From the NCBI GenBank assembly GCA_003345595.1, contig PRDI01000049.1:29780-93779 (forward strand): a stretch of 64,000 nt of DNA, written 5' to 3'. Source of the DNA: Candidatus Thorarchaeota archaeon (GTDB lineage Archaea > Asgardarchaeota > Thorarchaeia > Thorarchaeales > Thorarchaeaceae). The notes under the pieces are model-generated. The model ran no database searches. It saw only the letters and a list, made by a program, of their open reading frames with translations, and was not told the DNA's origin. Shown piece after piece: positions 1 through 64,000 of the stretch (within the stretch, counting starts at the first letter, position 1; the number at the start of each line of letters is the position of its first letter). The position numbers and the translations under genes are program-made.

Positions 1-2
1 TG

Positions 3-1169
3 CAGCTTCTGGGGCCTAAGATGCCGTCTTGTAAGCAGCTTCCAAGCCACACCTGTGCCGACTCTCATGTCCCTTACTAGGACATGACTATCCCCACCCC
101 AGATGGATATAGCAAGTCCCATCACGCCCTCTTGAGTCATCTTCAGCTGAGGTGCGCTTGCGGCGCTTACAACAACATACACAGTTGAATTGAACCAGCC
201 TTCACTACCCTGCACTTCTTCGTACTGATCCAAGAGCGTCTTCTTAGCGGCTTGATCGACCAAGGAGTCCTCTCGCTTGCGTTCTCTCTCGCGGATTGAT
301 TTCCATTGCCCCTCCATTTTTCTTCTTTCTCTGCCAGGCTTGGCACTGGAGAAGACACAGGTCAAGCTCAAGGAAAACCCCTGCTTAAGCGCGGTGGACA
401 GGAAAGTGCCAACCTGTGATGACGAAGGCGAAGGTGCTACTCTGGGAGCACCAGTGAATACCACTAGCGATTTCCGGAGGTCGGCCTTTCTGTGTAATCT
501 ATTCTCAAGTGTGCACTTCTCGACAACGAATCCAGCCGCTTCTTCCAGAGCATCGCCTTTCAATTGATGTAGTTCAAGATTAACTAGAGACGCAAGAAGG
601 ATTGCCTCTGTTCTTGTCGCCTCTCTCCTCAAGACTTGCATCATTTCCTCCAAATGATGACCACTTGTGCTAATGAAGAACCTCAGAAACGGCTCGCCCT
701 TAGCTAGTCCCGCCTCATATGCCATCGTGACTCCGTGGTCCATGCCTGCGCGCAGCGCCAATAGCATCGCTGTGTTGTACTTGGGTTTACCGTCGGGCCC
801 ACACTCCACCGATCCTGATGCAGATGTGATTTCAAGGCAGCACATTGCAATCAAGCGGTTTCCTAGACCGACCACAAGAAACTCATCTTGCACCGAGGAT
901 GATATGCCTCCAACAAGGATTCCCAGACATGCCAAGACTGCTCCTGCAGAGATTGGCACTCCACAGACCAGAATCTCTACCAGAAGTTTCGACGGAACAG
1001 CGGGCTGTTCGATTAAACCAGCTAGTGGAAGCATATAGACCACGGTCAGGTACAGGGCACATACCACTGCTCCAAACGCATAGGCTGCTCTGATCCAGTG
1101 CCCACAATTCAACATGATTCTATCAGGAATGGTTCTCCTCTTGTTTCTGGGTGTGCTAGTGCTCATCAT
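3..1169 (-). CDS. Membrane-anchored hypothetical protein, 3'-truncated by window edge (possibly the N-terminal part of a VirB4/HerA-type ATPase)
   Basis: Not in the ORF track because it has no stop in the window. Manual translation from ATG 1169 stays open for 389 codons (MMSTSTPRNKRR...), with two N-terminal hydrophobic segments. No P-loop is visible in the part present, so the family is a guess. Confidence 0.6.
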   Translation of the reverse strand, partial: MMSTSTPRNKRRTIPDRIMLNCGHWIRAAYAFGAVVCALYLTVVYMLPLAGLIEQPAVPSKLLVEILVCGVPISAGAVLACLGILVGGISSSVQDEFLVVGLGNRLIAMCCLEITSASGSVECGPDGKPKYNTAMLLALRAGMDHGVTMAYEAGLAKGEPFLRFFISTSGHHLEEMMQVLRREATRTEAILLASLVNLELHQLKGDALEEAAGFVVEKCTLENRLHRKADLRKSLVVFTGAPRVAPSPSSSQVGTFLSTALKQGFSLSLTCVFSSAKPGRERRKMEGQWKSIRERERKREDSLVDQAAKKTLLDQYEEVQGSEGWFNSTVYVVVSAASAPQLKMTQEGVMGLAISIWGGDSHVLVRDMRVGTGVAWKLLTRRHLRPQKL

Positions 1170-1569
1170 AGACAGACTTCACGACCGCGCCGCACTGGCG
1201 AATCATCACTAATCTAGGAATCCCAATTCCAAGCACCTTGTGTCAGTGTCTGTGATTTGAACTCCCCCGCGACTTTCGTAGTGTCGGACATTGGTGTTCC
1301 GTTTCGAGCGTCGTAACTGATTGGAGTGACTGTTACATTGGTCACGTGAACAGAGCGAAGGTGTTCATTTGCGGTGGTTCTAGGAGGTTAAAAGACACGC
1401 TCCAGTAACGAAAAAGCAGTGGATTGGATGAGAAATAGAGCCGTTTCCGAACAGGACATTGCCAGTTCAAGCGGCGGGCCATTGATGTCAATCCGATATG
1501 TCAAAGGCAAGCCCCTGACTAAATCTGGACCACGGGGGCAAGATGACGGATTCTCCTGAGGCATGTTCA

Positions 1570-3534
1570 ATGAGGAATGTGCCTGTTCTTATTGGAGCCG
1601 CAATTGCCCTGATGCTCTTTATGTTTGCGGCTTGCACAGAAACAGTATCTGCAGAAGAAACGCCTATCTGTCGGGGCAGTGTCGCAACTATCACTATTAC
1701 CTTGCTCCAGAACGGCACATATGGAAACCCGGTTTCTAATCAGCCTGTGGAGTTCTTCGATCAGACCCTTGATGTGTTCTTGGGCTTGGTCCTGACTGAT
1801 GTGGACGGCCGCGCTCAGTTCGAATGGTCCCTACCAGCAGACCATCCCCTTGGGCCGACCGTGATCAATGCCACCTACCGTGGCAACGAAACTCTGGCAC
1901 TCGCTCCGTCTTTCCAATGGACATCACTTACTGTACTCTCCTCCACGAGAATGGATATTCAAGTTGAACGAAGCACTGTGTTTCCCGGGGAAGTAGTACC
2001 ATTCACAGTCCTGCTCTTGAACGACATGAATCTTCCACTGCCGTACGCACAACTCACTGTGTTTTGTAACAGCGTGCCAATCACATCGAGGGCTACAAAC
2101 TCATCTGGCTGGGCCCGGTTCACTGTTCAGTGCAATGACTCATGGGCTCGTTTGGGAGAGAATGAAATCCGGGTTGCCTATGAACAAAACCTAGTAGTCT
2201 TCAATGAGGCGGTAGCAGAGTCATTCATGGTAACGGTCGAGCAAGTTTCCACAAGTGTCGAAGTGACAAAACCTCCTCTGGGGTCGTACGGACTGAACGA
2301 CACTCTACGTACAGACTTGTTTCTGAGAGCCGACGATGGAGCACTGCCCGGGGCCAGACTTCAAGTTGCTTTGGACGGCGTTTCTCTTGCTGCTGTCTTG
2401 ACTGATGACTCTGGTGTGGCACATCTATGTCTAGTAATAGACGGCATATTCACTCTAGGCCCTCATAGGTTAACTTTCGAGTATCCGGGGAATTCTCGAT
2501 ATGCATCATGTTCACATGATATTTCCATTAGCGTCCTAAGCAGTGCAAACATTCGAATCATTCTTCAAGGACCCGTCATTGTCAACACAGACAGCAACAT
2601 CACTATTGAGATCAGGGATCTGTTCCACCGTCCGATACAGAATGCTACCATCATTCTGCGTGACCTAGTTAGCAATGAAACATTCGCCGGTGCAGTCCCT
2701 ATTGGCACGACCTCTGTGAGTTTCAGTTTCCATATTGTAGGAAGAACCGGAGCCAGAAGCTTCCTCATCAGCATTGTTGGGAACGAGTATGTCACGAACA
2801 GGACCAGTGCATTCAGCACTCTTGTCTGGTCTCGTCCTGACTTAATACTGGTCAGAAGCAACATCAGAGGGTATGCTTCCCCCAGTCAGCAGATAATGCT
2901 CGAAGTCAGGCTGTACGACTCCCAGATGGCCTATACTGACACACTTGTGGAATCCTGGATTGACAATACGACAGCTGTTTCCCATTCATTCACGAATAGC
3001 TCTGGCTTCGCGATTGTTGAACTCAAAGCGCCACAGGATGAAGGTCTGGTCGATACATGGATTGTCTACAGCGGCAATCTGACTGTTTTTAGAATGTCTA
3101 ATACCTTACACTACACTTTCACTGTCAGCAGGATAGTCCCGCTGGCGATTGAACTGCACCACTACACAGTAATCATGCCCCTGCTACAGCTCGAGGTTGT
3201 CTTGATGGCCTGCGCTCTCAATGGATCCTTGCTAGAGGGGGTGACAATAAACTATGAATGGCTCTCCATTCGAGGAAGCACAGAGAGTACGCATGATGGC
3301 TTGTCCCAACTGTACCTGCCAGTACCCGGGTTTCCGGGTTCGTTCATTCTCTCTTATTGGACCGAATCCTCCTCGTACACACTCTCATGTAGTGGGCACT
3401 TCGTCATCAATCTAAATGGAAGTGAAGTTGCAGCAGCTCAAGGTGTCGGCATCACTGGCATGGCAGCAAGCATATGTGTTTCTCTAACATTGGCCGCAAT
3501 ACCAATCATCAGAAAGAGGTACCTACTGGACTAG
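1570..3534 (+). CDS. Secreted/surface protein with repeated Ig-like beta-sandwich domains and a C-terminal membrane anchor
   Basis: Signal-peptide-like N-terminus (MRNVPVLIGAAIALMLFMF); recurring TDxxGxA and 'YxGN' motifs; many NxS/T sequons; C-terminal hydrophobic helix followed by RKR. Confidence 0.75.
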   Translation: MRNVPVLIGAAIALMLFMFAACTETVSAEETPICRGSVATITITLLQNGTYGNPVSNQPVEFFDQTLDVFLGLVLTDVDGRAQFEWSLPADHPLGPTVINATYRGNETLALAPSFQWTSLTVLSSTRMDIQVERSTVFPGEVVPFTVLLLNDMNLPLPYAQLTVFCNSVPITSRATNSSGWARFTVQCNDSWARLGENEIRVAYEQNLVVFNEAVAESFMVTVEQVSTSVEVTKPPLGSYGLNDTLRTDLFLRADDGALPGARLQVALDGVSLAAVLTDDSGVAHLCLVIDGIFTLGPHRLTFEYPGNSRYASCSHDISISVLSSANIRIILQGPVIVNTDSNITIEIRDLFHRPIQNATIILRDLVSNETFAGAVPIGTTSVSFSFHIVGRTGARSFLISIVGNEYVTNRTSAFSTLVWSRPDLILVRSNIRGYASPSQQIMLEVRLYDSQMAYTDTLVESWIDNTTAVSHSFTNSSGFAIVELKAPQDEGLVDTWIVYSGNLTVFRMSNTLHYTFTVSRIVPLAIELHHYTVIMPLLQLEVVLMACALNGSLLEGVTINYEWLSIRGSTESTHDGLSQLYLPVPGFPGSFILSYWTESSSYTLSCSGHFVINLNGSEVAAAQGVGITGMAASICVSLTLAAIPIIRKRYLLD

Positions 3535-3542
3535 AATCCCAA

Positions 3543-3652
3543 TGGTGCTCCGGCCGGGATTTGAACCCGGGTCTGGGGATCGAGAGTCCCCAATGCTGGG
3601 CCGGACTACACTCGGCCGCACAACGAATCTCACTCGGTGCGACTACCGGAGC
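3543..3652 (-). tRNA. tRNA-Glu(CTC) with a 32-nt intron at 10/11 (intron 3611-3642)
   Basis: Acceptor GCTCCGG/CCGGAGC-ACCA; anticodon arm GGGGA-CTCTCGA-TCCCC; T arm CCGGG-TTCAAAT-CCCGG. Removing 32 nt restores the D-stem GTGT/GCAT (78-nt mature tRNA). Confidence 0.93.
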
Positions 3653-3912
3653 TTGGGCTGTGCCAGCCCGGAGCGGGCATTCACCCTCTACGCAGCAAAT
3701 AAGGCTTTCTCTGTAAAGTCACGATATTTCCAATCTGAATCGGATGTTGGCCTGGAACTCTGGTCTGTCACTCTGCGAATCATCGATAGCATTGGTGTCG
3801 GAGCACTGCCCACATCTCCAATGCGTTTCACCCTAGCTTGTTTACTTTCCAAGAAAACCGATTGTATTCAAACATTCAAGCTGTTTCGACCTGCTTACTG
3901 CAACTGGGCGGA

Positions 3913-4119
3913 CTATGGACCGAATAGCTGGGTGAGACTACTCCAGCTGTCTTGGAGTAGCTGAAGCAGACTGTTCACAACACCTTGTGCCCATCCTGTT
4001 GCTTCAAGGATGACTGCTATTATGATGGATACTGTGACCACAGCTAGACCAAGAAGCAGGCTCTCCTCTACCAAGGGTCCTCCAATCTCATTGTCTTTCA
4101 GCTTAGTCTGCTTCGTCAT
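3913..4119 (-). CDS. Flp/type IV pilin-like small protein with class III signal peptide
   Basis: MTKQTKLKDNEIG|GPLVEESLLLGLAVVTVSIIIAVI: basic leader, Gly at -1, Glu at +5, hydrophobic helix. Own TATA-like element (4152-4161). Adjacent to a secretion ATPase. Confidence 0.65.
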   Translation of the reverse strand: MTKQTKLKDNEIGGPLVEESLLLGLAVVTVSIIIAVILEATGWAQGVVNSLLQLLQDSWSSLTQLFGP

Positions 4120-4280
4120 TTCATGAACCTGTCCAAGGGTTCTCTTCGAGGCTATATTAAGTCCCCATGTTCTTGACGCGGTAATAGCACATCTCTCAGC
4201 AGAGCTCAACATACTCTATCAGGACGTCCAGCACGCCAAAGACTGGCCAACCGTGTGCAAGAACGACATTCGATGCTCTC

Positions 4281-6041
4281 TTAGCCCCGATACAGAAACG
4301 GATGACCATTCTTCCATAGCCTCTCCCCCATGAACATGGTAATGTCCATTTCAGACCCGCCAATCTCGTTTTCAAGTTCATGAAGTAGCCTCTCGTAGGC
4401 GGGCACATGACTTTGAATCCCTTGTTCCCGGGAATGAAGCATGAATGCTCCATCCTCAGCCCACTTCGGGATTCCAGACTTAGCCGGCTGATTCGATAAG
4501 ACTACGTTCAGCCCGGCGAATCTCAGCAGGCCATCGACAACCTGTCTTCTCACTTCAACAACCTCTTTGACTCGTCGTGTGGCATTTCCAGGTGTGGGCC
4601 GCTCCATAGTGATTATGAGGTCTATGAGTGCGACACTCGATTTATCAATGCCATGATCTGATGTCCAGCGAGAAATGAGACTCGATGCAGAATCACTGTG
4701 ACAGGTCTGTATTGTATGAAGACCCGCCGCAATTGCCTGAAACAAAGCACGGCTGTGTTCTGCTGTCTGAATCTCTCCAAGAATCAGATAATCAGGTGAC
4801 CTGTGAAGGCTTTTTACGATCTCCTTGCTCTTGTCGAATCCGGGCTCGTTCTCGTCAACTGGATCGACCCTGATTCTTACTTGGTGACACCCTTTGATAG
4901 ACCTACTTTCGACGGCATCTTCGATGTAGACTCTTCTCCAGCTTCGCGGCGTAGTCATATCAAGAGCATTCAGCAGAGTAGTCTTCCCGGATCCCGGACC
5001 ACCTGTTATCGTAATGTTGAACCTAGCAGACACGGCAAGCAACAGTATCGCCGCAGCCTCCATACTGAGCGTGCCATTGCGAACCAAGTCCGTTATCGAA
5101 TATGGGCTCCTACGGGCCCTACGCATCTCAAGATGTAGTCCGTCTGGGCTCAAGGGTGGCAGGCTCAGAGAGAATCTCAGAACTGCATCACAGACCAACA
5201 TCTCTGTCTTGAGCGATGGGTTTCTCCGATCGAGATGGAAATTGCTCTCGGCCCTCACGAGCGTGACGATACGATCAACATCATGCTCATTGACGGTCGT
5301 TGTTGAACAACACCTTCCGAAACGTCGATGGTCAAAGTAAATCTGACTCTCGGGCCGGTCTAGGTAAACCTCCTCGACTTCGTCATCGAGCAGAATTGGA
5401 AGGAAGCATCTGAGGGCTGTTGATCGATGTGCTACGATTTCTGCGATTCTAGTCCTAGTGATAATGCCTACCTCTGGCAGTGAGTGCGAGATCTTCGCTG
5501 CAACAGATTCAGAGATTCGCCTGAGTCTTATGTTGATGTTTTCTCTGGACAAATGCGGTGCATCATCGAACAGACTCCTGTCGGCACTCAATTCATTCAG
5601 CAATGCCATCTCTAGACGAGTCTTAACTAGCGGGACCGTTTCAAGAAGCAGACCTGAACTGGAGCCATCTTCACGGAAGACTGACAGGTAAGGCCCAACA
5701 AGATATGCTTCAGATAACAGATGAACCGTGTCAAAGAAACGCTGGTCCTCAACGTAGACCGATTCCCAACCCTCCGCATGCCATGGCGGTCCGTTGAGCG
5801 GTTTTCCATCATGTCTTCCAAGATGAATCAGGCCCTTCCCAGGTTCGACTACTAGAATCTTAGTCTTTTGCCCGTCATCAGAACTCGTCAAGGCTAACCG
5901 TTTACATGGCCCCTGCTCTGCATATTCACACTCTGTGCACCCTGTCTTGGGGCATAGGATAACATTGACCAAGTGTTCTATCACACCAATCGGACTCCAC
6001 AGCATCAGATGCGGGCCGGATTCACAAGCCAGAAGCTGCAA
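4281..6041 (-). CDS. Type II/IV secretion system ATPase (CpaF/TadA/VirB11/FlaI family)
   Basis: Walker A GGPGSGKTT, Asp box YIEDAVE, Walker B ILGEIQ, His box QTCHSDS, upstream motif 'LDDEVEEVY'. Confidence 0.9.
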   Translation of the reverse strand: MQLLACESGPHLMLWSPIGVIEHLVNVILCPKTGCTECEYAEQGPCKRLALTSSDDGQKTKILVVEPGKGLIHLGRHDGKPLNGPPWHAEGWESVYVEDQRFFDTVHLLSEAYLVGPYLSVFREDGSSSGLLLETVPLVKTRLEMALLNELSADRSLFDDAPHLSRENINIRLRRISESVAAKISHSLPEVGIITRTRIAEIVAHRSTALRCFLPILLDDEVEEVYLDRPESQIYFDHRRFGRCCSTTTVNEHDVDRIVTLVRAESNFHLDRRNPSLKTEMLVCDAVLRFSLSLPPLSPDGLHLEMRRARRSPYSITDLVRNGTLSMEAAAILLLAVSARFNITITGGPGSGKTTLLNALDMTTPRSWRRVYIEDAVESRSIKGCHQVRIRVDPVDENEPGFDKSKEIVKSLHRSPDYLILGEIQTAEHSRALFQAIAAGLHTIQTCHSDSASSLISRWTSDHGIDKSSVALIDLIITMERPTPGNATRRVKEVVEVRRQVVDGLLRFAGLNVVLSNQPAKSGIPKWAEDGAFMLHSREQGIQSHVPAYERLLHELENEIGGSEMDITMFMGERLWKNGHPFLYRG

Positions 6042-6174
6042 ACCGGAACCGTTTGTTCCATCAGACGGCAGCTACAAACTAAGATGCCGGTTTCACCGAT
6101 TTAAGGCCCCTCAGATGACAATTCGAAATGGCTCCTCCGTAGGTGACACCGGTCTTCGTATCATGAAGCACGTT

Positions 6175-7233
6175 TCAAGCAGCCAATTCTGGGACCCTCA
6201 TGGTGCATTCATCCAAGGTTTTCTTTATCATCCCGTAGTGGTCACGGATGCTATACTCTGCTACTTCTGTCGCCTTGGAAGCCAGTTTCTGAGTCAATAC
6301 AGAATGTCTTCCATACTCAATAGCTACCATCCGGTCACTAGCATAAGCAACCGAAACAACAAATATGAACGGATTTCGACCACCTCTCCTTGAGGCCGGT
6401 ATGAAGTCGAGGACTACGAGCATTTTGTTTCTCATGGCATTCTCATATTCCTTCGAATCCCACCCCCTCAACTTTGCTTTCCCAACAACCTGCGGGCTAT
6501 TCATGAGCATCGACAACACCCTAGGGATGTAATCTTCAGGCTGTCTCAAATCTGGTGCATGACCTGTCACAGACTTGAGCCGCATCGCTTCTCGAACCAT
6601 TGCACGCACATTCACTCTGTGTCCGCACTTCTCAAAGACATCAGCTATTTCCTCCAGAGTTATCGGAGCTTCGTCCTTGAACTCACGTACTGCCATCAGC
6701 AGACATACGGCCATTAGGAGAATGTTGTTGGTGACCCTCTCTTTTGCGTCCGAGATGACTTTCTTGTAGAGATACGCAGTTCGATCGCGTACCTGCTCGT
6801 TCAACATCAGTAGCTTCGAAACGTGATTGAGTGTTCTGAGTGCTCTGTACTTTGCTTCACTCCTCCCGATTCTTATACGTGCACTATACACAGTCTTCAG
6901 TCGTTTGAATCTCTTCTGTGCATGGCCGGACAATGCTTGGCCATGAGCATCTCGGAAATACGTGTCCTTGTGAAAACCCATGTAGCTTCCAAGCCCGTCC
7001 ACAATATGCATTCTGTTTCCCAATGAAACATACATGGCTGCATCAGGAGTTTCACCATGTTGTTCCTCCCCCATCTGGTAAGTTGGATGTACGTACTCCC
7101 TAGAAACCACAAGCCCACATTCGGCGCATACTATGTGCCCTTGACTGGTCACCAGTTGCCCCGAACAGTCCGGACAGGACCATGAAGAGGTTACGAGCTG
7201 TTCACCTGTTTCATCAACCAATGGCTGTACCAC
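6175..7233 (-). CDS. Transcription initiation factor IIB family protein (divergent TFB paralog)
   Basis: N-terminal Zn ribbon CPDC...CAECGLV; two cyclin-like repeats (ITLEEIA, PEDYIPR, GRNP, TQKLASKATEVAEYSIR). Confidence 0.85.
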   Translation of the reverse strand: MVQPLVDETGEQLVTSSWSCPDCSGQLVTSQGHIVCAECGLVVSREYVHPTYQMGEEQHGETPDAAMYVSLGNRMHIVDGLGSYMGFHKDTYFRDAHGQALSGHAQKRFKRLKTVYSARIRIGRSEAKYRALRTLNHVSKLLMLNEQVRDRTAYLYKKVISDAKERVTNNILLMAVCLLMAVREFKDEAPITLEEIADVFEKCGHRVNVRAMVREAMRLKSVTGHAPDLRQPEDYIPRVLSMLMNSPQVVGKAKLRGWDSKEYENAMRNKMLVVLDFIPASRRGGRNPFIFVVSVAYASDRMVAIEYGRHSVLTQKLASKATEVAEYSIRDHYGMIKKTLDECTMRVPELAA

Positions 7234-7400
7234 AAGACATACCCATCATTCGAATCCATAATTGGATTCCAGGCACCCCTGTTCTCTTTACAAGACACGT
7301 ATGTCTGCTCCATCGAACACGCATGGCTACTAGACAGTCATTTTCACCCTACCCAGAAAGAGGGATTTCCGAAACTACTGTGTCCTCCGATGGGTGCTCT

Positions 7401-7766
7401 TCACGTTATCACGATATAGAATGTATTGGATGAGAAAGTCTTGCTCTGTGAAGATGTTGGCTTAGCAATCCCGAGCACAACTCTAAGGCCCCCCAACGAT
7501 CCCAGTATCTCAAGCCCTTTGGTTTCAGTTCTCCGGAAGACGGTGCCCTCACCATACAGTCTCGCCTGTTCCCCCTTAGGAATAGCCTTGGAGTCAATGA
7601 CCACATCAACGTGGTCTTTGGCATTAAACCTACTGGAAAGCGCTTCTGGAAGTTCAATCGTGAGTGTTGCACCATCACTCTTGGACGACACTTTCAAGAG
7701 CTTGAGTCTCTTAGTGTCCGTTTCCTTGATGGATTCGATGATGGCATCCTTGAATCTGACACCCAT
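7401..7766 (-). CDS. rpo8: DNA-directed RNA polymerase subunit Rpo8 (RpoG/RPB8-like)
   Basis: 121-aa OB-fold-like protein; LYGEGTVF and SLGGLRV resemble the RPB8 'YxMxGxVY' and 'SxGGLL' motifs. Confidence 0.7.
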   Translation of the reverse strand: MGVRFKDAIIESIKETDTKRLKLLKVSSKSDGATLTIELPEALSSRFNAKDHVDVVIDSKAIPKGEQARLYGEGTVFRRTETKGLEILGSLGGLRVVLGIAKPTSSQSKTFSSNTFYIVIT

Positions 7767-7889
7767 AACTCTAACACATCCAGCAGACTGAGGCTTCGCG
7801 GTGAGCGGCCGAAGGCATTGAATTAAACCTGTCGCTGCTCTCTTGTGCCGTTTTTTAGGCGTTGCAGCGACAGTTATTCGGTGGGCCTG

Positions 7890-10580
7890 ATGCTTCCGAA
7901 ACTGCTAGCCATATTGTTCCTGTCTGTGGCGATGGCATCTTACTTCGTAGCACCAGTTTCGGCCTTCTATTTCGAACTCTACTACTTCGAAACAGACAAG
8001 ATGGTGTATGAAGTTGGCGAAACAATCGAGATGGTCGCCAAGGTCGCTGCTGAGTTCAGCGAAACTGGATCATGTGATCTCTATTTTGCTGTTGTGAGAA
8101 GCAACGACTCTGTAACTGTCTTCTACGACGGCTACAGCATCCCCTCCGAATCCAGTTCTCGCCTTCTGAGTTCGCCTTATGTCATAGTGCCCCATGACAT
8201 CACCCCGGGAGTCGTTGGTGCGAAAGTACAGGTGGTCTTTAACATCGTCGTATACGATGAGTACACCCAAGGCAATCAAACGCAGATTGAGATTGATGTG
8301 AAAAGAGGTCACCTAACGACGTTTCCAGAAAGCCCAATGTCGGTTGAGTTCGGAACCAACGCGACAGTCACACTGAGGATTGCAAGCCCACACAACAACA
8401 ACGTAGTTCTATCCAACGAGCCCGTTTCGCTCTATGTCCAGAGTCCAGACAGTTTGCCAGTGTTTCAAACAGAAGCATTGACAGACTCGCAAGGTCTGGT
8501 TCAATTGAATTGGACCGAATCCATGGGCCCACCAGGGGTATACAATCTGACTGTCAATGGAGCAGGCACTGCTTCATTCCTACCGTTTTCCGAATCACTA
8601 CAAGTCACTGTGCAACCTGGAGCATCGAGCCTGGAAGTACGGACCGTCACCGAACAGGTCTACTGCCAATCCTACGACTGTACTCAGATGGAGTTCGCAG
8701 AAGTCACTGTTGAACACCTGAACACATCACAGTCCCCAATCCATGATAGCGAACTGAATTGGAATGCATCATTTGGCTGCGGATCCATGAACAATCTAGG
8801 GAATGGAACCTATAGTGCACTAATACCTTTCAGCACCGGGCCCGGACTGTATGCCATTGACCTCACAGCAACAAATGCCGCTTATCAGACTGCCGTAAGC
8901 ACAGTTGTCATACGGGCAAATAGCAGACCACTATTAGCGAATGTCACACTGCTCTCGGAGGTGGTATGCGGCACGCTAATCCGAATTCTGGTGGTAATCA
9001 CTGACGGATTGAGCAGAACCCCAGTTGGTTCACTCCCATTCACACTCGGTATTACAGCAAGTAATGAAGACCTGACTGTAGTGGAGGGCGCCACCAACTC
9101 TTCGGGCGCTATACAAATCACAGCATACGTACCAACCACATCTTGGGGTAGTGGGTTTCTATCTTTGATTGTCCAGAACACAAGCTGCTACAGCGATTTG
9201 TCTGAAACACTACCGATTGATGTCCTATTTCATCCTAGCGTGCTAAGCCAAGCAAATACCCCGATCATTATCAACTACAATGCAGAAGTCCGCCTGCTCC
9301 TGTCAGACCCCATTGGATTGCCGGTCTTCGGTGCAGTAGTCGAGCTACATACACCCGACAACGTCACAGTGGTCATGAACTCCACGAGCTACGACGGTAC
9401 CACGCTCCTCCGCTGGCGAGTTCCTCCGGGAATTGGCCTTGGAAACCAGACTCATCTGTTGGTGATACACAGAAACGATGGAAGGTTCATCAGTCATACA
9501 ACGAGATACTTGGTATTCATGGTTCTTTGCCCACTGTTTCTTGAGTCCTCCAATAGCACAGTGCAAGTCGTACGGGGGCACAATGTATCCATTTGGCTCA
9601 CGATGGTATCGGGCGGGCCTCAGTGCCAACTGATCAATCTTACGCTCAGAAGCAATGACAGTTCATTGACAACTTCGGCTGTGATTCCCACTGACACGCA
9701 CGTGGAAATCACACTGAAGATGAGCTCAAACATTGCTCCAGGCCCATACGAGGTCTATGCAGAAGTCCTGTCCGGGCCATTTGTCATACTGAACCAGTCT
9801 CAAGTCGAAGTCATTGTTATTGGCACTCTACAAGCGGGTTTCGCCATTGTTTCAGCATTCTATGCTGAAGCCCTCATAGTTGATCCTATTGTGAGAGATG
9901 ACACTGATAGCACACCAGACTCGGTATCGGCAACCCTATATTTCAGTGATTGCGGAATTCAAATCCTCTTGGATCCGGCCCTTCCTCGTATGCCATGGTC
10001 GATTCCACTGCCCCTTCAAGTGGCCCCCGGAGCTCACAACGTTACAATCGAAATCAGCCGTCCTTGGTTTGTCGCAGCACGCAGGTCTATTCTCGTGTTT
10101 GTATGGATGCGAACAAGAATTGTGATCTCAGTATCGACCTACAGACCAAACAAGACAGGTTCTGACCCCGGGCTGGAACTGGTTCAGGTCGCTGACAACA
10201 CATCGAGTAGCTCTCCCGGTTCAATCATAAGCCCTCCGCCAATCTTGTTCAATGGCACAACTTCAACCGTGTCGCCTACTGCACGAGAAACCTCTCTTAC
10301 GAGCTGCCCAAGGTTCAGCTCTGGCACCAACAACCTGTCAACTGTGTCAGCAAACTGCCTTACCTCAGAATCAGGAAATGGCCATAGAGTTCTAAGCCTC
10401 AAGGAACGAATCGACAGGGGACTCGCTCTGTTCATGACCACTTCTTCCACAGTCCTCGAAGTACTTCCGAAGGAAACCACCCCCCACTCTGCTGTTTGCG
10501 GCCCTGAGAATACGACATCAGTCAGAAGGGCTCTCTCCCTCAGAATCTTGTCTGCGAGTCTTCTCACGAGCCTGTCGTGA
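7890..10580 (+). CDS. Large secreted/surface protein with Ig-like (MG2-like) repeats; the last ~130 codons overlap the oxidoreductase gene in antisense
   Basis: Signal peptide MLPKLLAILFLSVAMASYFVAPVSA; motif 'TDKMVYEVGETI'; repeated TDSQG/TNSSG and PGxY motifs; many sequons. Confidence 0.75.
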   Translation: MLPKLLAILFLSVAMASYFVAPVSAFYFELYYFETDKMVYEVGETIEMVAKVAAEFSETGSCDLYFAVVRSNDSVTVFYDGYSIPSESSSRLLSSPYVIVPHDITPGVVGAKVQVVFNIVVYDEYTQGNQTQIEIDVKRGHLTTFPESPMSVEFGTNATVTLRIASPHNNNVVLSNEPVSLYVQSPDSLPVFQTEALTDSQGLVQLNWTESMGPPGVYNLTVNGAGTASFLPFSESLQVTVQPGASSLEVRTVTEQVYCQSYDCTQMEFAEVTVEHLNTSQSPIHDSELNWNASFGCGSMNNLGNGTYSALIPFSTGPGLYAIDLTATNAAYQTAVSTVVIRANSRPLLANVTLLSEVVCGTLIRILVVITDGLSRTPVGSLPFTLGITASNEDLTVVEGATNSSGAIQITAYVPTTSWGSGFLSLIVQNTSCYSDLSETLPIDVLFHPSVLSQANTPIIINYNAEVRLLLSDPIGLPVFGAVVELHTPDNVTVVMNSTSYDGTTLLRWRVPPGIGLGNQTHLLVIHRNDGRFISHTTRYLVFMVLCPLFLESSNSTVQVVRGHNVSIWLTMVSGGPQCQLINLTLRSNDSSLTTSAVIPTDTHVEITLKMSSNIAPGPYEVYAEVLSGPFVILNQSQVEVIVIGTLQAGFAIVSAFYAEALIVDPIVRDDTDSTPDSVSATLYFSDCGIQILLDPALPRMPWSIPLPLQVAPGAHNVTIEISRPWFVAARRSILVFVWMRTRIVISVSTYRPNKTGSDPGLELVQVADNTSSSSPGSIISPPPILFNGTTSTVSPTARETSLTSCPRFSSGTNNLSTVSANCLTSESGNGHRVLSLKERIDRGLALFMTTSSTVLEVLPKETTPHSAVCGPENTTSVRRALSLRILSASLLTSLS

Positions 10581-11317
10581 GTTTCGGGGTCCGAAGTCAT
10601 CCTCAGCCCATTATTGTCGTGGGTTGAACCGGTCACGAGCAGATTGTGGCCATCACCAAATCTTGGCATTATTGCATGTCCGCTCGCATCAATGCCGCCA
10701 AATGACGCTTCTCCTGCTCGTGCGAATCTTCTCTGCACTGTCACATCTCTGTTTCCTGTAATAACAACCCTCTCTCGAGAGTGAGCGACAATCTCGTCGG
10801 ACAGCAGTATCGTTGGATGCCTCAGGCGTTCAGACAGGAGGAAGGCCCTCAGGGTCAGCTCATAAGTCTCTTCTGCTGAGCTCGGAGCAAGCACTATGCT
10901 TTCGTAGTCACCATGAGACCCCCATCTGGACTGCATGACGTCTCCTTGGGCAGCCTTAGTTGCTTGCCCTGTGCTCGGGCCTGCTCTCTGAACGTCCACA
11001 ATGACACAAGGTGTTTCAGTCATGACGGCATAGCCTATGCCTTCCTGCATAAGACTGAACCCCGGTCCCGAGGTAGCAGTCATTGAAAGAAGGCCACCCC
11101 ACGAGCTACCAATGATGGCGGAGATTGCCCCTATCTCGTCTTCCATCTGGAGGTACGTGCCCCCCACCAGTGGTAACCTTTCAGCCATGATTTCAGCAAT
11201 TTCAGATGCAGGTGTGATTGGATAGCCAGCAAAGAAGCGGCAGCCCGCAGCTATGGCCGCTTCAGCACAAGCTTGATTCCCTTGCCAGAAGTGAACCGAT
11301 CTGTCTTGACCAGACAT
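10184..11317 (-). CDS. korA: 2-oxoacid:ferredoxin oxidoreductase subunit alpha
   Basis: GNQACAEAA, FFAGYPITPASE, QMEDEI, TATSGPGFSLMQE, QRAGPSTG, ELNLGQ. Substrate specificity is not determinable. Confidence 0.92.
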   Translation of the reverse strand: MSGQDRSVHFWQGNQACAEAAIAAGCRFFAGYPITPASEIAEIMAERLPLVGGTYLQMEDEIGAISAIIGSSWGGLLSMTATSGPGFSLMQEGIGYAVMTETPCVIVDVQRAGPSTGQATKAAQGDVMQSRWGSHGDYESIVLAPSSAEETYELTLRAFLLSERLRHPTILLSDEIVAHSRERVVITGNRDVTVQRRFARAGEASFGGIDASGHAIMPRFGDGHNLLVTGSTHDNNGLRMTSDPETHDRLVRRLADKILRERALLTDVVFSGPQTAEWGVVSFGSTSRTVEEVVMNRASPLSIRSLRLRTLWPFPDSEVRQFADTVDRLLVPELNLGQLVREVSRAVGDTVEVVPLNKIGGGLMIEPGELLDVLSAT

Positions 11318-11380
11318 TCTTGGGACTCTCGATCCTGCGTCGTTCTAGTGTCAAGATAAGATTTCTGCAACAGCTCCCGA

Positions 11381-11468
11381 GTGCAAGTCGTCAGGAAGAC
11401 TGCGACTCAATCATATCATACGAATCGCCGGTCTTGAGAAGGATTGGTCGCAGTCTTTGACTCGCGCA
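11381..11468. repeat. Long intergenic inverted repeat (hairpin)
   Basis: AAGACTGCGAC (11396-11406) / GTCGCAGTCTT (11447-11457) is a perfect 11-bp stem, extended inward by CAATC/GATTG and outward by an imperfect 9-bp stem. Confidence 0.7.
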
Positions 11469-11542
11469 TCATCCGACGCCAATCGACATTGACTCTTCGT
11501 TGTCATCGAAACGAAACATGCACGGCAGTTATCCCGATAGTC

Positions 11543-11550
11543 TTTTATCA
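11543..11550 (+). promoter_or_regulatory. TATA box of tRNA-Gly
   Basis: TTTTATCA located 26-33 nt upstream of tRNA G1. Confidence 0.6.
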
Positions 11551-11575
11551 AGCACACCATGTGCTGCTAGGCTGA

Positions 11576-11682
11576 GCGGCCATGGTCTAGTATGGTCTAG
11601 GACGGAAGCCTCCCAAGCTTCCAACCCGAGACGGTTTCGCTGACCGCGAACTGCGGGAGTTCAAATCCCGGTGGCCGCACCA
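11576..11682 (+). tRNA. tRNA-Gly(CCC) with a 29-nt intron at 53/54 (intron 11631-11659)
   Basis: Acceptor GCGGCCA/TGGCCGC-ACCA; anticodon arm GAAGC-CTCCCAA-GCTTC; BHB central helix CCCG/CGGG with bulges AGA and AGT. Confidence 0.92.
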
Positions 11683-11727
11683 TCTTCGTTCGCCATGCTT
11701 AAGGGGGAGTTCAACAGATTGGGTCAT

Positions 11728-11802
11728 TGGCGAGTGATGATTGTCATGACCCCGATGAGTCGATTTGGACGATGATATGGATCTTGAGTTAAGAGCTCGC
11801 CA
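11728..11802 (+). ncRNA. Candidate box C/D-type guide sRNA (predicted target: tRNA-Leu position 34)
   Basis: Terminal stem TGGCGAG/CTCGCCA; box C-like GTGATGA; internal ATGA...GATGA K-turn; degenerate D box AAGA; guide TGGATCTTGAGTT; TATA-like CTTAAG about 25 nt upstream. Confidence 0.6.
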
Positions 11803-11899
11803 CTATTACTTTCGGTCACCTCTACTGTCCGTGTGCATTTAATCGTACACCACGCACAATGCTTTTAAGTTCCCAACACGGTGCCCCAGTTGGACTGCA

Positions 11900-13093
11900 A
11901 TGTCTCGGGACTATGTTGAGGACGAGCTGAGCCGACACAGTGTGTTCAAGTCAGAGCAATTCCTGTCTGTCGACTATGTCCCTGAAACACTTCCTCATCG
12001 TGAATTGGAGCTGAGAACTCTGGCTCAGAGCTTCAAGACTCTCATAACGTCACCCGGTCGGACGAGTCAGAAATTCATCGTCGAGGGGCCTGTTGGCACT
12101 GGAAAGACAGCCGTGACCAAGAGGTTCTCAGAGCAGATGGTCCAAGCGGCCAACAGAAGAGGCATTCGGTTGCACAAGCTGCATATCAACTGCCGAGTGA
12201 ACAAGACCACCAATCTGATCTACATGAAGATGCTTCGTGAGTTCAAGCCGATGTTTCCTCGTAGAGGACATTCGCCTGCCGAAATCCTCCAAATGGTCTT
12301 AGAAGTCCTCGACTCCGAAGACAAGTATCTCCTATTGATTATGGATGAGCTTGACTATTTCATTAGACAGAGAGGGGCAGACATACTCTATGACCTCACA
12401 CGACTTATGGACGACCGACTCAATGCCCCACAAAGAATCTCAATGATAGGAGTAGGGCGCGACATCTCAGTTGACGAGAGCATGTTTGATCATAGTATCC
12501 TCAGCACCCTCCAGCGCAACATCTTGCATTTCGAAAAATACAATTCTGAGGCGCTGCACGACATTCTGAGAGACCGAGTTGTGTTGGCATTTGAACCCAA
12601 CACAGTCATGGACGAGGCTCTCCAAGTCATATCCGACATAGCATCTGAGCGTGGTGATGCAAGGTATGCTATTGAGTTATTGTGGCGTGCAGGTAAGCAA
12701 GCCGACCGCGAGGGCTCTAAGGCAGTGTATCCTGACTACGTACGCCAGGCCAAGGCCGACACACACCCTGAGCTGAGGAAGGAGGTCTTCACGTCTCTCC
12801 CGCTACAGACCAAACTTCTCTTGCTGGCTGCGAGCAGGCATCTGAAAGAGATTCGTAGTGCTTATGCGACGATAGGAGAGGTGGAGGACATGTATCACAC
12901 AGTGTGCGAAGAATATGGACAGGAGCCAAGAGCACACACCCAAGTCTGGCAGTGGGTCCAAGACCTAAGCGCTCATGGAATAGTCGACACAAAGCGGTCT
13001 GGACAAGGGCAGAGGGGTCAGACTACGCTCATAGGTCTGTCGGACGTTCCTGCAGACATGCTCGAACGCTTCCTTGTAGATCTGCTCAAGTGA
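11900..13093 (+). CDS. cdc6: ORC1-type DNA replication initiator Cdc6/Orc1
   Basis: DYVPETLPHRE, Walker A GPVGTGKT, Walker B MDELD, GDARYAI, C-terminal winged helix. Confidence 0.95.
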   Translation: MSRDYVEDELSRHSVFKSEQFLSVDYVPETLPHRELELRTLAQSFKTLITSPGRTSQKFIVEGPVGTGKTAVTKRFSEQMVQAANRRGIRLHKLHINCRVNKTTNLIYMKMLREFKPMFPRRGHSPAEILQMVLEVLDSEDKYLLLIMDELDYFIRQRGADILYDLTRLMDDRLNAPQRISMIGVGRDISVDESMFDHSILSTLQRNILHFEKYNSEALHDILRDRVVLAFEPNTVMDEALQVISDIASERGDARYAIELLWRAGKQADREGSKAVYPDYVRQAKADTHPELRKEVFTSLPLQTKLLLLAASRHLKEIRSAYATIGEVEDMYHTVCEEYGQEPRAHTQVWQWVQDLSAHGIVDTKRSGQGQRGQTTLIGLSDVPADMLERFLVDLLK

Positions 13094-13117
13094 CTTTAGG
13101 AGGATGCTCGAATCATT

Positions 13118-13402
13118 ATGAACCCTGTTTCTGGCATGCGAATACCGATCGAAGATCTGTTCTCTTCAAAAGGGCGCGTAAGAATCCTCAGAGAACTTGC
13201 CATGTCTGGTGAGCTGAACATATCGGAATTGTGCAGAAGAGCTGGACTGAACCACAGTTCAACAAAGGCTCATTTGGAGGTACTACTGCAATCCGGTTTG
13301 ATTGAAGAGAAGACATTCGGCAGAATCAAGATCTACCGATACCGCGTCGAAGACCTGAGGGCGCGTTCTCTGAGGAACTTGTTTGACCTATGGTCATCAT
13401 AA
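13118..13402 (+). CDS. Winged-helix (ArsR-like) DNA-binding protein
   Basis: LFSSKGRVRIL...LNISELCRRAGLNHSSTKAHLEVL...GLIEE pattern. Confidence 0.85.
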   Translation: MNPVSGMRIPIEDLFSSKGRVRILRELAMSGELNISELCRRAGLNHSSTKAHLEVLLQSGLIEEKTFGRIKIYRYRVEDLRARSLRNLFDLWSS

Positions 13403-13418
13403 GAGGTCCAAGAGCAGG

Positions 13419-14237
13419 ATGACCGCCTACTTGTGCCGTCTCTTCTACCTCGGCAACAACTATCATGGTTCTCAGTGGCAATTAGGACTACGCACGGTCC
13501 AAGGTGAGCTCATAAGTGCAGCTGCAAAGTGGAGTGGGGAAGAACACTCACCGGCCACAATCCAGTTATCAGGACGCACAGATGGAGGGGTACACAGCAT
13601 AGGTCAGATAGCAATGATAGTGTCCGGCGTACCACTAGACATCAACCAGATCAACAAACATCTACCGAACGACATCACGCTCTGGGCTTATGCAGTGGCC
13701 CCGCCTGGGTTCAAGCCACGTCACAGCGTGCTTATGCGCCATTATAGATACTACCTCGACACATCAGAGATGAATCTTGATGTGGCATCAATGCAAAAGG
13801 CTACGCAACATCTCATAGGGTCACATGATTTTGCCTTGCTTTCAAAACCAGACGGCAACAGATCATCCAGGGCGACGCTTCTTAATGCCTGTATTACGGG
13901 TTCTGAAGATATGCTGACATTGGACACGTACGGAACCAGTTTTCTATGGAAGCTCGTGCGGAAGATAGTGTCTCTGCTCATTCACGTTGGAACGGGCGAA
14001 CTGGCCCCCGAAGTTGTCCCTGAAATCCTTCATGGGCAGACGGTGATACACAGTGGGATCAGGCCTGCCGCACCCGAATGCCTTGTACTCATCGAAGCAA
14101 TCACACCAGTTCGTATGAAACGGAGCAAGCTGGCAGTGAAAAGAGTCCAAAAACAGATGTACACCCAATTGGGATTCCTTGCGAAATCGACTAGGACCTT
14201 GTCTGCTTTGAGCGAGGACTCTCTTTTGAAGCAATAG
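13419..14237 (+). CDS. truA: tRNA pseudouridine(38-40) synthase
   Basis: YLGNNYHGSQWQ, SGRTDGGVHS (catalytic Asp), RHYRY, GSHDF, SFLWKLVR. Confidence 0.92.
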   Translation: MTAYLCRLFYLGNNYHGSQWQLGLRTVQGELISAAAKWSGEEHSPATIQLSGRTDGGVHSIGQIAMIVSGVPLDINQINKHLPNDITLWAYAVAPPGFKPRHSVLMRHYRYYLDTSEMNLDVASMQKATQHLIGSHDFALLSKPDGNRSSRATLLNACITGSEDMLTLDTYGTSFLWKLVRKIVSLLIHVGTGELAPEVVPEILHGQTVIHSGIRPAAPECLVLIEAITPVRMKRSKLAVKRVQKQMYTQLGFLAKSTRTLSALSEDSLLKQ

Positions 14238-15432
14238 ATGCTCTACTAATACCAAGCCATTTGGCAAGTACATTACCGGCTTTCGGATCTCTTGTTGCGA
14301 TTTGTTCCACTGTATCATAGAAGGCCCGACCTGCTCTTCTCCTAGAGACTCTGGACAAATGCGAGATCTTGGAAACGGCATCTGCATTCTTGTCCCATTT
14401 TCTGGCGCCACGCCACACGAGAAGGGGCCAAGACGGTTCCGAATAGTCTAATCGTCGATACGGTGTATCCGAGCGACTTGCTACAATCCCTACTGCAAGG
14501 AAATCTTGGACATATGCCAGCAGTTTCCAGTTTTGTTCTCTCCGTATTCTGCCGAGCGCCAAGTCAGATAATGACAATGCTTCAAACCCCTGGCTTAGCT
14601 CATGATAAGCTGTAAGATGCAGATGCAGATTCTCCTCGAGCCAGAGCACCAACTCCTCAGGATCAACGTCTGCCTCTGATACGGTTCTTCTAGCTACACT
14701 AGGACTAGTTGCCATAAAGAGCCTGCTTAGGGTTTCCTTGACACCACGACGAACATCCCTTGACGCCAAGGAACTGACCCCCAAGGTGACATCACCAACA
14801 GCAAGCACCTCCAAGTCAGAGATGGCCGCTCGCAGGTCGCCACCTGACTGGTCAGCTATGTCCTCAAGGACCGTGTCCGTGATTTCGAGTCCATTGAGCA
14901 CTGCAACTCGTTTCAGAACGCCGAGCATGTCTTTTGCATCTATGGGCTTCATATTGAGTACTCGACAATGTCTTTTCAAGTCTTTCAGGCGAGGGCTTTC
15001 GGGATCGTTGGCAGTCATAACTAAGGGGTGGATAGTTTCTTCTATGACTTTCAGGATAGCCCCAGCCCCACCCCTGTCACCAGTACCAGAGAGGCCATCA
15101 ACTTCGTCCAGCAAAATGATGCGCATTCGTCCGTCAAGGGTCTGTTGTGTTGATGCAGTCCACACTTGCGTTTCTATAACTCCCTTGTTGCGCTTGTCAC
15201 TCGCATTGAACTCGACTAGTTCAGCATCCAAGTCCCTAGAAAGTGCAACCACAGCTGATGTCTTGCCAATTCCTGGCGGTCCTAGTAGCAGCATCGCCTT
15301 GACCTTTGGCGTTTTCCGTTTCCAAGAAGCCACCCAGTCACTGAGCTCTTGAAGAGCCTCATGATTACCTGCCACCTGATCCAGACTCTGCGGCCTGTGC
15401 TTTTCAGGCCAAGGCAGACCTTCCTCACTCAT
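14191..15432 (-). CDS. rfcL: Replication factor C large subunit
   Basis: PWPEKHRP, GPPGIGKT, EFNASDKR, LDEVDG, GDLRAAI. Confidence 0.93.
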   Translation of the reverse strand: MSEEGLPWPEKHRPQSLDQVAGNHEALQELSDWVASWKRKTPKVKAMLLLGPPGIGKTSAVVALSRDLDAELVEFNASDKRNKGVIETQVWTASTQQTLDGRMRIILLDEVDGLSGTGDRGGAGAILKVIEETIHPLVMTANDPESPRLKDLKRHCRVLNMKPIDAKDMLGVLKRVAVLNGLEITDTVLEDIADQSGGDLRAAISDLEVLAVGDVTLGVSSLASRDVRRGVKETLSRLFMATSPSVARRTVSEADVDPEELVLWLEENLHLHLTAYHELSQGFEALSLSDLALGRIRREQNWKLLAYVQDFLAVGIVASRSDTPYRRLDYSEPSWPLLVWRGARKWDKNADAVSKISHLSRVSRRRAGRAFYDTVEQIATRDPKAGNVLAKWLGISRASIASKESPRSKQTRS

Positions 15433-16388
15433 TCCGATTCCTTCTGAAGTCCTACGAAAGACAAAAGCGCTCCAAGCTGAACCTCTCCGCTTGCTCCTTC
15501 AGATATACGAAACTCGGCTTCTGCCGTCCTCTCAAGAAACACCATTCTCAGATGTTCTGAAACATCCTGTTTCATGATCTCTCTATGTACCTGCCGTATC
15601 AAGTCAAGGGATGATAGTCCTTGATGATAGATGAGATCTCTGAGGATTTGAAGCGCCGCGTCACATTTGCCAGACTGTGCCACCAGTAGCATTTCATGCA
15701 CTCTCTTGGGGTCTGGTTGGCCTGATATCGCGTAGACCACTTCATCGGTGACACTTCTACTTGCAGCGGCTGCAGCCTGTAGTAGATTGATTGCAGTCCT
15801 CATGTCTCCCTCCGCAAGATACAGTATGGCCTCCTTTCCACTGGAAACAAGTTTGACATTCTCACTTTTCGCGATGTATTCAATTCTACCTGTGACACTT
15901 TCATCTGAGAGCCGGGCGAACTTGAAGATGGCACATCTTGACTGGATTGGCGGAATGATTCGACTAGAGTAGTTGCATATCAGTACCATTCGACACGATG
16001 CCGCATTTGCCTCCATCGTGCGTCTCAGAGCATGCTGTGCGTCACTCGTCAGGTGATCGGCTTCATCCAAAACGAGGATTTTGAACGGCGCACCCCCTGC
16101 AGGAAGAGTCCGTGCAAAGTGCTTGATCTGGTTTCTCACGACCTCGATTCCTCTCTCGTCACTGGCATTCAGTTCCATGAAATTCTGTTCAAACGATTCG
16201 GCAAACAGATCTTTTGCCATCGCGATAGCTGCAGTGGTCTTGCTCGTTCCGGGTGGGCCAGTGAAAAGGCAGTGAGGAATATTCCTGTTCTCAACGAACT
16301 TTGCCAGACTCCTGATCACCGACTCTTGGCCGACTATATCTGCCAGAGTCGATGGTCTATACTTCTCGGTCCAGAGGTCCATACTCAT
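15429..16388 (-). CDS. rfcS: Replication factor C small subunit
   Basis: WTEKYRP, ELNASDERG, DEAD, AQHALRR, SRC motif. Confidence 0.95.
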   Translation of the reverse strand: MSMDLWTEKYRPSTLADIVGQESVIRSLAKFVENRNIPHCLFTGPPGTSKTTAAIAMAKDLFAESFEQNFMELNASDERGIEVVRNQIKHFARTLPAGGAPFKILVLDEADHLTSDAQHALRRTMEANAASCRMVLICNYSSRIIPPIQSRCAIFKFARLSDESVTGRIEYIAKSENVKLVSSGKEAILYLAEGDMRTAINLLQAAAAASRSVTDEVVYAISGQPDPKRVHEMLLVAQSGKCDAALQILRDLIYHQGLSSLDLIRQVHREIMKQDVSEHLRMVFLERTAEAEFRISEGASGEVQLGALLSFVGLQKESE

Positions 16389-16572
16389 CGACTTTCATCA
16401 TCCTACTCTGGGAAGCTTGTGACACTTCAGTGTCGCAGGATGAGAGAACTCGCCATCGGCCCTTAAAAGACCCTTCGGGCAAGCTCAGTGCCGCCATTGC
16501 GTTCCAAATGATGAGCCTGACCCCACGGGAAGGGCTTTATGAGGGCCACACCAACTTTGCATCCGTGCTCTC

Positions 16573-17133
16573 ATGATGAAGATCTGTGACGACATCGGTG
16601 AGATGGTGGACCGATTTAGGATGACTTTTCTTAACGACGTCAGGGAATGTATATTCAGGAAGGATGTTCCGACGATTACTGCCTGTGCCCACCAGATGGG
16701 TCCTTTCCACCAAGGTGATCATGCAGACTTGCCAAACTGGGTCATTGAGAAGTTCCTGAAGCACAATCTCGTTGACCTAGCAGCCGAGGACGCCTATGAG
16801 TCCCTGAGAAGAGTGGAGAACCTCTATAGAGAGGACGAGAAACAGCCACACAAGCTTCAGCCATTTCATCCGAATCTCTATGCAGCACTCAATCGTAAAT
16901 TACTGCGGCTTGAAAGCGACAAGACATCGCTAGACCCTAGGAGCTACGAAGAGATTGAGAAGCTCAAACGGATAATTCCATTTCTGGTAGAATCACGTCT
17001 GTCCAAGATAGTACGTGCAGCGAAGTCCGGCGCCTATCTCGAGATGCGCAAACAGATGGCCAACGAGGAACGCTGGTTGTGTGAAGAGCTCTCACGAATC
17101 GTGTCTGAATGGCGTGACCGTGTGATGAGATAG
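16573..17133 (+). CDS. GINS complex subunit Gins23 (Psf2/Psf3-like)
   Basis: N-terminal B-domain (GDHADLPNWV) followed by a helical A-domain (RLSKIV, EERWL); immediately upstream of mcm. Confidence 0.8.
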   Translation: MMKICDDIGEMVDRFRMTFLNDVRECIFRKDVPTITACAHQMGPFHQGDHADLPNWVIEKFLKHNLVDLAAEDAYESLRRVENLYREDEKQPHKLQPFHPNLYAALNRKLLRLESDKTSLDPRSYEEIEKLKRIIPFLVESRLSKIVRAAKSGAYLEMRKQMANEERWLCEELSRIVSEWRDRVMR

Positions 17134-17226
17134 GAGAAGCCAACACAGGAGCTTAAATACGAATCAACATGCCTAAGCAGTAGACGCAGAGCAGCTGCCC
17201 GACCGCGTACGCCGTCTAGAGCAAAG

Positions 17227-19317
17227 ATGTCGAGGCTGGAATCGATGTCAGGTCATGATGAGGGTCCACAAGAGAGATTCGAGGAGTTCCTTCGCACTTA
17301 CAAGGATGAGCATGGGAATCTCACCTACTGGCCCAAGTGCCAGCAGATGTCTCTCAACGACGAAACGTCGCTCGTGGTAGACTTCCAAGACTTAGTGAGC
17401 TTTGACAACATGTTTGCAGTACTGGCTGCCGAGAATCCAGAATCGTTTCTCAGTACAGCCAGCAATGCATTGCTTTCGATTCTCAGAATAGAGGATCCTG
17501 ACTATGTGAGTAAACTGGACATCACCACAATCAAGATTCGGATAATCAACTACTCCGAACACGTTCCTCTCCGGCACATAAGATCGAAACACATAGGCAA
17601 AATGATTCAGATAAGCGGAATCATGATGCGGGCAAGTGAGGTCAAGCCCCTCCTAGTCGAAGCTGTCTTCAGATGCAGGGTCTGCGGACAGGACATACCA
17701 CAGGCACAGGAGGACGGCCGTTATACTGAGCCTCCGCTATGTCCTACCTGTGGCAAGAAGACAGCCATGCGACTCATTCCTGAGCAATCCAGATTCGTAG
17801 ACTGGCAGAAAGTGAGAATACAGGAATCTCCCGACGAGCTTCCTCCTGGGCAGATGCCGAGGTCGGTTGATGTGGTTCTCGAAGGTGACATTGTCGATCT
17901 GTCTCGACCTGGCGACCTAGTGAAACTCGCAGGAGTACTTCAGACGACGCCTGACTTCTCGCGGCACGGTGGCAGGTTGGCCACGTTCAACGTCTTCATA
18001 GAGGCCAATGGCGTTGAAATCGCCGAAAAGGAGTACGAACAACTTGAGATATCGGAGGAAGATGAGAAGCGCATACGTGAATTGGCGGAAGATCCCTATG
18101 TACATGAAAGGGTGTATGCGTCCATCGCGCCCTCTATTCATGGTCATGAACACGTGAAAGAATCCATTGCCCTGCTGCTGCTCGGGGGCGTGGAGAAAAT
18201 ACTGCCTGATGGTACACACCTCAGAGGAAGGTCTAACATCCTGATTATCGGTGATCCAGGTACTGGGAAAAGCCAAATCCTCAAATTCGTGGCCGGCCTT
18301 GCTTCACGTGGTCTCTATACCTCTGGCAAAGGCACTACTGCAGCAGGGCTGACGGCAGCTGTGATCCACGATACGGACACAGGAGCCATGACGCTTGAGG
18401 CGGGAGCACTGGTGCTAGCTGACCAAGGAATTGCATGCATTGACGAATTCGACAAGATGGACCCAAACGATCGGACCGCTATACATGAAGCTATGGAACA
18501 GCATACGGTCAGCATAGCCAAGGCCGGAATCGTCGCCACGCTCAATGCAAGGACCTCAATTCTGGCCGCGGCAAATCCTGCTCTGGGCCGATACGAGCCC
18601 TCAATGTCGATACAGGACAACATAAAACTCCCATTCACGATTCTCTCAAGGTTTGACCTGACTTGGATACTTGTAGACACGGTTGAGCCCACGAAGGACA
18701 GGGAGCTAGCTCAGTTCATACTAAGCATGCATCAGAGGAAGAAAAGCCCAATCAAGGAAACAGTTCCTCCAATAGCGCCTGAGTTCTTGAAGAAGTACAT
18801 TGGTTACGCCAATCGCTATGTGATACCTCAGCTCACAGCTGAGGCTGCTGAAGTCATTGAGAACTTCTATGTAGACCTCCGCAAGAGTGCAGAAGGCGGC
18901 GCGGCGCCTGTGCCAATCACTGCTCGTCAGCTGGAATCATTGGTTCGTCTTGCAGAGGCAAGAGCAAGAATGGCTCTACGTCCCAAAGTGACCAAGGAAG
19001 ATGCCCAGGCGGCAGTCCGTCTGATGCAAGAATCGCTACGAATGGTTGCTCTAGACACTACGACTGGGAAGATCGATATAGACCGACTTGTGTCTAAGAT
19101 GAGCGCTGCTCAGCGGAGTTCGTCAGACGTGATTCTGAAAGCCGTGAAGGATATGGAAGCCGAAGGCTCTCCAGTTGTGAGCGAGGATGCATTGATACAA
19201 AGAGTTACTGCCATGGGTCTCTCAAAAGAACGTGCTGAAGAAGTCATCAAGAAGCTTGTTGCAGAGGGCATCCTGTTCAACCCACGTGAAGGTAAGATTA
19301 AGCGGGCTCAAGCATGA
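17227..19317 (+). CDS. mcm: MCM replicative helicase
   Basis: Zn finger CRVC...CPTC, GDPGTGKSQ, IDEFDKM, SRFD arginine finger, ITARQLE; no intein. Confidence 0.98.
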   Translation: MSRLESMSGHDEGPQERFEEFLRTYKDEHGNLTYWPKCQQMSLNDETSLVVDFQDLVSFDNMFAVLAAENPESFLSTASNALLSILRIEDPDYVSKLDITTIKIRIINYSEHVPLRHIRSKHIGKMIQISGIMMRASEVKPLLVEAVFRCRVCGQDIPQAQEDGRYTEPPLCPTCGKKTAMRLIPEQSRFVDWQKVRIQESPDELPPGQMPRSVDVVLEGDIVDLSRPGDLVKLAGVLQTTPDFSRHGGRLATFNVFIEANGVEIAEKEYEQLEISEEDEKRIRELAEDPYVHERVYASIAPSIHGHEHVKESIALLLLGGVEKILPDGTHLRGRSNILIIGDPGTGKSQILKFVAGLASRGLYTSGKGTTAAGLTAAVIHDTDTGAMTLEAGALVLADQGIACIDEFDKMDPNDRTAIHEAMEQHTVSIAKAGIVATLNARTSILAAANPALGRYEPSMSIQDNIKLPFTILSRFDLTWILVDTVEPTKDRELAQFILSMHQRKKSPIKETVPPIAPEFLKKYIGYANRYVIPQLTAEAAEVIENFYVDLRKSAEGGAAPVPITARQLESLVRLAEARARMALRPKVTKEDAQAAVRLMQESLRMVALDTTTGKIDIDRLVSKMSAAQRSSSDVILKAVKDMEAEGSPVVSEDALIQRVTAMGLSKERAEEVIKKLVAEGILFNPREGKIKRAQA

Positions 19318-19355
19318 GAAAGGAGCCCATAAGATCTTGAACGGGGCGGACGACA

Positions 19356-21596
19356 ACGCGTCTTGACGAGATTCCAATAAACCAGCAAGTCATTTCCTTA
19401 CTCCAAGAGAGTGGCATATCCAATCTCTTTCCGCCGCAAGAGGCGGCCTTCAATACCGGTGTGCTTGATGGAAAGAACCTCGTGCTTGCAGTCCCCACCA
19501 GCTCTGGCAAGACACTGGTCTCTGAGATTTGCATGCTCAAAGCCATACTAGAGAGAAAAGTGAAGGCGGTGTATCTCGTTCCGCTCAAGTCTTTGGCGCG
19601 AGAGAAGTACGACGAGTTCAGGAAGTATGAGAAACTTGGAATACTGACAGCGATGTCTGTAGGCGACTACGATTCTCCCGGGGCGAAGTTATCCGATGCA
19701 GACATCCTCGTGTTGACTACCGAACGAGCGGATTCGCTCATTTGTCACAAACCTGAGTGGATTGACGACATCGGGGTCGTCGTGGTTGATGAAGTCCATC
19801 TAGTCAATGACCCCTCCAGAGGCCCGACACTTGAGATGGTAATCGCCAAAATCACTCAGATGCTTCCAAACATCCAGCTGATTGCTCTGAGTGCCACAAT
19901 ACCGAATGCCGAGGATATTGCAGCTTGGCTGAAAGCGGAACTGGTCAGGAGTTCATGGCGGCCTGTTCCTCTCAGTGAAGGAGTCCTTTTCGAGAGCAAA
20001 ATCAGATTCAGCAATGGGTCTTCTCGACCGATTCGGCATGCGCGAGGCGAGGAGCTGGCTGATCTCGTCTGTGACACATTAGATGAGAATGGCCAAGTCT
20101 TGGTCTTTGTTTCAAGCCGCCGTTCTGCGGTGTCGGTAGCAAACAGGACTGTACCCATTGTACGACCCTACATCTCCCGGAGTTCCATGGAAACGATATC
20201 TCAGGCATCCGGTCGGATAGCAGGGGGCCCCAGCGCTCCTGAGGCGTCCAAGGTGCTGGCTAAGATGATGCAGGCTGGTGTGGCCTTTCATCATGCAGGT
20301 CTGACAGGTCCGGAGCGCACGACAGTCGAAGACTGCTTCAAGGGTAATCTACTGAAGGTGATTGTTGCTACTCCGACGCTGGCGGCCGGGATCAACTTAC
20401 CCGCGAGACGTGTTGTGATACGCGATTATCGTCGTTACGAAGAGGAGCGTGGAAATCAACCTATTCCTGTGCTAGAGTACAAGCAGATGGCGGGTCGCGC
20501 AGGCCGCCCCAAGTACGATCAGTACGGGGAGGCGGTCCTAGTAGCAAGGACAGAAGAGGAGTACGACTTTCTGATGGACCACTACGTTTCATCTGAACCC
20601 GAGGAGATCAGATCCAAGCTGGCCTCAGAGTCTGCAATCCGTTTCCATTTGTTGTCATCTATAGCTGGAGAGATGACACACAACAGGGAAGAGATAGATC
20701 GTCTCATGGATGGCACCTTCTTTTCTTATCAGTTCAATCGCTGGGAGATTGACCACTACATCTCCTCTGCACTGGATTTTCTTGAAGAGGGCCGATTAGT
20801 TGGGCGGAGCAAAAACGATGAGCTCTACGCGACCGGTCTGGGGGAAAGGGCCGCAAAGCTGTACATTGATCCTGAGACTGCTATCTTGTTTCGAGATGCA
20901 CTATCAGAGGTCGAGGCCTTCCATCCACTCGGTATGCTCCATCTCATATGCAGTACCCCTGATCAGCCTCTCACACATGCATCACAGGCCGAAACCGAAG
21001 ACTGTGAAGTCTTCATCGGTGATCATGAGGGTGAGTTCATTGTTGACATATCCGAACAGATGGATGACTATGAAGAGTATCCGCGTTTTCTTGCGCAAGT
21101 CAAGACCGCGCGAATGTTGAATGACTGGATATCTGAGCGAACAGAACGAAGTATCACTGAGGACTACGATGTAGGGATGGGCGATGTTCATCGCTACATT
21201 GAGGCTGCGGATTGGTTGATACACGCTGCATCTGAGGTCGCTCGAGTTACTGGCAGGTCGCAACTGATTCCTTCTCTGCATGCGCTTCAAGTACGGGTCA
21301 AGAACGGCGTACTTCCAGAGCTATTGGAGCTCGTCGGTCTGAGAGGCGTCGGACGCGTAAGAGGTCGAATGCTGTTCAATCACGGTCTGAGAACTCTTTC
21401 CGACTTGTACCGGGCTCCAGTAGAAGAGATAGCCAGAGTACCTGCAATTGGACTCACCATCGCCGAGTCCATAAAGCACCAGCTGGGTTTCGAAACGAGT
21501 GATGCTGGCGACAAAGTTCCAGCCACAAGCGAGCGGGATGACCAGTCTGCTTCAGCACAGACACTGCTTGAGGAGTTTGAAGACGAAGACAGCTAG
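19356..21596 (+). CDS. hel308: Ski2-like SF2 helicase Hel308 (inferred ACG start; first canonical start is GTG 19461)
   Basis: Q motif LFPPQ, PTSSGKT, DEVH, SAT, QMAGRAGR, C-terminal HhH. Confidence 0.93.
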   Translation, partial: TRLDEIPINQQVISLLQESGISNLFPPQEAAFNTGVLDGKNLVLAVPTSSGKTLVSEICMLKAILERKVKAVYLVPLKSLAREKYDEFRKYEKLGILTAMSVGDYDSPGAKLSDADILVLTTERADSLICHKPEWIDDIGVVVVDEVHLVNDPSRGPTLEMVIAKITQMLPNIQLIALSATIPNAEDIAAWLKAELVRSSWRPVPLSEGVLFESKIRFSNGSSRPIRHARGEELADLVCDTLDENGQVLVFVSSRRSAVSVANRTVPIVRPYISRSSMETISQASGRIAGGPSAPEASKVLAKMMQAGVAFHHAGLTGPERTTVEDCFKGNLLKVIVATPTLAAGINLPARRVVIRDYRRYEEERGNQPIPVLEYKQMAGRAGRPKYDQYGEAVLVARTEEEYDFLMDHYVSSEPEEIRSKLASESAIRFHLLSSIAGEMTHNREEIDRLMDGTFFSYQFNRWEIDHYISSALDFLEEGRLVGRSKNDELYATGLGERAAKLYIDPETAILFRDALSEVEAFHPLGMLHLICSTPDQPLTHASQAETEDCEVFIGDHEGEFIVDISEQMDDYEEYPRFLAQVKTARMLNDWISERTERSITEDYDVGMGDVHRYIEAADWLIHAASEVARVTGRSQLIPSLHALQVRVKNGVLPELLELVGLRGVGRVRGRMLFNHGLRTLSDLYRAPVEEIARVPAIGLTIAESIKHQLGFETSDAGDKVPATSERDDQSASAQTLLEEFEDEDS

Positions 21597-22648
21597 AGCA
21601 GGATACCCTCTAGGTTTTTCTCAATTACCTTCACCAAATCCCCTGTATAGCGTGTGCAAATGTCGCTCTCTGAGTGGCTCTCTCCATGTTTCGTTATTTC
21701 ACGGCCGCACAATTCCTCAAGAAGATTCTGGGATGCGCTGCCCACTACGTCCAGATTGTATCCTCCTTCAAGGAAGAATGCAAGCCTGCCCTGTGCGTTC
21801 TGTTGAGCAATTGCCTTGATTCGCCTATTCATCATGGAGATGCCAGAGTTCGTGAGACCCATGCTCGTCAGAGTGTCCTGAAAATGACAGTCAAACCCGG
21901 CCGAAACGAGCACGAATTGAGGCTTGTAGGCCTTTGCCAAGGGTTCGACTATGCGATTGAAGACTACATCGTAGGATTTGTCCCCGGCACCCGGGTACAT
22001 CGACAAGTTCACGGTATAGCCCTTGCCCTCTCCGGTTCCAATCTCATCAGGAAAACCCGAACCCGGGAATATCGTACGCCCGTCTTGATGCATAGTGACA
22101 TAGAGAACCTTGTTGGTGGAATAGAAGGCTCTTTGCGTTCCATTGCCATGGTGCGCATCGTAGTCAATGATCATCACTCTGTCAAGCTTTCTCTTTGTAA
22201 CAAGATGATTTGCGGCAACTGCGATGTTATTGACAAAACAGAATCCGAGCGCACTATCATATTCTGCATGGTGCCCAGGGGGTCTACAAAGGATGTAGGC
22301 GTTGTTGCTCTTGCCATCCATTATCCTATCGACAGCTCCAATGCCTCCTCCTGCCGCCAACACCATGGCTTCATACGTGAATGCGTTCACTGCAGTATCG
22401 AGAGTAAAGAAACCACCACCTCGACGAGACTTCTCACGTATGTCCGTAATGTACCTCCTGTCGTGTAGAGCGTATATTTCACTGAGATCTGGTGGTTCTG
22501 GTGTGACCAGTCTGATGTCACCAGCCTTGAGTAAGCCTGCTCCATCTATGTATTTCATGGCCGTTCTCAAGCGTTCCGGACTCTCCGGATGTCCCGGAGA
22601 TATCTCATGTTTCGTGAACACTTCATGATACACCAAGTCAGTTGTCAT
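21593..22648 (-). CDS. Histone deacetylase family protein (Zn-dependent acetyl-lysine/polyamine deacetylase)
   Basis: HPESPERL, RPPGHHA, GFCFVNN, DYDAHHGNGT, SAGFD, LEGGY. Confidence 0.95.
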   Translation of the reverse strand: MTTDLVYHEVFTKHEISPGHPESPERLRTAMKYIDGAGLLKAGDIRLVTPEPPDLSEIYALHDRRYITDIREKSRRGGGFFTLDTAVNAFTYEAMVLAAGGGIGAVDRIMDGKSNNAYILCRPPGHHAEYDSALGFCFVNNIAVAANHLVTKRKLDRVMIIDYDAHHGNGTQRAFYSTNKVLYVTMHQDGRTIFPGSGFPDEIGTGEGKGYTVNLSMYPGAGDKSYDVVFNRIVEPLAKAYKPQFVLVSAGFDCHFQDTLTSMGLTNSGISMMNRRIKAIAQQNAQGRLAFFLEGGYNLDVVGSASQNLLEELCGREITKHGESHSESDICTRYTGDLVKVIEKNLEGILL

Positions 22649-22871
22649 CTCAGGATTCCTCAATAGTGTAAGACTCTCAGACCTACAGGATCAATGGCAC
22701 GCTGATGAAGGCCTGAAACCACTTGCTGTTGGCAGGTAACTTAACTGATATGGTACAGCTCAGTGTAGCCAATCGATGAAGCCGACTAACACACTGTCGG
22801 CGGACAACAGCTGAGTAGAGCATCATGGATAATCTTTATCTTCGCGTTGGTCGACGCCAGCCCCGAGTCAT

Positions 22872-23009
22872 GGGTCGGTAGTCTAGCTTGGTATGATTCT
22901 TGCTTGGGGTGGTTCTGGCGTTGTTGCCAGCACCACAGAATGCAAGCGGACGGGAGTTCAAGCAGCCGGGGACTTCCCCCGACTGGAACTCATCTCCCCC
23001 GGCCCACCA
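22872..23009 (+). tRNA. tRNA-Pro(GGG) with two introns: 37/38 (22910-22940, 31 nt) and 58/59 (22962-22991, 30 nt)
   Basis: Acceptor GGGTCGG/CCGGCCC-ACCA; anticodon stem CTTGC/GCAAG; T stem GGGAG/CTCCC; the T-loop intron has a BHB helix GTTC/GAAC. Mature length 77 nt. Confidence 0.92.
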
Positions 23010-23010
23010 T

Positions 23011-23577
23011 TCACCTCTTTTCGGGAATTTCCCACAGGGTTTCATAGATTGGCCCGGGTGATGTGAGGGTGCTCTTGGTCATTTGAAAAGACGAAACTGT
23101 CATTGTACCGGCAGACTCTCTGACTAATGACTCCAAGCTCTTGACAATCCCCTCTCTATCATTCACTGCCCGTACTCGGGCTATCGTAGCATGCGCCTTG
23201 AACCCTTTCTCAAGAGGATACCCCAGATTCGCCAGTTCCGTGTCGATTCTTTCCTTGAGATCAGTCATTTCCTGTGCATTCTGCGAAACCCCAATCCATA
23301 TGACATTCGGGCGTCGTGGGTTTGGAAAGGCACCGATGCCCTCCACCTGAATTGTGAATGGCGAAAACTGCAGTACGCCCAGAGCCTTCCTCATCTCATC
23401 TATTCTTGATACTGGAGTATCACCAAAGAATCGGAGTGTAAAGTGTATGTTGTTCTTCTCCACGAGCTTAAGTTTGGCAGCTTTACTGTCAAGTCGACTC
23501 TGAATACGTGATATTCGAGCAAGGAGCGCATCGTCTCTGATGTCAATACTTAGAAACACCCTCATCTTTTCTGACAA
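23011..23577 (-). CDS. thpR: RNA 2',3'-cyclic phosphodiesterase (2'-5' RNA ligase, 2H family)
   Basis: Two HxT motifs (HFTL, HATI), GAFPNPRRPNVIW, STLT. Confidence 0.93.
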   Translation of the reverse strand: MSEKMRVFLSIDIRDDALLARISRIQSRLDSKAAKLKLVEKNNIHFTLRFFGDTPVSRIDEMRKALGVLQFSPFTIQVEGIGAFPNPRRPNVIWIGVSQNAQEMTDLKERIDTELANLGYPLEKGFKAHATIARVRAVNDREGIVKSLESLVRESAGTMTVSSFQMTKSTLTSPGPIYETLWEIPEKR

Positions 23578-23851
23578 GTGGCACGCCTCAAGTCTTCTCT
23601 GAGTGAGCTCCGCCTGATTAATACTAGCGTTACGTCATCCGCGACGAACGCTTTCAAACGGCGCCATGGGAGGACGAACCCGGCAAGGCTAGTTGGATCA
23701 AAGGCTGAAGGCATCTAAGAGTGATTTCTCACTGGATTCTGGTCCATATGGTTAGATGTGTCGACACCAGTTGCTGGGAGCAAGCAGTGCCGACCACAAA
23801 GGAGATTTAGCACACATCTAGACTCAGCTGTGTCAGGTTGGACATATTGTC

Positions 23852-24448
23852 ATGAATCTCGTCATTATCACAGGAATGCCAGGTGCAGGAAAGAGCGAAC
23901 TAGCGCAGATTTTCCGTGATGCAGGTTTTCCAGTCATTGTGATGGGTGATGTCATCCGTGAAGAGAGCCGAAAGAGAGGTCTTGAGGCCAACTCCGAAAG
24001 CACGAAGAAGGTCATGCTGGATCTTCGTGAACGAGAGGGCCCGGGAGCAATCGCTATTCATTGTCTTGACGAGCTGAAGACGCAGACGTCCCCGGCGGTT
24101 GTCATCGAGGGCTGTCGGAGCGTTGCAGAAGTTGAGGTCTTTCAGCAGTACGCCCAGTCGGTCGCGATTGTGTGTATTCATTCATCTCCGCTCACCAGGT
24201 TTGCTCGCCTATGCCAACGGGCACGCGAAGATGCTCCTCCAGAGTGGTCAAGCTTCCGGGAGCGCGACCTCAGGGAAATCTCGGTGGGTCTTGGTGGGGT
24301 TATTGCATTGAGTGACATAATGCTGATCAATGAAGGATCCATTGAAGTCCTGCGCAAGTCAGGGAGAAGAGTTGTAGCGAGGTTTCAGAAAGATGCAAGC
24401 CGTCGTGCGAAGCCGCGTATATCCGACAGAAGACCGAGAACGAGTTGA
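23852..24448 (+). CDS. P-loop kinase (archaeal dephospho-CoA kinase-like, UPF0200)
   Basis: ITGMPGAGKS, MGDVIRE, IEGCRS, RDLRE. Confidence 0.8.
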   Translation: MNLVIITGMPGAGKSELAQIFRDAGFPVIVMGDVIREESRKRGLEANSESTKKVMLDLREREGPGAIAIHCLDELKTQTSPAVVIEGCRSVAEVEVFQQYAQSVAIVCIHSSPLTRFARLCQRAREDAPPEWSSFRERDLREISVGLGGVIALSDIMLINEGSIEVLRKSGRRVVARFQKDASRRAKPRISDRRPRTS

Positions 24449-24818
24449 GAAAGCAATCGCAAATATCTTCGCTGATCTTTCTTACGCTATAGTTGAAGAT
24501 GAAACGTACTTCGAGGTGCAGTCCTCTCTCAATCGAGTTGGCTCTCTTGACTGGCTTCGACAAAGAATCCATGAGCTCAAGATAATCGATGCTGTGCGTT
24601 CACGATTGCTGTCCAACTGGAGTGGAAGTTCAACATGGTTGTGCCTTGATAAGCAGGCCGCTTTCTCAGGAAGGGTCAGAATCGCTGACGACTCTGAAGA
24701 ATCTCCACCGCTTGGATTCATAGAGATTGTATTGCAGTTTGATACAGAGCCAGAGTTCCAGAGATTCCTGACTTGGTTTGTTCCGCGTACTGCAGACGGA
24801 CACGTTATTGAGGGCTAG
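24393..24818 (+). CDS. UPF0201/DUF54 putative RNA-binding protein
   Basis: VYPTEDRERVEKAIANIF, KQAAFSG, SPPLG; usual partner of the upstream kinase. Confidence 0.85.
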   Translation: MQAVVRSRVYPTEDRERVEKAIANIFADLSYAIVEDETYFEVQSSLNRVGSLDWLRQRIHELKIIDAVRSRLLSNWSGSSTWLCLDKQAAFSGRVRIADDSEESPPLGFIEIVLQFDTEPEFQRFLTWFVPRTADGHVIEG

Positions 24819-25840
24819 AATCTCAGCACAAATACTTCGCGTGTCAACCCGCTATGCACAGGTACCGGTAGTCGAAGCTCTGGGGTGAAACCGCAGTCAG
24901 TCATCAATTGCAGAACGTTCATTTCAGCACTTCCACAAAGACACACACTTCCTCCTTTCGACAGTAATCCACTGGCTTGTTGCAGGAGTGAACTGACCAG
25001 TTTTGTTGCCTCTGCTCCACGGGTCGAGCTGGACCTGCCATATGGAGGATCTGTCACAACACAATGGCATCCTCGTACTGGGATTGAATGGGCATCACCG
25101 TGAATGAGAGAATAGTCGGCATCACCAATACTCATCAGATTGATGCGCGCCCCCGTCAACAATCGCCAGCTGAGATCAAGTCCAATCGCTTTGGCTCCGA
25201 TATGCGAAACCTCGCACAGTATTCCACCTGCTCCGCAGAATGGGTCAAGTACAATGTGATCTGGCATAACACCCGCAAGATTGCACATTACTCTTGCCAA
25301 GAACGAGTTCATCATAGAGGGGTGAAAGAAAGGCATCGATCCCGGGCTTCTTCTCCTCAGCTGACTGCGCAGTCTAGACTGGTTTGATTCACACATCAAG
25401 ACCCGCTGTGGCTCTAGAACAAGCAATATGCTCACAACAGGATTCTTCACGGCAACCTTGGCTCCGGTTGATGTCCTAATTGACTCTCCAAGTAATCGAA
25501 TGGCTGATTCTCTGCTTCTCGTTTCTTCGACCCCAGTGAGGTTCAACACTCTGATGTAGAAGCTGTCCCCCGGTTTAATCCAAGCTCGAATCTGATCCCA
25601 GCAATCGTCTTGCATCATGTCTTCGAAGCTGCTAGACTCAAATACGACGGCACCCGCTTCTTTAGTTAGCGCCGCTCTCTCCAGTATGAATGAAGAAGGG
25701 TCTGGATGGCAACGAACGAGGGCCAACGGTCCAGACCAATTCATGCTTGCTTCAATGCCCGATGCGCGGATAAGAGCTTGGACTTCAGCTTGGGCCAGAG
25801 TGACATTCTCGCCAGATACCAACACGAAGTATCTGTTCAA
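24815..25840 (-). CDS. THUMP-domain tRNA (guanine-10-N2) methyltransferase (Trm11/TrmG10)
   Basis: PFFHPSMM, LARVMCNL, DPFCGAGG, TDPPYGRS. Confidence 0.85.
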   Translation of the reverse strand: MNRYFVLVSGENVTLAQAEVQALIRASGIEASMNWSGPLALVRCHPDPSSFILERAALTKEAGAVVFESSSFEDMMQDDCWDQIRAWIKPGDSFYIRVLNLTGVEETRSRESAIRLLGESIRTSTGAKVAVKNPVVSILLVLEPQRVLMCESNQSRLRSQLRRRSPGSMPFFHPSMMNSFLARVMCNLAGVMPDHIVLDPFCGAGGILCEVSHIGAKAIGLDLSWRLLTGARINLMSIGDADYSLIHGDAHSIPVRGCHCVVTDPPYGRSSSTRGAEATKLVSSLLQQASGLLSKGGSVCLCGSAEMNVLQLMTDCGFTPELRLPVPVHSGLTREVFVLRF

Positions 25841-25849
25841 ACCCCTTTC

Positions 25850-26620
25850 CTACTCCTCTGTGGCATAGTCTTCTCCACCAGCGAATATTCGCTGCATTTC
25901 ACCGTAGAGCGTTTCCATCCCTGACATCTGTTTCGCAGATGCTGGTATTACAGTTGCAGCCCCTCCAAGGTCGTCCAACATTCTGAGTATGGAGTCAGAA
26001 TACTCCCGGAGCAATCCCCCCTCTGAGGTGTCCAGAGCTTCTTCAAGTAGGTAGGAGTCTTCTGACCAACCAACTATCTCTTGGACTTGATTCTCCAATA
26101 GTATGTCCTGTTTGCTCAGGACATTCAGCTGAGGTAGTCCGAATCTTATGCTGATCGACAAACCGAGCAACATTGAAGAGAGATAGCCAGCTGGAGTACG
26201 TGCGATGTTCGAGTCAAGGAGGTAGATGGACAAGGCTGGGTCTTGTCCCCTGATGCTGGAAATCATCAATGGACCTGAGTTTCGATATGCAAAGAGTTCC
26301 ATCTGTCCTGGACAGTCAATCAGGACGTAATTCGCCTCTGTATCGACAATCTCTCCCCTAAGCTCGTTCGCGAAGCTGACCGCCATATCTAGGCTCGCAA
26401 CAAGTGCACCATTTGGCCCAAGACCGTACTTGTTCATCACCTCAGCGTAGTCGACATACTCTCGGATATCGACATCACTAGTGTAAGGCAGATCTTCCAC
26501 ACCCGGGTCGAGATTGACCACTGCGACACTCAAGTCTGATTCTGTCAGCCACTTCTCCAAAGAAGCGGTCAGCATAGACTTGCCCGAGCCAGCTGTACCA
26601 ACTATGACAGAGCAAAACAT
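25850..26620 (-). CDS. GPN-loop GTPase
   Basis: GTAGSGKS, NLDPG, YGLGPNG, DCPGQME, SKQD. Confidence 0.95.
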   Translation of the reverse strand: MFCSVIVGTAGSGKSMLTASLEKWLTESDLSVAVVNLDPGVEDLPYTSDVDIREYVDYAEVMNKYGLGPNGALVASLDMAVSFANELRGEIVDTEANYVLIDCPGQMELFAYRNSGPLMISSIRGQDPALSIYLLDSNIARTPAGYLSSMLLGLSISIRFGLPQLNVLSKQDILLENQVQEIVGWSEDSYLLEEALDTSEGGLLREYSDSILRMLDDLGGAATVIPASAKQMSGMETLYGEMQRIFAGGEDYATEE

Positions 26621-26798
26621 CTACTAGACCGCGAAAAGGGGCAAGCTATTCCGGTCTTGAGTTCTTCGGTTGTCCAAATGCGCACACTCCTATTGTTCTA
26701 CGACTGGCAGTTCTGCGATTTACCGTGTCTCGTCACTTGTCGACATTTGCTTTGGTTTTCGCGCAAGTCTTATCTGTCCACATAAGTCGTCTTGACTC

Positions 26799-27545
26799 AT
26801 GGACCAGAGTGAGGCGCTGCGAAGACTTGCAGAGGCGATAGCTGGAGAGATCTGTCTTGCTGAAACAGACCCCGGTGCAGTCATGAAGAGGTGGCGCGAG
26901 CGTTTTCAGATCTCCCAGAAGCATCTTGCCAAGCATCTCAGTGTTTCTCCATCAGTGATAAGCGATTATGAAAGCGGAAGAAGGAAGTCGCCGCGTGTCG
27001 AAACTATTCGAAGGTTCGTTGAAGGGCTGATCGAGATGGACGCTGAGAATGGGAGTCGAGTCGCAATGGCACTTGAGAAACTCGTCACTCCTGAGATTGC
27101 ATCGGACGCCATACTTGATAGCCGCGAGTTCGGTGTACCGGTGCCCGCAAGGCTGCTCATCAAGCACTTGGGCTGCAAGGTGCTAACTCATGAAGGTCTG
27201 CTTGACCGTGACATCTACGGTTACACAGCCCTGGACAGTGTAAAGGCGATAGTCGCTCTTACTCCCCAGCAGCTTCTTCGTCTATATGGTGGAACGACCC
27301 AGAGAGCTGCAATCCTTACGAATGTTTCAACGGGCCGCTCTCCTATGGTCGCAATCAAAGCCAGCCAGATAGGGACATCTTCCGCCGTAAAGCCTGCGGT
27401 CGTCGTACTCCAGGGTGTGAAGGAGCTGGACCCACTTGCCATCAGGATTGCAGAGAGCATCCATCTGCCTCTGTGCACATCAAGCCACGCATCAGCAGAG
27501 GATCTAATCCGCAGTCTAAGGGCTTTCAATCCGCACGTTGAGTAA
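26799..27545 (+). CDS. XRE-family HTH transcriptional regulator (conserved archaeal)
   Basis: IAGEI, SPSVISDYESGRRKSP, LYGGTTQRA, VSTGRSPMVAIK. Confidence 0.88.
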   Translation: MDQSEALRRLAEAIAGEICLAETDPGAVMKRWRERFQISQKHLAKHLSVSPSVISDYESGRRKSPRVETIRRFVEGLIEMDAENGSRVAMALEKLVTPEIASDAILDSREFGVPVPARLLIKHLGCKVLTHEGLLDRDIYGYTALDSVKAIVALTPQQLLRLYGGTTQRAAILTNVSTGRSPMVAIKASQIGTSSAVKPAVVVLQGVKELDPLAIRIAESIHLPLCTSSHASAEDLIRSLRAFNPHVE

Positions 27546-27560
27546 TAGAAACGGAGGTCA

Positions 27561-28856
27561 GTGACTTTGGAATTGATGATGGAGGTGAACGACCCTGTTC
27601 ACGGTTTCATTGGACTCACGGAGCTTGAAGCCAAGATAGTCGATTCTGAACCCTATCAGAGGTTGAGAAGAATAAAGCAGCTCTCAGGAGGGCATTACGT
27701 CTATCCGACGGGTACACACACCCGATTCGGTCACTGCATCGGTGCAATGTACCTTGCCGGTCTAATGAGTAATAGGCTCTTGGGTCAGCTGGGGCTCGAA
27801 GACTCAATTCAGGAAGTGCGGGTCGCAGCCTTACTTCACGACATAGGCCATGGCCCATTCAGTCATGTGTTCGAGGAGTCGCTGATTGAGAAACGAGGGT
27901 GGAATCATGAGGATGTGACTGAATGGATAATTCGTGAAAGCGAGCTAGGGGATTTGCTTGAAGATGGAGGCCAGTCCAGAGACCGCATAGCGAAGCTCGT
28001 GCGTGGTCAAGGACTTAGGTCGACTGATGCCATACTGGCCGGAATTGTCGCGGGCCAAGTTGATGTTGACAAGATGGACTACTTGGTCCGTGATTCCTTT
28101 TACTGCGGAGTCAACTACGGCCTGGTCGATATCGTCCGACTGATAAACAGTCTTGAGGTTTCGGACCAAGGCACACTACATTTCGACATTGCTGCGCGGG
28201 GTGCTTTGGAGTCGTTTCTAGTGGCAAGATATGAGATGTTTCTGAACGTGTATTACCACAAGACAGTACGCAGCGTCGAGATTATGCTTGTGAAGATGAT
28301 GAATGCAGCTGACAGCGTACTTGGCTTTACTGGCTTCTCCACGCCAGCCGAATTCCTGAAATTGGACGACCCGTTCGTTATCTCAAGTGTGCGTAATCTC
28401 AAGCCCGACTCCGTCGAGTCCCGAGAGGCCATAGCTATGGTCAATCTGCTAGACTCGCGTGTGCTCTACAAGTGTGCGTTTGAAAAGGTCCTTCATACTC
28501 AAGACAGATTCGTTTCCAAGGTCCTTACGAAGCGGAAAGTCAGAGAAACAATCCAAGACGAGATTGCATCGGATGCTGGTGTTCCCTCCGATGAGGTGAT
28601 GGTCGATGTACCGACACTGCCATCAGTGCCCTACGATCCTCATCAGATCAATCCCATGGAGATAGGCATCTTCGAGGTCATTGATGGAAAGAAAGTCCCA
28701 CACAATCTCTCGGACTATTCAAACATAGGACAGATGATGAAGGTGTACTTGGATGTCATTCGAGTATACACACTCGACAAACATCGCACAAAGGTAGGAC
28801 GCGCCGCACGCGGGATATTCCAAGAGGTACCCGAAGCGGCACTGATTCATATGTGA
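27561..28856 (+). CDS. HD-domain phosphohydrolase (SAMHD1/dNTPase-like)
   Basis: DPVHG, QRLRRIKQL, HTRFGH, LLHDIGHGPFSH, DVDKMDYLVRD, VYYHK. Confidence 0.92.
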   Translation: MTLELMMEVNDPVHGFIGLTELEAKIVDSEPYQRLRRIKQLSGGHYVYPTGTHTRFGHCIGAMYLAGLMSNRLLGQLGLEDSIQEVRVAALLHDIGHGPFSHVFEESLIEKRGWNHEDVTEWIIRESELGDLLEDGGQSRDRIAKLVRGQGLRSTDAILAGIVAGQVDVDKMDYLVRDSFYCGVNYGLVDIVRLINSLEVSDQGTLHFDIAARGALESFLVARYEMFLNVYYHKTVRSVEIMLVKMMNAADSVLGFTGFSTPAEFLKLDDPFVISSVRNLKPDSVESREAIAMVNLLDSRVLYKCAFEKVLHTQDRFVSKVLTKRKVRETIQDEIASDAGVPSDEVMVDVPTLPSVPYDPHQINPMEIGIFEVIDGKKVPHNLSDYSNIGQMMKVYLDVIRVYTLDKHRTKVGRAARGIFQEVPEAALIHM

Positions 28857-29161
28857 TATCACGTCTTCAGTTTCCTAGGGTGAAGAGGCACCAAGCATTT
28901 ACCTGTGTACAGTGCTCAGTTGGGACGCGAATCATCTTACACTCTGTCAGCTGGACATATTCTGGTTCAGGAATGTCCGTCCTCCTAGAAGCAGAACTTA
29001 GGCTCTACTGCTTCATGTCAGTCAGGGATCGATTCGGGGACTGAATCGGTCACGAGTCGCTTGGGCCTGTATTCCGGAGAGCATGACACTATCCATTCTG
29101 TAGGCAGTTGTCAGGCACTCTCTTTTGGAGGATGAACCTGAAACCCTGTGCTGTGTGGTGA

Positions 29162-29169
29162 TTATATAG
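29162..29169 (+). promoter_or_regulatory. TATA box of the roadblock-GTPase operon
   Basis: TTATATAG about 30 nt upstream of the start, consistent with a leaderless or short-leader mRNA. Confidence 0.6.
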
Positions 29170-29197
29170 TGTACGTCAGGAATCAACCTTGAACTGA

Positions 29198-30160
29198 TTG
29201 ATGTGGGATCGTACGGTGATCGAAGGCCTCAATGAAACCCTCCAGAACATCAAGGCAATCTCTGGAGTTGAGAATGTTGTTCTCATTCAGAAAGACGGCC
29301 TTCCGGTCGCCAGTGCAGGTGTGTGGTTCAGCAAGGAGGAGGTCTTTGCAGTAGCTTCCTCCTCGTGTGCAATATTTGGGGTTGCCAAACTCATTCACAG
29401 CGGCTTCAATTATCTGCTGATGGAATCAGACACTTCCAAGGTCTTCCTAGCATCATTACCCAACGATCCGGACTACTTTCTCGCAGTCACCACAGCACCC
29501 AGAGTCAATCTTGCAGCACTTTTCATTGAAATGAAGGGCTCTCTGTCACGGGTGTCGTTTCTACTGAAGCAAGAGGCAGAGAAACGTCTTCCACCACTTC
29601 GTTCCTATGATGCCGAGGAAACTCGGCAGGTATTATCCGGGTTCTCGGTTGCAGAGGGTGGTAGTACATCCTATGCTGCCAACCGCTCAATCATATCACT
29701 AGACCGGTCTCAAGCCATGGCGCTTAGGAGCATTCTACGGCAAGTCCACGACAGCGTCAGCGAGATCGAGTCCGTCTTCCTAGCGTTGAGTGGAGGTGTG
29801 CGTGTGTCTCTTGATGGATTCACAAACGACAGAATGGCTGCCATGTCATTTGCCCTGTATGATGCATCAGAAAGGGTCGTGAAGACTCTTCGAAACAGTT
29901 CTCTTGAGAATGTGTTATGTGAAACGGATCGCATTAGACACTTCATCTACGCGGTGCCGAATGGGGTGTTTAGTCTCTGGGTTGATCGGACCAGTCAGAA
30001 GCTGGGGCTGATTAGGCTGCTATTGAAGCACTACATAGACGAAACTCGAAGGGTGCTGGCTTCTGCCTCCATGGTGAAACCCACTGTTCCTGAAGACCTC
30101 AGGGAACTGCTCATGTCCGGCACTTCCGGAGGTCTTGTTCTTGCGAGGCGAAACCAGTGA
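29198..30160 (+). CDS. Tandem roadblock/LC7 (MglB-like) domain protein
   Basis: Domain 1: ISGVENVVLIQKDGLPVAS...VNLAALFIEMK. Domain 2: VSEIESVFLALSGGVRVS...MAAMSFALY...KLGLIRLLL. Confidence 0.85.
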   Translation: MMWDRTVIEGLNETLQNIKAISGVENVVLIQKDGLPVASAGVWFSKEEVFAVASSSCAIFGVAKLIHSGFNYLLMESDTSKVFLASLPNDPDYFLAVTTAPRVNLAALFIEMKGSLSRVSFLLKQEAEKRLPPLRSYDAEETRQVLSGFSVAEGGSTSYAANRSIISLDRSQAMALRSILRQVHDSVSEIESVFLALSGGVRVSLDGFTNDRMAAMSFALYDASERVVKTLRNSSLENVLCETDRIRHFIYAVPNGVFSLWVDRTSQKLGLIRLLLKHYIDETRRVLASASMVKPTVPEDLRELLMSGTSGGLVLARRNQ

Positions 30161-31077
30161 CTTACTCAATCATGCAGATGATAGAGCTGGCGAGCACTGG
30201 CTTTCCATTGCTCTTGAACTCGGTACTGGGTCGAATACCCATCTTGGTGGCGGGGGAGGACACCGAACTAGTGGATGACCTCACGGAGAGTCTGACAATG
30301 CTGTGTCCGCACCGTCACAAGTTTGTCTTCTGGCGTGATTTCACTTCCGAGGCGGAAATCCGGTCAGTATGGGACGAGGAGCGGCATGACTACGAAGTGA
30401 ACCGCACCGTCGTGTGCTGTCTCTCGACTAATCTGACGCTGGCTCTCGATCGGATTACACAGTTCATGGGGTGGATAGTATCAATACCCTTGAGCGCTGA
30501 CGTTCTCGGACTTCACGTGACGGAGGAAACTCTTGTGAAGGCGGCGGCGCACATCCTGCGGACTTCAGGCAACTGTGGCATACTGAGAGTCACATCACCA
30601 TCTGCAATCAGCTTTTCGCTTGTCAAGCCAGGTCTGCCTTGTCTGGACGTCGAGAAGAGAATTGTCAGCAAGATTCTCAGCCGAAAGACACAGTCTCTTG
30701 AGCGGATTCGGCGTCTGCTCAAGAAGTCACTGCGTGATCTGAATGTTTCCGAGCAGATAGCTGATGAAGTCCTGAAGCTTGATGACGACTCCGAGAAACT
30801 GACACATGATATGTTCGAGGAAGAGGTCAACAGCTACGTTCACGCTGCTCGCAGGGCTGTGATGATTCTATCCCGCATAAGACTGGCTCGACAGCTTGGA
30901 GCATCCATCACGCTTACCGACCGGAATCTCTACGAGGCCATCGGGTGGGAAACTGGAGAGATGCCTGAGCTGGTCCGCTTCATCAGAGGAGAGTGGCATG
31001 AAGACTTCTCCGACTGTGTCAAGGGCGGTGCTCTTTCCGGGTTGGGAGCTTGGGTTGACAGCATGTGGGGAACATAG
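30157..31077 (+). CDS. Hypothetical protein, N-terminal region DENN/folliculin-C-like
   Basis: LLNSVLGRIPILVAGEDTELVDDLTESLTMLCP has the helix-strand-helix-Pro pattern of the DENN core. Its start overlaps the upstream stop (GTGA). The ORF is solid; the family is tentative. Confidence 0.55.
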   Translation: MTYSIMQMIELASTGFPLLLNSVLGRIPILVAGEDTELVDDLTESLTMLCPHRHKFVFWRDFTSEAEIRSVWDEERHDYEVNRTVVCCLSTNLTLALDRITQFMGWIVSIPLSADVLGLHVTEETLVKAAAHILRTSGNCGILRVTSPSAISFSLVKPGLPCLDVEKRIVSKILSRKTQSLERIRRLLKKSLRDLNVSEQIADEVLKLDDDSEKLTHDMFEEEVNSYVHAARRAVMILSRIRLARQLGASITLTDRNLYEAIGWETGEMPELVRFIRGEWHEDFSDCVKGGALSGLGAWVDSMWGT

Positions 31078-31093
31078 GAGGGTCGAGAGCAAG

Positions 31094-31675
31094 ATGATAA
31101 TCGACTACGGCAGCCGAACAGTTGGTGTCAAGATTGTGTTCTTTGGCCCTGCAATGAGTGGAAAAACCACCTCGATAAGGTGGTTATTCTCGAAGTTTGA
31201 GTGTGCAGACTGTCTTACATCAATCGAGAACACGGCTGGCAGAACGATGTTTTGTGACTTCGGTACTATTCCATTCTTACTGGGCAATAACTGGACGCTT
31301 AGTGCTCACATTTGGTCTGCAACTGGGCAGGACTTCTATAGGTCGACAAGAGAGGTCGTCCTAGTGGGTGCTGATGGTGTGATATTCGTTGCAGACTCAC
31401 AAGAACACCTCCTGAAGGAGAATCTTGCAAGCTGGAATGAGTTGATGACGATGATGGCTGGCGAAGAACGGCCTCTTCCGGTTGTAGTCTGTCTCAACAA
31501 ACAAGACCTTCTTGGGGCGGTTTCGGAGGATGCAATCAGGTCTTACCTTAGACTCCCCTCGTCAGTCCCAGTCTTCAGAAGCATAGCAAAGGAAGGGTTC
31601 AATATTGTAGAGGCATTCTCCCTTCTGTTCCAAGATGCCATACGCACAAGTATCCTCGCTCCTTCCTTACTGTGA
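31094..31675 (+). CDS. Small GTPase, MglA-like
   Basis: KIVFFGPAMSGKTT, GRTMFCDF, atypical G3 SATGQ, GADGVIFVADSQ, NKQD. GGAGG Shine-Dalgarno (SD) site before ATG 31094. Confidence 0.9.
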   Translation: MIIDYGSRTVGVKIVFFGPAMSGKTTSIRWLFSKFECADCLTSIENTAGRTMFCDFGTIPFLLGNNWTLSAHIWSATGQDFYRSTREVVLVGADGVIFVADSQEHLLKENLASWNELMTMMAGEERPLPVVVCLNKQDLLGAVSEDAIRSYLRLPSSVPVFRSIAKEGFNIVEAFSLLFQDAIRTSILAPSLL

Positions 31676-31795
31676 GAACACAAGCAGTCGGAAACCGTCC
31701 GTGTCAAGCGGATAGCTTTTTACGACCTCGGACAACTGACACAGTATGGGGTTTCCTCCAGACCCAAACCGTCCATCATGTCGAGGGGTTCCGCC

Positions 31796-33472
31796 ATGAA
31801 GTCTGACAATAATAGCACAAGGTTCGTATTTGTAACAGGAGGAGTTCTATCTGGCATCGGAAAGGGTGTGACCACCGCATCGATAGCGAAGATACTACAG
31901 TTTCGAGGGTACAAGATCCAAATCGTGAAGATTGATCCCTACCTCAACATCGACCCCGGAACTCTCAATCCCATTGAACACGGCGAGGTGTTTGTGACTG
32001 ATCAGACGTGGGTGTTTAGACCCGCAAATGATACCGAGTTCAGAATCACCGAGGTTGATCAGGACTTTGGCACCTATGAGCGATTCATAGGGATGAGTGT
32101 CCATCCATCTCAGAACATAACCTCAGGGCAGATTTACCTCTCTGTCATTCTAGAAGAAAGAAAGGGCAGTTTCTTGGGCAAGACAGTACAAATAATCCCT
32201 CACGTCACTGACTGTATCAAGCGGCGAATCTGGGAAGTTGCCAATAGGGAACCAAGACCAGATGTGCTGCTAGTAGAGGTTGGAGGCACAGTCGGTGACA
32301 TTGAGGCCATGCCTTTCTTGGAGGCCGTACGACAGCTATCAAGAGAGGTGGGTCGAGAGAGGGCTGCTCTAGTCCACGTGACCCTTGTGCCATATTTCGC
32401 TGCCGTAGGCGAATTCAAGACAAAACCAACACAGCACAGTGTTCGTGCTCTTCAAGGTCTGGGACTCCAGCCAGACATCATTGTGTGCAGAGCTGAACAG
32501 AATCTTCCCGATTCTGCGCGAAGGAAGATTGCTCTATTCTGCAACGTCCCCGAGGAGAGAGTCATCTCTAATCCCGATATCCCAGTAGTCTATCAGCTGC
32601 CACTGTCGTTTGAGGACCAAGGTCTGGGCGAAACGCTGGTTAGTTTCTTTGGACTCGAGCCCCATGTGCCTGAAACAGACTCATGGCGCGAAACTGTGAA
32701 AGCGCTCGAAATACACTCCGAAACTGTGACTATTGCGATGCCTGGGAAGTATACAATTCTTAGCGACTCGTACAAGAGCATCAACGAGGCTTTAGCCCAT
32801 GCAGGGGCACAATGTAGTGTGAAGGTCAGAATAGAGTGCATTGATACCGAATCAAAATGTGAAGAAGACTGCCTACGTAAGGAGTTCGCTGATATTGATG
32901 GAGTGCTTTTGACTCCAGGTTTTGGATCGCGCGGAGTCGAGGGAATGATTAATGCAGCGGCGGTGACATTCGAAGACGACATTCCGTTCCTCGGCATCTG
33001 CTATGGTGGCCAACTTGGGACAGTGGCCTTCGCTAGGAAGCGAATGGGCTGGCAAGGAGCGAACACTACAGAGGTGGACCCGGACAGTCTCTACCCAGTC
33101 GTCGACCTGATGGACGACCAGAGGACGACAGATGAGAAGGGCGGGACAATGAGGGTCGGCGGGCAAGAGGTCCGGATTGTTGAGGGCAGTCGGCTTCACA
33201 GCATCTATGGACTGACTGAAACAAGAGAGAGATTCAGACACAGGTTTCACCTCATTGAGAGATACGTTCACCGCATGGGAAGTGAGGGGATGGCAATATC
33301 CGCATATGACCCAACGGGGAAGATAATCAACGCAGTCGAGTTGAGGAACCATCCATTCTGGATAGGAGTGCAGTATCATCCCGAGTTCAGGTCTAGGCCG
33401 GATAGTGCACACCCGCTCTATGTTGCCTTTCTGAGGGCCGCCTTAGAACACAAGCACAAGAGGGAAACCTAG
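31796..33472 (+). CDS. pyrG: CTP synthase
   Basis: [43 protein letters not shown]. Confidence 0.97.
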
Positions 33473-34632
33473 TGGAACAGAGCCTCGACAAGATGCTTTC
33501 CACCCTTGTCGAAGAAATCGAGAGAGTCCAGTCAACTCGTGAGCGTTTTGGTGGGGTTCTGAAACGGATAAAGAGCAACATAGACCTTCGACGTTTTCCC
33601 GCAGTGACAACGAATACCGTAGACACTAGCTTTGTAACACGAATACAGCCAACGACCCTATCAGGTCTCAGGATAGTAGGCATCGATGGAGGACTAGTTC
33701 GGAGAAGCTTCAGATCGATGGACTTGGTCCTCACACGTGGTATTGCAGTTGTGTTTCAGTTCGGCCCGAAGGAGGGGCCCTCTGTAGACTTCTTTCCGAG
33801 TCCATTTCCAAGTCCTACAGTGAAACCAATCATGCTCACGCTTTCCGGACCGGAACTGGATCAGTTTGCGTCGTTAGAGAGAATGGCTACCGAACTGAGA
33901 GTGACATTGTCAGTACTCGATGAGTTCCACGCGGATCTGATTCTTGTTGATGGCAGCCTGTTCTACCACCCGCGCGATCGTCCACCCAGCGGGTCTGCCA
34001 CGAATGACAAGTTTCAGGAAGTCTTAGCACTCTACAGGCAGATGTATCGCAAGGTCAACGAGAAAGGAACAACTCTGGTTGGCATTGTCAAGGACAGTCG
34101 TTCAACCCGCGTTGCCACTATATTGGGCGACATCTTACCACATCTCATGAGAGATCCATCAGTCTTCGAAATGATGCAGGGTGTCGACTATCGGTGGTTG
34201 CTCAAAATCTCAAGAGACTGTGACATCTTGGACACCTTCTTGGAGGAGGGCGAGAGGACTTTCGCATTCAAGTACTCCTCGGAACTGCAGCAGAATCTCA
34301 ACTCTTTTCCTGAGGATCTATCACCGTGGGCCTCAAGGATTTGGGTGACATATCTTAAGACCGCACGAGAGGATCTGCCACTGAGGATTGAGGTTCTGGC
34401 AAGAGGAGATGACGACGATGTCAAGTCCCTTGACAAGGCACTATCTGCCATAATGCCACTATCATCGCAACATGATGAATATGGTATTCCGACACCAATA
34501 GTAGAGGCAGATGCCCGGGCGAGGATCAGCAACAATGAATCACAGCTCATTGTAGATCGATTGATGGCGCTCTCTGGTCTGACCTACACAGCACTCGAAA
34601 AGAGGCGGTCTAGGAATCCCTTTGGAGGCTGA
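33472..34632 (+). CDS. nurA: DNA double-strand break repair nuclease NurA
   Basis: GIDGG, LVDGSL, GIVKDS, YGIPTPIVEADARARI; next to herA. Confidence 0.88.
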   Translation: MEQSLDKMLSTLVEEIERVQSTRERFGGVLKRIKSNIDLRRFPAVTTNTVDTSFVTRIQPTTLSGLRIVGIDGGLVRRSFRSMDLVLTRGIAVVFQFGPKEGPSVDFFPSPFPSPTVKPIMLTLSGPELDQFASLERMATELRVTLSVLDEFHADLILVDGSLFYHPRDRPPSGSATNDKFQEVLALYRQMYRKVNEKGTTLVGIVKDSRSTRVATILGDILPHLMRDPSVFEMMQGVDYRWLLKISRDCDILDTFLEEGERTFAFKYSSELQQNLNSFPEDLSPWASRIWVTYLKTAREDLPLRIEVLARGDDDDVKSLDKALSAIMPLSSQHDEYGIPTPIVEADARARISNNESQLIVDRLMALSGLTYTALEKRRSRNPFGG

Positions 34633-34638
34633 GATCTG

Positions 34639-36150
34639 ATGGTATACCCTGAAGACGCCCGACTTGGCACGGTCGTCTGTACAGAGTCCACACCGAATGT
34701 GCTTGAGTTTGCATTCGTGGTTGAGGGGGCTGCAGATGAGATCACAGTGCGACGTGGTGAGTTCGTGTCAGTGATGACAGAGAGTGTCACGGTTATAGCA
34801 AGGGTTCAGGATCTTGTTCGGACTAATCGGTACTATGAGCATGCAGAGGCGGTGAGAGAGTATCAGTCAAGGGGGGAGCCACTTCGATCGATTCTTCCCA
34901 CCGATCGCTGGCAGTATACTATCGCAAATGCGCGCGTATTAGGCTTCTGGGATAAGGGCAGGGTTGTACGTCCCTACTTCTCAGTCCCACCGGGAGCCCC
35001 AGTGAGAAGGACCGAAGAACAGGTCCTTGCTCGGTTCTTGAAGCTGGAAACTGAGAACGGACTCAGACTGGGCAGATTGTCCCATCATGAGCTTGAGTTC
35101 ACACCATCAATCGATCGTTTACTCTCGAAGCACTTAGCTATCCTTGCGATGAGCGGTGCCGGGAAGTCTTACTTCGTATCAGTTCTACTGGAGGAAATTC
35201 TTTCGCGCACCAAAGAACAGGGAAGACTTGCTGTGGTAGTCTTGGACGTACATGGCGAGTATACGTACCTGAAAGACGCTACCGCTGGCCAATTGGGCGT
35301 CTCCGATGGTGAGATTGAGATCGAGCACATCCGTGGTTCACACTTTCAGATACCAGTACCATCGCTGTCTGCTGAAGGATTGAGTACCTTTGTTTCTGAC
35401 ATGAGTGGGATTCAGATACGTGACCTACGGCGAGTAATATCGGAAGCACGGAAGAGGTCAAAGGAGCGCTACACACTCAGTGACCTTGCGGAGCTGGTTC
35501 GGGGCGATGACAGTATCAACAAGAACACCAAAGAAGCCATTGTCAGTTGGCTCATCAACCTAGATGAAACTGGTCTGTTTGGCATAGAAGCTGTACCCGA
35601 TTTGAGCAGCATCATGAGTCCCGGAAAGCTGACTCTAATCGACCTTAGTGACTTCATCAGTCTCAAGAAGAAGCAGATTGTCACATCCTACCTTGCAAGT
35701 GAGCTTCTCTTTCTTAGAAGGCAACAGAGAATACCCCCATTCCTCCTAGTCATAGAAGAGGCACATCAGTTTTGTCCCGAGGGTCGTCATGAACTGGCGA
35801 TTCCAAGGGAGCAAATCGAGACGATTGCTCGAGAAGGACGTAAGTTCTTTGCCCTACTGTGTCTAGTTTCTCAACGGCCTGTAAAGCTGTCAACGACGGT
35901 GCTAAGCCAGTGTAGCAATCAGGCTGTCTTCAGGTGTACGAACCCGTACGATCTTGAACACATCGGAAAGAGCAGTGAGGGAATTGACCGGTCTTCACTA
36001 GACTCCATAACCACACTCGAAGTCGGAGAAGCCCTTTTTGTCGGAGAAGTGGTCACTGTACCAACCTTTGTCAGAATTCGTCGCAGGAAGATTGAGCCTA
36101 CCGGAGTCATTGGAAGTCTTTCTGAAGCCATCAGGAGGACAGACAAGTAG
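34639..36150 (+). CDS. herA: HerA helicase/translocase (HAS barrel + ATPase)
   Basis: KHLAILAMSGAGKS, DVHGEY, IEEAHQF, AREGRKF, SQRP. Confidence 0.9.
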   Translation: MVYPEDARLGTVVCTESTPNVLEFAFVVEGAADEITVRRGEFVSVMTESVTVIARVQDLVRTNRYYEHAEAVREYQSRGEPLRSILPTDRWQYTIANARVLGFWDKGRVVRPYFSVPPGAPVRRTEEQVLARFLKLETENGLRLGRLSHHELEFTPSIDRLLSKHLAILAMSGAGKSYFVSVLLEEILSRTKEQGRLAVVVLDVHGEYTYLKDATAGQLGVSDGEIEIEHIRGSHFQIPVPSLSAEGLSTFVSDMSGIQIRDLRRVISEARKRSKERYTLSDLAELVRGDDSINKNTKEAIVSWLINLDETGLFGIEAVPDLSSIMSPGKLTLIDLSDFISLKKKQIVTSYLASELLFLRRQQRIPPFLLVIEEAHQFCPEGRHELAIPREQIETIAREGRKFFALLCLVSQRPVKLSTTVLSQCSNQAVFRCTNPYDLEHIGKSSEGIDRSSLDSITTLEVGEALFVGEVVTVPTFVRIRRRKIEPTGVIGSLSEAIRRTDK

Positions 36151-36223
36151 TCGCTCGTCAAGCATCTCATAACAACTCTGATAAACGTAAACCGCGCCTT
36201 GCAGTCAGAAGAACACTCGGGGC

Positions 36224-36895
36224 ATGAGCCAGATGTCTGACAAGAACACGGATGAGATAAAACTGCTAATCGACCATATGCAATCCGGCCTTGTCGAGCT
36301 ATTCGACCAGCTACGTGAGCTGCGGCGTAGACTAGGCCTAGCCGCCAATGAAACGACAGCGGATTCACAGACATCAATCGTACGACTCTTTTCAGAAATC
36401 GTTTCTCCATCATCCAGTGCAGGTCGTACTGTAGCGGGGTCTCAAGTGCCATCGAGTGATTCAGTCGAGGCCAGACCCGCACCAGTTGAAACTACTGGTC
36501 GACTGACGTTACCGAGCATCAAAACCGAAGCAGCAACAGGCGAACCCGAAACAGCGGCAAAGCCTGCCGGGACAGGTCAAGGGACTGCACCGGGAGGTTC
36601 CGAACCGAAACCCGGCGGTCGTTCTTCCGAGATCAGTACGACAGTGGCCAGAGTCCTAGATCCCATCGCACATGAGGTGCGCAAAGGAGAGGCCTCAGCT
36701 CAGGTTATTGCTGAGTATCTGCAAGCAGCGAAGGACTATCTGATAACGAAAGAGAAACCAAATGAAAAAGTTGCAACTGACATGGGGGTCGTTGACAAGT
36801 TTCTAAGAGCCAGGGGTGAGAAAGGAATTCGTCCTGAGGAGAGAGATAACATCCTGAGGAGAATTCGTCGCTGGAGCATAATGCTCAGCCGCTGA
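36224..36895 (+). CDS. Hypothetical protein (N-terminal helix, disordered linker, C-terminal helical domain)
   Basis: 223-aa ORF filling the gap, with a P/S/T/A/G-rich middle section. Confidence 0.7.
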   Translation: MSQMSDKNTDEIKLLIDHMQSGLVELFDQLRELRRRLGLAANETTADSQTSIVRLFSEIVSPSSSAGRTVAGSQVPSSDSVEARPAPVETTGRLTLPSIKTEAATGEPETAAKPAGTGQGTAPGGSEPKPGGRSSEISTTVARVLDPIAHEVRKGEASAQVIAEYLQAAKDYLITKEKPNEKVATDMGVVDKFLRARGEKGIRPEERDNILRRIRRWSIMLSR

Positions 36896-37009
36896 GAGAG
36901 TCGCATGTGTTCATCATTGGGACGGTCGCGTCCCACACGCTGTTTCTATCCTATGCTGACGCGTGAGCAGTCTCTGCCCAGCCTCATCTCTGCAGGCCGT
37001 CATCTGCAT

Positions 37010-37300
37010 CTATTCTAGGTCGATGACGATGCGTTTCACCTTGGTCCTCGAGATCTTCTTGAGTCCATGCTGCCCCGGTTCGTAGCGGCATTCCAACAAA
37101 CCAGCTTCGGACAGTATCTTGATTTGGGCACTTGCATTGGCCTCAGTTCCTCCGAGGTGTCTAGCTACCCTAGTTACGTCCTTTTCTCCATCAGAAAGGA
37201 GTCTTAGTATCTTCAGGCGAGTCGCTGATGAGAGGGCACGTCCTACATGCAGGACTGCATCTTCGTCGTTTACTTGTAGTGTTTCTGACAGTTGACACAC
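37010..37300 (-). CDS. ArsR-family HTH transcriptional regulator
   Basis: RALSSATRLKILRLL...ANASAQIKILSEAGLL...PGQHGLKK. TATA at about 37333-37343 places the start at GTG 37300 (or CTG 37291). Confidence 0.85.
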   Translation of the reverse strand: MCQLSETLQVNDEDAVLHVGRALSSATRLKILRLLSDGEKDVTRVARHLGGTEANASAQIKILSEAGLLECRYEPGQHGLKKISRTKVKRIVIDLE

Positions 37301-37436
37301 CTCGCACGGGTTTGGATGTTGCCCAAAGACAGCTTTATTATACTTGCCGTTTGTGGCCGTTCTTAACACAGCCGACAACATGCCGATATCAATCCTTATA
37401 GCCGAACTTGCTGTTTCATTCGCGAGTACTGAGCCT

Positions 37437-39455
37437 ATGGGCGATGACGGCGTGTTCATCATGGGTTTTGACATTCTACCGTTTCAAAGCCCACGCTCAA
37501 AGACGAATCCGCACTTTTCATGTATAATGATGCACGATGGAGCAGTCCTGAACGAGTATCCGGACCTGTCAAAACGAAACCTGCTGAATCTAGTGAGAGA
37601 GATCCGCCCCAGCTACTTGGCTACGGATAACATCTTTGAGATGGCACCAGACAGCAGATCACTGTTCGAACTGTCGAGCAAGATACCACCTGAAACAAAG
37701 CTTGTCCAGGTCACGGGGACGCCACCCAACCAGATACCACTTAGGATCCTTGCACGGCGATACGGGGTTCAGTCCAAGGGAAAGCTCACCCCTCTGGAAT
37801 CGGCAAGGGTTGCGGCATACTTGGCCTCCATCGGGGTCGGGCACAGTCTCGAATGCTTCGGCGAACAGACTGAGATCAAAGTCACAAGAGGACGAAAGAT
37901 GGGACGAGGGGGGCAAAGCGTCAACCGATATCGTAGAAAGCTGCACTCAGAGATTCAGCAAGCGACCCGTTTCATAGAATCCCAGCTTAAGGCAGCTGGA
38001 ATCGAATATGACATTGATGTGCGGGCGTCGGACTTCGGATATGCAAGTTCGCGTCTTGTCGCCTACGCTCCTTTACCTGCAATCCGGGGTCTTGTGGAGT
38101 CCAAGAGGGGCGGCGATTTCAACGTACTTGTTACCCCTGTTCGGAAGCGGGCCGAGTTCCTGCCACTGGAACCTAAGCCGGTACGCTCCGAATTCACACC
38201 GCAGTACTTCATCTTGGGAATAGACCCTGGCACGACAGCAGCGCTGTGTCTTGTGTCGTTGGACGGAACAGTCGTCTTCCTGACGAGCAAGAAAGGTCTG
38301 GCTCGGGCAGACATGATCAGGATCGTGTACGAGCATGGTGTTCCTGTTCTGGTGGCTACGGACGTCACTCCAGTTCCGCACCTTGTCAAGAAGATAGCAA
38401 GTACAGTCAATGTGGAAGTCTTTACTCCAAGCAGGCCCATTGCCGTGGCGGACAAACAGGAGCTAGCTCGACAGTTTTCTCAAGAAGCACAGATTGGGAA
38501 TGCTCATGAGCGAGATGCGTTGACTGCCGCAGTCTATGCGTACAGGAGCATTCTTCCGAAGCTTGAGGAGATTGACTCCAAGCTCCGCGAGGAACAGATT
38601 GCAGTCGATAGAAACCACCTGAAGGCGCTAGTCGTCAAGGGTATGAGTGTCAATCAGGCACTAGTGAGTCTTGCTCGAGAGAAGCCCGAAGTCGTTGAAA
38701 TAACTTCTGAGCTGCAAGTCCCTCAAGAGGAACTGACACAGGCTCGTTTCAGTACGCTCAAAGAGAGGAATGAGGCTCTAGAGAGCGAGAGTCGTACGCT
38801 TCTTGAACGCAATGAGGACCTCGAGCGTCTTGTGGAGTTTATGAGGTTCAGAGAAAGCGAGCTTGAGCATAGCTTGGACATAGTGAGTCGCGAAAATTAC
38901 TGGCATGTGAAGCGCGACCGGGAGGTCGTGAAGAGGGAGTCTGAGCTAGGATGCACGCGGCGCGAAGTGGATTTGCTCCGAAAGCAGGTACAGGATCTGA
39001 CCAAGCGTCTTGAGTTACTGAGAGGGGTAAGGCGTCTGGAGCTGAGGGGCGACACGCTGGCTGTGAAAATCATTCCTCATTTTACGAGAGAATCAATAGC
39101 TGAGTGTTTCCAGAGGGTGAGTATTAAGCCCGGCGACATTGTGCTGTTCGAGGACGCCAGTGGAGGCGGCCCCCAGACTGCGCGCATGCTGATTGATCGG
39201 GAGGTGAGAGCTGTAATTGTTGACACACCGTTGTCACATCTCTCAGAGGAGGCGCTGACGAAGGCAGCAGTACCTGTCATCGATGCAGAGCTGGTCGAGC
39301 TCCAGAGAGTCGATGAGTTCGCATTCATAAGCCGGAAAAAGCTCGATAATCAGATGCAGGCCTTCATGAAGGAGGTTCGAGAGAAGGCCCGAAAAGAGGG
39401 CGAGGATCAACTTGTAGGAATAGTTGAGCGCTACAAGAGAGAGGTTGAACGATAA
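37437..39455 (+). CDS. DUF460 family protein (RNase H/RuvC-like domain plus coiled coil)
   Basis: LATDNIFE, GRGGQSVNRYRR, ILGIDPGTT, VATDVTP, HERDAL, long coiled coil. Confidence 0.85.
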   Translation: MGDDGVFIMGFDILPFQSPRSKTNPHFSCIMMHDGAVLNEYPDLSKRNLLNLVREIRPSYLATDNIFEMAPDSRSLFELSSKIPPETKLVQVTGTPPNQIPLRILARRYGVQSKGKLTPLESARVAAYLASIGVGHSLECFGEQTEIKVTRGRKMGRGGQSVNRYRRKLHSEIQQATRFIESQLKAAGIEYDIDVRASDFGYASSRLVAYAPLPAIRGLVESKRGGDFNVLVTPVRKRAEFLPLEPKPVRSEFTPQYFILGIDPGTTAALCLVSLDGTVVFLTSKKGLARADMIRIVYEHGVPVLVATDVTPVPHLVKKIASTVNVEVFTPSRPIAVADKQELARQFSQEAQIGNAHERDALTAAVYAYRSILPKLEEIDSKLREEQIAVDRNHLKALVVKGMSVNQALVSLAREKPEVVEITSELQVPQEELTQARFSTLKERNEALESESRTLLERNEDLERLVEFMRFRESELEHSLDIVSRENYWHVKRDREVVKRESELGCTRREVDLLRKQVQDLTKRLELLRGVRRLELRGDTLAVKIIPHFTRESIAECFQRVSIKPGDIVLFEDASGGGPQTARMLIDREVRAVIVDTPLSHLSEEALTKAAVPVIDAELVELQRVDEFAFISRKKLDNQMQAFMKEVREKARKEGEDQLVGIVERYKREVER

Positions 39456-39494
39456 CAGATAAACGGTCCTAGCCTTCAGGTCAATATCTCATTC

Positions 39495-39725
39495 TCACTC
39501 AGGTATCTGAATCCACAGGATATTGTTTCCTCTGATCAGGACTGAACCATACTTTGCCATAGTCTGATTGTCTTGCATCTCCTCTGCATCTGCAAGCGTG
39601 AGGTTCATGTAAATATCACATCTTGTGAGTCGTCCGCGGAAGATTCTGTTGTCTTTGAGTTTTATTGAAACAATGTCGTCCAACACATTCTCAAGGGCCT
39701 TGATTGGCATCTTCTCCGCAGACAC
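39495..39725 (-). CDS. Sm-like archaeal protein (SmAP/Lsm)
   Basis: IKLKDNRIFRGRL, DIYMNLTLADAEE, VLIRGNNI. Confidence 0.92.
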   Translation of the reverse strand: MSAEKMPIKALENVLDDIVSIKLKDNRIFRGRLTRCDIYMNLTLADAEEMQDNQTMAKYGSVLIRGNNILWIQIPE

Positions 39726-39862
39726 AGACGAATCCTCAAGCGGGCGGGCCCTGTGCAGATTATAAACCCTTTGTTGTACAGTGCTTTCTGACATAGTCGA
39801 ATCTCATTTGATTGGGTGCTCTCGGCAACATTAAGTGGAACACCAAGTCTTCACAAGCGGAG

Positions 39863-40867
39863 ATGCGAATCTTGCCTCTGACATGTCTCGGGATAGAAGG
39901 GACCGCACATTCGTTCGGAGCAGGAGTGGTTTCGGATCAGGGCAAGGTTCTCTCGAATGTCTGGGACATGCTTTCTCCACAGGAGGGAGGCATCCATCCT
40001 CGCGAGGCAAGTAGGCATCACTCAGACAAGGGTCCAGATATTATTGCGAAGGCACTGACAGAGGCCGGGATTGGTCCTCATGACATAACTCTGATCGCGT
40101 TCTCGAGGGGCCCTGGACTCGGACCTTGTCTAAGGGCAACAGCGACAATGGCCCGATCACTGGCATTGAAGCTAGAAGTCCCTCTCGTGGGGGTGAATCA
40201 CTGTGTGGCGCACATCGAGATTGGATGCCTAGAGTCGGGGTTCAAGGACCCCGTCACAGTCTATGTTTCAGGCGGCAACACCCAAGTCATTGCTTTTGCG
40301 GGTAATCGGTTTCGGACTTTCGGAGAAACCCTTGACATCGCCATTGGCAACATGTTGGATGTGTTCGGACGTACAATGGGAATGCGTTTCCCTGCTGGAC
40401 CTGCAATAGAGCAGGAGGCCATGAAGGGGCACAGATACTATAGTCTACCTTACTCAGTGAAGGGTATGGACGTGAGCTACTCGGGAATGCTGACAGCAGC
40501 TAGGCGTCTCCAAACAGAGCACATACCCTTGCCCGATCTGTGTTTCAGCATACAGGAAACGGCCTTCGGTATGCTTGCAGAAGTTGCAGAGCGTGCTATT
40601 GCACACACAAAGAAAGGCGAAGTCCTGCTTACTGGTGGTGTGGCACGGAATAGGCGTCTTGGAGAGATTCTGGCAGGCGTGGCTGCTAGGCACAACGCGC
40701 GCTTTCACACAGTTACACCACCTCTTGCCGGTGATCAGGGTGCAATGATTGCTTGGACAGGTATTCTGCAGTACACTGCAGGAGACAGGCTTTCGGTCGC
40801 CGAGTCTTATGTGCTACCCAAGTGGCGTACTGACGAACAGGATATTACTTGGAGGAACCTGTCTTGA
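39863..40867 (+). CDS. kae1: KEOPS t6A37 synthase Kae1
   Basis: GIEGTAH, GGIHPRE, VNHCVAHIEIG, YVSGGNTQ, GETLDIAIGN. Confidence 0.97.
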   Translation: MRILPLTCLGIEGTAHSFGAGVVSDQGKVLSNVWDMLSPQEGGIHPREASRHHSDKGPDIIAKALTEAGIGPHDITLIAFSRGPGLGPCLRATATMARSLALKLEVPLVGVNHCVAHIEIGCLESGFKDPVTVYVSGGNTQVIAFAGNRFRTFGETLDIAIGNMLDVFGRTMGMRFPAGPAIEQEAMKGHRYYSLPYSVKGMDVSYSGMLTAARRLQTEHIPLPDLCFSIQETAFGMLAEVAERAIAHTKKGEVLLTGGVARNRRLGEILAGVAARHNARFHTVTPPLAGDQGAMIAWTGILQYTAGDRLSVAESYVLPKWRTDEQDITWRNLS

Positions 40868-41493
40868 GGCTAGAGAAATGGGCCATGGGTGCGGAATCAA
40901 CCATTTTCAAGACAGAGCAATGGGGATATCCAATAGTATTGAAATGGCGTCCTCAGAAACCCTATCTTCTCAAGGACATCGACGAACTGTTGAAGAAGAC
41001 AAGGACCAACAGAGAGTGTAAGATGCTGACCCACGCTCGCGCACTTGGGGTATCGACCCCGACTGTGCACTGGACGGACCTCGAGAACTATACAATAGCC
41101 ATGGACTTCATCGAGGGAAGACAACTGAAGCAGTTGGCAAGTACTCTGCCAGAATCAAGGCTTCGTGAAATCTGCTTCGAATTCGGGCAATCAGTTGCAC
41201 GCATGCATCGAGGCAATGTTGTACATGGCGACCCCACGACGAGCAATGTCCTCATCGACACCAAATCGCGTCTCTGGATGGTGGACTTTGGGCTGGCGGA
41301 ATGGAATGCGACGACTGAAATGAAGGGGGTAGACCTACACCTCATTCGACGAGCACTTGAAACAACCCACTGGGACCAACAGGAGGTCATGCTGACTGCC
41401 ACGCTTGAAGGCTATGTGAATCTCCTTGGCAGTGAGGCCGAACCTGCTCTCTCAAGAATGGATGTGATTCGTGAACGAGGGAGATACCACTAG
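40849..41493 (+). CDS. bud32: KEOPS kinase/ATPase Bud32
   Basis: GAES, HGDPTTSN, DFGL, VDLHL, RGRY C-terminus. Confidence 0.95.
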   Translation: MEEPVLRLEKWAMGAESTIFKTEQWGYPIVLKWRPQKPYLLKDIDELLKKTRTNRECKMLTHARALGVSTPTVHWTDLENYTIAMDFIEGRQLKQLASTLPESRLREICFEFGQSVARMHRGNVVHGDPTTSNVLIDTKSRLWMVDFGLAEWNATTEMKGVDLHLIRRALETTHWDQQEVMLTATLEGYVNLLGSEAEPALSRMDVIRERGRYH

Positions 41494-41641
41494 TGTGCCC
41501 GGCACCAACGAGCCGATCAATCAAGCCCCAATCGGCCAATTGAAGGCGATTGCTCTAGACGCACGACAACGTTTATATCCGATGCCAAGCCGCGGTCGTG
41601 AGAACCCGGTCTTTCGACGATATGACTGAGAGGTTACTCCA

Positions 41642-42097
41642 ATGGCGAGGATGCATACCAGACGCAAGGGCCAGGCCGGCAGCACACGGCCATCGACAAT
41701 GCAGCCACCCCAGTGGCTAGACAAAGATGCACAGTGGATCGAGAAGAAGATAATAGAGCTGGCCAAGGCTGGTAACACTCCCTCAATGATTGGTATGATT
41801 CTTCGCGATCAATACGGTGTGCCATTGGCTCGGGTCGTGACAGGCAAGAGGATACTATCAACCCTGAGAGAGAACGACCTTGAAAGAAGGGTTCCCGAAG
41901 ACTTGCGCAACATGATTGCAAAGGCCACTGCTATTCGCAAGCACCTTGAGGAACACAAGAAAGACTTGGTGTCAAAGCGGGGACTTCAGCTCGTAGAGAG
42001 CAAGATTCACAGACTGTCAGGATACTACAGGCAGCAGAGGGTCTTACCTGCTGACTGGAAATACACTCCTGAGAGCGCAGCAGTTCTCTTGAGATAG
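41642..42097 (+). CDS. rps15: 30S ribosomal protein S15 (uS15/S13e)
   Basis: MARMH, IGMILRDQYG, PEDL, ESKIHRL. Confidence 0.97.
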   Translation: MARMHTRRKGQAGSTRPSTMQPPQWLDKDAQWIEKKIIELAKAGNTPSMIGMILRDQYGVPLARVVTGKRILSTLRENDLERRVPEDLRNMIAKATAIRKHLEEHKKDLVSKRGLQLVESKIHRLSGYYRQQRVLPADWKYTPESAAVLLR

Positions 42098-42131
42098 TTT
42101 TATCAAAACGGGGCCTGCCACTCATATCGGG

Positions 42132-43475
42132 ATGAGTGACAGGGACTTGAGTACCCCTGAGCTGGATAAGCTGCGTGATAAGTGCCGAGATGCTGCTCTA
42201 GACAAAGGCTCACATGTGCTCATACTGAGCTCGCCAGCTCCGGAATCTACGCTGCCGAGTGCACTCCTCGGTCGTTCAATCATGAAGTCTGGCGGGATAT
42301 TCCACATCACGTTCACAGAACCAGTCTTGAACATTGAAGCACTCGGAGCTGTCATCAAGGCACACTCAAGACGCGTGCCCATCGTGATTGGAATCGACAT
42401 TGTAGGGAACCAAGTCACTGAACTAGGCGAGAACACCCCAATTCTGTTGGGCGGTAGTCTTGACCAGCGCTGCTCATCGTATCCACACCTAGGACTTGGA
42501 AAGGGGGTTTCCATCGCTGCATACGCCCTTGCACAGGAGAAACTGGATGTCGGCCCCGAGGAGCTGTTTCTTGCAGCAGCAGGATCTCTACTTGAGAACA
42601 GCTCCATTAATGAAGCAGATAGGCAGTCGAGGAGCTTAGTCAAGCTGGCGTTAGAAAGCGGGGTTCTAGAGGAGGAGAGAGGGTTCAGAATCTTTGGGGT
42701 GAGTTTCCTTCCACTCACGGAAACCTTGTCCAACAGCATAAGCCCATACCTGCCCGGTGTGAGCGGAGTGCCAGAGTCTTGCGAGGCCCTCCTTGATGAT
42801 GCAGACATTGCTCCTCAGAAACGCGACGCTCCAATAGCGCTCTTGGCGAGTGAAGAGAAGAAGCGGCTGACTGAGAGGCTTGTCCCAAAGTTAGGCAAGT
42901 CTGTGATACGTAGACTACTTGGCCTTGACTTCGAAACAGGCCTGGAACCTGTAGATGGTCCGTTGCGCAGAGTTTCTGGTGTTCAGGCATTGGCTGAGGC
43001 TGCATGGTGCAGACAAGACCTAGGTACTGCACAGGCATTATGGATTGGTGATCGCGCAAGGATGTTACGGTCGGCACTTGATTCATACAGAGTCCACTGC
43101 AGAGGAGTGATTTCAGGCGTTCAGCACCTCGTGCTGGCTCAGAAGAATCGCGAAGTCGAAAACGTTTCCAGCCATTTACTGGCCGTTCCTCTCATTGAGG
43201 CAAGGAGTGAAACCCTTTCGGATGTGGGGCGCATTGCGTTCGAGAGCGGCTATGTTGACCAAGACGTCCTTCTTGTGCTGTACAAGGATGACTGTGCGGG
43301 AGTCATCTGGTACTTCGACAGCATGAGCCTTTCCAAAGTCATCTTGGCACTGACCAGCGCAGGTCTGGCTGTAACATCTACCTCAGCAAGGTCGGTGCTG
43401 GTCAGCCTATCCTCGAAGGAGGACCGAATAGCCCTGTTCGGCATGCTAGACAAACTGGTCAAAGCAGGTGATTGA
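42132..43475 (+). CDS. Degenerate DHH-superfamily (RecJ/Cdc45-like) protein
   Basis: Occupies the conserved archaeal rps15-DHH-pcc1 position. Retains 'PLxETLxxSxxPYLPGVSG...C' but lacks DxD and DHH. Confidence 0.65.
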   Translation: MSDRDLSTPELDKLRDKCRDAALDKGSHVLILSSPAPESTLPSALLGRSIMKSGGIFHITFTEPVLNIEALGAVIKAHSRRVPIVIGIDIVGNQVTELGENTPILLGGSLDQRCSSYPHLGLGKGVSIAAYALAQEKLDVGPEELFLAAAGSLLENSSINEADRQSRSLVKLALESGVLEEERGFRIFGVSFLPLTETLSNSISPYLPGVSGVPESCEALLDDADIAPQKRDAPIALLASEEKKRLTERLVPKLGKSVIRRLLGLDFETGLEPVDGPLRRVSGVQALAEAAWCRQDLGTAQALWIGDRARMLRSALDSYRVHCRGVISGVQHLVLAQKNREVENVSSHLLAVPLIEARSETLSDVGRIAFESGYVDQDVLLVLYKDDCAGVIWYFDSMSLSKVILALTSAGLAVTSTSARSVLVSLSSKEDRIALFGMLDKLVKAGD

Positions 43476-43720
43476 TGTTGATGGCTGCGACAATCGAGAT
43501 TGAGGTTTCGCCTGCCGGCGAAGCAGAACGGGTGATGGATGCAATATCACCTGACAACATGCCCTTGCCGAAGGGTCTCAGAATCACTTCTCAGGTCAAG
43601 GATGGACGGCTTTATGTCAGTATTGAGTGTGACCGTGGTTTGGACTCTCTGAGGGCCACCATTGAAGATGTCATGAGTGCCATAGATCTCTCAATCAGGA
43701 CAATGAACTCGACAGAGTAG
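43472..43720 (+). CDS. pcc1: KEOPS subunit Pcc1
   Basis: AISPDN, SLRATIEDV; size and genomic context. Confidence 0.85.
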   Translation: MMLMAATIEIEVSPAGEAERVMDAISPDNMPLPKGLRITSQVKDGRLYVSIECDRGLDSLRATIEDVMSAIDLSIRTMNSTE

Positions 43721-43727
43721 CTCCGTG

Positions 43728-45230
43728 TCAATCGACAGGCGATGGCTCGGATAGGTCGTCCTCAGGCAGCTTCCAAGGCGAGGTATCACCAGTCAGAGCA
43801 GAGTACGCTGCTCTCGCCTTCGCCCGTGCTCTATCTGCCATCTCCTTGGTTATGAATCCACGTTGGACTCCTCTCTTCAGCAGATGTTGGTCGATTACAC
43901 GCGTTTCTCCGTTCGCCGGGCTAACCACGTCAATTTCAAGATCCACGTATCGAATCCTGCTGGGACCGTTCTGAGTGTTTGGATAGACCTCGACGCCTGT
44001 ATTCACATTCACGTATGTCCCTTTGAGCTGCTTGTTCCGAGAGAAATACTCCGTGACAAGGGTTTCCGAACCCGGAACGACATGTGTTATTGCATAGTCT
44101 CCTTCATCGGGCGGTGTTTCGATATCATCGGGATATTCAGGAGCAAGCTTGAGCTTTCTGTTGGTGTACCTGAACTGCCTGCGGATGACAAGTTCTCCTT
44201 GGTTGACGCTTATGACTCGGCCCCTAGAGAGAATTATGTTCCTGCCGTCCAGCTTCACATGCTCAATGTTGATTTGGTCTTCGACCTTGGGCATGTCCCG
44301 ATTGAACACTTTTTCCAGCTTCGATGTGACATAGGCTCTCTCGTCTGGCCGCTCTTCTATAATCATCTCTGCAAGATCGACCAACGCCGCGTAGCCGGCG
44401 CTCTTGTAGAAGTGGTGGAGTTTCACTGTTGGCCTTATCTTCGCCCGAGTATTATCAAGCGTTTCTTTGACCTCTGCAGGAAATTCGATGTCAGCATTGC
44501 TGGTGCCCTCAAACAAGAGCTCGGGTTTGTCAGTTTCAGCGAACTTCGAATAGACTTGATGTGCTGTGTCCAAAAGGTCATCAACTTCATCTCTCAGTTC
44601 GTCATCGGTGAGCTTCTCAGCCGAGGTTCTCCACAGAATACCCCAGTTCTCCGAATTCTCGCGGATTTTTCTCCCCAATTCCACCAGACGATTGCGCTCA
44701 TCACTCATTTTGATCTTAGTACTGAGCCTGACAACGGCTTCAGGGAGAAGTACTGCGGCTTTTCCGGGGATTGTTATACTTGATGAGAGGACTGGGGCCT
44801 TTCTACCATAGTCATGTGCTCTGACCTGAATTATGATCGCACTCCCTTGCTTGAGCCCCCTGTCAGGCAGAAGCCCCGATACTCCTCCCAAGTCGACTCT
44901 TGTTTGTCCTGTCTTCTCGTCTGCGCCCAAAATCAATCCTCTGTACACAGAACTCTTTGCCACTCTCGGTGTACGTGTTATGACTCCGCCCAAGCGTTTC
45001 CGCAGGACATCAGTCAATCGCATGAGGACCGACTCATAGGCGATTGCCACGATGCCCTGCAAATCGCTTCGGTCCCAGATGTCCATGTCTGGAATCTCAC
45101 TCTTGAAGGGCAGGCCAAACCTCCTTGCCACCTCCGGAGTAGGCTGTACCACCTCAAAGTGGTTCTGCAACAGTATCTGAGTCAAGGACTGGGAATAGAT
45201 GCCCCTTATTCTTGCTTTGTACATAGACAA
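43728..45230 (-). CDS. FAU-1 family RNA-binding ribonuclease (RNase E/G-like S1 + DUF402)
   Basis: RIRGIYS, WGILWRT, HHFYK, HVKLDG, YVNVNTGVE, YVDLEIDVV. Confidence 0.9.
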   Translation of the reverse strand: MSMYKARIRGIYSQSLTQILLQNHFEVVQPTPEVARRFGLPFKSEIPDMDIWDRSDLQGIVAIAYESVLMRLTDVLRKRLGGVITRTPRVAKSSVYRGLILGADEKTGQTRVDLGGVSGLLPDRGLKQGSAIIIQVRAHDYGRKAPVLSSSITIPGKAAVLLPEAVVRLSTKIKMSDERNRLVELGRKIRENSENWGILWRTSAEKLTDDELRDEVDDLLDTAHQVYSKFAETDKPELLFEGTSNADIEFPAEVKETLDNTRAKIRPTVKLHHFYKSAGYAALVDLAEMIIEERPDERAYVTSKLEKVFNRDMPKVEDQINIEHVKLDGRNIILSRGRVISVNQGELVIRRQFRYTNRKLKLAPEYPDDIETPPDEGDYAITHVVPGSETLVTEYFSRNKQLKGTYVNVNTGVEVYPNTQNGPSRIRYVDLEIDVVSPANGETRVIDQHLLKRGVQRGFITKEMADRARAKARAAYSALTGDTSPWKLPEDDLSEPSPVD

Positions 45231-45314
45231 ACACTGTCCCGGACCTTAGGCGTCAGAACCCCATTCGTAGGGCCAAGGGACGGGAGCGTTTCTTGTCCAT
45301 ACTCCTTGTGATAG

Positions 45315-45587
45315 TTAGTCATGTATCGGCTCAAGGAGGCTAGAAACATGCCATATCTTTGTCCTTGCATGATTCGGGCAATTCGGGTCTTGACTCGGCT
45401 CATCAAGAATCGATATTGCATTCTGTGCTCTAACAGCTGGAGAGTCTGCGCTCCGATCAAGGACAGCTATGGCTTCGTTAGCTGCACGGCGTATGTTCCG
45501 AGGGACCGAAGAATCCTCAGATATCTGTTTAAGTAAACGTTTCGACTGTTCTATGTTCTTCTGTGCTTCGGGATCCAACTGGCTCAC
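45315..45587 (-). CDS. UPF0147 family protein
   Basis: DSSVPRNIRRAA, DPNCPNHARTKIW. Confidence 0.9.
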   Translation of the reverse strand: MSQLDPEAQKNIEQSKRLLKQISEDSSVPRNIRRAANEAIAVLDRSADSPAVRAQNAISILDEPSQDPNCPNHARTKIWHVSSLLEPIHD

Positions 45588-45776
45588 CTCTGAATAGTCT
45601 TGGCGCACGAATGGAGTGCGAACAACCGAAGCTTCTGACTTGGCTCAGACATATCAACATTGCGGCATGGATTTCTTGTTCGGATATGCTGAATATCGCA
45701 CAAGACGGCAACAGATATTCGACTTTTGAGTCTCGCAGCGGTATACCTAATAACTACACATTGCGAAGTACTGAAT

Positions 45777-46154
45777 GTGTCCAAGTTGGCAGACAAGACT
45801 GATGCTCCAATCAAGAAGATGGCCGAGCTGTTGCGCCATGGTGCCACAATGTTGGCACAAGCTTGCCCACAATGCGGCGCTCCTCTATTCAAGGTGGGTA
45901 ATGACATATACTGCGCGTCTTGCGACCGGCGGATTGTCGTTGCACACACTGAAAAGGAAGTGGAATCTCACACAGTGCGGGCCGTAATCCCACAGCTGAG
46001 GGAAACCCTTGTCAAGAAGCTGACGGGTCTCAATGAGTTGGTGGAATCTGAGAATGACGTTGAGGCCCTGACGAAACTGGCGAATCTAATGGTGCTGTTA
46101 TTGCAAGCATTGCACGGACTGAACGGCATGACTACTGACGAAAACGCACAATGA
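45777..46154 (+). CDS. UPF0148 / Sjogren autoantigen p27-like zinc-ribbon protein
   Basis: MAELLRHGATMLAQACPQCGAPLF...YCASC. Exact start uncertain. Confidence 0.88.
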   Translation: MSKLADKTDAPIKKMAELLRHGATMLAQACPQCGAPLFKVGNDIYCASCDRRIVVAHTEKEVESHTVRAVIPQLRETLVKKLTGLNELVESENDVEALTKLANLMVLLLQALHGLNGMTTDENAQ

Positions 46155-46187
46155 GCATGCAGATTGTGTCAGGGAGCAAGTGCGTGC

Positions 46188-46865
46188 CTACTCTTCTTCC
46201 TCTTTGAGTGTCTCTGTCTTTGTTCCGCGGCGGAGTCGTGCTCTCCGAGATTTGACCTCTTCCGGTCCCTTCATCACCTTACTCTTTCGTATCTCACATT
46301 GTCGGACCGGTACGATCTTCTTGACTTCCTGATTGACTTCGGACGCCAGTTCTCCGAAAACGACCTTCTGAACTAGCTCATCAAAGGTATGCTTCTTTGC
46401 GTGATCAAGAATGACCTTCTCAATAGCCTTACGCACAGAGTGTTCTTGGCTGGTCTTGGACCGTGTCGTTGTGAAAACAATCACAGAGATTCGCATCATG
46501 AAGTCGTCCTTTGTCAATATCGGACCAATCCAGTCAATTCTGGACGTGCCCCTTCTCACAAGTCCCCGCAGATAGTCTGAGCTCCACTCATGACCATGGA
46601 ATATAGTGTTGGCCTGCTGTCCCACAACCCCCGTTATCTTGAACCGCAGTTTCACGTGGATGAGATCGAAGTTGCCAGTCAAGTCATAGAGCGTTGGCTC
46701 AATAGTGCGACCGATCAGAGCGTCGGGAGATTCCGCAGGCGTGATGCCAATCTCTTTGCTTCCGAAGTAGTCTGGAGTAACTACCTGATACCAGACTTTC
46801 TCCCGCCACTTGTCTCTTGTCTTGACGGCAGCAGCAGCGGCGGCTTGTTTTGTCTTTGAGGACAT
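46188..46865 (-). CDS. rps3ae: 30S ribosomal protein S3Ae (eS1)
   Basis: DKWREKVWY, TLYDLTG, LVRRGTSRID, EIRKSKV. Confidence 0.96.
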   Translation of the reverse strand: MSSKTKQAAAAAAVKTRDKWREKVWYQVVTPDYFGSKEIGITPAESPDALIGRTIEPTLYDLTGNFDLIHVKLRFKITGVVGQQANTIFHGHEWSSDYLRGLVRRGTSRIDWIGPILTKDDFMMRISVIVFTTTRSKTSQEHSVRKAIEKVILDHAKKHTFDELVQKVVFGELASEVNQEVKKIVPVRQCEIRKSKVMKGPEEVKSRRARLRRGTKTETLKEEEE

Positions 46866-47082
46866 CTCAGCGTCACACTCGTGTTACAGATACTGTAAGA
46901 CACCCTAGAGAATCTCGACTACTCCCGTGGTCAGACCGTGGGGTCTGGGCGACATCAGACAAGTCTAATAAAAAGGTTGTGACATGGCTGGTCGTGCCAG
47001 TCCCTTCGCAGTGGTTACGGTCATACACTTCTCAGCAAACTAGATATGTCCTTGAATGATGGCTCACCTAGGGACATCATTC

Positions 47083-47253
47083 ATGACAGAAATAACATGC
47101 CCGCGTTGTGGATTCAAGGATGTCGCATTGGTAAAGAAGGAGGTCCTGAGGGGAGGGAAGATAAACAGAAGGAAGTGGCACTGCCCCCGATGCAGTCATG
47201 ACTGGGACACGGTCACAGACTCAAGTGGTAATCCCGTAACTGAAAAGGGCTAG
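47083..47253 (+). CDS. Small zinc-ribbon protein
   Basis: CPRCG...WHCPRCSHDW. Confidence 0.7.
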   Translation: MTEITCPRCGFKDVALVKKEVLRGGKINRRKWHCPRCSHDWDTVTDSSGNPVTEKG

Positions 47254-47397
47254 CGAAGACTCTGATAGAACCCCGCTCCGTGGGCCTTGCGGCTTTCCTG
47301 TGACCGACCGCTGGATGATATACACTTCGCGGAGCCTCGCTGTTCCTGCAATCCTGCAAAACCATTATATCGCCGACAGCTGCTACAATTCGACTGC

Positions 47398-47519
47398 GCG
47401 GAGGTTGCCAAGCCAGGCCAACGGCGCAGGGCTTAGGATCCTGTCACGTAGGTGTACCCGGGCTGCTTCTTTGTCAACCTGAGACCGAATCGCGAGTTCA
47501 AATCTCGCCCTCCGCACCA
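47398..47519 (+). tRNA. tRNA-Leu(TAG) with a ~34-nt intron at the 3' base of the variable arm (47456-47489)
   Basis: Acceptor GCGGAGG/CCTCCGC-ACCA; anticodon arm CAGGG-CTTAGGA-TCCTG. Excision gives a normal Leu variable arm T-CAC-GTAG-GTG-TTC (88-nt mature). Confidence 0.9.
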
Positions 47520-47608
47520 ACATCACCAAGGCACTACCGACTAGGAACGGGGACCTGCCGAAGTCAATCACTAACGTTATATTCCTCCAGCAAGGACTCG
47601 CTCACGAA

Positions 47609-57312: not shown

Positions 57313-57729
57313 ATGACAGAGCACACAGCTCTGACGGATAATGACGGTGCGGACAGTTTGACTGAGGAGCAACGATTTCCCCGGACAGAACCTGCTAGAC
57401 TCGTCACGATACGTAGTCTCTCCGCTAGAACGAAGGGCCCCGTGAGAATAATGTGTATAGTAGTAGATTCACGTCTTGGCACGGCACTTGTACAGGATAT
57501 ATATGACGAGGTGGGCAAGGCAAGACAGATCAAAGTTTCCGTCGAAGGATTGCTAGAGGTGGCTCAGAGATACATGCTGATAGGTGACATCACGGAGAAG
57601 AGTGCTCCCAACGGAAACGAGTTGATGCTCGCAGTCAGTCTGGTTTTTAACATCAACTCACTGAATCTTGAGGAATACAAGCAGGCGCTTGAACTGGAAC
57701 AGAAGGTCTCTCACACACTAAGCAGATGA
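57313..57729 (+). CDS. Single OB-fold protein, RPA14/RPA3-like
   Basis: Beta-rich core (GPVRIMCIVVD, YMLIGDI) with C-terminal helix LNLEEYKQALELE; directly upstream of pcna. Confidence 0.6.
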   Translation: MTEHTALTDNDGADSLTEEQRFPRTEPARLVTIRSLSARTKGPVRIMCIVVDSRLGTALVQDIYDEVGKARQIKVSVEGLLEVAQRYMLIGDITEKSAPNGNELMLAVSLVFNINSLNLEEYKQALELEQKVSHTLSR

Positions 57730-57742
57730 ATGGAGGCACTGA

Positions 57743-58498
57743 ATGATGTTTCATGCGACACTTGATAGCACCAAGACTTGGAAACAGATTGTGGACGCGC
57801 TCGCCACATTGCTGACGGAAGTTCACTTTGTGGCGTCTGCAACGGGGTTCTCGTTGCGTCAGCTAGACTCGACTAAGGCTGCGATGATTGACCTTGTACT
57901 TCCCGCGGCAGTCTTCCAAGAGTACAGCTGCGAGGGAGAACATGATATCTGCCTCGGAATCGACGAGCTTACAAAAGTGAGCAAGAGAATGGCCAGTGAC
58001 GACAAGCTAGAGTTCAACCTCAACGAAACAGAGCAGCGTTTTGAAATCAAGATGCTAGGTCAAGCCGAACGAGTGTTCAAACTTCAGATTCTTACGCCTC
58101 CCGAGGACAGGACTAAGAAGCCAGCTCTGTCGTTTGATGTGAGAGCCGAGATGTACGCAGAGGCTTTCAAACAGGCTGTGAAGGACATAGGTGTTGTTTC
58201 TAGCCATGTCAAGATAGTTGCCCAGCCTGGTACAATCTCCTTCGTTGGAGAAGGAGATACAGGCGAAGCACAAGTTTCGCTGAAACTGGGCGAAGAGTCA
58301 CTTCTCTACGATCTCAAGGTCGACAAGGAGAGTGCTTCCATGTATGCTCTCAACTATCTGTCTGAGATTGCCAAGGCGATGTCAAGTGACAGTCTTGCCC
58401 TGCAGTTCAGTTCTAACAAGCCCTTGATGATGGAGTTTGCCATTGCTGAAGGCGGCAGAATCAACTTCATCCTAGCTCCGCGTGTGGAACGGAGATAG
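57743..58498 (+). CDS. pcn: DNA sliding clamp PCNA
   Basis: LDSTKAAMIDL, YALNYL, NKPLMMEF, FILAPRVE. Confidence 0.96.
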   Translation: MMFHATLDSTKTWKQIVDALATLLTEVHFVASATGFSLRQLDSTKAAMIDLVLPAAVFQEYSCEGEHDICLGIDELTKVSKRMASDDKLEFNLNETEQRFEIKMLGQAERVFKLQILTPPEDRTKKPALSFDVRAEMYAEAFKQAVKDIGVVSSHVKIVAQPGTISFVGEGDTGEAQVSLKLGEESLLYDLKVDKESASMYALNYLSEIAKAMSSDSLALQFSSNKPLMMEFAIAEGGRINFILAPRVERR

Positions 58499-58647
58499 CC
58501 CCTGCGAGTGTGAACTGTCGTTGTCGGTCACAAGAGGATTGCGATAATGGGCTCTGCAGCTCTCGAAGTGATTCTGCGTGGTCCATTGTTCGAGCATTCC
58601 GCTTGCTACCGAGCAGGAGTGACCGTTTCTTCGAGTTGATCCAGAGC

Positions 58648-60126
58648 ATGCCGACCCGCACAAAGGAAACAGACCTCAAGTTCTTGCAGCTGATGTTTCA
58701 AGACTACTACCGCACACATCCGGATAAAGTGGATTCACCCAATCAGATTCAGATGCGTGAGTTCGCTACGGAGAGTTGGGACTACATCTGGCGCTGCCCT
58801 GAACGCGAGGTGGCCAACTCGTCTGGTCATAAGACTAAGATTGGCTGCGGACGGACCGGCAGGTCCTTCAAGAAGATACAGTCCTGTCCGAACTGTGGCT
58901 CCCCCGAGGTCCAAGCTACGAACTGGAGCCGTCATCTTGGTTTCCGAACTGCCGAAGCCCTTCGGAATGAGCTGATTGCATCTGCTCCTCACAGTGTCTA
59001 TCACTCTGCCGCGTTCTACAACACCCCTGTCGCCAGGAGCATGGATGAGAAGGGGTGGCAGGGTGCAGAGCTTGTATTCGACATTGATGCCGACCACCTA
59101 GACTCTCCATGCTCCAGTATTCACGACGCTTGGAGATGTAACAACCCTGAGTGTCACGAGATCGGGACTGGCAATCCTCCCGAAACCTGCCCCAAGTGTG
59201 GTGGCCTCCGAAAGTGGAGTTGCGACAAATGCCACGAAGAAGGAAGGGAAGCACCACCAGAGATGCGCTGTCCCAAGTGTGGCAGTGAAAGAGTCAGCAC
59301 ACAACTGTGGGGTTTCAGCACGCGGAAGTGGGTGTGCGATAGGTGTCTTGGTGATGCCAAAAGATACACACTGAAGCTCTATGATGAATTCCTTGTGAAC
59401 GATTTTGGCATCGATCGTAGTTCCATCCAGCTGAACTACAGCGGCCATCGTGGGTATCACGTCCGTGTCAGAGACCCCAGAGTCTACAAACTGACGTCTG
59501 ACGGACGAGTTGAGATAGTCCATTACATAAACGGCGTTGGGTTCAACAGCGAGAAGTTCATTACTAAGATCTCGATGCCGCTTCCTTCGGGCGAAGTCCC
59601 TGGTTGGCCTCGAAAGATCACTGCTGCTATTGTGGAATTCATCAGGAACATTGATTCCTACGCTGGCAAGGAACGATGGATAGAGCCGCTGCGCAAACAG
59701 AGGGCTGCGGCAATCGAGGGCCTTTTGAGGAAGCCACCCATCTTGAGCGGAAAGGTGGTGGGTGTCGGGTCCAAGTCTTGGCAGGAGATTGCTGCTCAGG
59801 CAGTCGCTTCTTATGGCGGAAAGATAGACGTGCCAGTCACACACGACGTGCACAGGGTAATACGATTGATAGGTACTCTGAATGGGAAGACTGGCTTCAC
59901 TGTAACCCCACTTACTCGCGACCAGATTGATGACTTTGACCCATTCAGAGATGCCATAGGCCTCACGGAGGGATCGCTGAAGGTCAAGGTCAGTGGTGGC
60001 ACAGCGAAGGTCCCTTCGTTCAGAATTGGAGAAACAGAGTACGGTCCGTATCAGGACGAGACTGTGGAACTGCCAATGGCGGCCGCAGTTTTCATGTTGT
60101 GTAAGGGTGTGGCGACGATTGAGTGA
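58648..60126 (+). CDS. priS: DNA primase small subunit with several zinc-ribbon insertions
   Basis: REF, RH, VYHSAAFY, ELVFDIDAD, YSGHRGYH, IDVPVTHDVHRVIRL. Confidence 0.93.
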   Translation: MPTRTKETDLKFLQLMFQDYYRTHPDKVDSPNQIQMREFATESWDYIWRCPEREVANSSGHKTKIGCGRTGRSFKKIQSCPNCGSPEVQATNWSRHLGFRTAEALRNELIASAPHSVYHSAAFYNTPVARSMDEKGWQGAELVFDIDADHLDSPCSSIHDAWRCNNPECHEIGTGNPPETCPKCGGLRKWSCDKCHEEGREAPPEMRCPKCGSERVSTQLWGFSTRKWVCDRCLGDAKRYTLKLYDEFLVNDFGIDRSSIQLNYSGHRGYHVRVRDPRVYKLTSDGRVEIVHYINGVGFNSEKFITKISMPLPSGEVPGWPRKITAAIVEFIRNIDSYAGKERWIEPLRKQRAAAIEGLLRKPPILSGKVVGVGSKSWQEIAAQAVASYGGKIDVPVTHDVHRVIRLIGTLNGKTGFTVTPLTRDQIDDFDPFRDAIGLTEGSLKVKVSGGTAKVPSFRIGETEYGPYQDETVELPMAAAVFMLCKGVATIE

Positions 60127-60757
60127 TACGGGTTATGACGAGATCAGCAAGTCTTGGCAGGCTGAGATAGAGAACAGTGAGCTTCAGGACTTGGAGGACC
60201 TGCGCTTGAGCAGAATGGCGACCTACTTATCCAAGACGCGGCTATCTCTAGCAGAGATTCCTGCGAACGAAATTCTGCAGACCGACCTTCTGATGCAAGA
60301 GGTGCAGAATCTGGAGTTCATGCTGAATGACCTTCTCATGCTACGCAAGAAGAAGATTCTGAATGCAGCTCTCTCACAACGTCGGCCTCTTGGGACCATG
60401 ACATTCGCCGAAGAAGAGTACTTCAACAGGGTACTTCGTGCCGTAGAGGGTCATCTGGAATCTACAAAGAGTGTCCTCGCAGGGGCACCCCTGCCTGAAG
60501 GCAAGATGCATGACAAGGATAGTCCACAGGCAAGCAGAACTATGACAGAGGTAACGTCAAGCTCTGAGAGGGTCGAATACGTTAGCGTTGTGTTCTTACG
60601 TCCTGTCGAAACCGCATTCGTTGGCCTAGATGAAGAAACATATGGTCCGTTTAAGGCAGGTGATAATGCCATGATACCTGTGGAGAATGCAAGAACTTGG
60701 CTTCGTGACGGTACAGTTGCGAGAGTGGCGATAGACAAGAAGAAGGGTCATGACTAA
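60119..60757 (+). CDS. GINS complex subunit Gins15 (Psf1/Sld5-like)
   Basis: Helical A-domain (LRKKKIL, EEEYF) then B-domain FVGLDEETYGPFKAGD; follows priS; TTG start. Confidence 0.88.
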   Translation: MSDTGYDEISKSWQAEIENSELQDLEDLRLSRMATYLSKTRLSLAEIPANEILQTDLLMQEVQNLEFMLNDLLMLRKKKILNAALSQRRPLGTMTFAEEEYFNRVLRAVEGHLESTKSVLAGAPLPEGKMHDKDSPQASRTMTEVTSSSERVEYVSVVFLRPVETAFVGLDEETYGPFKAGDNAMIPVENARTWLRDGTVARVAIDKKKGHD

Positions 60758-61049
60758 GATGGAAGACGACAACCTGATTGAGCAGATTATCAGTCTCTCG
60801 GCTCGGATTGCCCTTGCTCGTGAAGAGATTGAGCAGATGCATGACAAGTTTCAGGTTGCTCTCACCGGCATCTTTCGGCTTCTATCCGAAGGGAAGAATC
60901 CCCCAATCGAGCGTATGCAAGCCGACACGGAGCAACTGAAAGGCTACGTGATCCGTCTTGCGTCCCAGATGCGACAGGCCAGCCTTGACATCTGTGATAC
61001 CATGAAGTCTGGTCTGGCTTCAATCATCGAGTCTGCACGAAACCCATAA
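60750..61049 (+). CDS. Hypothetical helical protein
   Basis: 99-aa ORF overlapping the gins15 stop. Confidence 0.65.
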   Translation: MTKMEDDNLIEQIISLSARIALAREEIEQMHDKFQVALTGIFRLLSEGKNPPIERMQADTEQLKGYVIRLASQMRQASLDICDTMKSGLASIIESARNP

Positions 61050-61075
61050 GAAGGCCACATGCCATAGAAGGGGCT

Positions 61076-61264
61076 ATGCCGCAGAAACGACCACGGATTG
61101 TGCCTATAGGCGCGGCACTGTGTGTGTTCTTCTCGCTAATGGGCACCACTATCTCCCCCTTCAACACACAGAGTCTTCTCACCATTTTCGCCTACGAGTT
61201 GTCCATGATTGCAGGTTCGCTCGCAATCCTATTCTGGGTATACAGAAAGGGATTCACAGAGTGA
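61076..61264 (+). CDS. Small two-helix membrane protein
   Basis: Two hydrophobic segments flanked by basic residues. Confidence 0.55.
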   Translation: MPQKRPRIVPIGAALCVFFSLMGTTISPFNTQSLLTIFAYELSMIAGSLAILFWVYRKGFTE

Positions 61265-61556
61265 CCCGTCGATTGTAATTGGACAGTCTTGGGCGCGAGA
61301 GCCCATGGTGAAGAGCATCCAAGATTATCTAGCCTGTAGGCCGTTGTTACACTTCCCCATTTCTCTGTAACCTACAGACCTTCTACTCATACTCATTGCT
61401 GGAATACCTGTTAGTTTGCAGAAATCGCATAGCTTTGTGCATGGCTATCCGGTTCTCTTGACTGGCCTATGAGCTGTTGGTGAAGCTTTTAATACGGGCT
61501 GGAATTTCGCTCTCGCATCCGCCCGAACAGCCGAAAGAGCTGTTGGTGACTCTCTC

Positions 61557-62099
61557 ATGGCAGAATCAAAGCAGACCTCTGGCAAGCCGATGACCTTGGT
61601 TGATCCAATCGATATGTCATTGCTCGATGCGAAGTTCAGAGACGACATAAAGAGCATGCCTGACGGAGAGGAGCTGTCTGCTTGCTTTGCCTGCTCCACC
61701 TGTACAGCAGCATGTCCGATTGCCAACCAGTGGACGTACAAGCCTCATCAACTGATTCGGATGATTCTCTTAGGAATGCGTGAAGAGGTCCTGTCGGGCA
61801 AGGAGATATGGGAGTGCCTGACATGTTTTCAGTGCCAAGAACGCTGCCCGCAGAAGGTGCGTATCACAGACATCTTCTTTGACTGCAAGAACTTGGCGGC
61901 TGAATCGGGCAAGGTGCCAGAGAAGGTCCTTGCAATCGCGAAGGAGTTGATTGACAAGGGGCAGCTGTATGTTGTTACCTCGGACTGGGAACGCGAGGAC
62001 TTGGGACTGGAAGCCGCAGTGCCCGGGTTGTCAACTGACGGCATAAGGGCAATCCTGAAGGAAACCCGAACTGGCAGGCTTGTCAAGGGTGGTGAATAG
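61557..62099 (+). CDS. hdrC: Heterodisulfide reductase subunit C
   Basis: CFACSTCTAACP and WECLTCFQCQERCP. Confidence 0.93.
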   Translation: MAESKQTSGKPMTLVDPIDMSLLDAKFRDDIKSMPDGEELSACFACSTCTAACPIANQWTYKPHQLIRMILLGMREEVLSGKEIWECLTCFQCQERCPQKVRITDIFFDCKNLAAESGKVPEKVLAIAKELIDKGQLYVVTSDWEREDLGLEAAVPGLSTDGIRAILKETRTGRLVKGGE

Positions 62100-62100
62100 G

Positions 62101-62967
62101 GTGCCTGTCTACAACCTCTACATGGGCTGCAGCGTTCCTGCGAACTACCCTAACTATGAAGCTGCGATGATGAAGGTGGCTGAGGCATTGGGTATGGAGT
62201 TCGAGTACATGCCTGATGTCGCATGTTGTGGGAGTCCAAACCTGAGGGCCATTGACTATTTCGGTTGGCTGGTTGTCAACGGTCGTACTCTTGCTATCGC
62301 TGAGAAGAATGGTCACGACATACTGACGCCCTGCAACGGGTGCTTTGGGTCCTTGAAAGACGTTCAGCATCACCTGAAACACGACTCGGAAGACAGAGCT
62401 CGTGTGAATAAGGAGCTGAGAAAGCACGACCTTGAGTTCAAGGGCACAATCAAGGTCCGCCACTTGGTGGAAGCCATCTACACCGACATAGGTCCTGACG
62501 AGATACGCCGCAAGATCACCAAGCCCCTCGACGGAGTCGGGATCGCGATTCACTATGGCTGTCACCTTCTTCGTCCCGCTGATGTGACCGAGTTCAAGCC
62601 CGAGATGCTTGAGGAGCTAGTAAGGGCAACCGGCGCAAAGGTAGTTGAGTATCCTTTGTGGAAGCAGTGTTGTGGTGCGACTATCCTTCCTGTCAATGAG
62701 CCTCTGGCAATCAGGCTCGCGAGGGACAAAATACGATCCATGAAGGAGGCCGGTGCGGAGTATGCAACAGTTGTATGCCCTGCGTGTGGCAATCAACTAG
62801 ACCTTCAACAGCTTGGCCTCAAGGAGTCTTATGGAGAGGTGTACGACCTACCTGTTCTGCTCTATCCTCAGATACTAGCGTTGGCACTTGGAATCGGTGA
62901 GGACGCAGTTGGACTACGGATGAACCGTGTCGCTGCAGACTCAATACTTGGTCACCTGAAAGGCTGA
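62101..62967 (+). CDS. hdrB: Heterodisulfide reductase subunit B
   Basis: Two CCG domains (GC, CCG, PCNGC; HYGCH, CCGA, CPAC). Confidence 0.93.
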   Translation: MPVYNLYMGCSVPANYPNYEAAMMKVAEALGMEFEYMPDVACCGSPNLRAIDYFGWLVVNGRTLAIAEKNGHDILTPCNGCFGSLKDVQHHLKHDSEDRARVNKELRKHDLEFKGTIKVRHLVEAIYTDIGPDEIRRKITKPLDGVGIAIHYGCHLLRPADVTEFKPEMLEELVRATGAKVVEYPLWKQCCGATILPVNEPLAIRLARDKIRSMKEAGAEYATVVCPACGNQLDLQQLGLKESYGEVYDLPVLLYPQILALALGIGEDAVGLRMNRVAADSILGHLKG

Positions 62968-62980
62968 GGTGAGAGCAAGC

Positions 62981-64000
62981 GTGTCTGACACGGTCCTAAT
63001 CATTGGTGCCGGTGTTGCAGGAATGACCGCGGCTGTCGAACTGGCCGACTCAGGTATCAGAAGTGTCCTTGTAGAGCGTGCCTCGTCTATGGGCGGCAAC
63101 GCACTAGACCTCTACAAGGCTTTCCCCACGGATGACTGTTTCTACTGCTTTGAAGGCAATCGTTGGCGGCCTGGGATTCGCAAGTGTTTCTACAGAAGTG
63201 CAATGGTCGATCAGCCTAATATTGAGATCAAGATGGGTGCCGAAGTGAAAGAGATCGCTGGGGGCCCTGGGGATTTCAAAGTCAGGATTGCTGTCAGCCC
63301 AACGTATGTAGACCCCCGAAAGTGTACCCTGTGCGGACTATGTTCAGAGCGCTCAAAAGCGTTTCACTTACTCTCTCCACAATGTCAGCCACAGGCTGTG
63401 ACCTATGATTCCTCAATGGCTGATGATGGCACAAGAAAGGCTGAGGAAGACTGTCCGACCAAGGCAATCAAACTCGATGCGCAGCCCAGCGAGGAAACTA
63501 TTGGGGCATCAGACATCGTAATCGCTACTGGCTATCATGAGATGAAGCCAATCGACATGCAGGAGTACGGCTACGGCCGGATTCCCAATGTCATCACACA
63601 GCTGGAGCTTGCTCAGATGCTCGATCCGAATGGCAAGTCTGGTGGAGTGCTATTGCGTCCTTCGGATGGTGCTGGAGTGAAGCAGGTGATGATGGTCCAG
63701 TGCGTGGGTAGCAGGGATGAGGAGCACCACCCGTACTGCTCCAAGGTCTGTTGCGTCTTCGCACTGAAACATGCAAACATCATAGCGACCGAAAGGCAGC
63801 ATTCGCGTGTTTCGGTCGTCTACATGGACATCCGAACCTATGATAGGCATGAACGCTACTACCGTGAGTCAAGAGATGCCGGGGTCGAGTTCATACGAGG
63901 ACGAGTGACACGAGTCGAGCCGCGCAAGGATGGAGCTGTCAATGTGACAGTCTATGATTCGCTCCTAGACAAGTATCTCCGATCATCTGTAGACTTGCTC
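62981..64000 (+). CDS. hdrA: Heterodisulfide reductase subunit A-like flavoprotein (runs off the window)
   Basis: Manual translation from GTG 62981: IGAGVAG, FPTDDC, IATG, YGYGRIPNVIT, QCVGSRD, YCSKVCC, YMDIR. Open to the window end. Confidence 0.93.
   Translation, partial: MSDTVLIIGAGVAGMTAAVELADSGIRSVLVERASSMGGNALDLYKAFPTDDCFYCFEGNRWRPGIRKCFYRSAMVDQPNIEIKMGAEVKEIAGGPGDFKVRIAVSPTYVDPRKCTLCGLCSERSKAFHLLSPQCQPQAVTYDSSMADDGTRKAEEDCPTKAIKLDAQPSEETIGASDIVIATGYHEMKPIDMQEYGYGRIPNVITQLELAQMLDPNGKSGGVLLRPSDGAGVKQVMMVQCVGSRDEEHHPYCSKVCCVFALKHANIIATERQHSRVSVVYMDIRTYDRHERYYRESRDAGVEFIRGRVTRVEPRKDGAVNVTVYDSLLDKYLRSSVDLL

What the first reader, a model, noticed from the sequence alone, without database searches (positions are those of the whole stretch)
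3543..3652. tRNA-Glu intron at position 10/11, in the 5' strand of the D-stem
Seen: a 32-nt insert whose ends are ambiguous (AGT repeated), so 8/9 to 11/12 are all possible by sequence. The 10/11 register gives a proper BHB: central helix C5G6G7U8/GCCG, bulges AGU and AGU, intron stem CGCAC/GUGCG. The helix borrows acceptor-stem bases, so the precursor cannot be a cloverleaf until spliced. Known: archaeal non-canonical introns are mostly in the D-loop, anticodon arm, variable and T regions. Inference: 10/11 is very rare or unreported, and splicing must precede G10 methylation by the Trm11 encoded at 24815-25840.
Basis: partly seen in the sequence, partly recalled or inferred. Interest (0 to 1): 0.8.

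Follow-up and report, generated by a model that had tools for sequence, protein, structure and literature searches.

The report
Thorarchaeal tRNA-Glu intron at 10/11
The only tRNA-Glu(CUC) gene of this Asgard (Thorarchaeota) genome carries a real 32-base intron at the unusual position 10/11. It is conserved across most genera of the family, and a conserved upstream copy of the tRNA's 5' end may help the precursor fold so the intron can be cut out.

Summary
**Verdict: real intron at 10/11, relaxed splicing motif, family-wide in Thorarchaeota.**

- **Gene.** Window 3652-3543 (minus strand) encodes tRNA-Glu(CUC). It consists of a 10-nt exon 1, a 32-nt insert and a 68-nt exon 2 that includes CCA. 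ARAGORN and Rfam both mis-call it.
- **Distribution.** The same insert site occurs in 66 of 85 sampled genomes of the family (13 of 16 genera). It occurs in none of 314 genomes from 32 other families of the phylum. Four intronless orthologues read GCTCCGGTAG|TGTAG, which fixes the mature junction.
- **Register.** In 38 of 67 distinct introns only 10/11 gives that mature sequence.
- **Splicing motif.** The central helix C5-U8 / RCCG is kept in every copy. The intron stem shows compensatory changes at all five pairs. The outer helix is a single pair, so the motif is a relaxed HBh' type, not a strict bulge-helix-bulge (BHB).
- **Leader motif.** GCUCCGGRCUGG sits at the predicted transcription start. 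It repeats the 5' acceptor strand and weakens or disappears where the intron is absent. Folding models suggest it pairs with the 3' acceptor strand and frees exon 1 for the splicing helix. This is a hypothesis only.
- **Prior sightings.** First readers of this scan noted the same intron in other genomes.
- **Status.** New member of a known kind. No RNA evidence is available.

The parts
3696..3709 (-). Archaeal promoter (BRE/TATA), GAAAGCCTTATTTG
   Evidence: It is conserved as GAAAGSCTTATTTG in 73 related loci. It lies about 21 nt upstream of the leader motif. [quoted passage not shown] The start site was inferred from spacing and was not measured.
3663..3674 (-). Conserved 5' leader motif GCUCCGGGCUGG (family consensus GCUCCGGRCUGG) at the predicted transcription start. 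The first 7 nt repeat the tRNA's 5' acceptor strand.
   Evidence: The motif is exact in 53 of 69 intron-bearing loci. All 7 intronless tRNA-Glu(CUC) loci have at least 2 mismatches. Among 17 detectable tRNA genes of the genome, only this one has a second upstream copy of its 5' acceptor strand. The partition-function probability of pairing with the 3' acceptor strand is 0.96. No compensatory changes are available to prove the pairing.
3653..3662 (-). Variable spacer of the leader (10 nt here, about 8-16 nt in the aligned relatives)
   Evidence: Its sequence and length are not conserved across relatives.
3643..3652 (-). Exon 1, tRNA positions 1-10 (GCUCCGGUAG). C5-U8 (3648-3645) form the 5' strand of the central splicing helix.
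   Evidence: The helix is 4/4 paired in all 67 distinct introns.
3611..3642 (-). 32-nt intron. Nt 1 (U) completes the 5' bulge. Nt 2-6 pair with nt 22-26 to form stem h' (3641-3637 with 3621-3617). Nt 27-30 GCCG (3616-3613) form the 3' strand of the central helix. Nt 31-32 AG plus U11 form the 3' bulge.
   Evidence: All five h' pairs show compensatory changes. The insert is absent from intronless orthologues L009, L015, L017 and L023.
3543..3610 (-). Exon 2, tRNA positions 11-76, with anticodon CUC and an encoded CCA
   Evidence: The Rfam tRNA model matches positions 9-63. The stretch is 91-97% identical to the best-matching tRNA-Glu locus in most genomes of the same family.

Best explanation
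This is the functional, single-copy tRNA-Glu(CUC) gene of a Thorarchaeota (Asgard) genome. An endonuclease-type intron lies between G10 and U11, one base into the 5' strand of the D-stem.

**Splicing motif.** In the precursor, exon bases C5-G6-G7-U8 leave the acceptor stem and pair with intron bases RCCG to form the 4-bp central helix. A9-G10 plus intron nt 1 form the 5' bulge. The last two intron bases plus U11 form the 3' bulge. A covarying intron hairpin (h') closes the motif. The outer helix is vestigial (C4-G12), so the motif is a relaxed HBh' type.

**Processing (inferred).** The genome's (alpha-beta)2 EndA is closest to the Aeropyrum pernix enzyme and includes its specificity-loop region. 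It would cut after the second base of each bulge. RtcB would join the exons. The cloverleaf would then form, and RNase P would remove a leader of about 22 nt. Modification of G10 (Trm11) would follow.

**Leader (hypothesis).** A conserved motif, GCUCCGGRCUGG, sits at the predicted transcript start. It is proposed to pair with the 3' acceptor strand CCGGAGC, and its CUGG with CCAG of the D-arm. That would hold the body in a pseudo-cloverleaf while exon 1 and the intron present the splicing motif. It would also favour splicing before 5' maturation.

**Shown:** gene structure, conservation, register, covariation of h', and presence of the enzymes. **Inferred:** actual splicing, order of steps, transcription start, and the role of the leader.

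The confidence of 0.85 applies to the intron being real and spliced at 10/11. The leader role alone is at about 0.4-0.45.
For: **Intron**
- The sequence and a perfect acceptor stem appear after removing 32 nt.
- Intronless orthologues in two genera read GCTCCGGTAGTGTAG.
- The site is occupied in 66 of 85 family genomes (13 of 16 genera) and in 0 of 314 genomes of other families.
- Only register 10/11 fits in 38 of 67 distinct introns, and all 67 admit it.
- The splice geometry equals that of canonical 37/38 introns in the same genome.
- The central helix is 100% paired, with U8 facing A or G. All five h' pairs have changes on both sides. In 500 shuffles none reached the observed covariation score.
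- It is the sole tRNA-Glu(CUC) in the assembly. GAG makes up 61% of Glu codons.

**Machinery**
- There are two EndA genes. By inspection of the translations one has the catalytic Tyr/His/Lys and the other lacks the His.
- The alpha subunit matches A. pernix 3P1Z_B at E 4.5e-49, aligned without gaps through the specificity-loop region.
- Asgard (alpha-beta)2 EndA with the L1 loop is published (PMC5829648).
- RtcB and RNase P RNA are present.

**Leader**
- The motif is conserved between variable flanks, at the distance from the TATA box expected for a transcription start.
- Mean probability of the central helix is 0.10 without the leader and 0.74 with it. It is 0.41-0.44 with a shuffled or reversed motif.
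- For the window itself, the cost of the splicing conformer falls from +5.5 kcal/mol over the MFE without the leader to +0.7 over the acceptor-stem fold (+2.8 over the MFE) with it.
- The motif is degraded or absent in all intronless lineages and in the neighbouring family.
Against: - No RNA data exist. Splicing, cut sites and the transcription start are all predicted.
- The outer helix is 1 bp, so the 3' splice site is not enclosed as in a strict BHB.
- In the window's own genus the 2D model gives the central helix a probability of about 0.02. Exon 1 can instead pair with an intron-internal ACCGAGU, and the intron's GGCCG can pair with the D-loop.
- The leader pairing has no compensatory changes because its partners are invariant.
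- Shuffled motifs still raise the helix probability to 0.41.
- RNAalifold prefers pairing RCUGG with exon 1 C4-U8, which would compete with the splicing helix.
- After in-silico splicing the 2D model still favours the leader over the true 5' strand (0.75 against 0.02). The proposed strand exchange therefore needs tertiary structure or RNase P to drive it.
- Intronless genera g4 and g16 keep a 7-nt complementary leader. The motif may therefore have a function independent of the intron.
Confidence: 0.85

Rival explanations
1. The intron is real and spliced as described, but the leader motif plays no part in splicing. It could be a promoter-proximal or initiator element, a protein-binding site, or a remnant of a partial duplication of the gene's 5' end.
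For: No covariation supports the leader pairing. Intronless genera g4 and g16 still carry a recognisable motif. The 2D model cannot explain release of the leader after splicing. Shuffled motifs give about half of the predicted effect.
Against: - The motif is exact in 53 of 69 intron-bearing loci and altered in every intronless one.
- It is missing in the neighbouring family, whose tRNA-Glu(CUC) has a short leader.
- It is perfectly complementary to the 3' acceptor strand.
- The changes seen at its 4th position (C to U) keep pairing, as G-U; changes at its 6th and 7th positions do not.
- No other detectable tRNA gene of the genome has such a repeat.
Confidence: 0.45
2. There are two introns. 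The upstream GCUCCGG would be the true 5' exon, and the stretch from RCUGG through the second GCUCCGG would be a second intron at 7/8. The mature sequence would be the same.
For: A direct repeat of GCUCCGG lies at the predicted transcript start, so the product would be identical.
Against: - With the splice geometry validated, the required central helix would pair CUCC with CUCC, which cannot form.
- Intronless lineages with degraded or absent motifs (GCUUCGGACUCG, or none) still have an intact proximal tRNA 5' end.
- RNase P RNA is present to remove a leader.
Confidence: 0.03
3. The insert is not removed. The locus would be a pseudogene, or a tRNA with a permanent extra arm, and GAG would be read by tRNA-Glu(UUC).
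For: No expression data exist. Standard tRNA finders score the locus poorly. A tRNA-Glu(UUC) gene is present at G000 C75:62771.
Against: - The insert is conserved across 13 genera with both exons nearly invariant.
- The splicing-type central helix is always kept and the stem covaries.
- It is the only CUC copy, while GAG is the majority Glu codon.
- The promoter is conserved.
Confidence: 0.03
4. The intron is spliced in another register (8/9, 9/10 or 11/12). In this copy that yields the same mature tRNA.
For: The AG/U repeats at both ends of the window's intron make all four registers equivalent in product.
Against: - The bulge-helix geometry places the cuts at 10/11.
- In 38 of 67 relatives only 10/11 restores the conserved G10-U11 sequence seen in intronless orthologues.
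Confidence: 0.05

Closest known systems
Archaeal non-canonical tRNA introns with relaxed BHB (HBh') motifs, cut by (alpha-beta)2 EndA (Crenarchaeota/Thermoproteales; Marck & Grosjean 2003; reviews PMC4090602, PMC3239211)
   Same: It is a short protein-spliced intron of 26-36 nt. It has a 4-bp central helix, 3-nt bulges with cuts after the second bulge base, and an intron hairpin h'. The host has a two-subunit EndA with the specificity-loop region.
   Different: The position is 10/11, which is not in the list of positions given in PMC4090602. The 5' strand of the central helix is made of acceptor-stem bases 5-7 plus U8, so splicing and the cloverleaf are mutually exclusive. The intron is fixed across a whole Asgard family in one isoacceptor.
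Intron at position 3/4 in the acceptor stem of some Thermoproteales tRNAs (Sugahara et al. 2008, as cited in PMC4090602)
   Same: The intron lies very close to the 5' end, so its splicing motif must compete with acceptor-stem pairing.
   Different: The phylum and position differ. No conserved leader repeat of the acceptor strand is described for those cases in the texts I could read.
Unannotated D-arm intervening sequences of Asgard tRNA genes (bioRxiv 10.64898/2026.10.13.758758)
   Same: It is an Asgard tRNA gene with a D-arm insert that standard annotation mis-handles and that sits at a BHB-like boundary.
   Different: The preprint focuses on Freyr-, Jordi- and Atabeyarchaeaceae. Its main text mentions neither Thorarchaeia, tRNA-Glu nor this position. 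Its per-intron tables were not readable here.
Leader/trailer complementarity in split and permuted archaeal tRNAs and in rRNA processing stems (PMC3218864, PMC4090602)
   Same: Sequences outside the mature RNA pair to build the structure that EndA needs. An unusually distant promoter flags the extra leader.
   Different: Here the leader is proposed to replace the 5' acceptor strand in cis, not to form the BHB itself. The leader would then be removed by RNase P rather than by EndA. This remains a hypothesis.

Membership tests
Archaeal endonuclease-spliced (BHB-type) tRNA intron | A 4-bp central helix flanked by two 3-nt bulges on opposite strands, with splice sites after the second bulge base | tested here: met
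   C5-U8 pairs with intron nt 27-30, and both bulges read AGU. The geometry was calibrated on canonical introns of the same genome. The helix is 4/4 paired in 67 of 67 distinct relatives. About 40 of those came from a pattern that required CCG. All 26 intron loci found by BLAST also have it.
Archaeal endonuclease-spliced (BHB-type) tRNA intron | An intron-internal helix h' next to the 5' bulge, kept by compensatory change | tested here: met
   The window has CGCAC/GUGCG. All five pairs show changes on both sides, and 83% of cells are paired. With ungapped end-anchoring of all 67 introns, 64% of cells pair, against 44% when partners are shuffled.
Strict hBHBh' motif (the substrate of alpha4 / alpha'2 EndA) | An outer exon-exon helix h of at least 2 bp enclosing the 3' bulge | tested here: not met
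   Only C4-G12 can pair, and U3/U13 and C2/A14 do not. The motif is therefore filed as relaxed HBh'.
Archaeal endonuclease-spliced (BHB-type) tRNA intron | Removal yields a canonical tRNA, and intron-free orthologues exist | tested here: met
   Removal gives a 7/7 acceptor stem. Intronless orthologues L009, L015, L017, L023, L139 and L141 read GCYCCGGTAGTGTAG.
Archaeal endonuclease-spliced (BHB-type) tRNA intron | The host encodes a splicing endonuclease able to cut relaxed motifs, plus an RNA ligase | tested here: met
   There are two EndA genes with PF01974 and PF02778 domains. The alpha subunit matches A. pernix 3P1Z_B at E 4.5e-49 through the loop region. RtcB scores 561 bits.
Archaeal endonuclease-spliced (BHB-type) tRNA intron | The intron is excised and the exons are ligated in vivo or in vitro | not testable with these tools
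   No transcriptome or enzyme assay is available.
Group I / group II self-splicing intron | A ribozyme core of hundreds of nucleotides | tested here: not met
   The insert is 32 nt. No Rfam intron family matches the region even at E up to 10.
Archaeal Trm11 (tRNA m2G10/m2,2G10 methyltransferase), for the ORF at 24815-25840 | Full-length similarity to characterised aTrm11 | tested here: inconclusive
   The best solved relatives are tRNA (guanine10-N2)-dimethyltransferases: 6zxw/6zxv at E 5e-26 and 5e71 at E 9e-21. TIGR01177 scores 214 bits, below its 316-bit cut-off, and PF01170 is present. Activity and substrate were not tested.

The most novel reading that the evidence does not exclude
The pre-tRNA carries its own folding device. 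A leader at the transcript's 5' end copies the acceptor 5' strand (GCUCCGG) and adds a surrogate D-stem strand (CUGG). It occupies the 3' acceptor strand and the CCAG of the D-arm and holds the body in a pseudo-cloverleaf. The real 5' strand is then free to form the splicing helix with the intron. This would enforce splicing before RNase P cleavage and would let an intron persist at a position that is otherwise incompatible with tRNA folding. The leader and intron would have co-evolved in Thorarchaeaceae, and the motif decays once the intron is lost.
Probability: 0.4. Interest if true: 0.7.

Novelty: new member of a known kind. Interest (0 to 1): 0.5.

Why it matters
- **Annotation.** Standard tRNA finders mis-call the only tRNA for the most used Glu codon in this genome. 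Asgard tRNA sets will look incomplete until such D-stem introns are modelled.
- **Mechanism.** An intron whose splicing helix must be built from acceptor-stem bases raises a direct question. How does the precursor avoid the very stable cloverleaf long enough to be cut, and in what order do EndA, RNase P and Trm11 act?
- **A testable handle.** The conserved leader repeat gives a concrete experiment using transcripts with and without the leader plus the two EndA subunits.
- **Evolution.** The family-wide presence with a few losses gives a dated example of gain, fixation and loss of a tRNA intron in the closest archaeal relatives of eukaryotes.

Tried and rejected
- **ARAGORN's 75-nt gene (3547-3621).** Rejected. 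Its 5' strand is intron sequence with 5/7 pairs, whereas the split gene has 7/7.
- **Intron RCCG pairing with the D-loop CGGC instead of exon 1.** This is what the MFE of the window shows. It fits only when R is G, and R is A in 49 of 67 relatives, which pairs with U8 but not with C.
- **Leader as a second exon (intron at 7/8).** No splicing helix is possible.
- **Leader CCGGACU pairing with the D-loop AGUCCGG.** This 7-nt complementarity was noticed by eye. It was not scored separately, and the folding models instead favoured other partners for the leader.
- **Leader RCUGG pairing with exon 1 C4-U8.** RNAalifold proposed it, but its mean probability is 0.08 in single-sequence partition functions. 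It is kept as an unresolved competitor.
- **2D energies as an explanation for leader release after splicing.** They do not explain it.
- **Literature search for '10/11'.** The search tools cannot handle the slash.
- **Papers not held.** Marck & Grosjean 2003, Tocchini-Valentini 2011 and Sugahara 2008.
- **Preprint supplements.** Not held.
- tRNAscan-SE and SPLITS.

Full report
**1. What is in the sequence**

On the minus strand, window 3652-3543 reads as follows:
- exon 1, GCUCCGGUAG (3652-3643);
- a 32-nt insert, UCGCACCGAGUGAGAUUCGUUGUGCGGCCGAG (3642-3611);
- exon 2, UGUAGUCCGGCCCAGCAUU-GGGGA-CUCUCGA-UCCCC-AGAC-CCGGG-UUCAAAU-CCCGG-CCGGAGC-A-CCA (3610-3543).

Without the insert this is a standard archaeal tRNA-Glu(CUC) with a 7/7 acceptor stem.

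The standard tools mis-handle the locus. ARAGORN calls a 75-nt gene at 3547-3621 whose 5' strand is intron sequence. Rfam's tRNA model matches only positions 9-63 at 32 bits.

- central helix C5-G6-G7-U8 with intron nt 27-30 (GCCG);
- bulges A9-G10-U(intron 1) and A31-G32-U11;
- intron stem CGCAC/GUGCG.

I checked the splice geometry on canonical 37/38 introns of the same genome. The central helix is formed by the four exon bases before the last two and the four intron bases before the last two. The cuts fall after the second base of each 3-nt bulge. The Glu insert fits that geometry only at 10/11.

**2. Organism and distribution**

A pattern scan of named genome records shows the source is a Thorarchaeota (Asgard) MAG. 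Almost all true hits are Thorarchaeota, or records labelled uncultured archaeon, Hermodarchaeota or Promethearchaeota. The bacterial hits lack the tRNA body and are chance matches.

The assembly has 129 contigs, 2.73 Mb and 52% GC, and is 83% complete.

Across 400 genomes of the phylum the site is occupied as follows:

| Group | Genomes with the intron |
|---|---|
| Window's family | 66 of 85 (13 of 16 genera) |
| 32 other families | 0 of 314 |

The orthologous gene is intronless in genera g4 and g16, in two g11 genomes and in one g8 genome (G025). It is also intronless in the neighbouring family of the same order. All of these read GCYCCGGTAG|TGTAGTCC. These copies give the mature junction directly.

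**3. Register and structure**

The window's own intron is ambiguous from 8/9 to 11/12. The two bases before the 3' splice site vary among relatives (AT, AG, AA, TA, TG, AC, TT, CC). The first intron base is mostly A. As a result, only 10/11 restores the conserved G10-U11 in 38 of 67 distinct introns, and 10/11 is allowed in all 67.

The central helix is paired in every copy. U8 faces A in 49 copies and G in 18. G7 faces C or U.

On an 18-sequence alignment covering 13 genera:
- all five h' pairs carry changes on both sides;
- 47 cells have double changes, against 14.8 expected;
- no shuffle out of 500 reaches the observed covariation score.

The outer helix h is only C4-G12. By the Marck-Grosjean nomenclature, as described in PMC3239211 and PMC4090602, this is a relaxed HBh' motif and not a strict hBHBh'.

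**4. Is it needed, and can it be spliced?**

It is the only tRNA-Glu(CUC) in the assembly. The only related genes are Glu(UUC) on C75 and Asp on C52. GAG makes up 61% of Glu codons in long open frames.

The genome has two EndA genes:
- a 188-aa catalytic subunit, 170 bits to the A. pernix alpha subunit 3P1Z_B, aligned without gaps through the specificity-loop region;
- a 241-aa paralogue that lacks the catalytic His by inspection.

This agrees with the published statement that Asgard archaea have (alpha-beta)2 EndA with the L1 loop, the class that cuts relaxed motifs (PMC5829648). RtcB and RNase P RNA are also present.

**5. The folding problem and the leader**

The central helix uses three acceptor-stem bases. 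Without flanks, the model gives that helix a mean probability of 0.10 and acceptor pairs 5-7 a mean probability of 0.89.

The region upstream of the gene is laid out as follows:
- a conserved promoter, GAAAGSCTTATTTG;
- about 21-25 variable bases;
- a conserved GCUCCGGRCUGG (window 3674-3663);
- a variable 8-16-nt spacer;
- the tRNA.

Other tRNA genes of the genome have their TATA-like element at about -38 to -31 and no such motif. Among the 17 detectable tRNA genes, only this one has a second upstream copy of its 5' acceptor strand. By spacing, transcription should start at or within a few bases of the motif. This was not measured.

Partition-function results with and without the leader:

| Quantity | Value |
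|---|---|
| Leader nt 1-7 paired with 3' acceptor strand | 0.96 |
| Leader CUGG paired with D-arm CCAG | 0.59 |
| Central helix, native leader | 0.74 |
| Central helix, no leader | 0.10 |
| Central helix, motif shuffled | 0.41 |
| Central helix, motif reversed | 0.44 |

For the window itself, the splicing conformer costs +5.5 kcal/mol over the MFE without the leader. With the leader it lies +0.7 over the acceptor-stem fold and +2.8 over the MFE.

The motif is exact in 53 of 69 intron-bearing loci. It has at least 2 mismatches in all 7 intronless loci. It is absent in one g11 genome and in the neighbouring family.

I read this as a surrogate acceptor/D-stem strand that frees exon 1 for the splicing helix.

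**6. Weaknesses of the leader idea**

- No compensatory changes are possible because the partners are invariant.
- RNAalifold prefers pairing RCUGG with exon 1 C4-U8.
- The window's genus has an intron-internal ACCGAGU that traps exon 1 in the 2D model, giving a central-helix probability of about 0.02.
- After in-silico splicing the 2D model still prefers the leader to the true 5' strand, 0.75 against 0.02. Strand exchange would need tertiary contacts or RNase P to pull it.
- Two intronless genera keep a complementary 7-mer.

I put the leader role at about 0.4-0.45. The intron itself is at about 0.9 or higher.

**7. Comparison with what is known**

Archaeal introns at non-canonical positions are well known. 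One review lists 20/21, 22/23, 25/26, 29/30, 30/31, 45/46, 53/54, 56/57 and 59/60, plus 3/4 (PMC4090602). 10/11 is not in that list.

I could not read the full catalogues. A 2026 preprint reports that tRNAscan-SE misses about 30% of Asgard intervening sequences, mostly in the D-arm. Its main text does not mention Thorarchaeia, tRNA-Glu or this position.

First readers of this scan noted the same intron in at least four other genomes. One of them (e1-5518087) also saw the duplicated GCTCCGG. I had noticed that repeat independently.

The intron is therefore a new, or at least poorly documented, member of a known kind. The leader-coupled precursor would be a new variant if confirmed.

**8. Trm11**

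The ORF at 24815-25840 (minus strand) is a Trm11 homologue. G10 and U11 are 32 nt apart in the precursor and the D-stem cannot form there. Methylation after splicing is therefore plausible, but it was not tested.

Noticed in passing
window 11576-11679 (+): A tRNA with anticodon loop CUCCCAA (Gly-CCC) carries about 29 extra bases in the T-loop. This is a non-canonical T-loop intron. Rfam finds the gene at 37 bits and ARAGORN misses it.
   Followed up: partly
window 47398-47516 (+) and 47609-47704 (+): Two adjacent intron-bearing tRNA genes, Leu-UAG and Ser-CGA. For Leu, ARAGORN places a 38-nt intron at the canonical site, while the Rfam alignment puts a 44-nt insert after the anticodon stem. 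The true intron position is unresolved.
   Followed up: no
G000 whole genome: Only 23 tRNA matches (21 above the gathering score) and 22 ARAGORN calls were found in an assembly that is 83% complete. Many tRNA genes are probably hidden by non-canonical introns. This matches published remarks on Asgard genomes (PMC5829648; bioRxiv 10.64898/2026.10.13.758758).
   Followed up: partly
G000 C106:12486-12593 (+): ARAGORN labels an intron-bearing tRNA as tRNA-Pyl(CUA). This is most likely an artefact of a misplaced intron or anticodon.
   Followed up: no
window 3632-3638 and 3610-3616 (-): In the window's genus the intron holds a second copy (ACCGAGU, intron nt 5-11) of the 3' splice-site sequence (GCCGAG|U). 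In 2D predictions it pairs with exon 1 GCUC(C)GGU and competes with the splicing helix. In relatives these bases form an inner intron stem that shows compensatory changes (CGAGU/AUUCG against UGAGU/ACUCA).
   Followed up: partly
G366 (same family, genus g6): C49, C189, C236: One genome bin carries three different intron-bearing tRNA-Glu(CUC) copies. It is either a mixed bin or has true paralogues.
   Followed up: no
window 1543-3534 (+) and 4281-6041 (-): The tRNA sits between a 663-aa Ig-like-domain surface protein and a 586-aa T2SSE/VirB11-type secretion ATPase. Earlier notes of this scan describe a pilus- or DNA-transfer-like locus here.
   Followed up: no

What the first reader, a model, noticed from the sequence alone, without database searches (positions are those of the whole stretch)
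29198..31675. Operon of tandem-roadblock + DENN/folliculin-like protein + MglA-type GTPase: a possible GAP-GEF-GTPase signalling module
Seen: three tightly coupled genes behind one TATA box. The GTPase has the MglA signature (intrinsic Arg in GRT, G3 lacking Asp, GQ), and the first gene fuses two roadblock domains. Known: MglB acts on MglA as a roadblock homodimer GAP, eukaryotic Ragulator/Rag use roadblock heterodimers, and DENN-fold proteins (folliculin, SMCR8) regulate small GTPases. Inference: the fusion is a single-chain pseudo-heterodimer, and the middle gene, whose N-terminus resembles the folliculin/DENN core by eye, is a dedicated regulator. That would make a prokaryotic module intermediate between MglAB and Rag-Ragulator-FLCN. 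The DENN assignment is the weak link.
Basis: partly seen in the sequence, partly recalled or inferred. Interest (0 to 1): 0.8.

Follow-up and report, generated by a model that had tools for sequence, protein, structure and literature searches.

The report
Asgard roadblock–DENN–MglA GTPase operon

Summary
Three tightly packed genes lie behind one conserved TATA element.
- g1 (29201-30160) has two complete roadblock domains.
- g2 (30157-31077) has no Pfam hit. It folds with high confidence (pLDDT 88.7) into an alpha/beta domain plus a helical domain. Its best structural matches are the cDENN+dDENN parts of DENND10, folliculin, SMCR8, C9orf72 and DENND1A (Z 9.7-13.8), and they span both domains.
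- g3 (31094-31675) is an MglA-family GTPase. Its profile scores 155 bits against MglA and 56 bits against the next-best chains, which include Rab11. The switch-I Arg, the Asp-less G3 motif and the catalytic Gln are invariant.

The order g1-g2-g3 is kept in every canonical locus examined, from at least 12 Asgard families. g1 and g2 are present and absent in the same families across 400 Asgard genomes.

The "weak link" (DENN) is therefore supported. It is not new: Liu et al. (bioRxiv 2020, later Nature 2021) described an operon "conserved in most Asgard archaea" with a roadblock protein, a small GTPase and a DENN protein, and proposed an FLCN-like GEF role.

This analysis refines three points. 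The GTPase is MglA-type rather than Rab-like. The roadblock protein is a tandem whose N-terminal half carries the invariant motif. A divergent variant consists of paired DENN-like genes with no roadblock gene or GTPase beside them. Physical binding and GAP or GEF roles remain inferred.

The parts
29151..29170 (+). Promoter: BRE-like GTGGTG plus the TATA box GATTATATAG, about 32 nt upstream of the g1 ATG, so the transcript is near-leaderless
   Evidence: Sequence. The block CTGTGTGGTG[A/G]TTATATAGT is conserved upstream of g1 in other Thorarchaeota genera (L005, L021, L034).
29201..30160 (+). g1: tandem roadblock protein (319 aa). Roadblock domain 1 is about residues 4-123 and domain 2 about 169-287, joined by a PPLR-containing linker.
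   Evidence: Pfam Robl_LC7 in two stretches. AF2 pLDDT 82, pTM 0.80, with two full roadblock topologies. Foldseek matches Thor and MK-D1 roadblocks, MglB and LAMTOR2 at E 1e-5 to 4e-4. The invariant motif GVENVV..Q.DG.P....GVW lies in domain 1 only.
30157..31077 (+). g2: DENN-fold protein (306 aa). A cDENN-like alpha/beta domain covers about residues 1-160 and a helical dDENN-like domain about 164-290. It has no longin/uDENN domain.
   Evidence: AF2 pLDDT 88.7, pTM 0.85. VIA-align: DENND10 Z 13.8, FLCN 12.8, SMCR8 11.1, C9orf72 10.9, DENND1A 9.7, each spanning model residues 1 to about 285. Foldseek top hits are FLCN with probability 0.97-0.99. Pfam Folliculin_C is hit by 2 of 39 family members, best E 4.8e-4.
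31077..31081 (+). GGAGG ribosome-binding site for g3, overlapping the g2 stop codon
31094..31675 (+). g3: MglA-family small GTPase (193 aa). It has the P-loop GPAMSGKT, switch-I GRT (Arg50), G3 SATGQ (no Asp; Gln79) and NKQD.
   Evidence: phmmer against PDB: MglA 1.4e-26, Rab7 1e-8. Family profile: MglA 1.4e-44 at 155 bits, next hit 56 bits. Invariant residues are listed.
31697..31722 (+). Hairpin followed by a T-run, the likely end of the transcript

Best explanation
This is the Thorarchaeota copy of a three-gene operon that is conserved, mostly as a single copy, in most Asgard lineages.

Shown:
- The operon encodes an MglA-family GTPase that carries its own catalytic Arg and Gln.
- It encodes a single-chain tandem roadblock protein.
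- It encodes a protein with the cDENN+dDENN fold of folliculin, DENND10 and C9orf72-SMCR8, but without the N-terminal longin domain.

Inferred:
- The tandem roadblock acts like the MglB homodimer, which binds one MglA per dimer. As a covalent pseudo-dimer it would bind one GTPase molecule and reposition the intrinsic Arg and Gln, giving GAP-type activation or a binding platform.
- The DENN-fold protein docks on the roadblock protein, so the two together form a split counterpart of the eukaryotic longin+DENN module.
- That second component would control nucleotide exchange or the lifetime of the GTP state, acting as a GEF or co-regulator.

The outcome would be a self-contained GTPase switch with two dedicated regulators. 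Its downstream output is unknown.
For: Gene structure and coupling.

MglA identity.

Tandem roadblock.

DENN fold.

Synteny: g1-g2-g3 appears in the same order, with overlaps or gaps under 70 nt, in 46 of the 47 loci tested by tblastn; the exception is L003, a paired DENN-like variant. ORF boundaries were checked in 19 of them. The loci include families f1, f2, f3, f5, f6, f14, f18 (two copies), f19, f21, f22, f23 and f29.

Phyletic pattern: g2 is in 231 of 400 and g1 in 232 of 400 Asgard species genomes, with the same family-level presence and absence.

Conservation: g1 and g2 are 70-80% identical across Thorarchaeota.

Prior independent prediction of the same module: Liu et al., 10.1101/2020.10.19.343400.

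Established knowledge: an MglB dimer binds one MglA and activates it without supplying catalytic residues (Miertzschke 2011, as cited). DENN modules contact their GTPases through the longin, DENN and d-DENN domains (Zhang et al. 2012).
Against: - No sequence-level match of the window's g2 to any DENN or folliculin model: none in Pfam at E<=1, and none among PDB sequences with the family profile.
- Foldseek E-values are weak (7e-3) and TM-scores low (0.3-0.5).
- The cDENN domain also resembles minimal P-loop NTPase domains (Z up to 10).
- g2 has no longin domain, and the neighbouring domains are roadblock rather than longin.
- Eukaryotic DENN clients are Rab, Arf or Rag GTPases, not MglA.
- Which protein is the GAP and which the GEF is pure inference.
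- A divergent branch of the g2 family lacks the roadblock and GTPase neighbours.
Confidence: 0.7

Rival explanations
1. The roles are swapped relative to the MglB analogy. The tandem roadblock would be the exchange or anchoring platform, as in Ragulator, Mon1-Ccz1 and the TRAPP longin/roadblock GEFs. The DENN-fold protein would belong to the GAP side, as in FLCN-FNIP2 and C9orf72-SMCR8.
For: Whole-length Foldseek hits of g1 to subunit chains of Mon1-Ccz1 GEF complexes (E 3e-6 to 1e-5). The best g2 matches include FLCN and SMCR8, which are subunits of GAP complexes.
Against: In FLCN and SMCR8 the catalytic Arg sits in the longin domain, which g2 lacks. g3 carries its own Arg finger, so a roadblock dimer suffices as GAP in the MglA/MglB system. 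The Mon1-Ccz1 alignments have rmsd of 18-19 Å.
Confidence: 0.15
2. g2 is not a regulator. It would be an effector or scaffold that reads out the GTP state of g3, with g1 as the only regulator.
For: A 2026 study reports that RomRX, long taken to be the MglA GEF, behaves as an effector that binds MglA-GTP (PMC13408092 abstract). A branch of the g2 family occurs without a GTPase neighbour.
Against: Strict synteny and identical family-level distribution with g1. DENN modules with a known activity are GEFs or parts of GAP complexes.
Confidence: 0.1
3. g2 is a degenerate P-loop NTPase-like protein (RecA, PilT or AAA+ type core plus a helical lid), and its likeness to DENN is only a shared generic arrangement.
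For: Many P-loop ATPases match residues 1-159 at Z 7-10. Foldseek lists AAA+ chains at similar E-values.
Against: The P-loop matches cover only the N-terminal domain, whereas the DENN matches cover both domains and rank first in two independent aligners. There is no Walker A or B motif in the family alignment: the conserved b1-loop is R.P[IV]..G....VD. Two family members hit Pfam Folliculin_C. The cDENN fold is itself described as a minimal P-loop-like topology without nucleotide-binding residues.
Confidence: 0.05

Closest known systems
Asgard 'DENN operon' of Liu et al. 2020/2021 (bioRxiv 10.1101/2020.10.19.343400, section 10 and Fig. 5b)
   Same: Same composition (a roadblock-superfamily protein, a small GTPase and a DENN-domain protein). 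Same distribution ('conserved in most Asgard archaea'). Same functional idea (an FLCN-like regulator of the GTPase).
   Different: They label the roadblock protein 'LAMTOR1-like' and the GTPase 'Rab-like'. Here the roadblock protein is a tandem of two full roadblock domains and the GTPase is MglA-family by about 100 bits. Identity of the two operons is inferred from the text, because the figure and tables are not held.
MglA-MglB of Myxococcus xanthus and Thermus thermophilus
   Same: The GTPase has the intrinsic switch-I Arg, an Asp-less G3 motif and the catalytic Gln. Its partner has the roadblock fold. The genes are adjacent.
   Different: The roadblock partner is one chain with two unequal domains rather than a homodimer. 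A third, DENN-fold gene sits between the two. The host is an archaeon.
FLCN-FNIP2 with Rag-Ragulator (lysosomal folliculin complex)
   Same: The DENN fold of g2 superposes on the FLCN C-terminal domain (Z 12.8, 188 residues). Roadblock domains and a small GTPase are part of the same system.
   Different: g2 has no longin domain and no DENN-DENN heterodimer partner in this operon. The GTPase has no C-terminal roadblock domain and is not Rag-type. There is no LAMTOR1-like wrapping subunit.
DENND1B-Rab35 and DENND10 (classical DENN modules)
   Same: A cDENN alpha/beta sandwich followed by a helical dDENN domain. DENND10 is the best structural match (Z 13.8).
   Different: In eukaryotes a uDENN/longin domain is fused to the N-terminus and the clients are Rabs. 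Here the roadblock/longin-superfamily part is a separate upstream gene and the client is MglA-type.
C9orf72-SMCR8 (CSW) Arf GAP complex
   Same: The DENN fold matches both subunits (Z 10.9 and 11.1).
   Different: GAP activity there depends on a longin-domain Arg finger and a GP motif. g2 has no longin domain, and the GTPase has its own Arg finger.

Membership tests
MglA family of small GTPases | Ras-like G domain with P-loop GxxxxGK[ST] and NKxD | tested here: met
   GPAMSGKT and NKQD are present, and both motifs are conserved in 18 orthologues with the G, K, N and D positions invariant
MglA family of small GTPases | Intrinsic arginine in switch I (Mx MglA Arg53) and catalytic Gln in G3 | tested here: met
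   G49-R50-T51 aligns with the D-R-T of solved MglA. R50 and Q79 are invariant.
MglA family of small GTPases | G3 motif lacks the Asp of DxxGQ | tested here: met
   SATGQ aligns with TVPGQ of MglA. No orthologue has Asp at that position.
MglA family of small GTPases | Closer in sequence to MglA than to Rab, Arf or Rag | tested here: met
   The family profile scores 155 bits against MglA and at most 56 bits against any other solved GTPase
Roadblock/LC7 (MglB-like) domain | Pfam PF03259 match above the gathering score | tested here: met
   35.7 bits against a cut-off of 23, in two stretches. Each half scored alone falls below the cut-off (22.7 and 17.3 bits).
Roadblock/LC7 (MglB-like) domain | a-b-b-a-b-b-b(-a) fold, dimerising into a continuous sheet | tested here: met
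   The topology appears twice in the AF2 model. Foldseek gives TM 0.68-0.86, normalised to the target, against MglB, LAMTOR2 and Asgard roadblocks. Intramolecular pseudo-dimer packing is suggested by pTM 0.80 but the coordinates were not inspected.
DENN module (DENND, FLCN/FNIP, C9orf72/SMCR8) | cDENN alpha/beta three-layer sandwich followed by an all-helical dDENN domain | tested here: met
   VIA-align Z 9.7-13.8 to five DENN proteins over model residues 1 to about 285. The Foldseek top hits are FLCN.
DENN module (DENND, FLCN/FNIP, C9orf72/SMCR8) | N-terminal longin (uDENN) domain in the same polypeptide | tested here: not met
   g2 begins directly with the cDENN-like domain. The only roadblock/longin-superfamily domains are in the separate upstream gene and have roadblock, not longin, topology.
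DENN module (DENND, FLCN/FNIP, C9orf72/SMCR8) | Sequence-profile match to Pfam DENN (PF02141) or Folliculin_C (PF16692) | tested here: inconclusive
   The window protein has no hit at E<=1. Two of 39 family members hit Folliculin_C (best E 4.8e-4) and one hits DENN at E 0.093. The family profile finds no DENN chain among PDB sequences.
DENN module (DENND, FLCN/FNIP, C9orf72/SMCR8) | GEF or GAP-complex activity on a small GTPase | not testable with these tools
   Needs nucleotide-exchange and GTPase assays
Rag-Ragulator | GTPase with a C-terminal roadblock domain forming heterodimers, plus five LAMTOR subunits including the non-roadblock LAMTOR1 | tested here: not met
   g3 is 193 aa, a G domain only. 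Pfam Gtr1_RagA gives only 23.8 bits, below the Arf, Roc and Ras scores. No further subunits are in the operon.

The most novel reading that the evidence does not exclude
The most novel reading not excluded is this. The ancestral client of the DENN fold was an MglA-type GTPase. The eukaryotic longin+DENN module (FLCN, C9orf72, DENND) arose by fusing a roadblock/longin regulator with a free-standing cDENN-dDENN protein like g2, and this operon preserves the unfused three-part state. The paired DENN-like genes seen in a divergent branch would then be a prokaryotic counterpart of the FLCN-FNIP type DENN-DENN heterodimer.
Probability: 0.3. Interest if true: 0.7.

Novelty: already known. Interest (0 to 1): 0.35.

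Why it matters
DENN and folliculin-type regulators control Rab, Arf and Rag GTPases in eukaryotic membrane traffic and nutrient sensing, and their origin is part of the eukaryogenesis question.

This operon is one of the few places where an Asgard small GTPase sits beside its presumed regulators. Tran et al. 2024 note that such pairings are generally not in operons. It is therefore a tractable system for testing what a DENN fold did before eukaryotes existed.

The link was already pointed out by Liu et al. What is added here:
- The GTPase is MglA-type.
- The roadblock partner is a tandem of unequal domains.
- g1 and g2 show the same family-level presence and absence.

All three sharpen the experiment that should be done.

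Tried and rejected
- Complex prediction on g1+g3+g2, with g2 as the scored partner, gave no verdict (ipSAE 0.12 and 0.02, mark 0.32). It counts neither for nor against binding.
- The g2 family profile against PDB sequences gave only chance-level ferritin hits and no DENN chain.
- Pfam and NCBIfam on the window's g2 gave nothing meaningful.
- The search for related loci with alignment A1 failed because no stretch was conserved enough. With P0184 it found no relatives.
- Searching 400 Asgard genomes with P0184, to find the host of the paired DENN variant, only re-found the canonical copies at 27% identity or less.
- Rfam on the 340-bp upstream gap gave no hit.
- The published Nature version of Liu et al. 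is not held and the preprint's supplements are not held. That their operon is this one therefore rests on the text description.
- One search aligned the window with itself (L004 is the same DNA) and carries no information.
- The sigma-70 promoter scan does not apply to an archaeon and its promoter hits were ignored.
Full report
**What is there**

The window comes from an Asgard archaeon of the Thorarchaeota. Homologues of both g1 and g2 are named "Candidatus Thorarchaeota archaeon" by their sources.

Three + strand genes are packed together:
- g1 runs 29201-30160.
- g2 runs 30157-31077. Its GTG start overlaps the g1 stop as GTGA.
- g3 runs 31094-31675. It starts 12 nt after a GGAGG that overlaps the g2 stop.

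The TATA element GATTATATAG at 29160-29169 lies about 32 nt before the g1 ATG. It belongs to a 20-nt block, CTGTGTGGTG[A/G]TTATATAGT, that recurs upstream of g1 in other Thorarchaeota genera. A hairpin and T-run follow g3.

**The GTPase (g3)**

phmmer against solved structures gives MglA at E 1.4e-26 and the best Rab at 1e-8.

A profile of 18 orthologues from the syntenic loci scores 155 bits on MglA. The next solved GTPases score 56 bits: a DNAJC27 G domain, a Thorarchaeota Rab and Rab11.

In the alignment to solved MglA, GRT aligns with the DRT that holds the intrinsic Arg finger, and SATGQ aligns with TVPGQ, so the G3 Asp is missing. G49, R50, T51, T77, G78, Q79, N135, K136 and D138 are invariant across Asgard orthologues.

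All defining MglA features tested are met. The label "Rab-like" used in the literature for this operon's GTPase is imprecise.

The same genome holds three further MglA-like paralogues at 140-154 bits. At least two of them sit beside stand-alone roadblock genes. The operon's GTPase, at 278 bits, is therefore a distinct orthologous group.

**The roadblock protein (g1)**

Pfam Robl_LC7 matches in two stretches.

An AF2 model built on 23 orthologues (pLDDT 82, pTM 0.80) shows two complete a-b-b-a-b-b-b-a roadblock domains, at residues 4-123 and 169-287.

Foldseek matches single domains to Asgard roadblocks, MglB, LAMTOR2 and MP1-p14 (E 1e-5 to 4e-4, target-normalised TM 0.68-0.86). It matches the whole length loosely to subunit chains of Mon1-Ccz1 complexes.

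The strongly conserved motif GVENVV..Q.DG.P....GVW lies in domain 1 only. Domain 2 is much more variable. That is what would be expected of a pseudo-heterodimer with unequal halves.

**The middle protein (g2)**

It has no Pfam or NCBIfam family. The family is small: 67 clusters at 50% identity in a library of 1.8 billion proteins. Within Thorarchaeota it is about 70% identical at a fixed length of 306 aa.

With a 39-sequence alignment, AF2 gives pLDDT 88.7 and pTM 0.85. The model has a Rossmann-like alpha/beta domain (about residues 1-160) and a helical domain (164-290).

Foldseek against the PDB puts folliculin first (6ulg_L, 3v42, 8dhb_J; probability 0.97-0.99). C9orf72-SMCR8, DENND1A and DENND1B follow. 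The E-values are only about 1e-2 and TM-scores 0.3-0.5.

The independent all-against-representatives VIA-align search ranks these matches, all spanning model residues 1 to about 285:

| Match | Z | Notes |
|---|---|---|
| DENND10 | 13.8 | 187 residues aligned, chain 157-357 |
| FLCN C-terminal domain | 12.8 | 188 residues aligned, chain 345-558 |
| SMCR8 | 11.1 | |
| C9orf72 | 10.9 | |
| DENND1A | 9.7 | |

P-loop ATPases (RuvB-like, GspE, PilT) reach Z of at most 10 and, with few exceptions, align to the N-terminal domain only.

That pattern fits the published description of cDENN as a minimal P-loop-like topology without nucleotide-binding residues (Zhang et al. 2012). The family has no Walker motifs; its conserved b1 element is R.P[IV]..G....VD.

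There is a faint sequence signal: 2 of 39 family members hit Pfam Folliculin_C (best E 4.8e-4) and one hits DENN at 0.093.

The longin/uDENN domain that defines a complete DENN module is absent from g2, so g2 is a cDENN-dDENN protein and not a full DENN module.

**Conservation**

With the g2 profile, 231 of 400 Asgard species genomes have a match, including 66 of the 90 high-quality genomes, and mostly as one copy.

With the g1 profile at E<=1e-30, 232 of 400 have a match.

At family level the two patterns are identical:
- Both are present in f1-f3, f5, f6, f14, f17-f19, f21-f23 and f29.
- Both are absent from f4, f7-f13, f15, f16, f20, f24-f28 and f30.
- The absences include well-sampled families: f8 0/31, f11 0/22, f10 0/12 and f13 0/12.

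tblastn of the three window proteins finds g1-g2-g3 in the same order in 46 of the 47 loci it matched. Two of these are cut at a contig end, and the exception is L003, the paired DENN-like variant. ORF boundaries checked in 19 of them show overlaps or short gaps. The loci include distant ones in which g2 is only 21-31% identical. Two genomes of family f18 have a second copy of g1 and g2. In one of them, G126, both copies are complete three-gene operons (L048, L049).

The refutation criterion "not conserved with the other two genes" is not met.

**Prior art**

Liu et al. [quoted passage not shown] They call it a strong candidate GEF analogous to FLCN.

Composition and distribution fit the operon studied here. 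I judge it about 85-90% likely to be the same operon. The figure and tables that would prove it are not held.

DENN domains are now routinely listed among Asgard eukaryotic signature genes. I found no paper in the held library that reports biochemistry on this operon.

**Mechanism**

Shown:
- The identities and folds of the three proteins.
- Their coupling in one tightly packed gene cluster.
- The co-inheritance of g1 and g2.

Inferred:
- In MglA-MglB, one MglA binds an MglB dimer, and MglB activates hydrolysis by repositioning MglA's own Arg and Gln. The tandem roadblock is therefore best read as a covalent MglB-like pseudo-dimer for g3.
- Eukaryotic DENN modules use longin, cDENN and dDENN together to grip a GTPase. 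The pair g1+g2 is therefore best read as a split counterpart of that module, with g2 controlling exchange or stabilising one nucleotide state.

Alternatives: the roles may be swapped, g2 may be an effector, or g2 may be a degenerate NTPase-like protein. These are listed with their tests. The complex prediction gave no verdict and is not used.

**Verdict**

It is an instance of an operon already described in the literature. This analysis adds three refinements: the GTPase is MglA-type, the roadblock partner is a tandem of unequal domains, and g1 and g2 share one phyletic pattern. It also adds one new side observation, the paired DENN-like genes. Interest is moderate to low as a discovery. It is higher as an experimental opportunity, because the module remains uncharacterised.

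Noticed in passing
L003:3052-3966 and 4001-4936; L052:1126-2052 and 2055-2744; L051:2-679 and 682-1521: A divergent branch of the g2 family occurs as two adjacent paralogous DENN-like genes (hhalign against A1: probability 99.9, E 7e-32 to 7e-37). In L003 there is no roadblock gene or GTPase beside them. The arrangement recalls the FLCN-FNIP and C9orf72-SMCR8 DENN-DENN heterodimers. The host organism was not identified and is not among the 400 sampled Asgard species genomes.
   Followed up: partly
G000 contigs C105:11920-13471, C7:431-1286 and C86 (own genome, outside the window): The same genome has three more MglA-like GTPase genes (140-154 bits against the operon profile). At least two lie next to stand-alone roadblock genes, as in classical MglB/MglA-type pairs. 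The C105 and C7 GTPases score identically and may be an assembly duplicate.
   Followed up: no
L048 and L049 (genome G126, contigs C131 and C135); second g1 and g2 matches also in G127: Genome G126 of family f18 carries two complete copies of the three-gene operon. Against the window proteins the two copies score much alike: 34% (g1), 28-29% (g2) and 44-47% (g3) identity. G127, of the same family, also has two matches to g1 and to g2. This indicates a lineage-specific duplication of the whole module.
   Followed up: no
Asgard families f8 (0/31), f10 (0/12), f11 (0/22), f13 (0/12) and others: Both g1 and g2 are missing from whole, well-sampled Asgard families. Several of those genomes are over 90% complete or closed. 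The families are unnamed in the tool, so it is unknown whether these are the lineages reported to carry fused longin-DENN (FLCN-like) proteins.
   Followed up: partly
window 28857-29150: About 300 bp between the upstream HD-domain-like gene and the operon promoter contain no ORF of note and no Rfam match (E<=1).
   Followed up: partly
window 31778-36150: Directly downstream lies a gene that looks by eye like CTP synthase (pyrG). None of this was checked with tools here.
   Followed up: no
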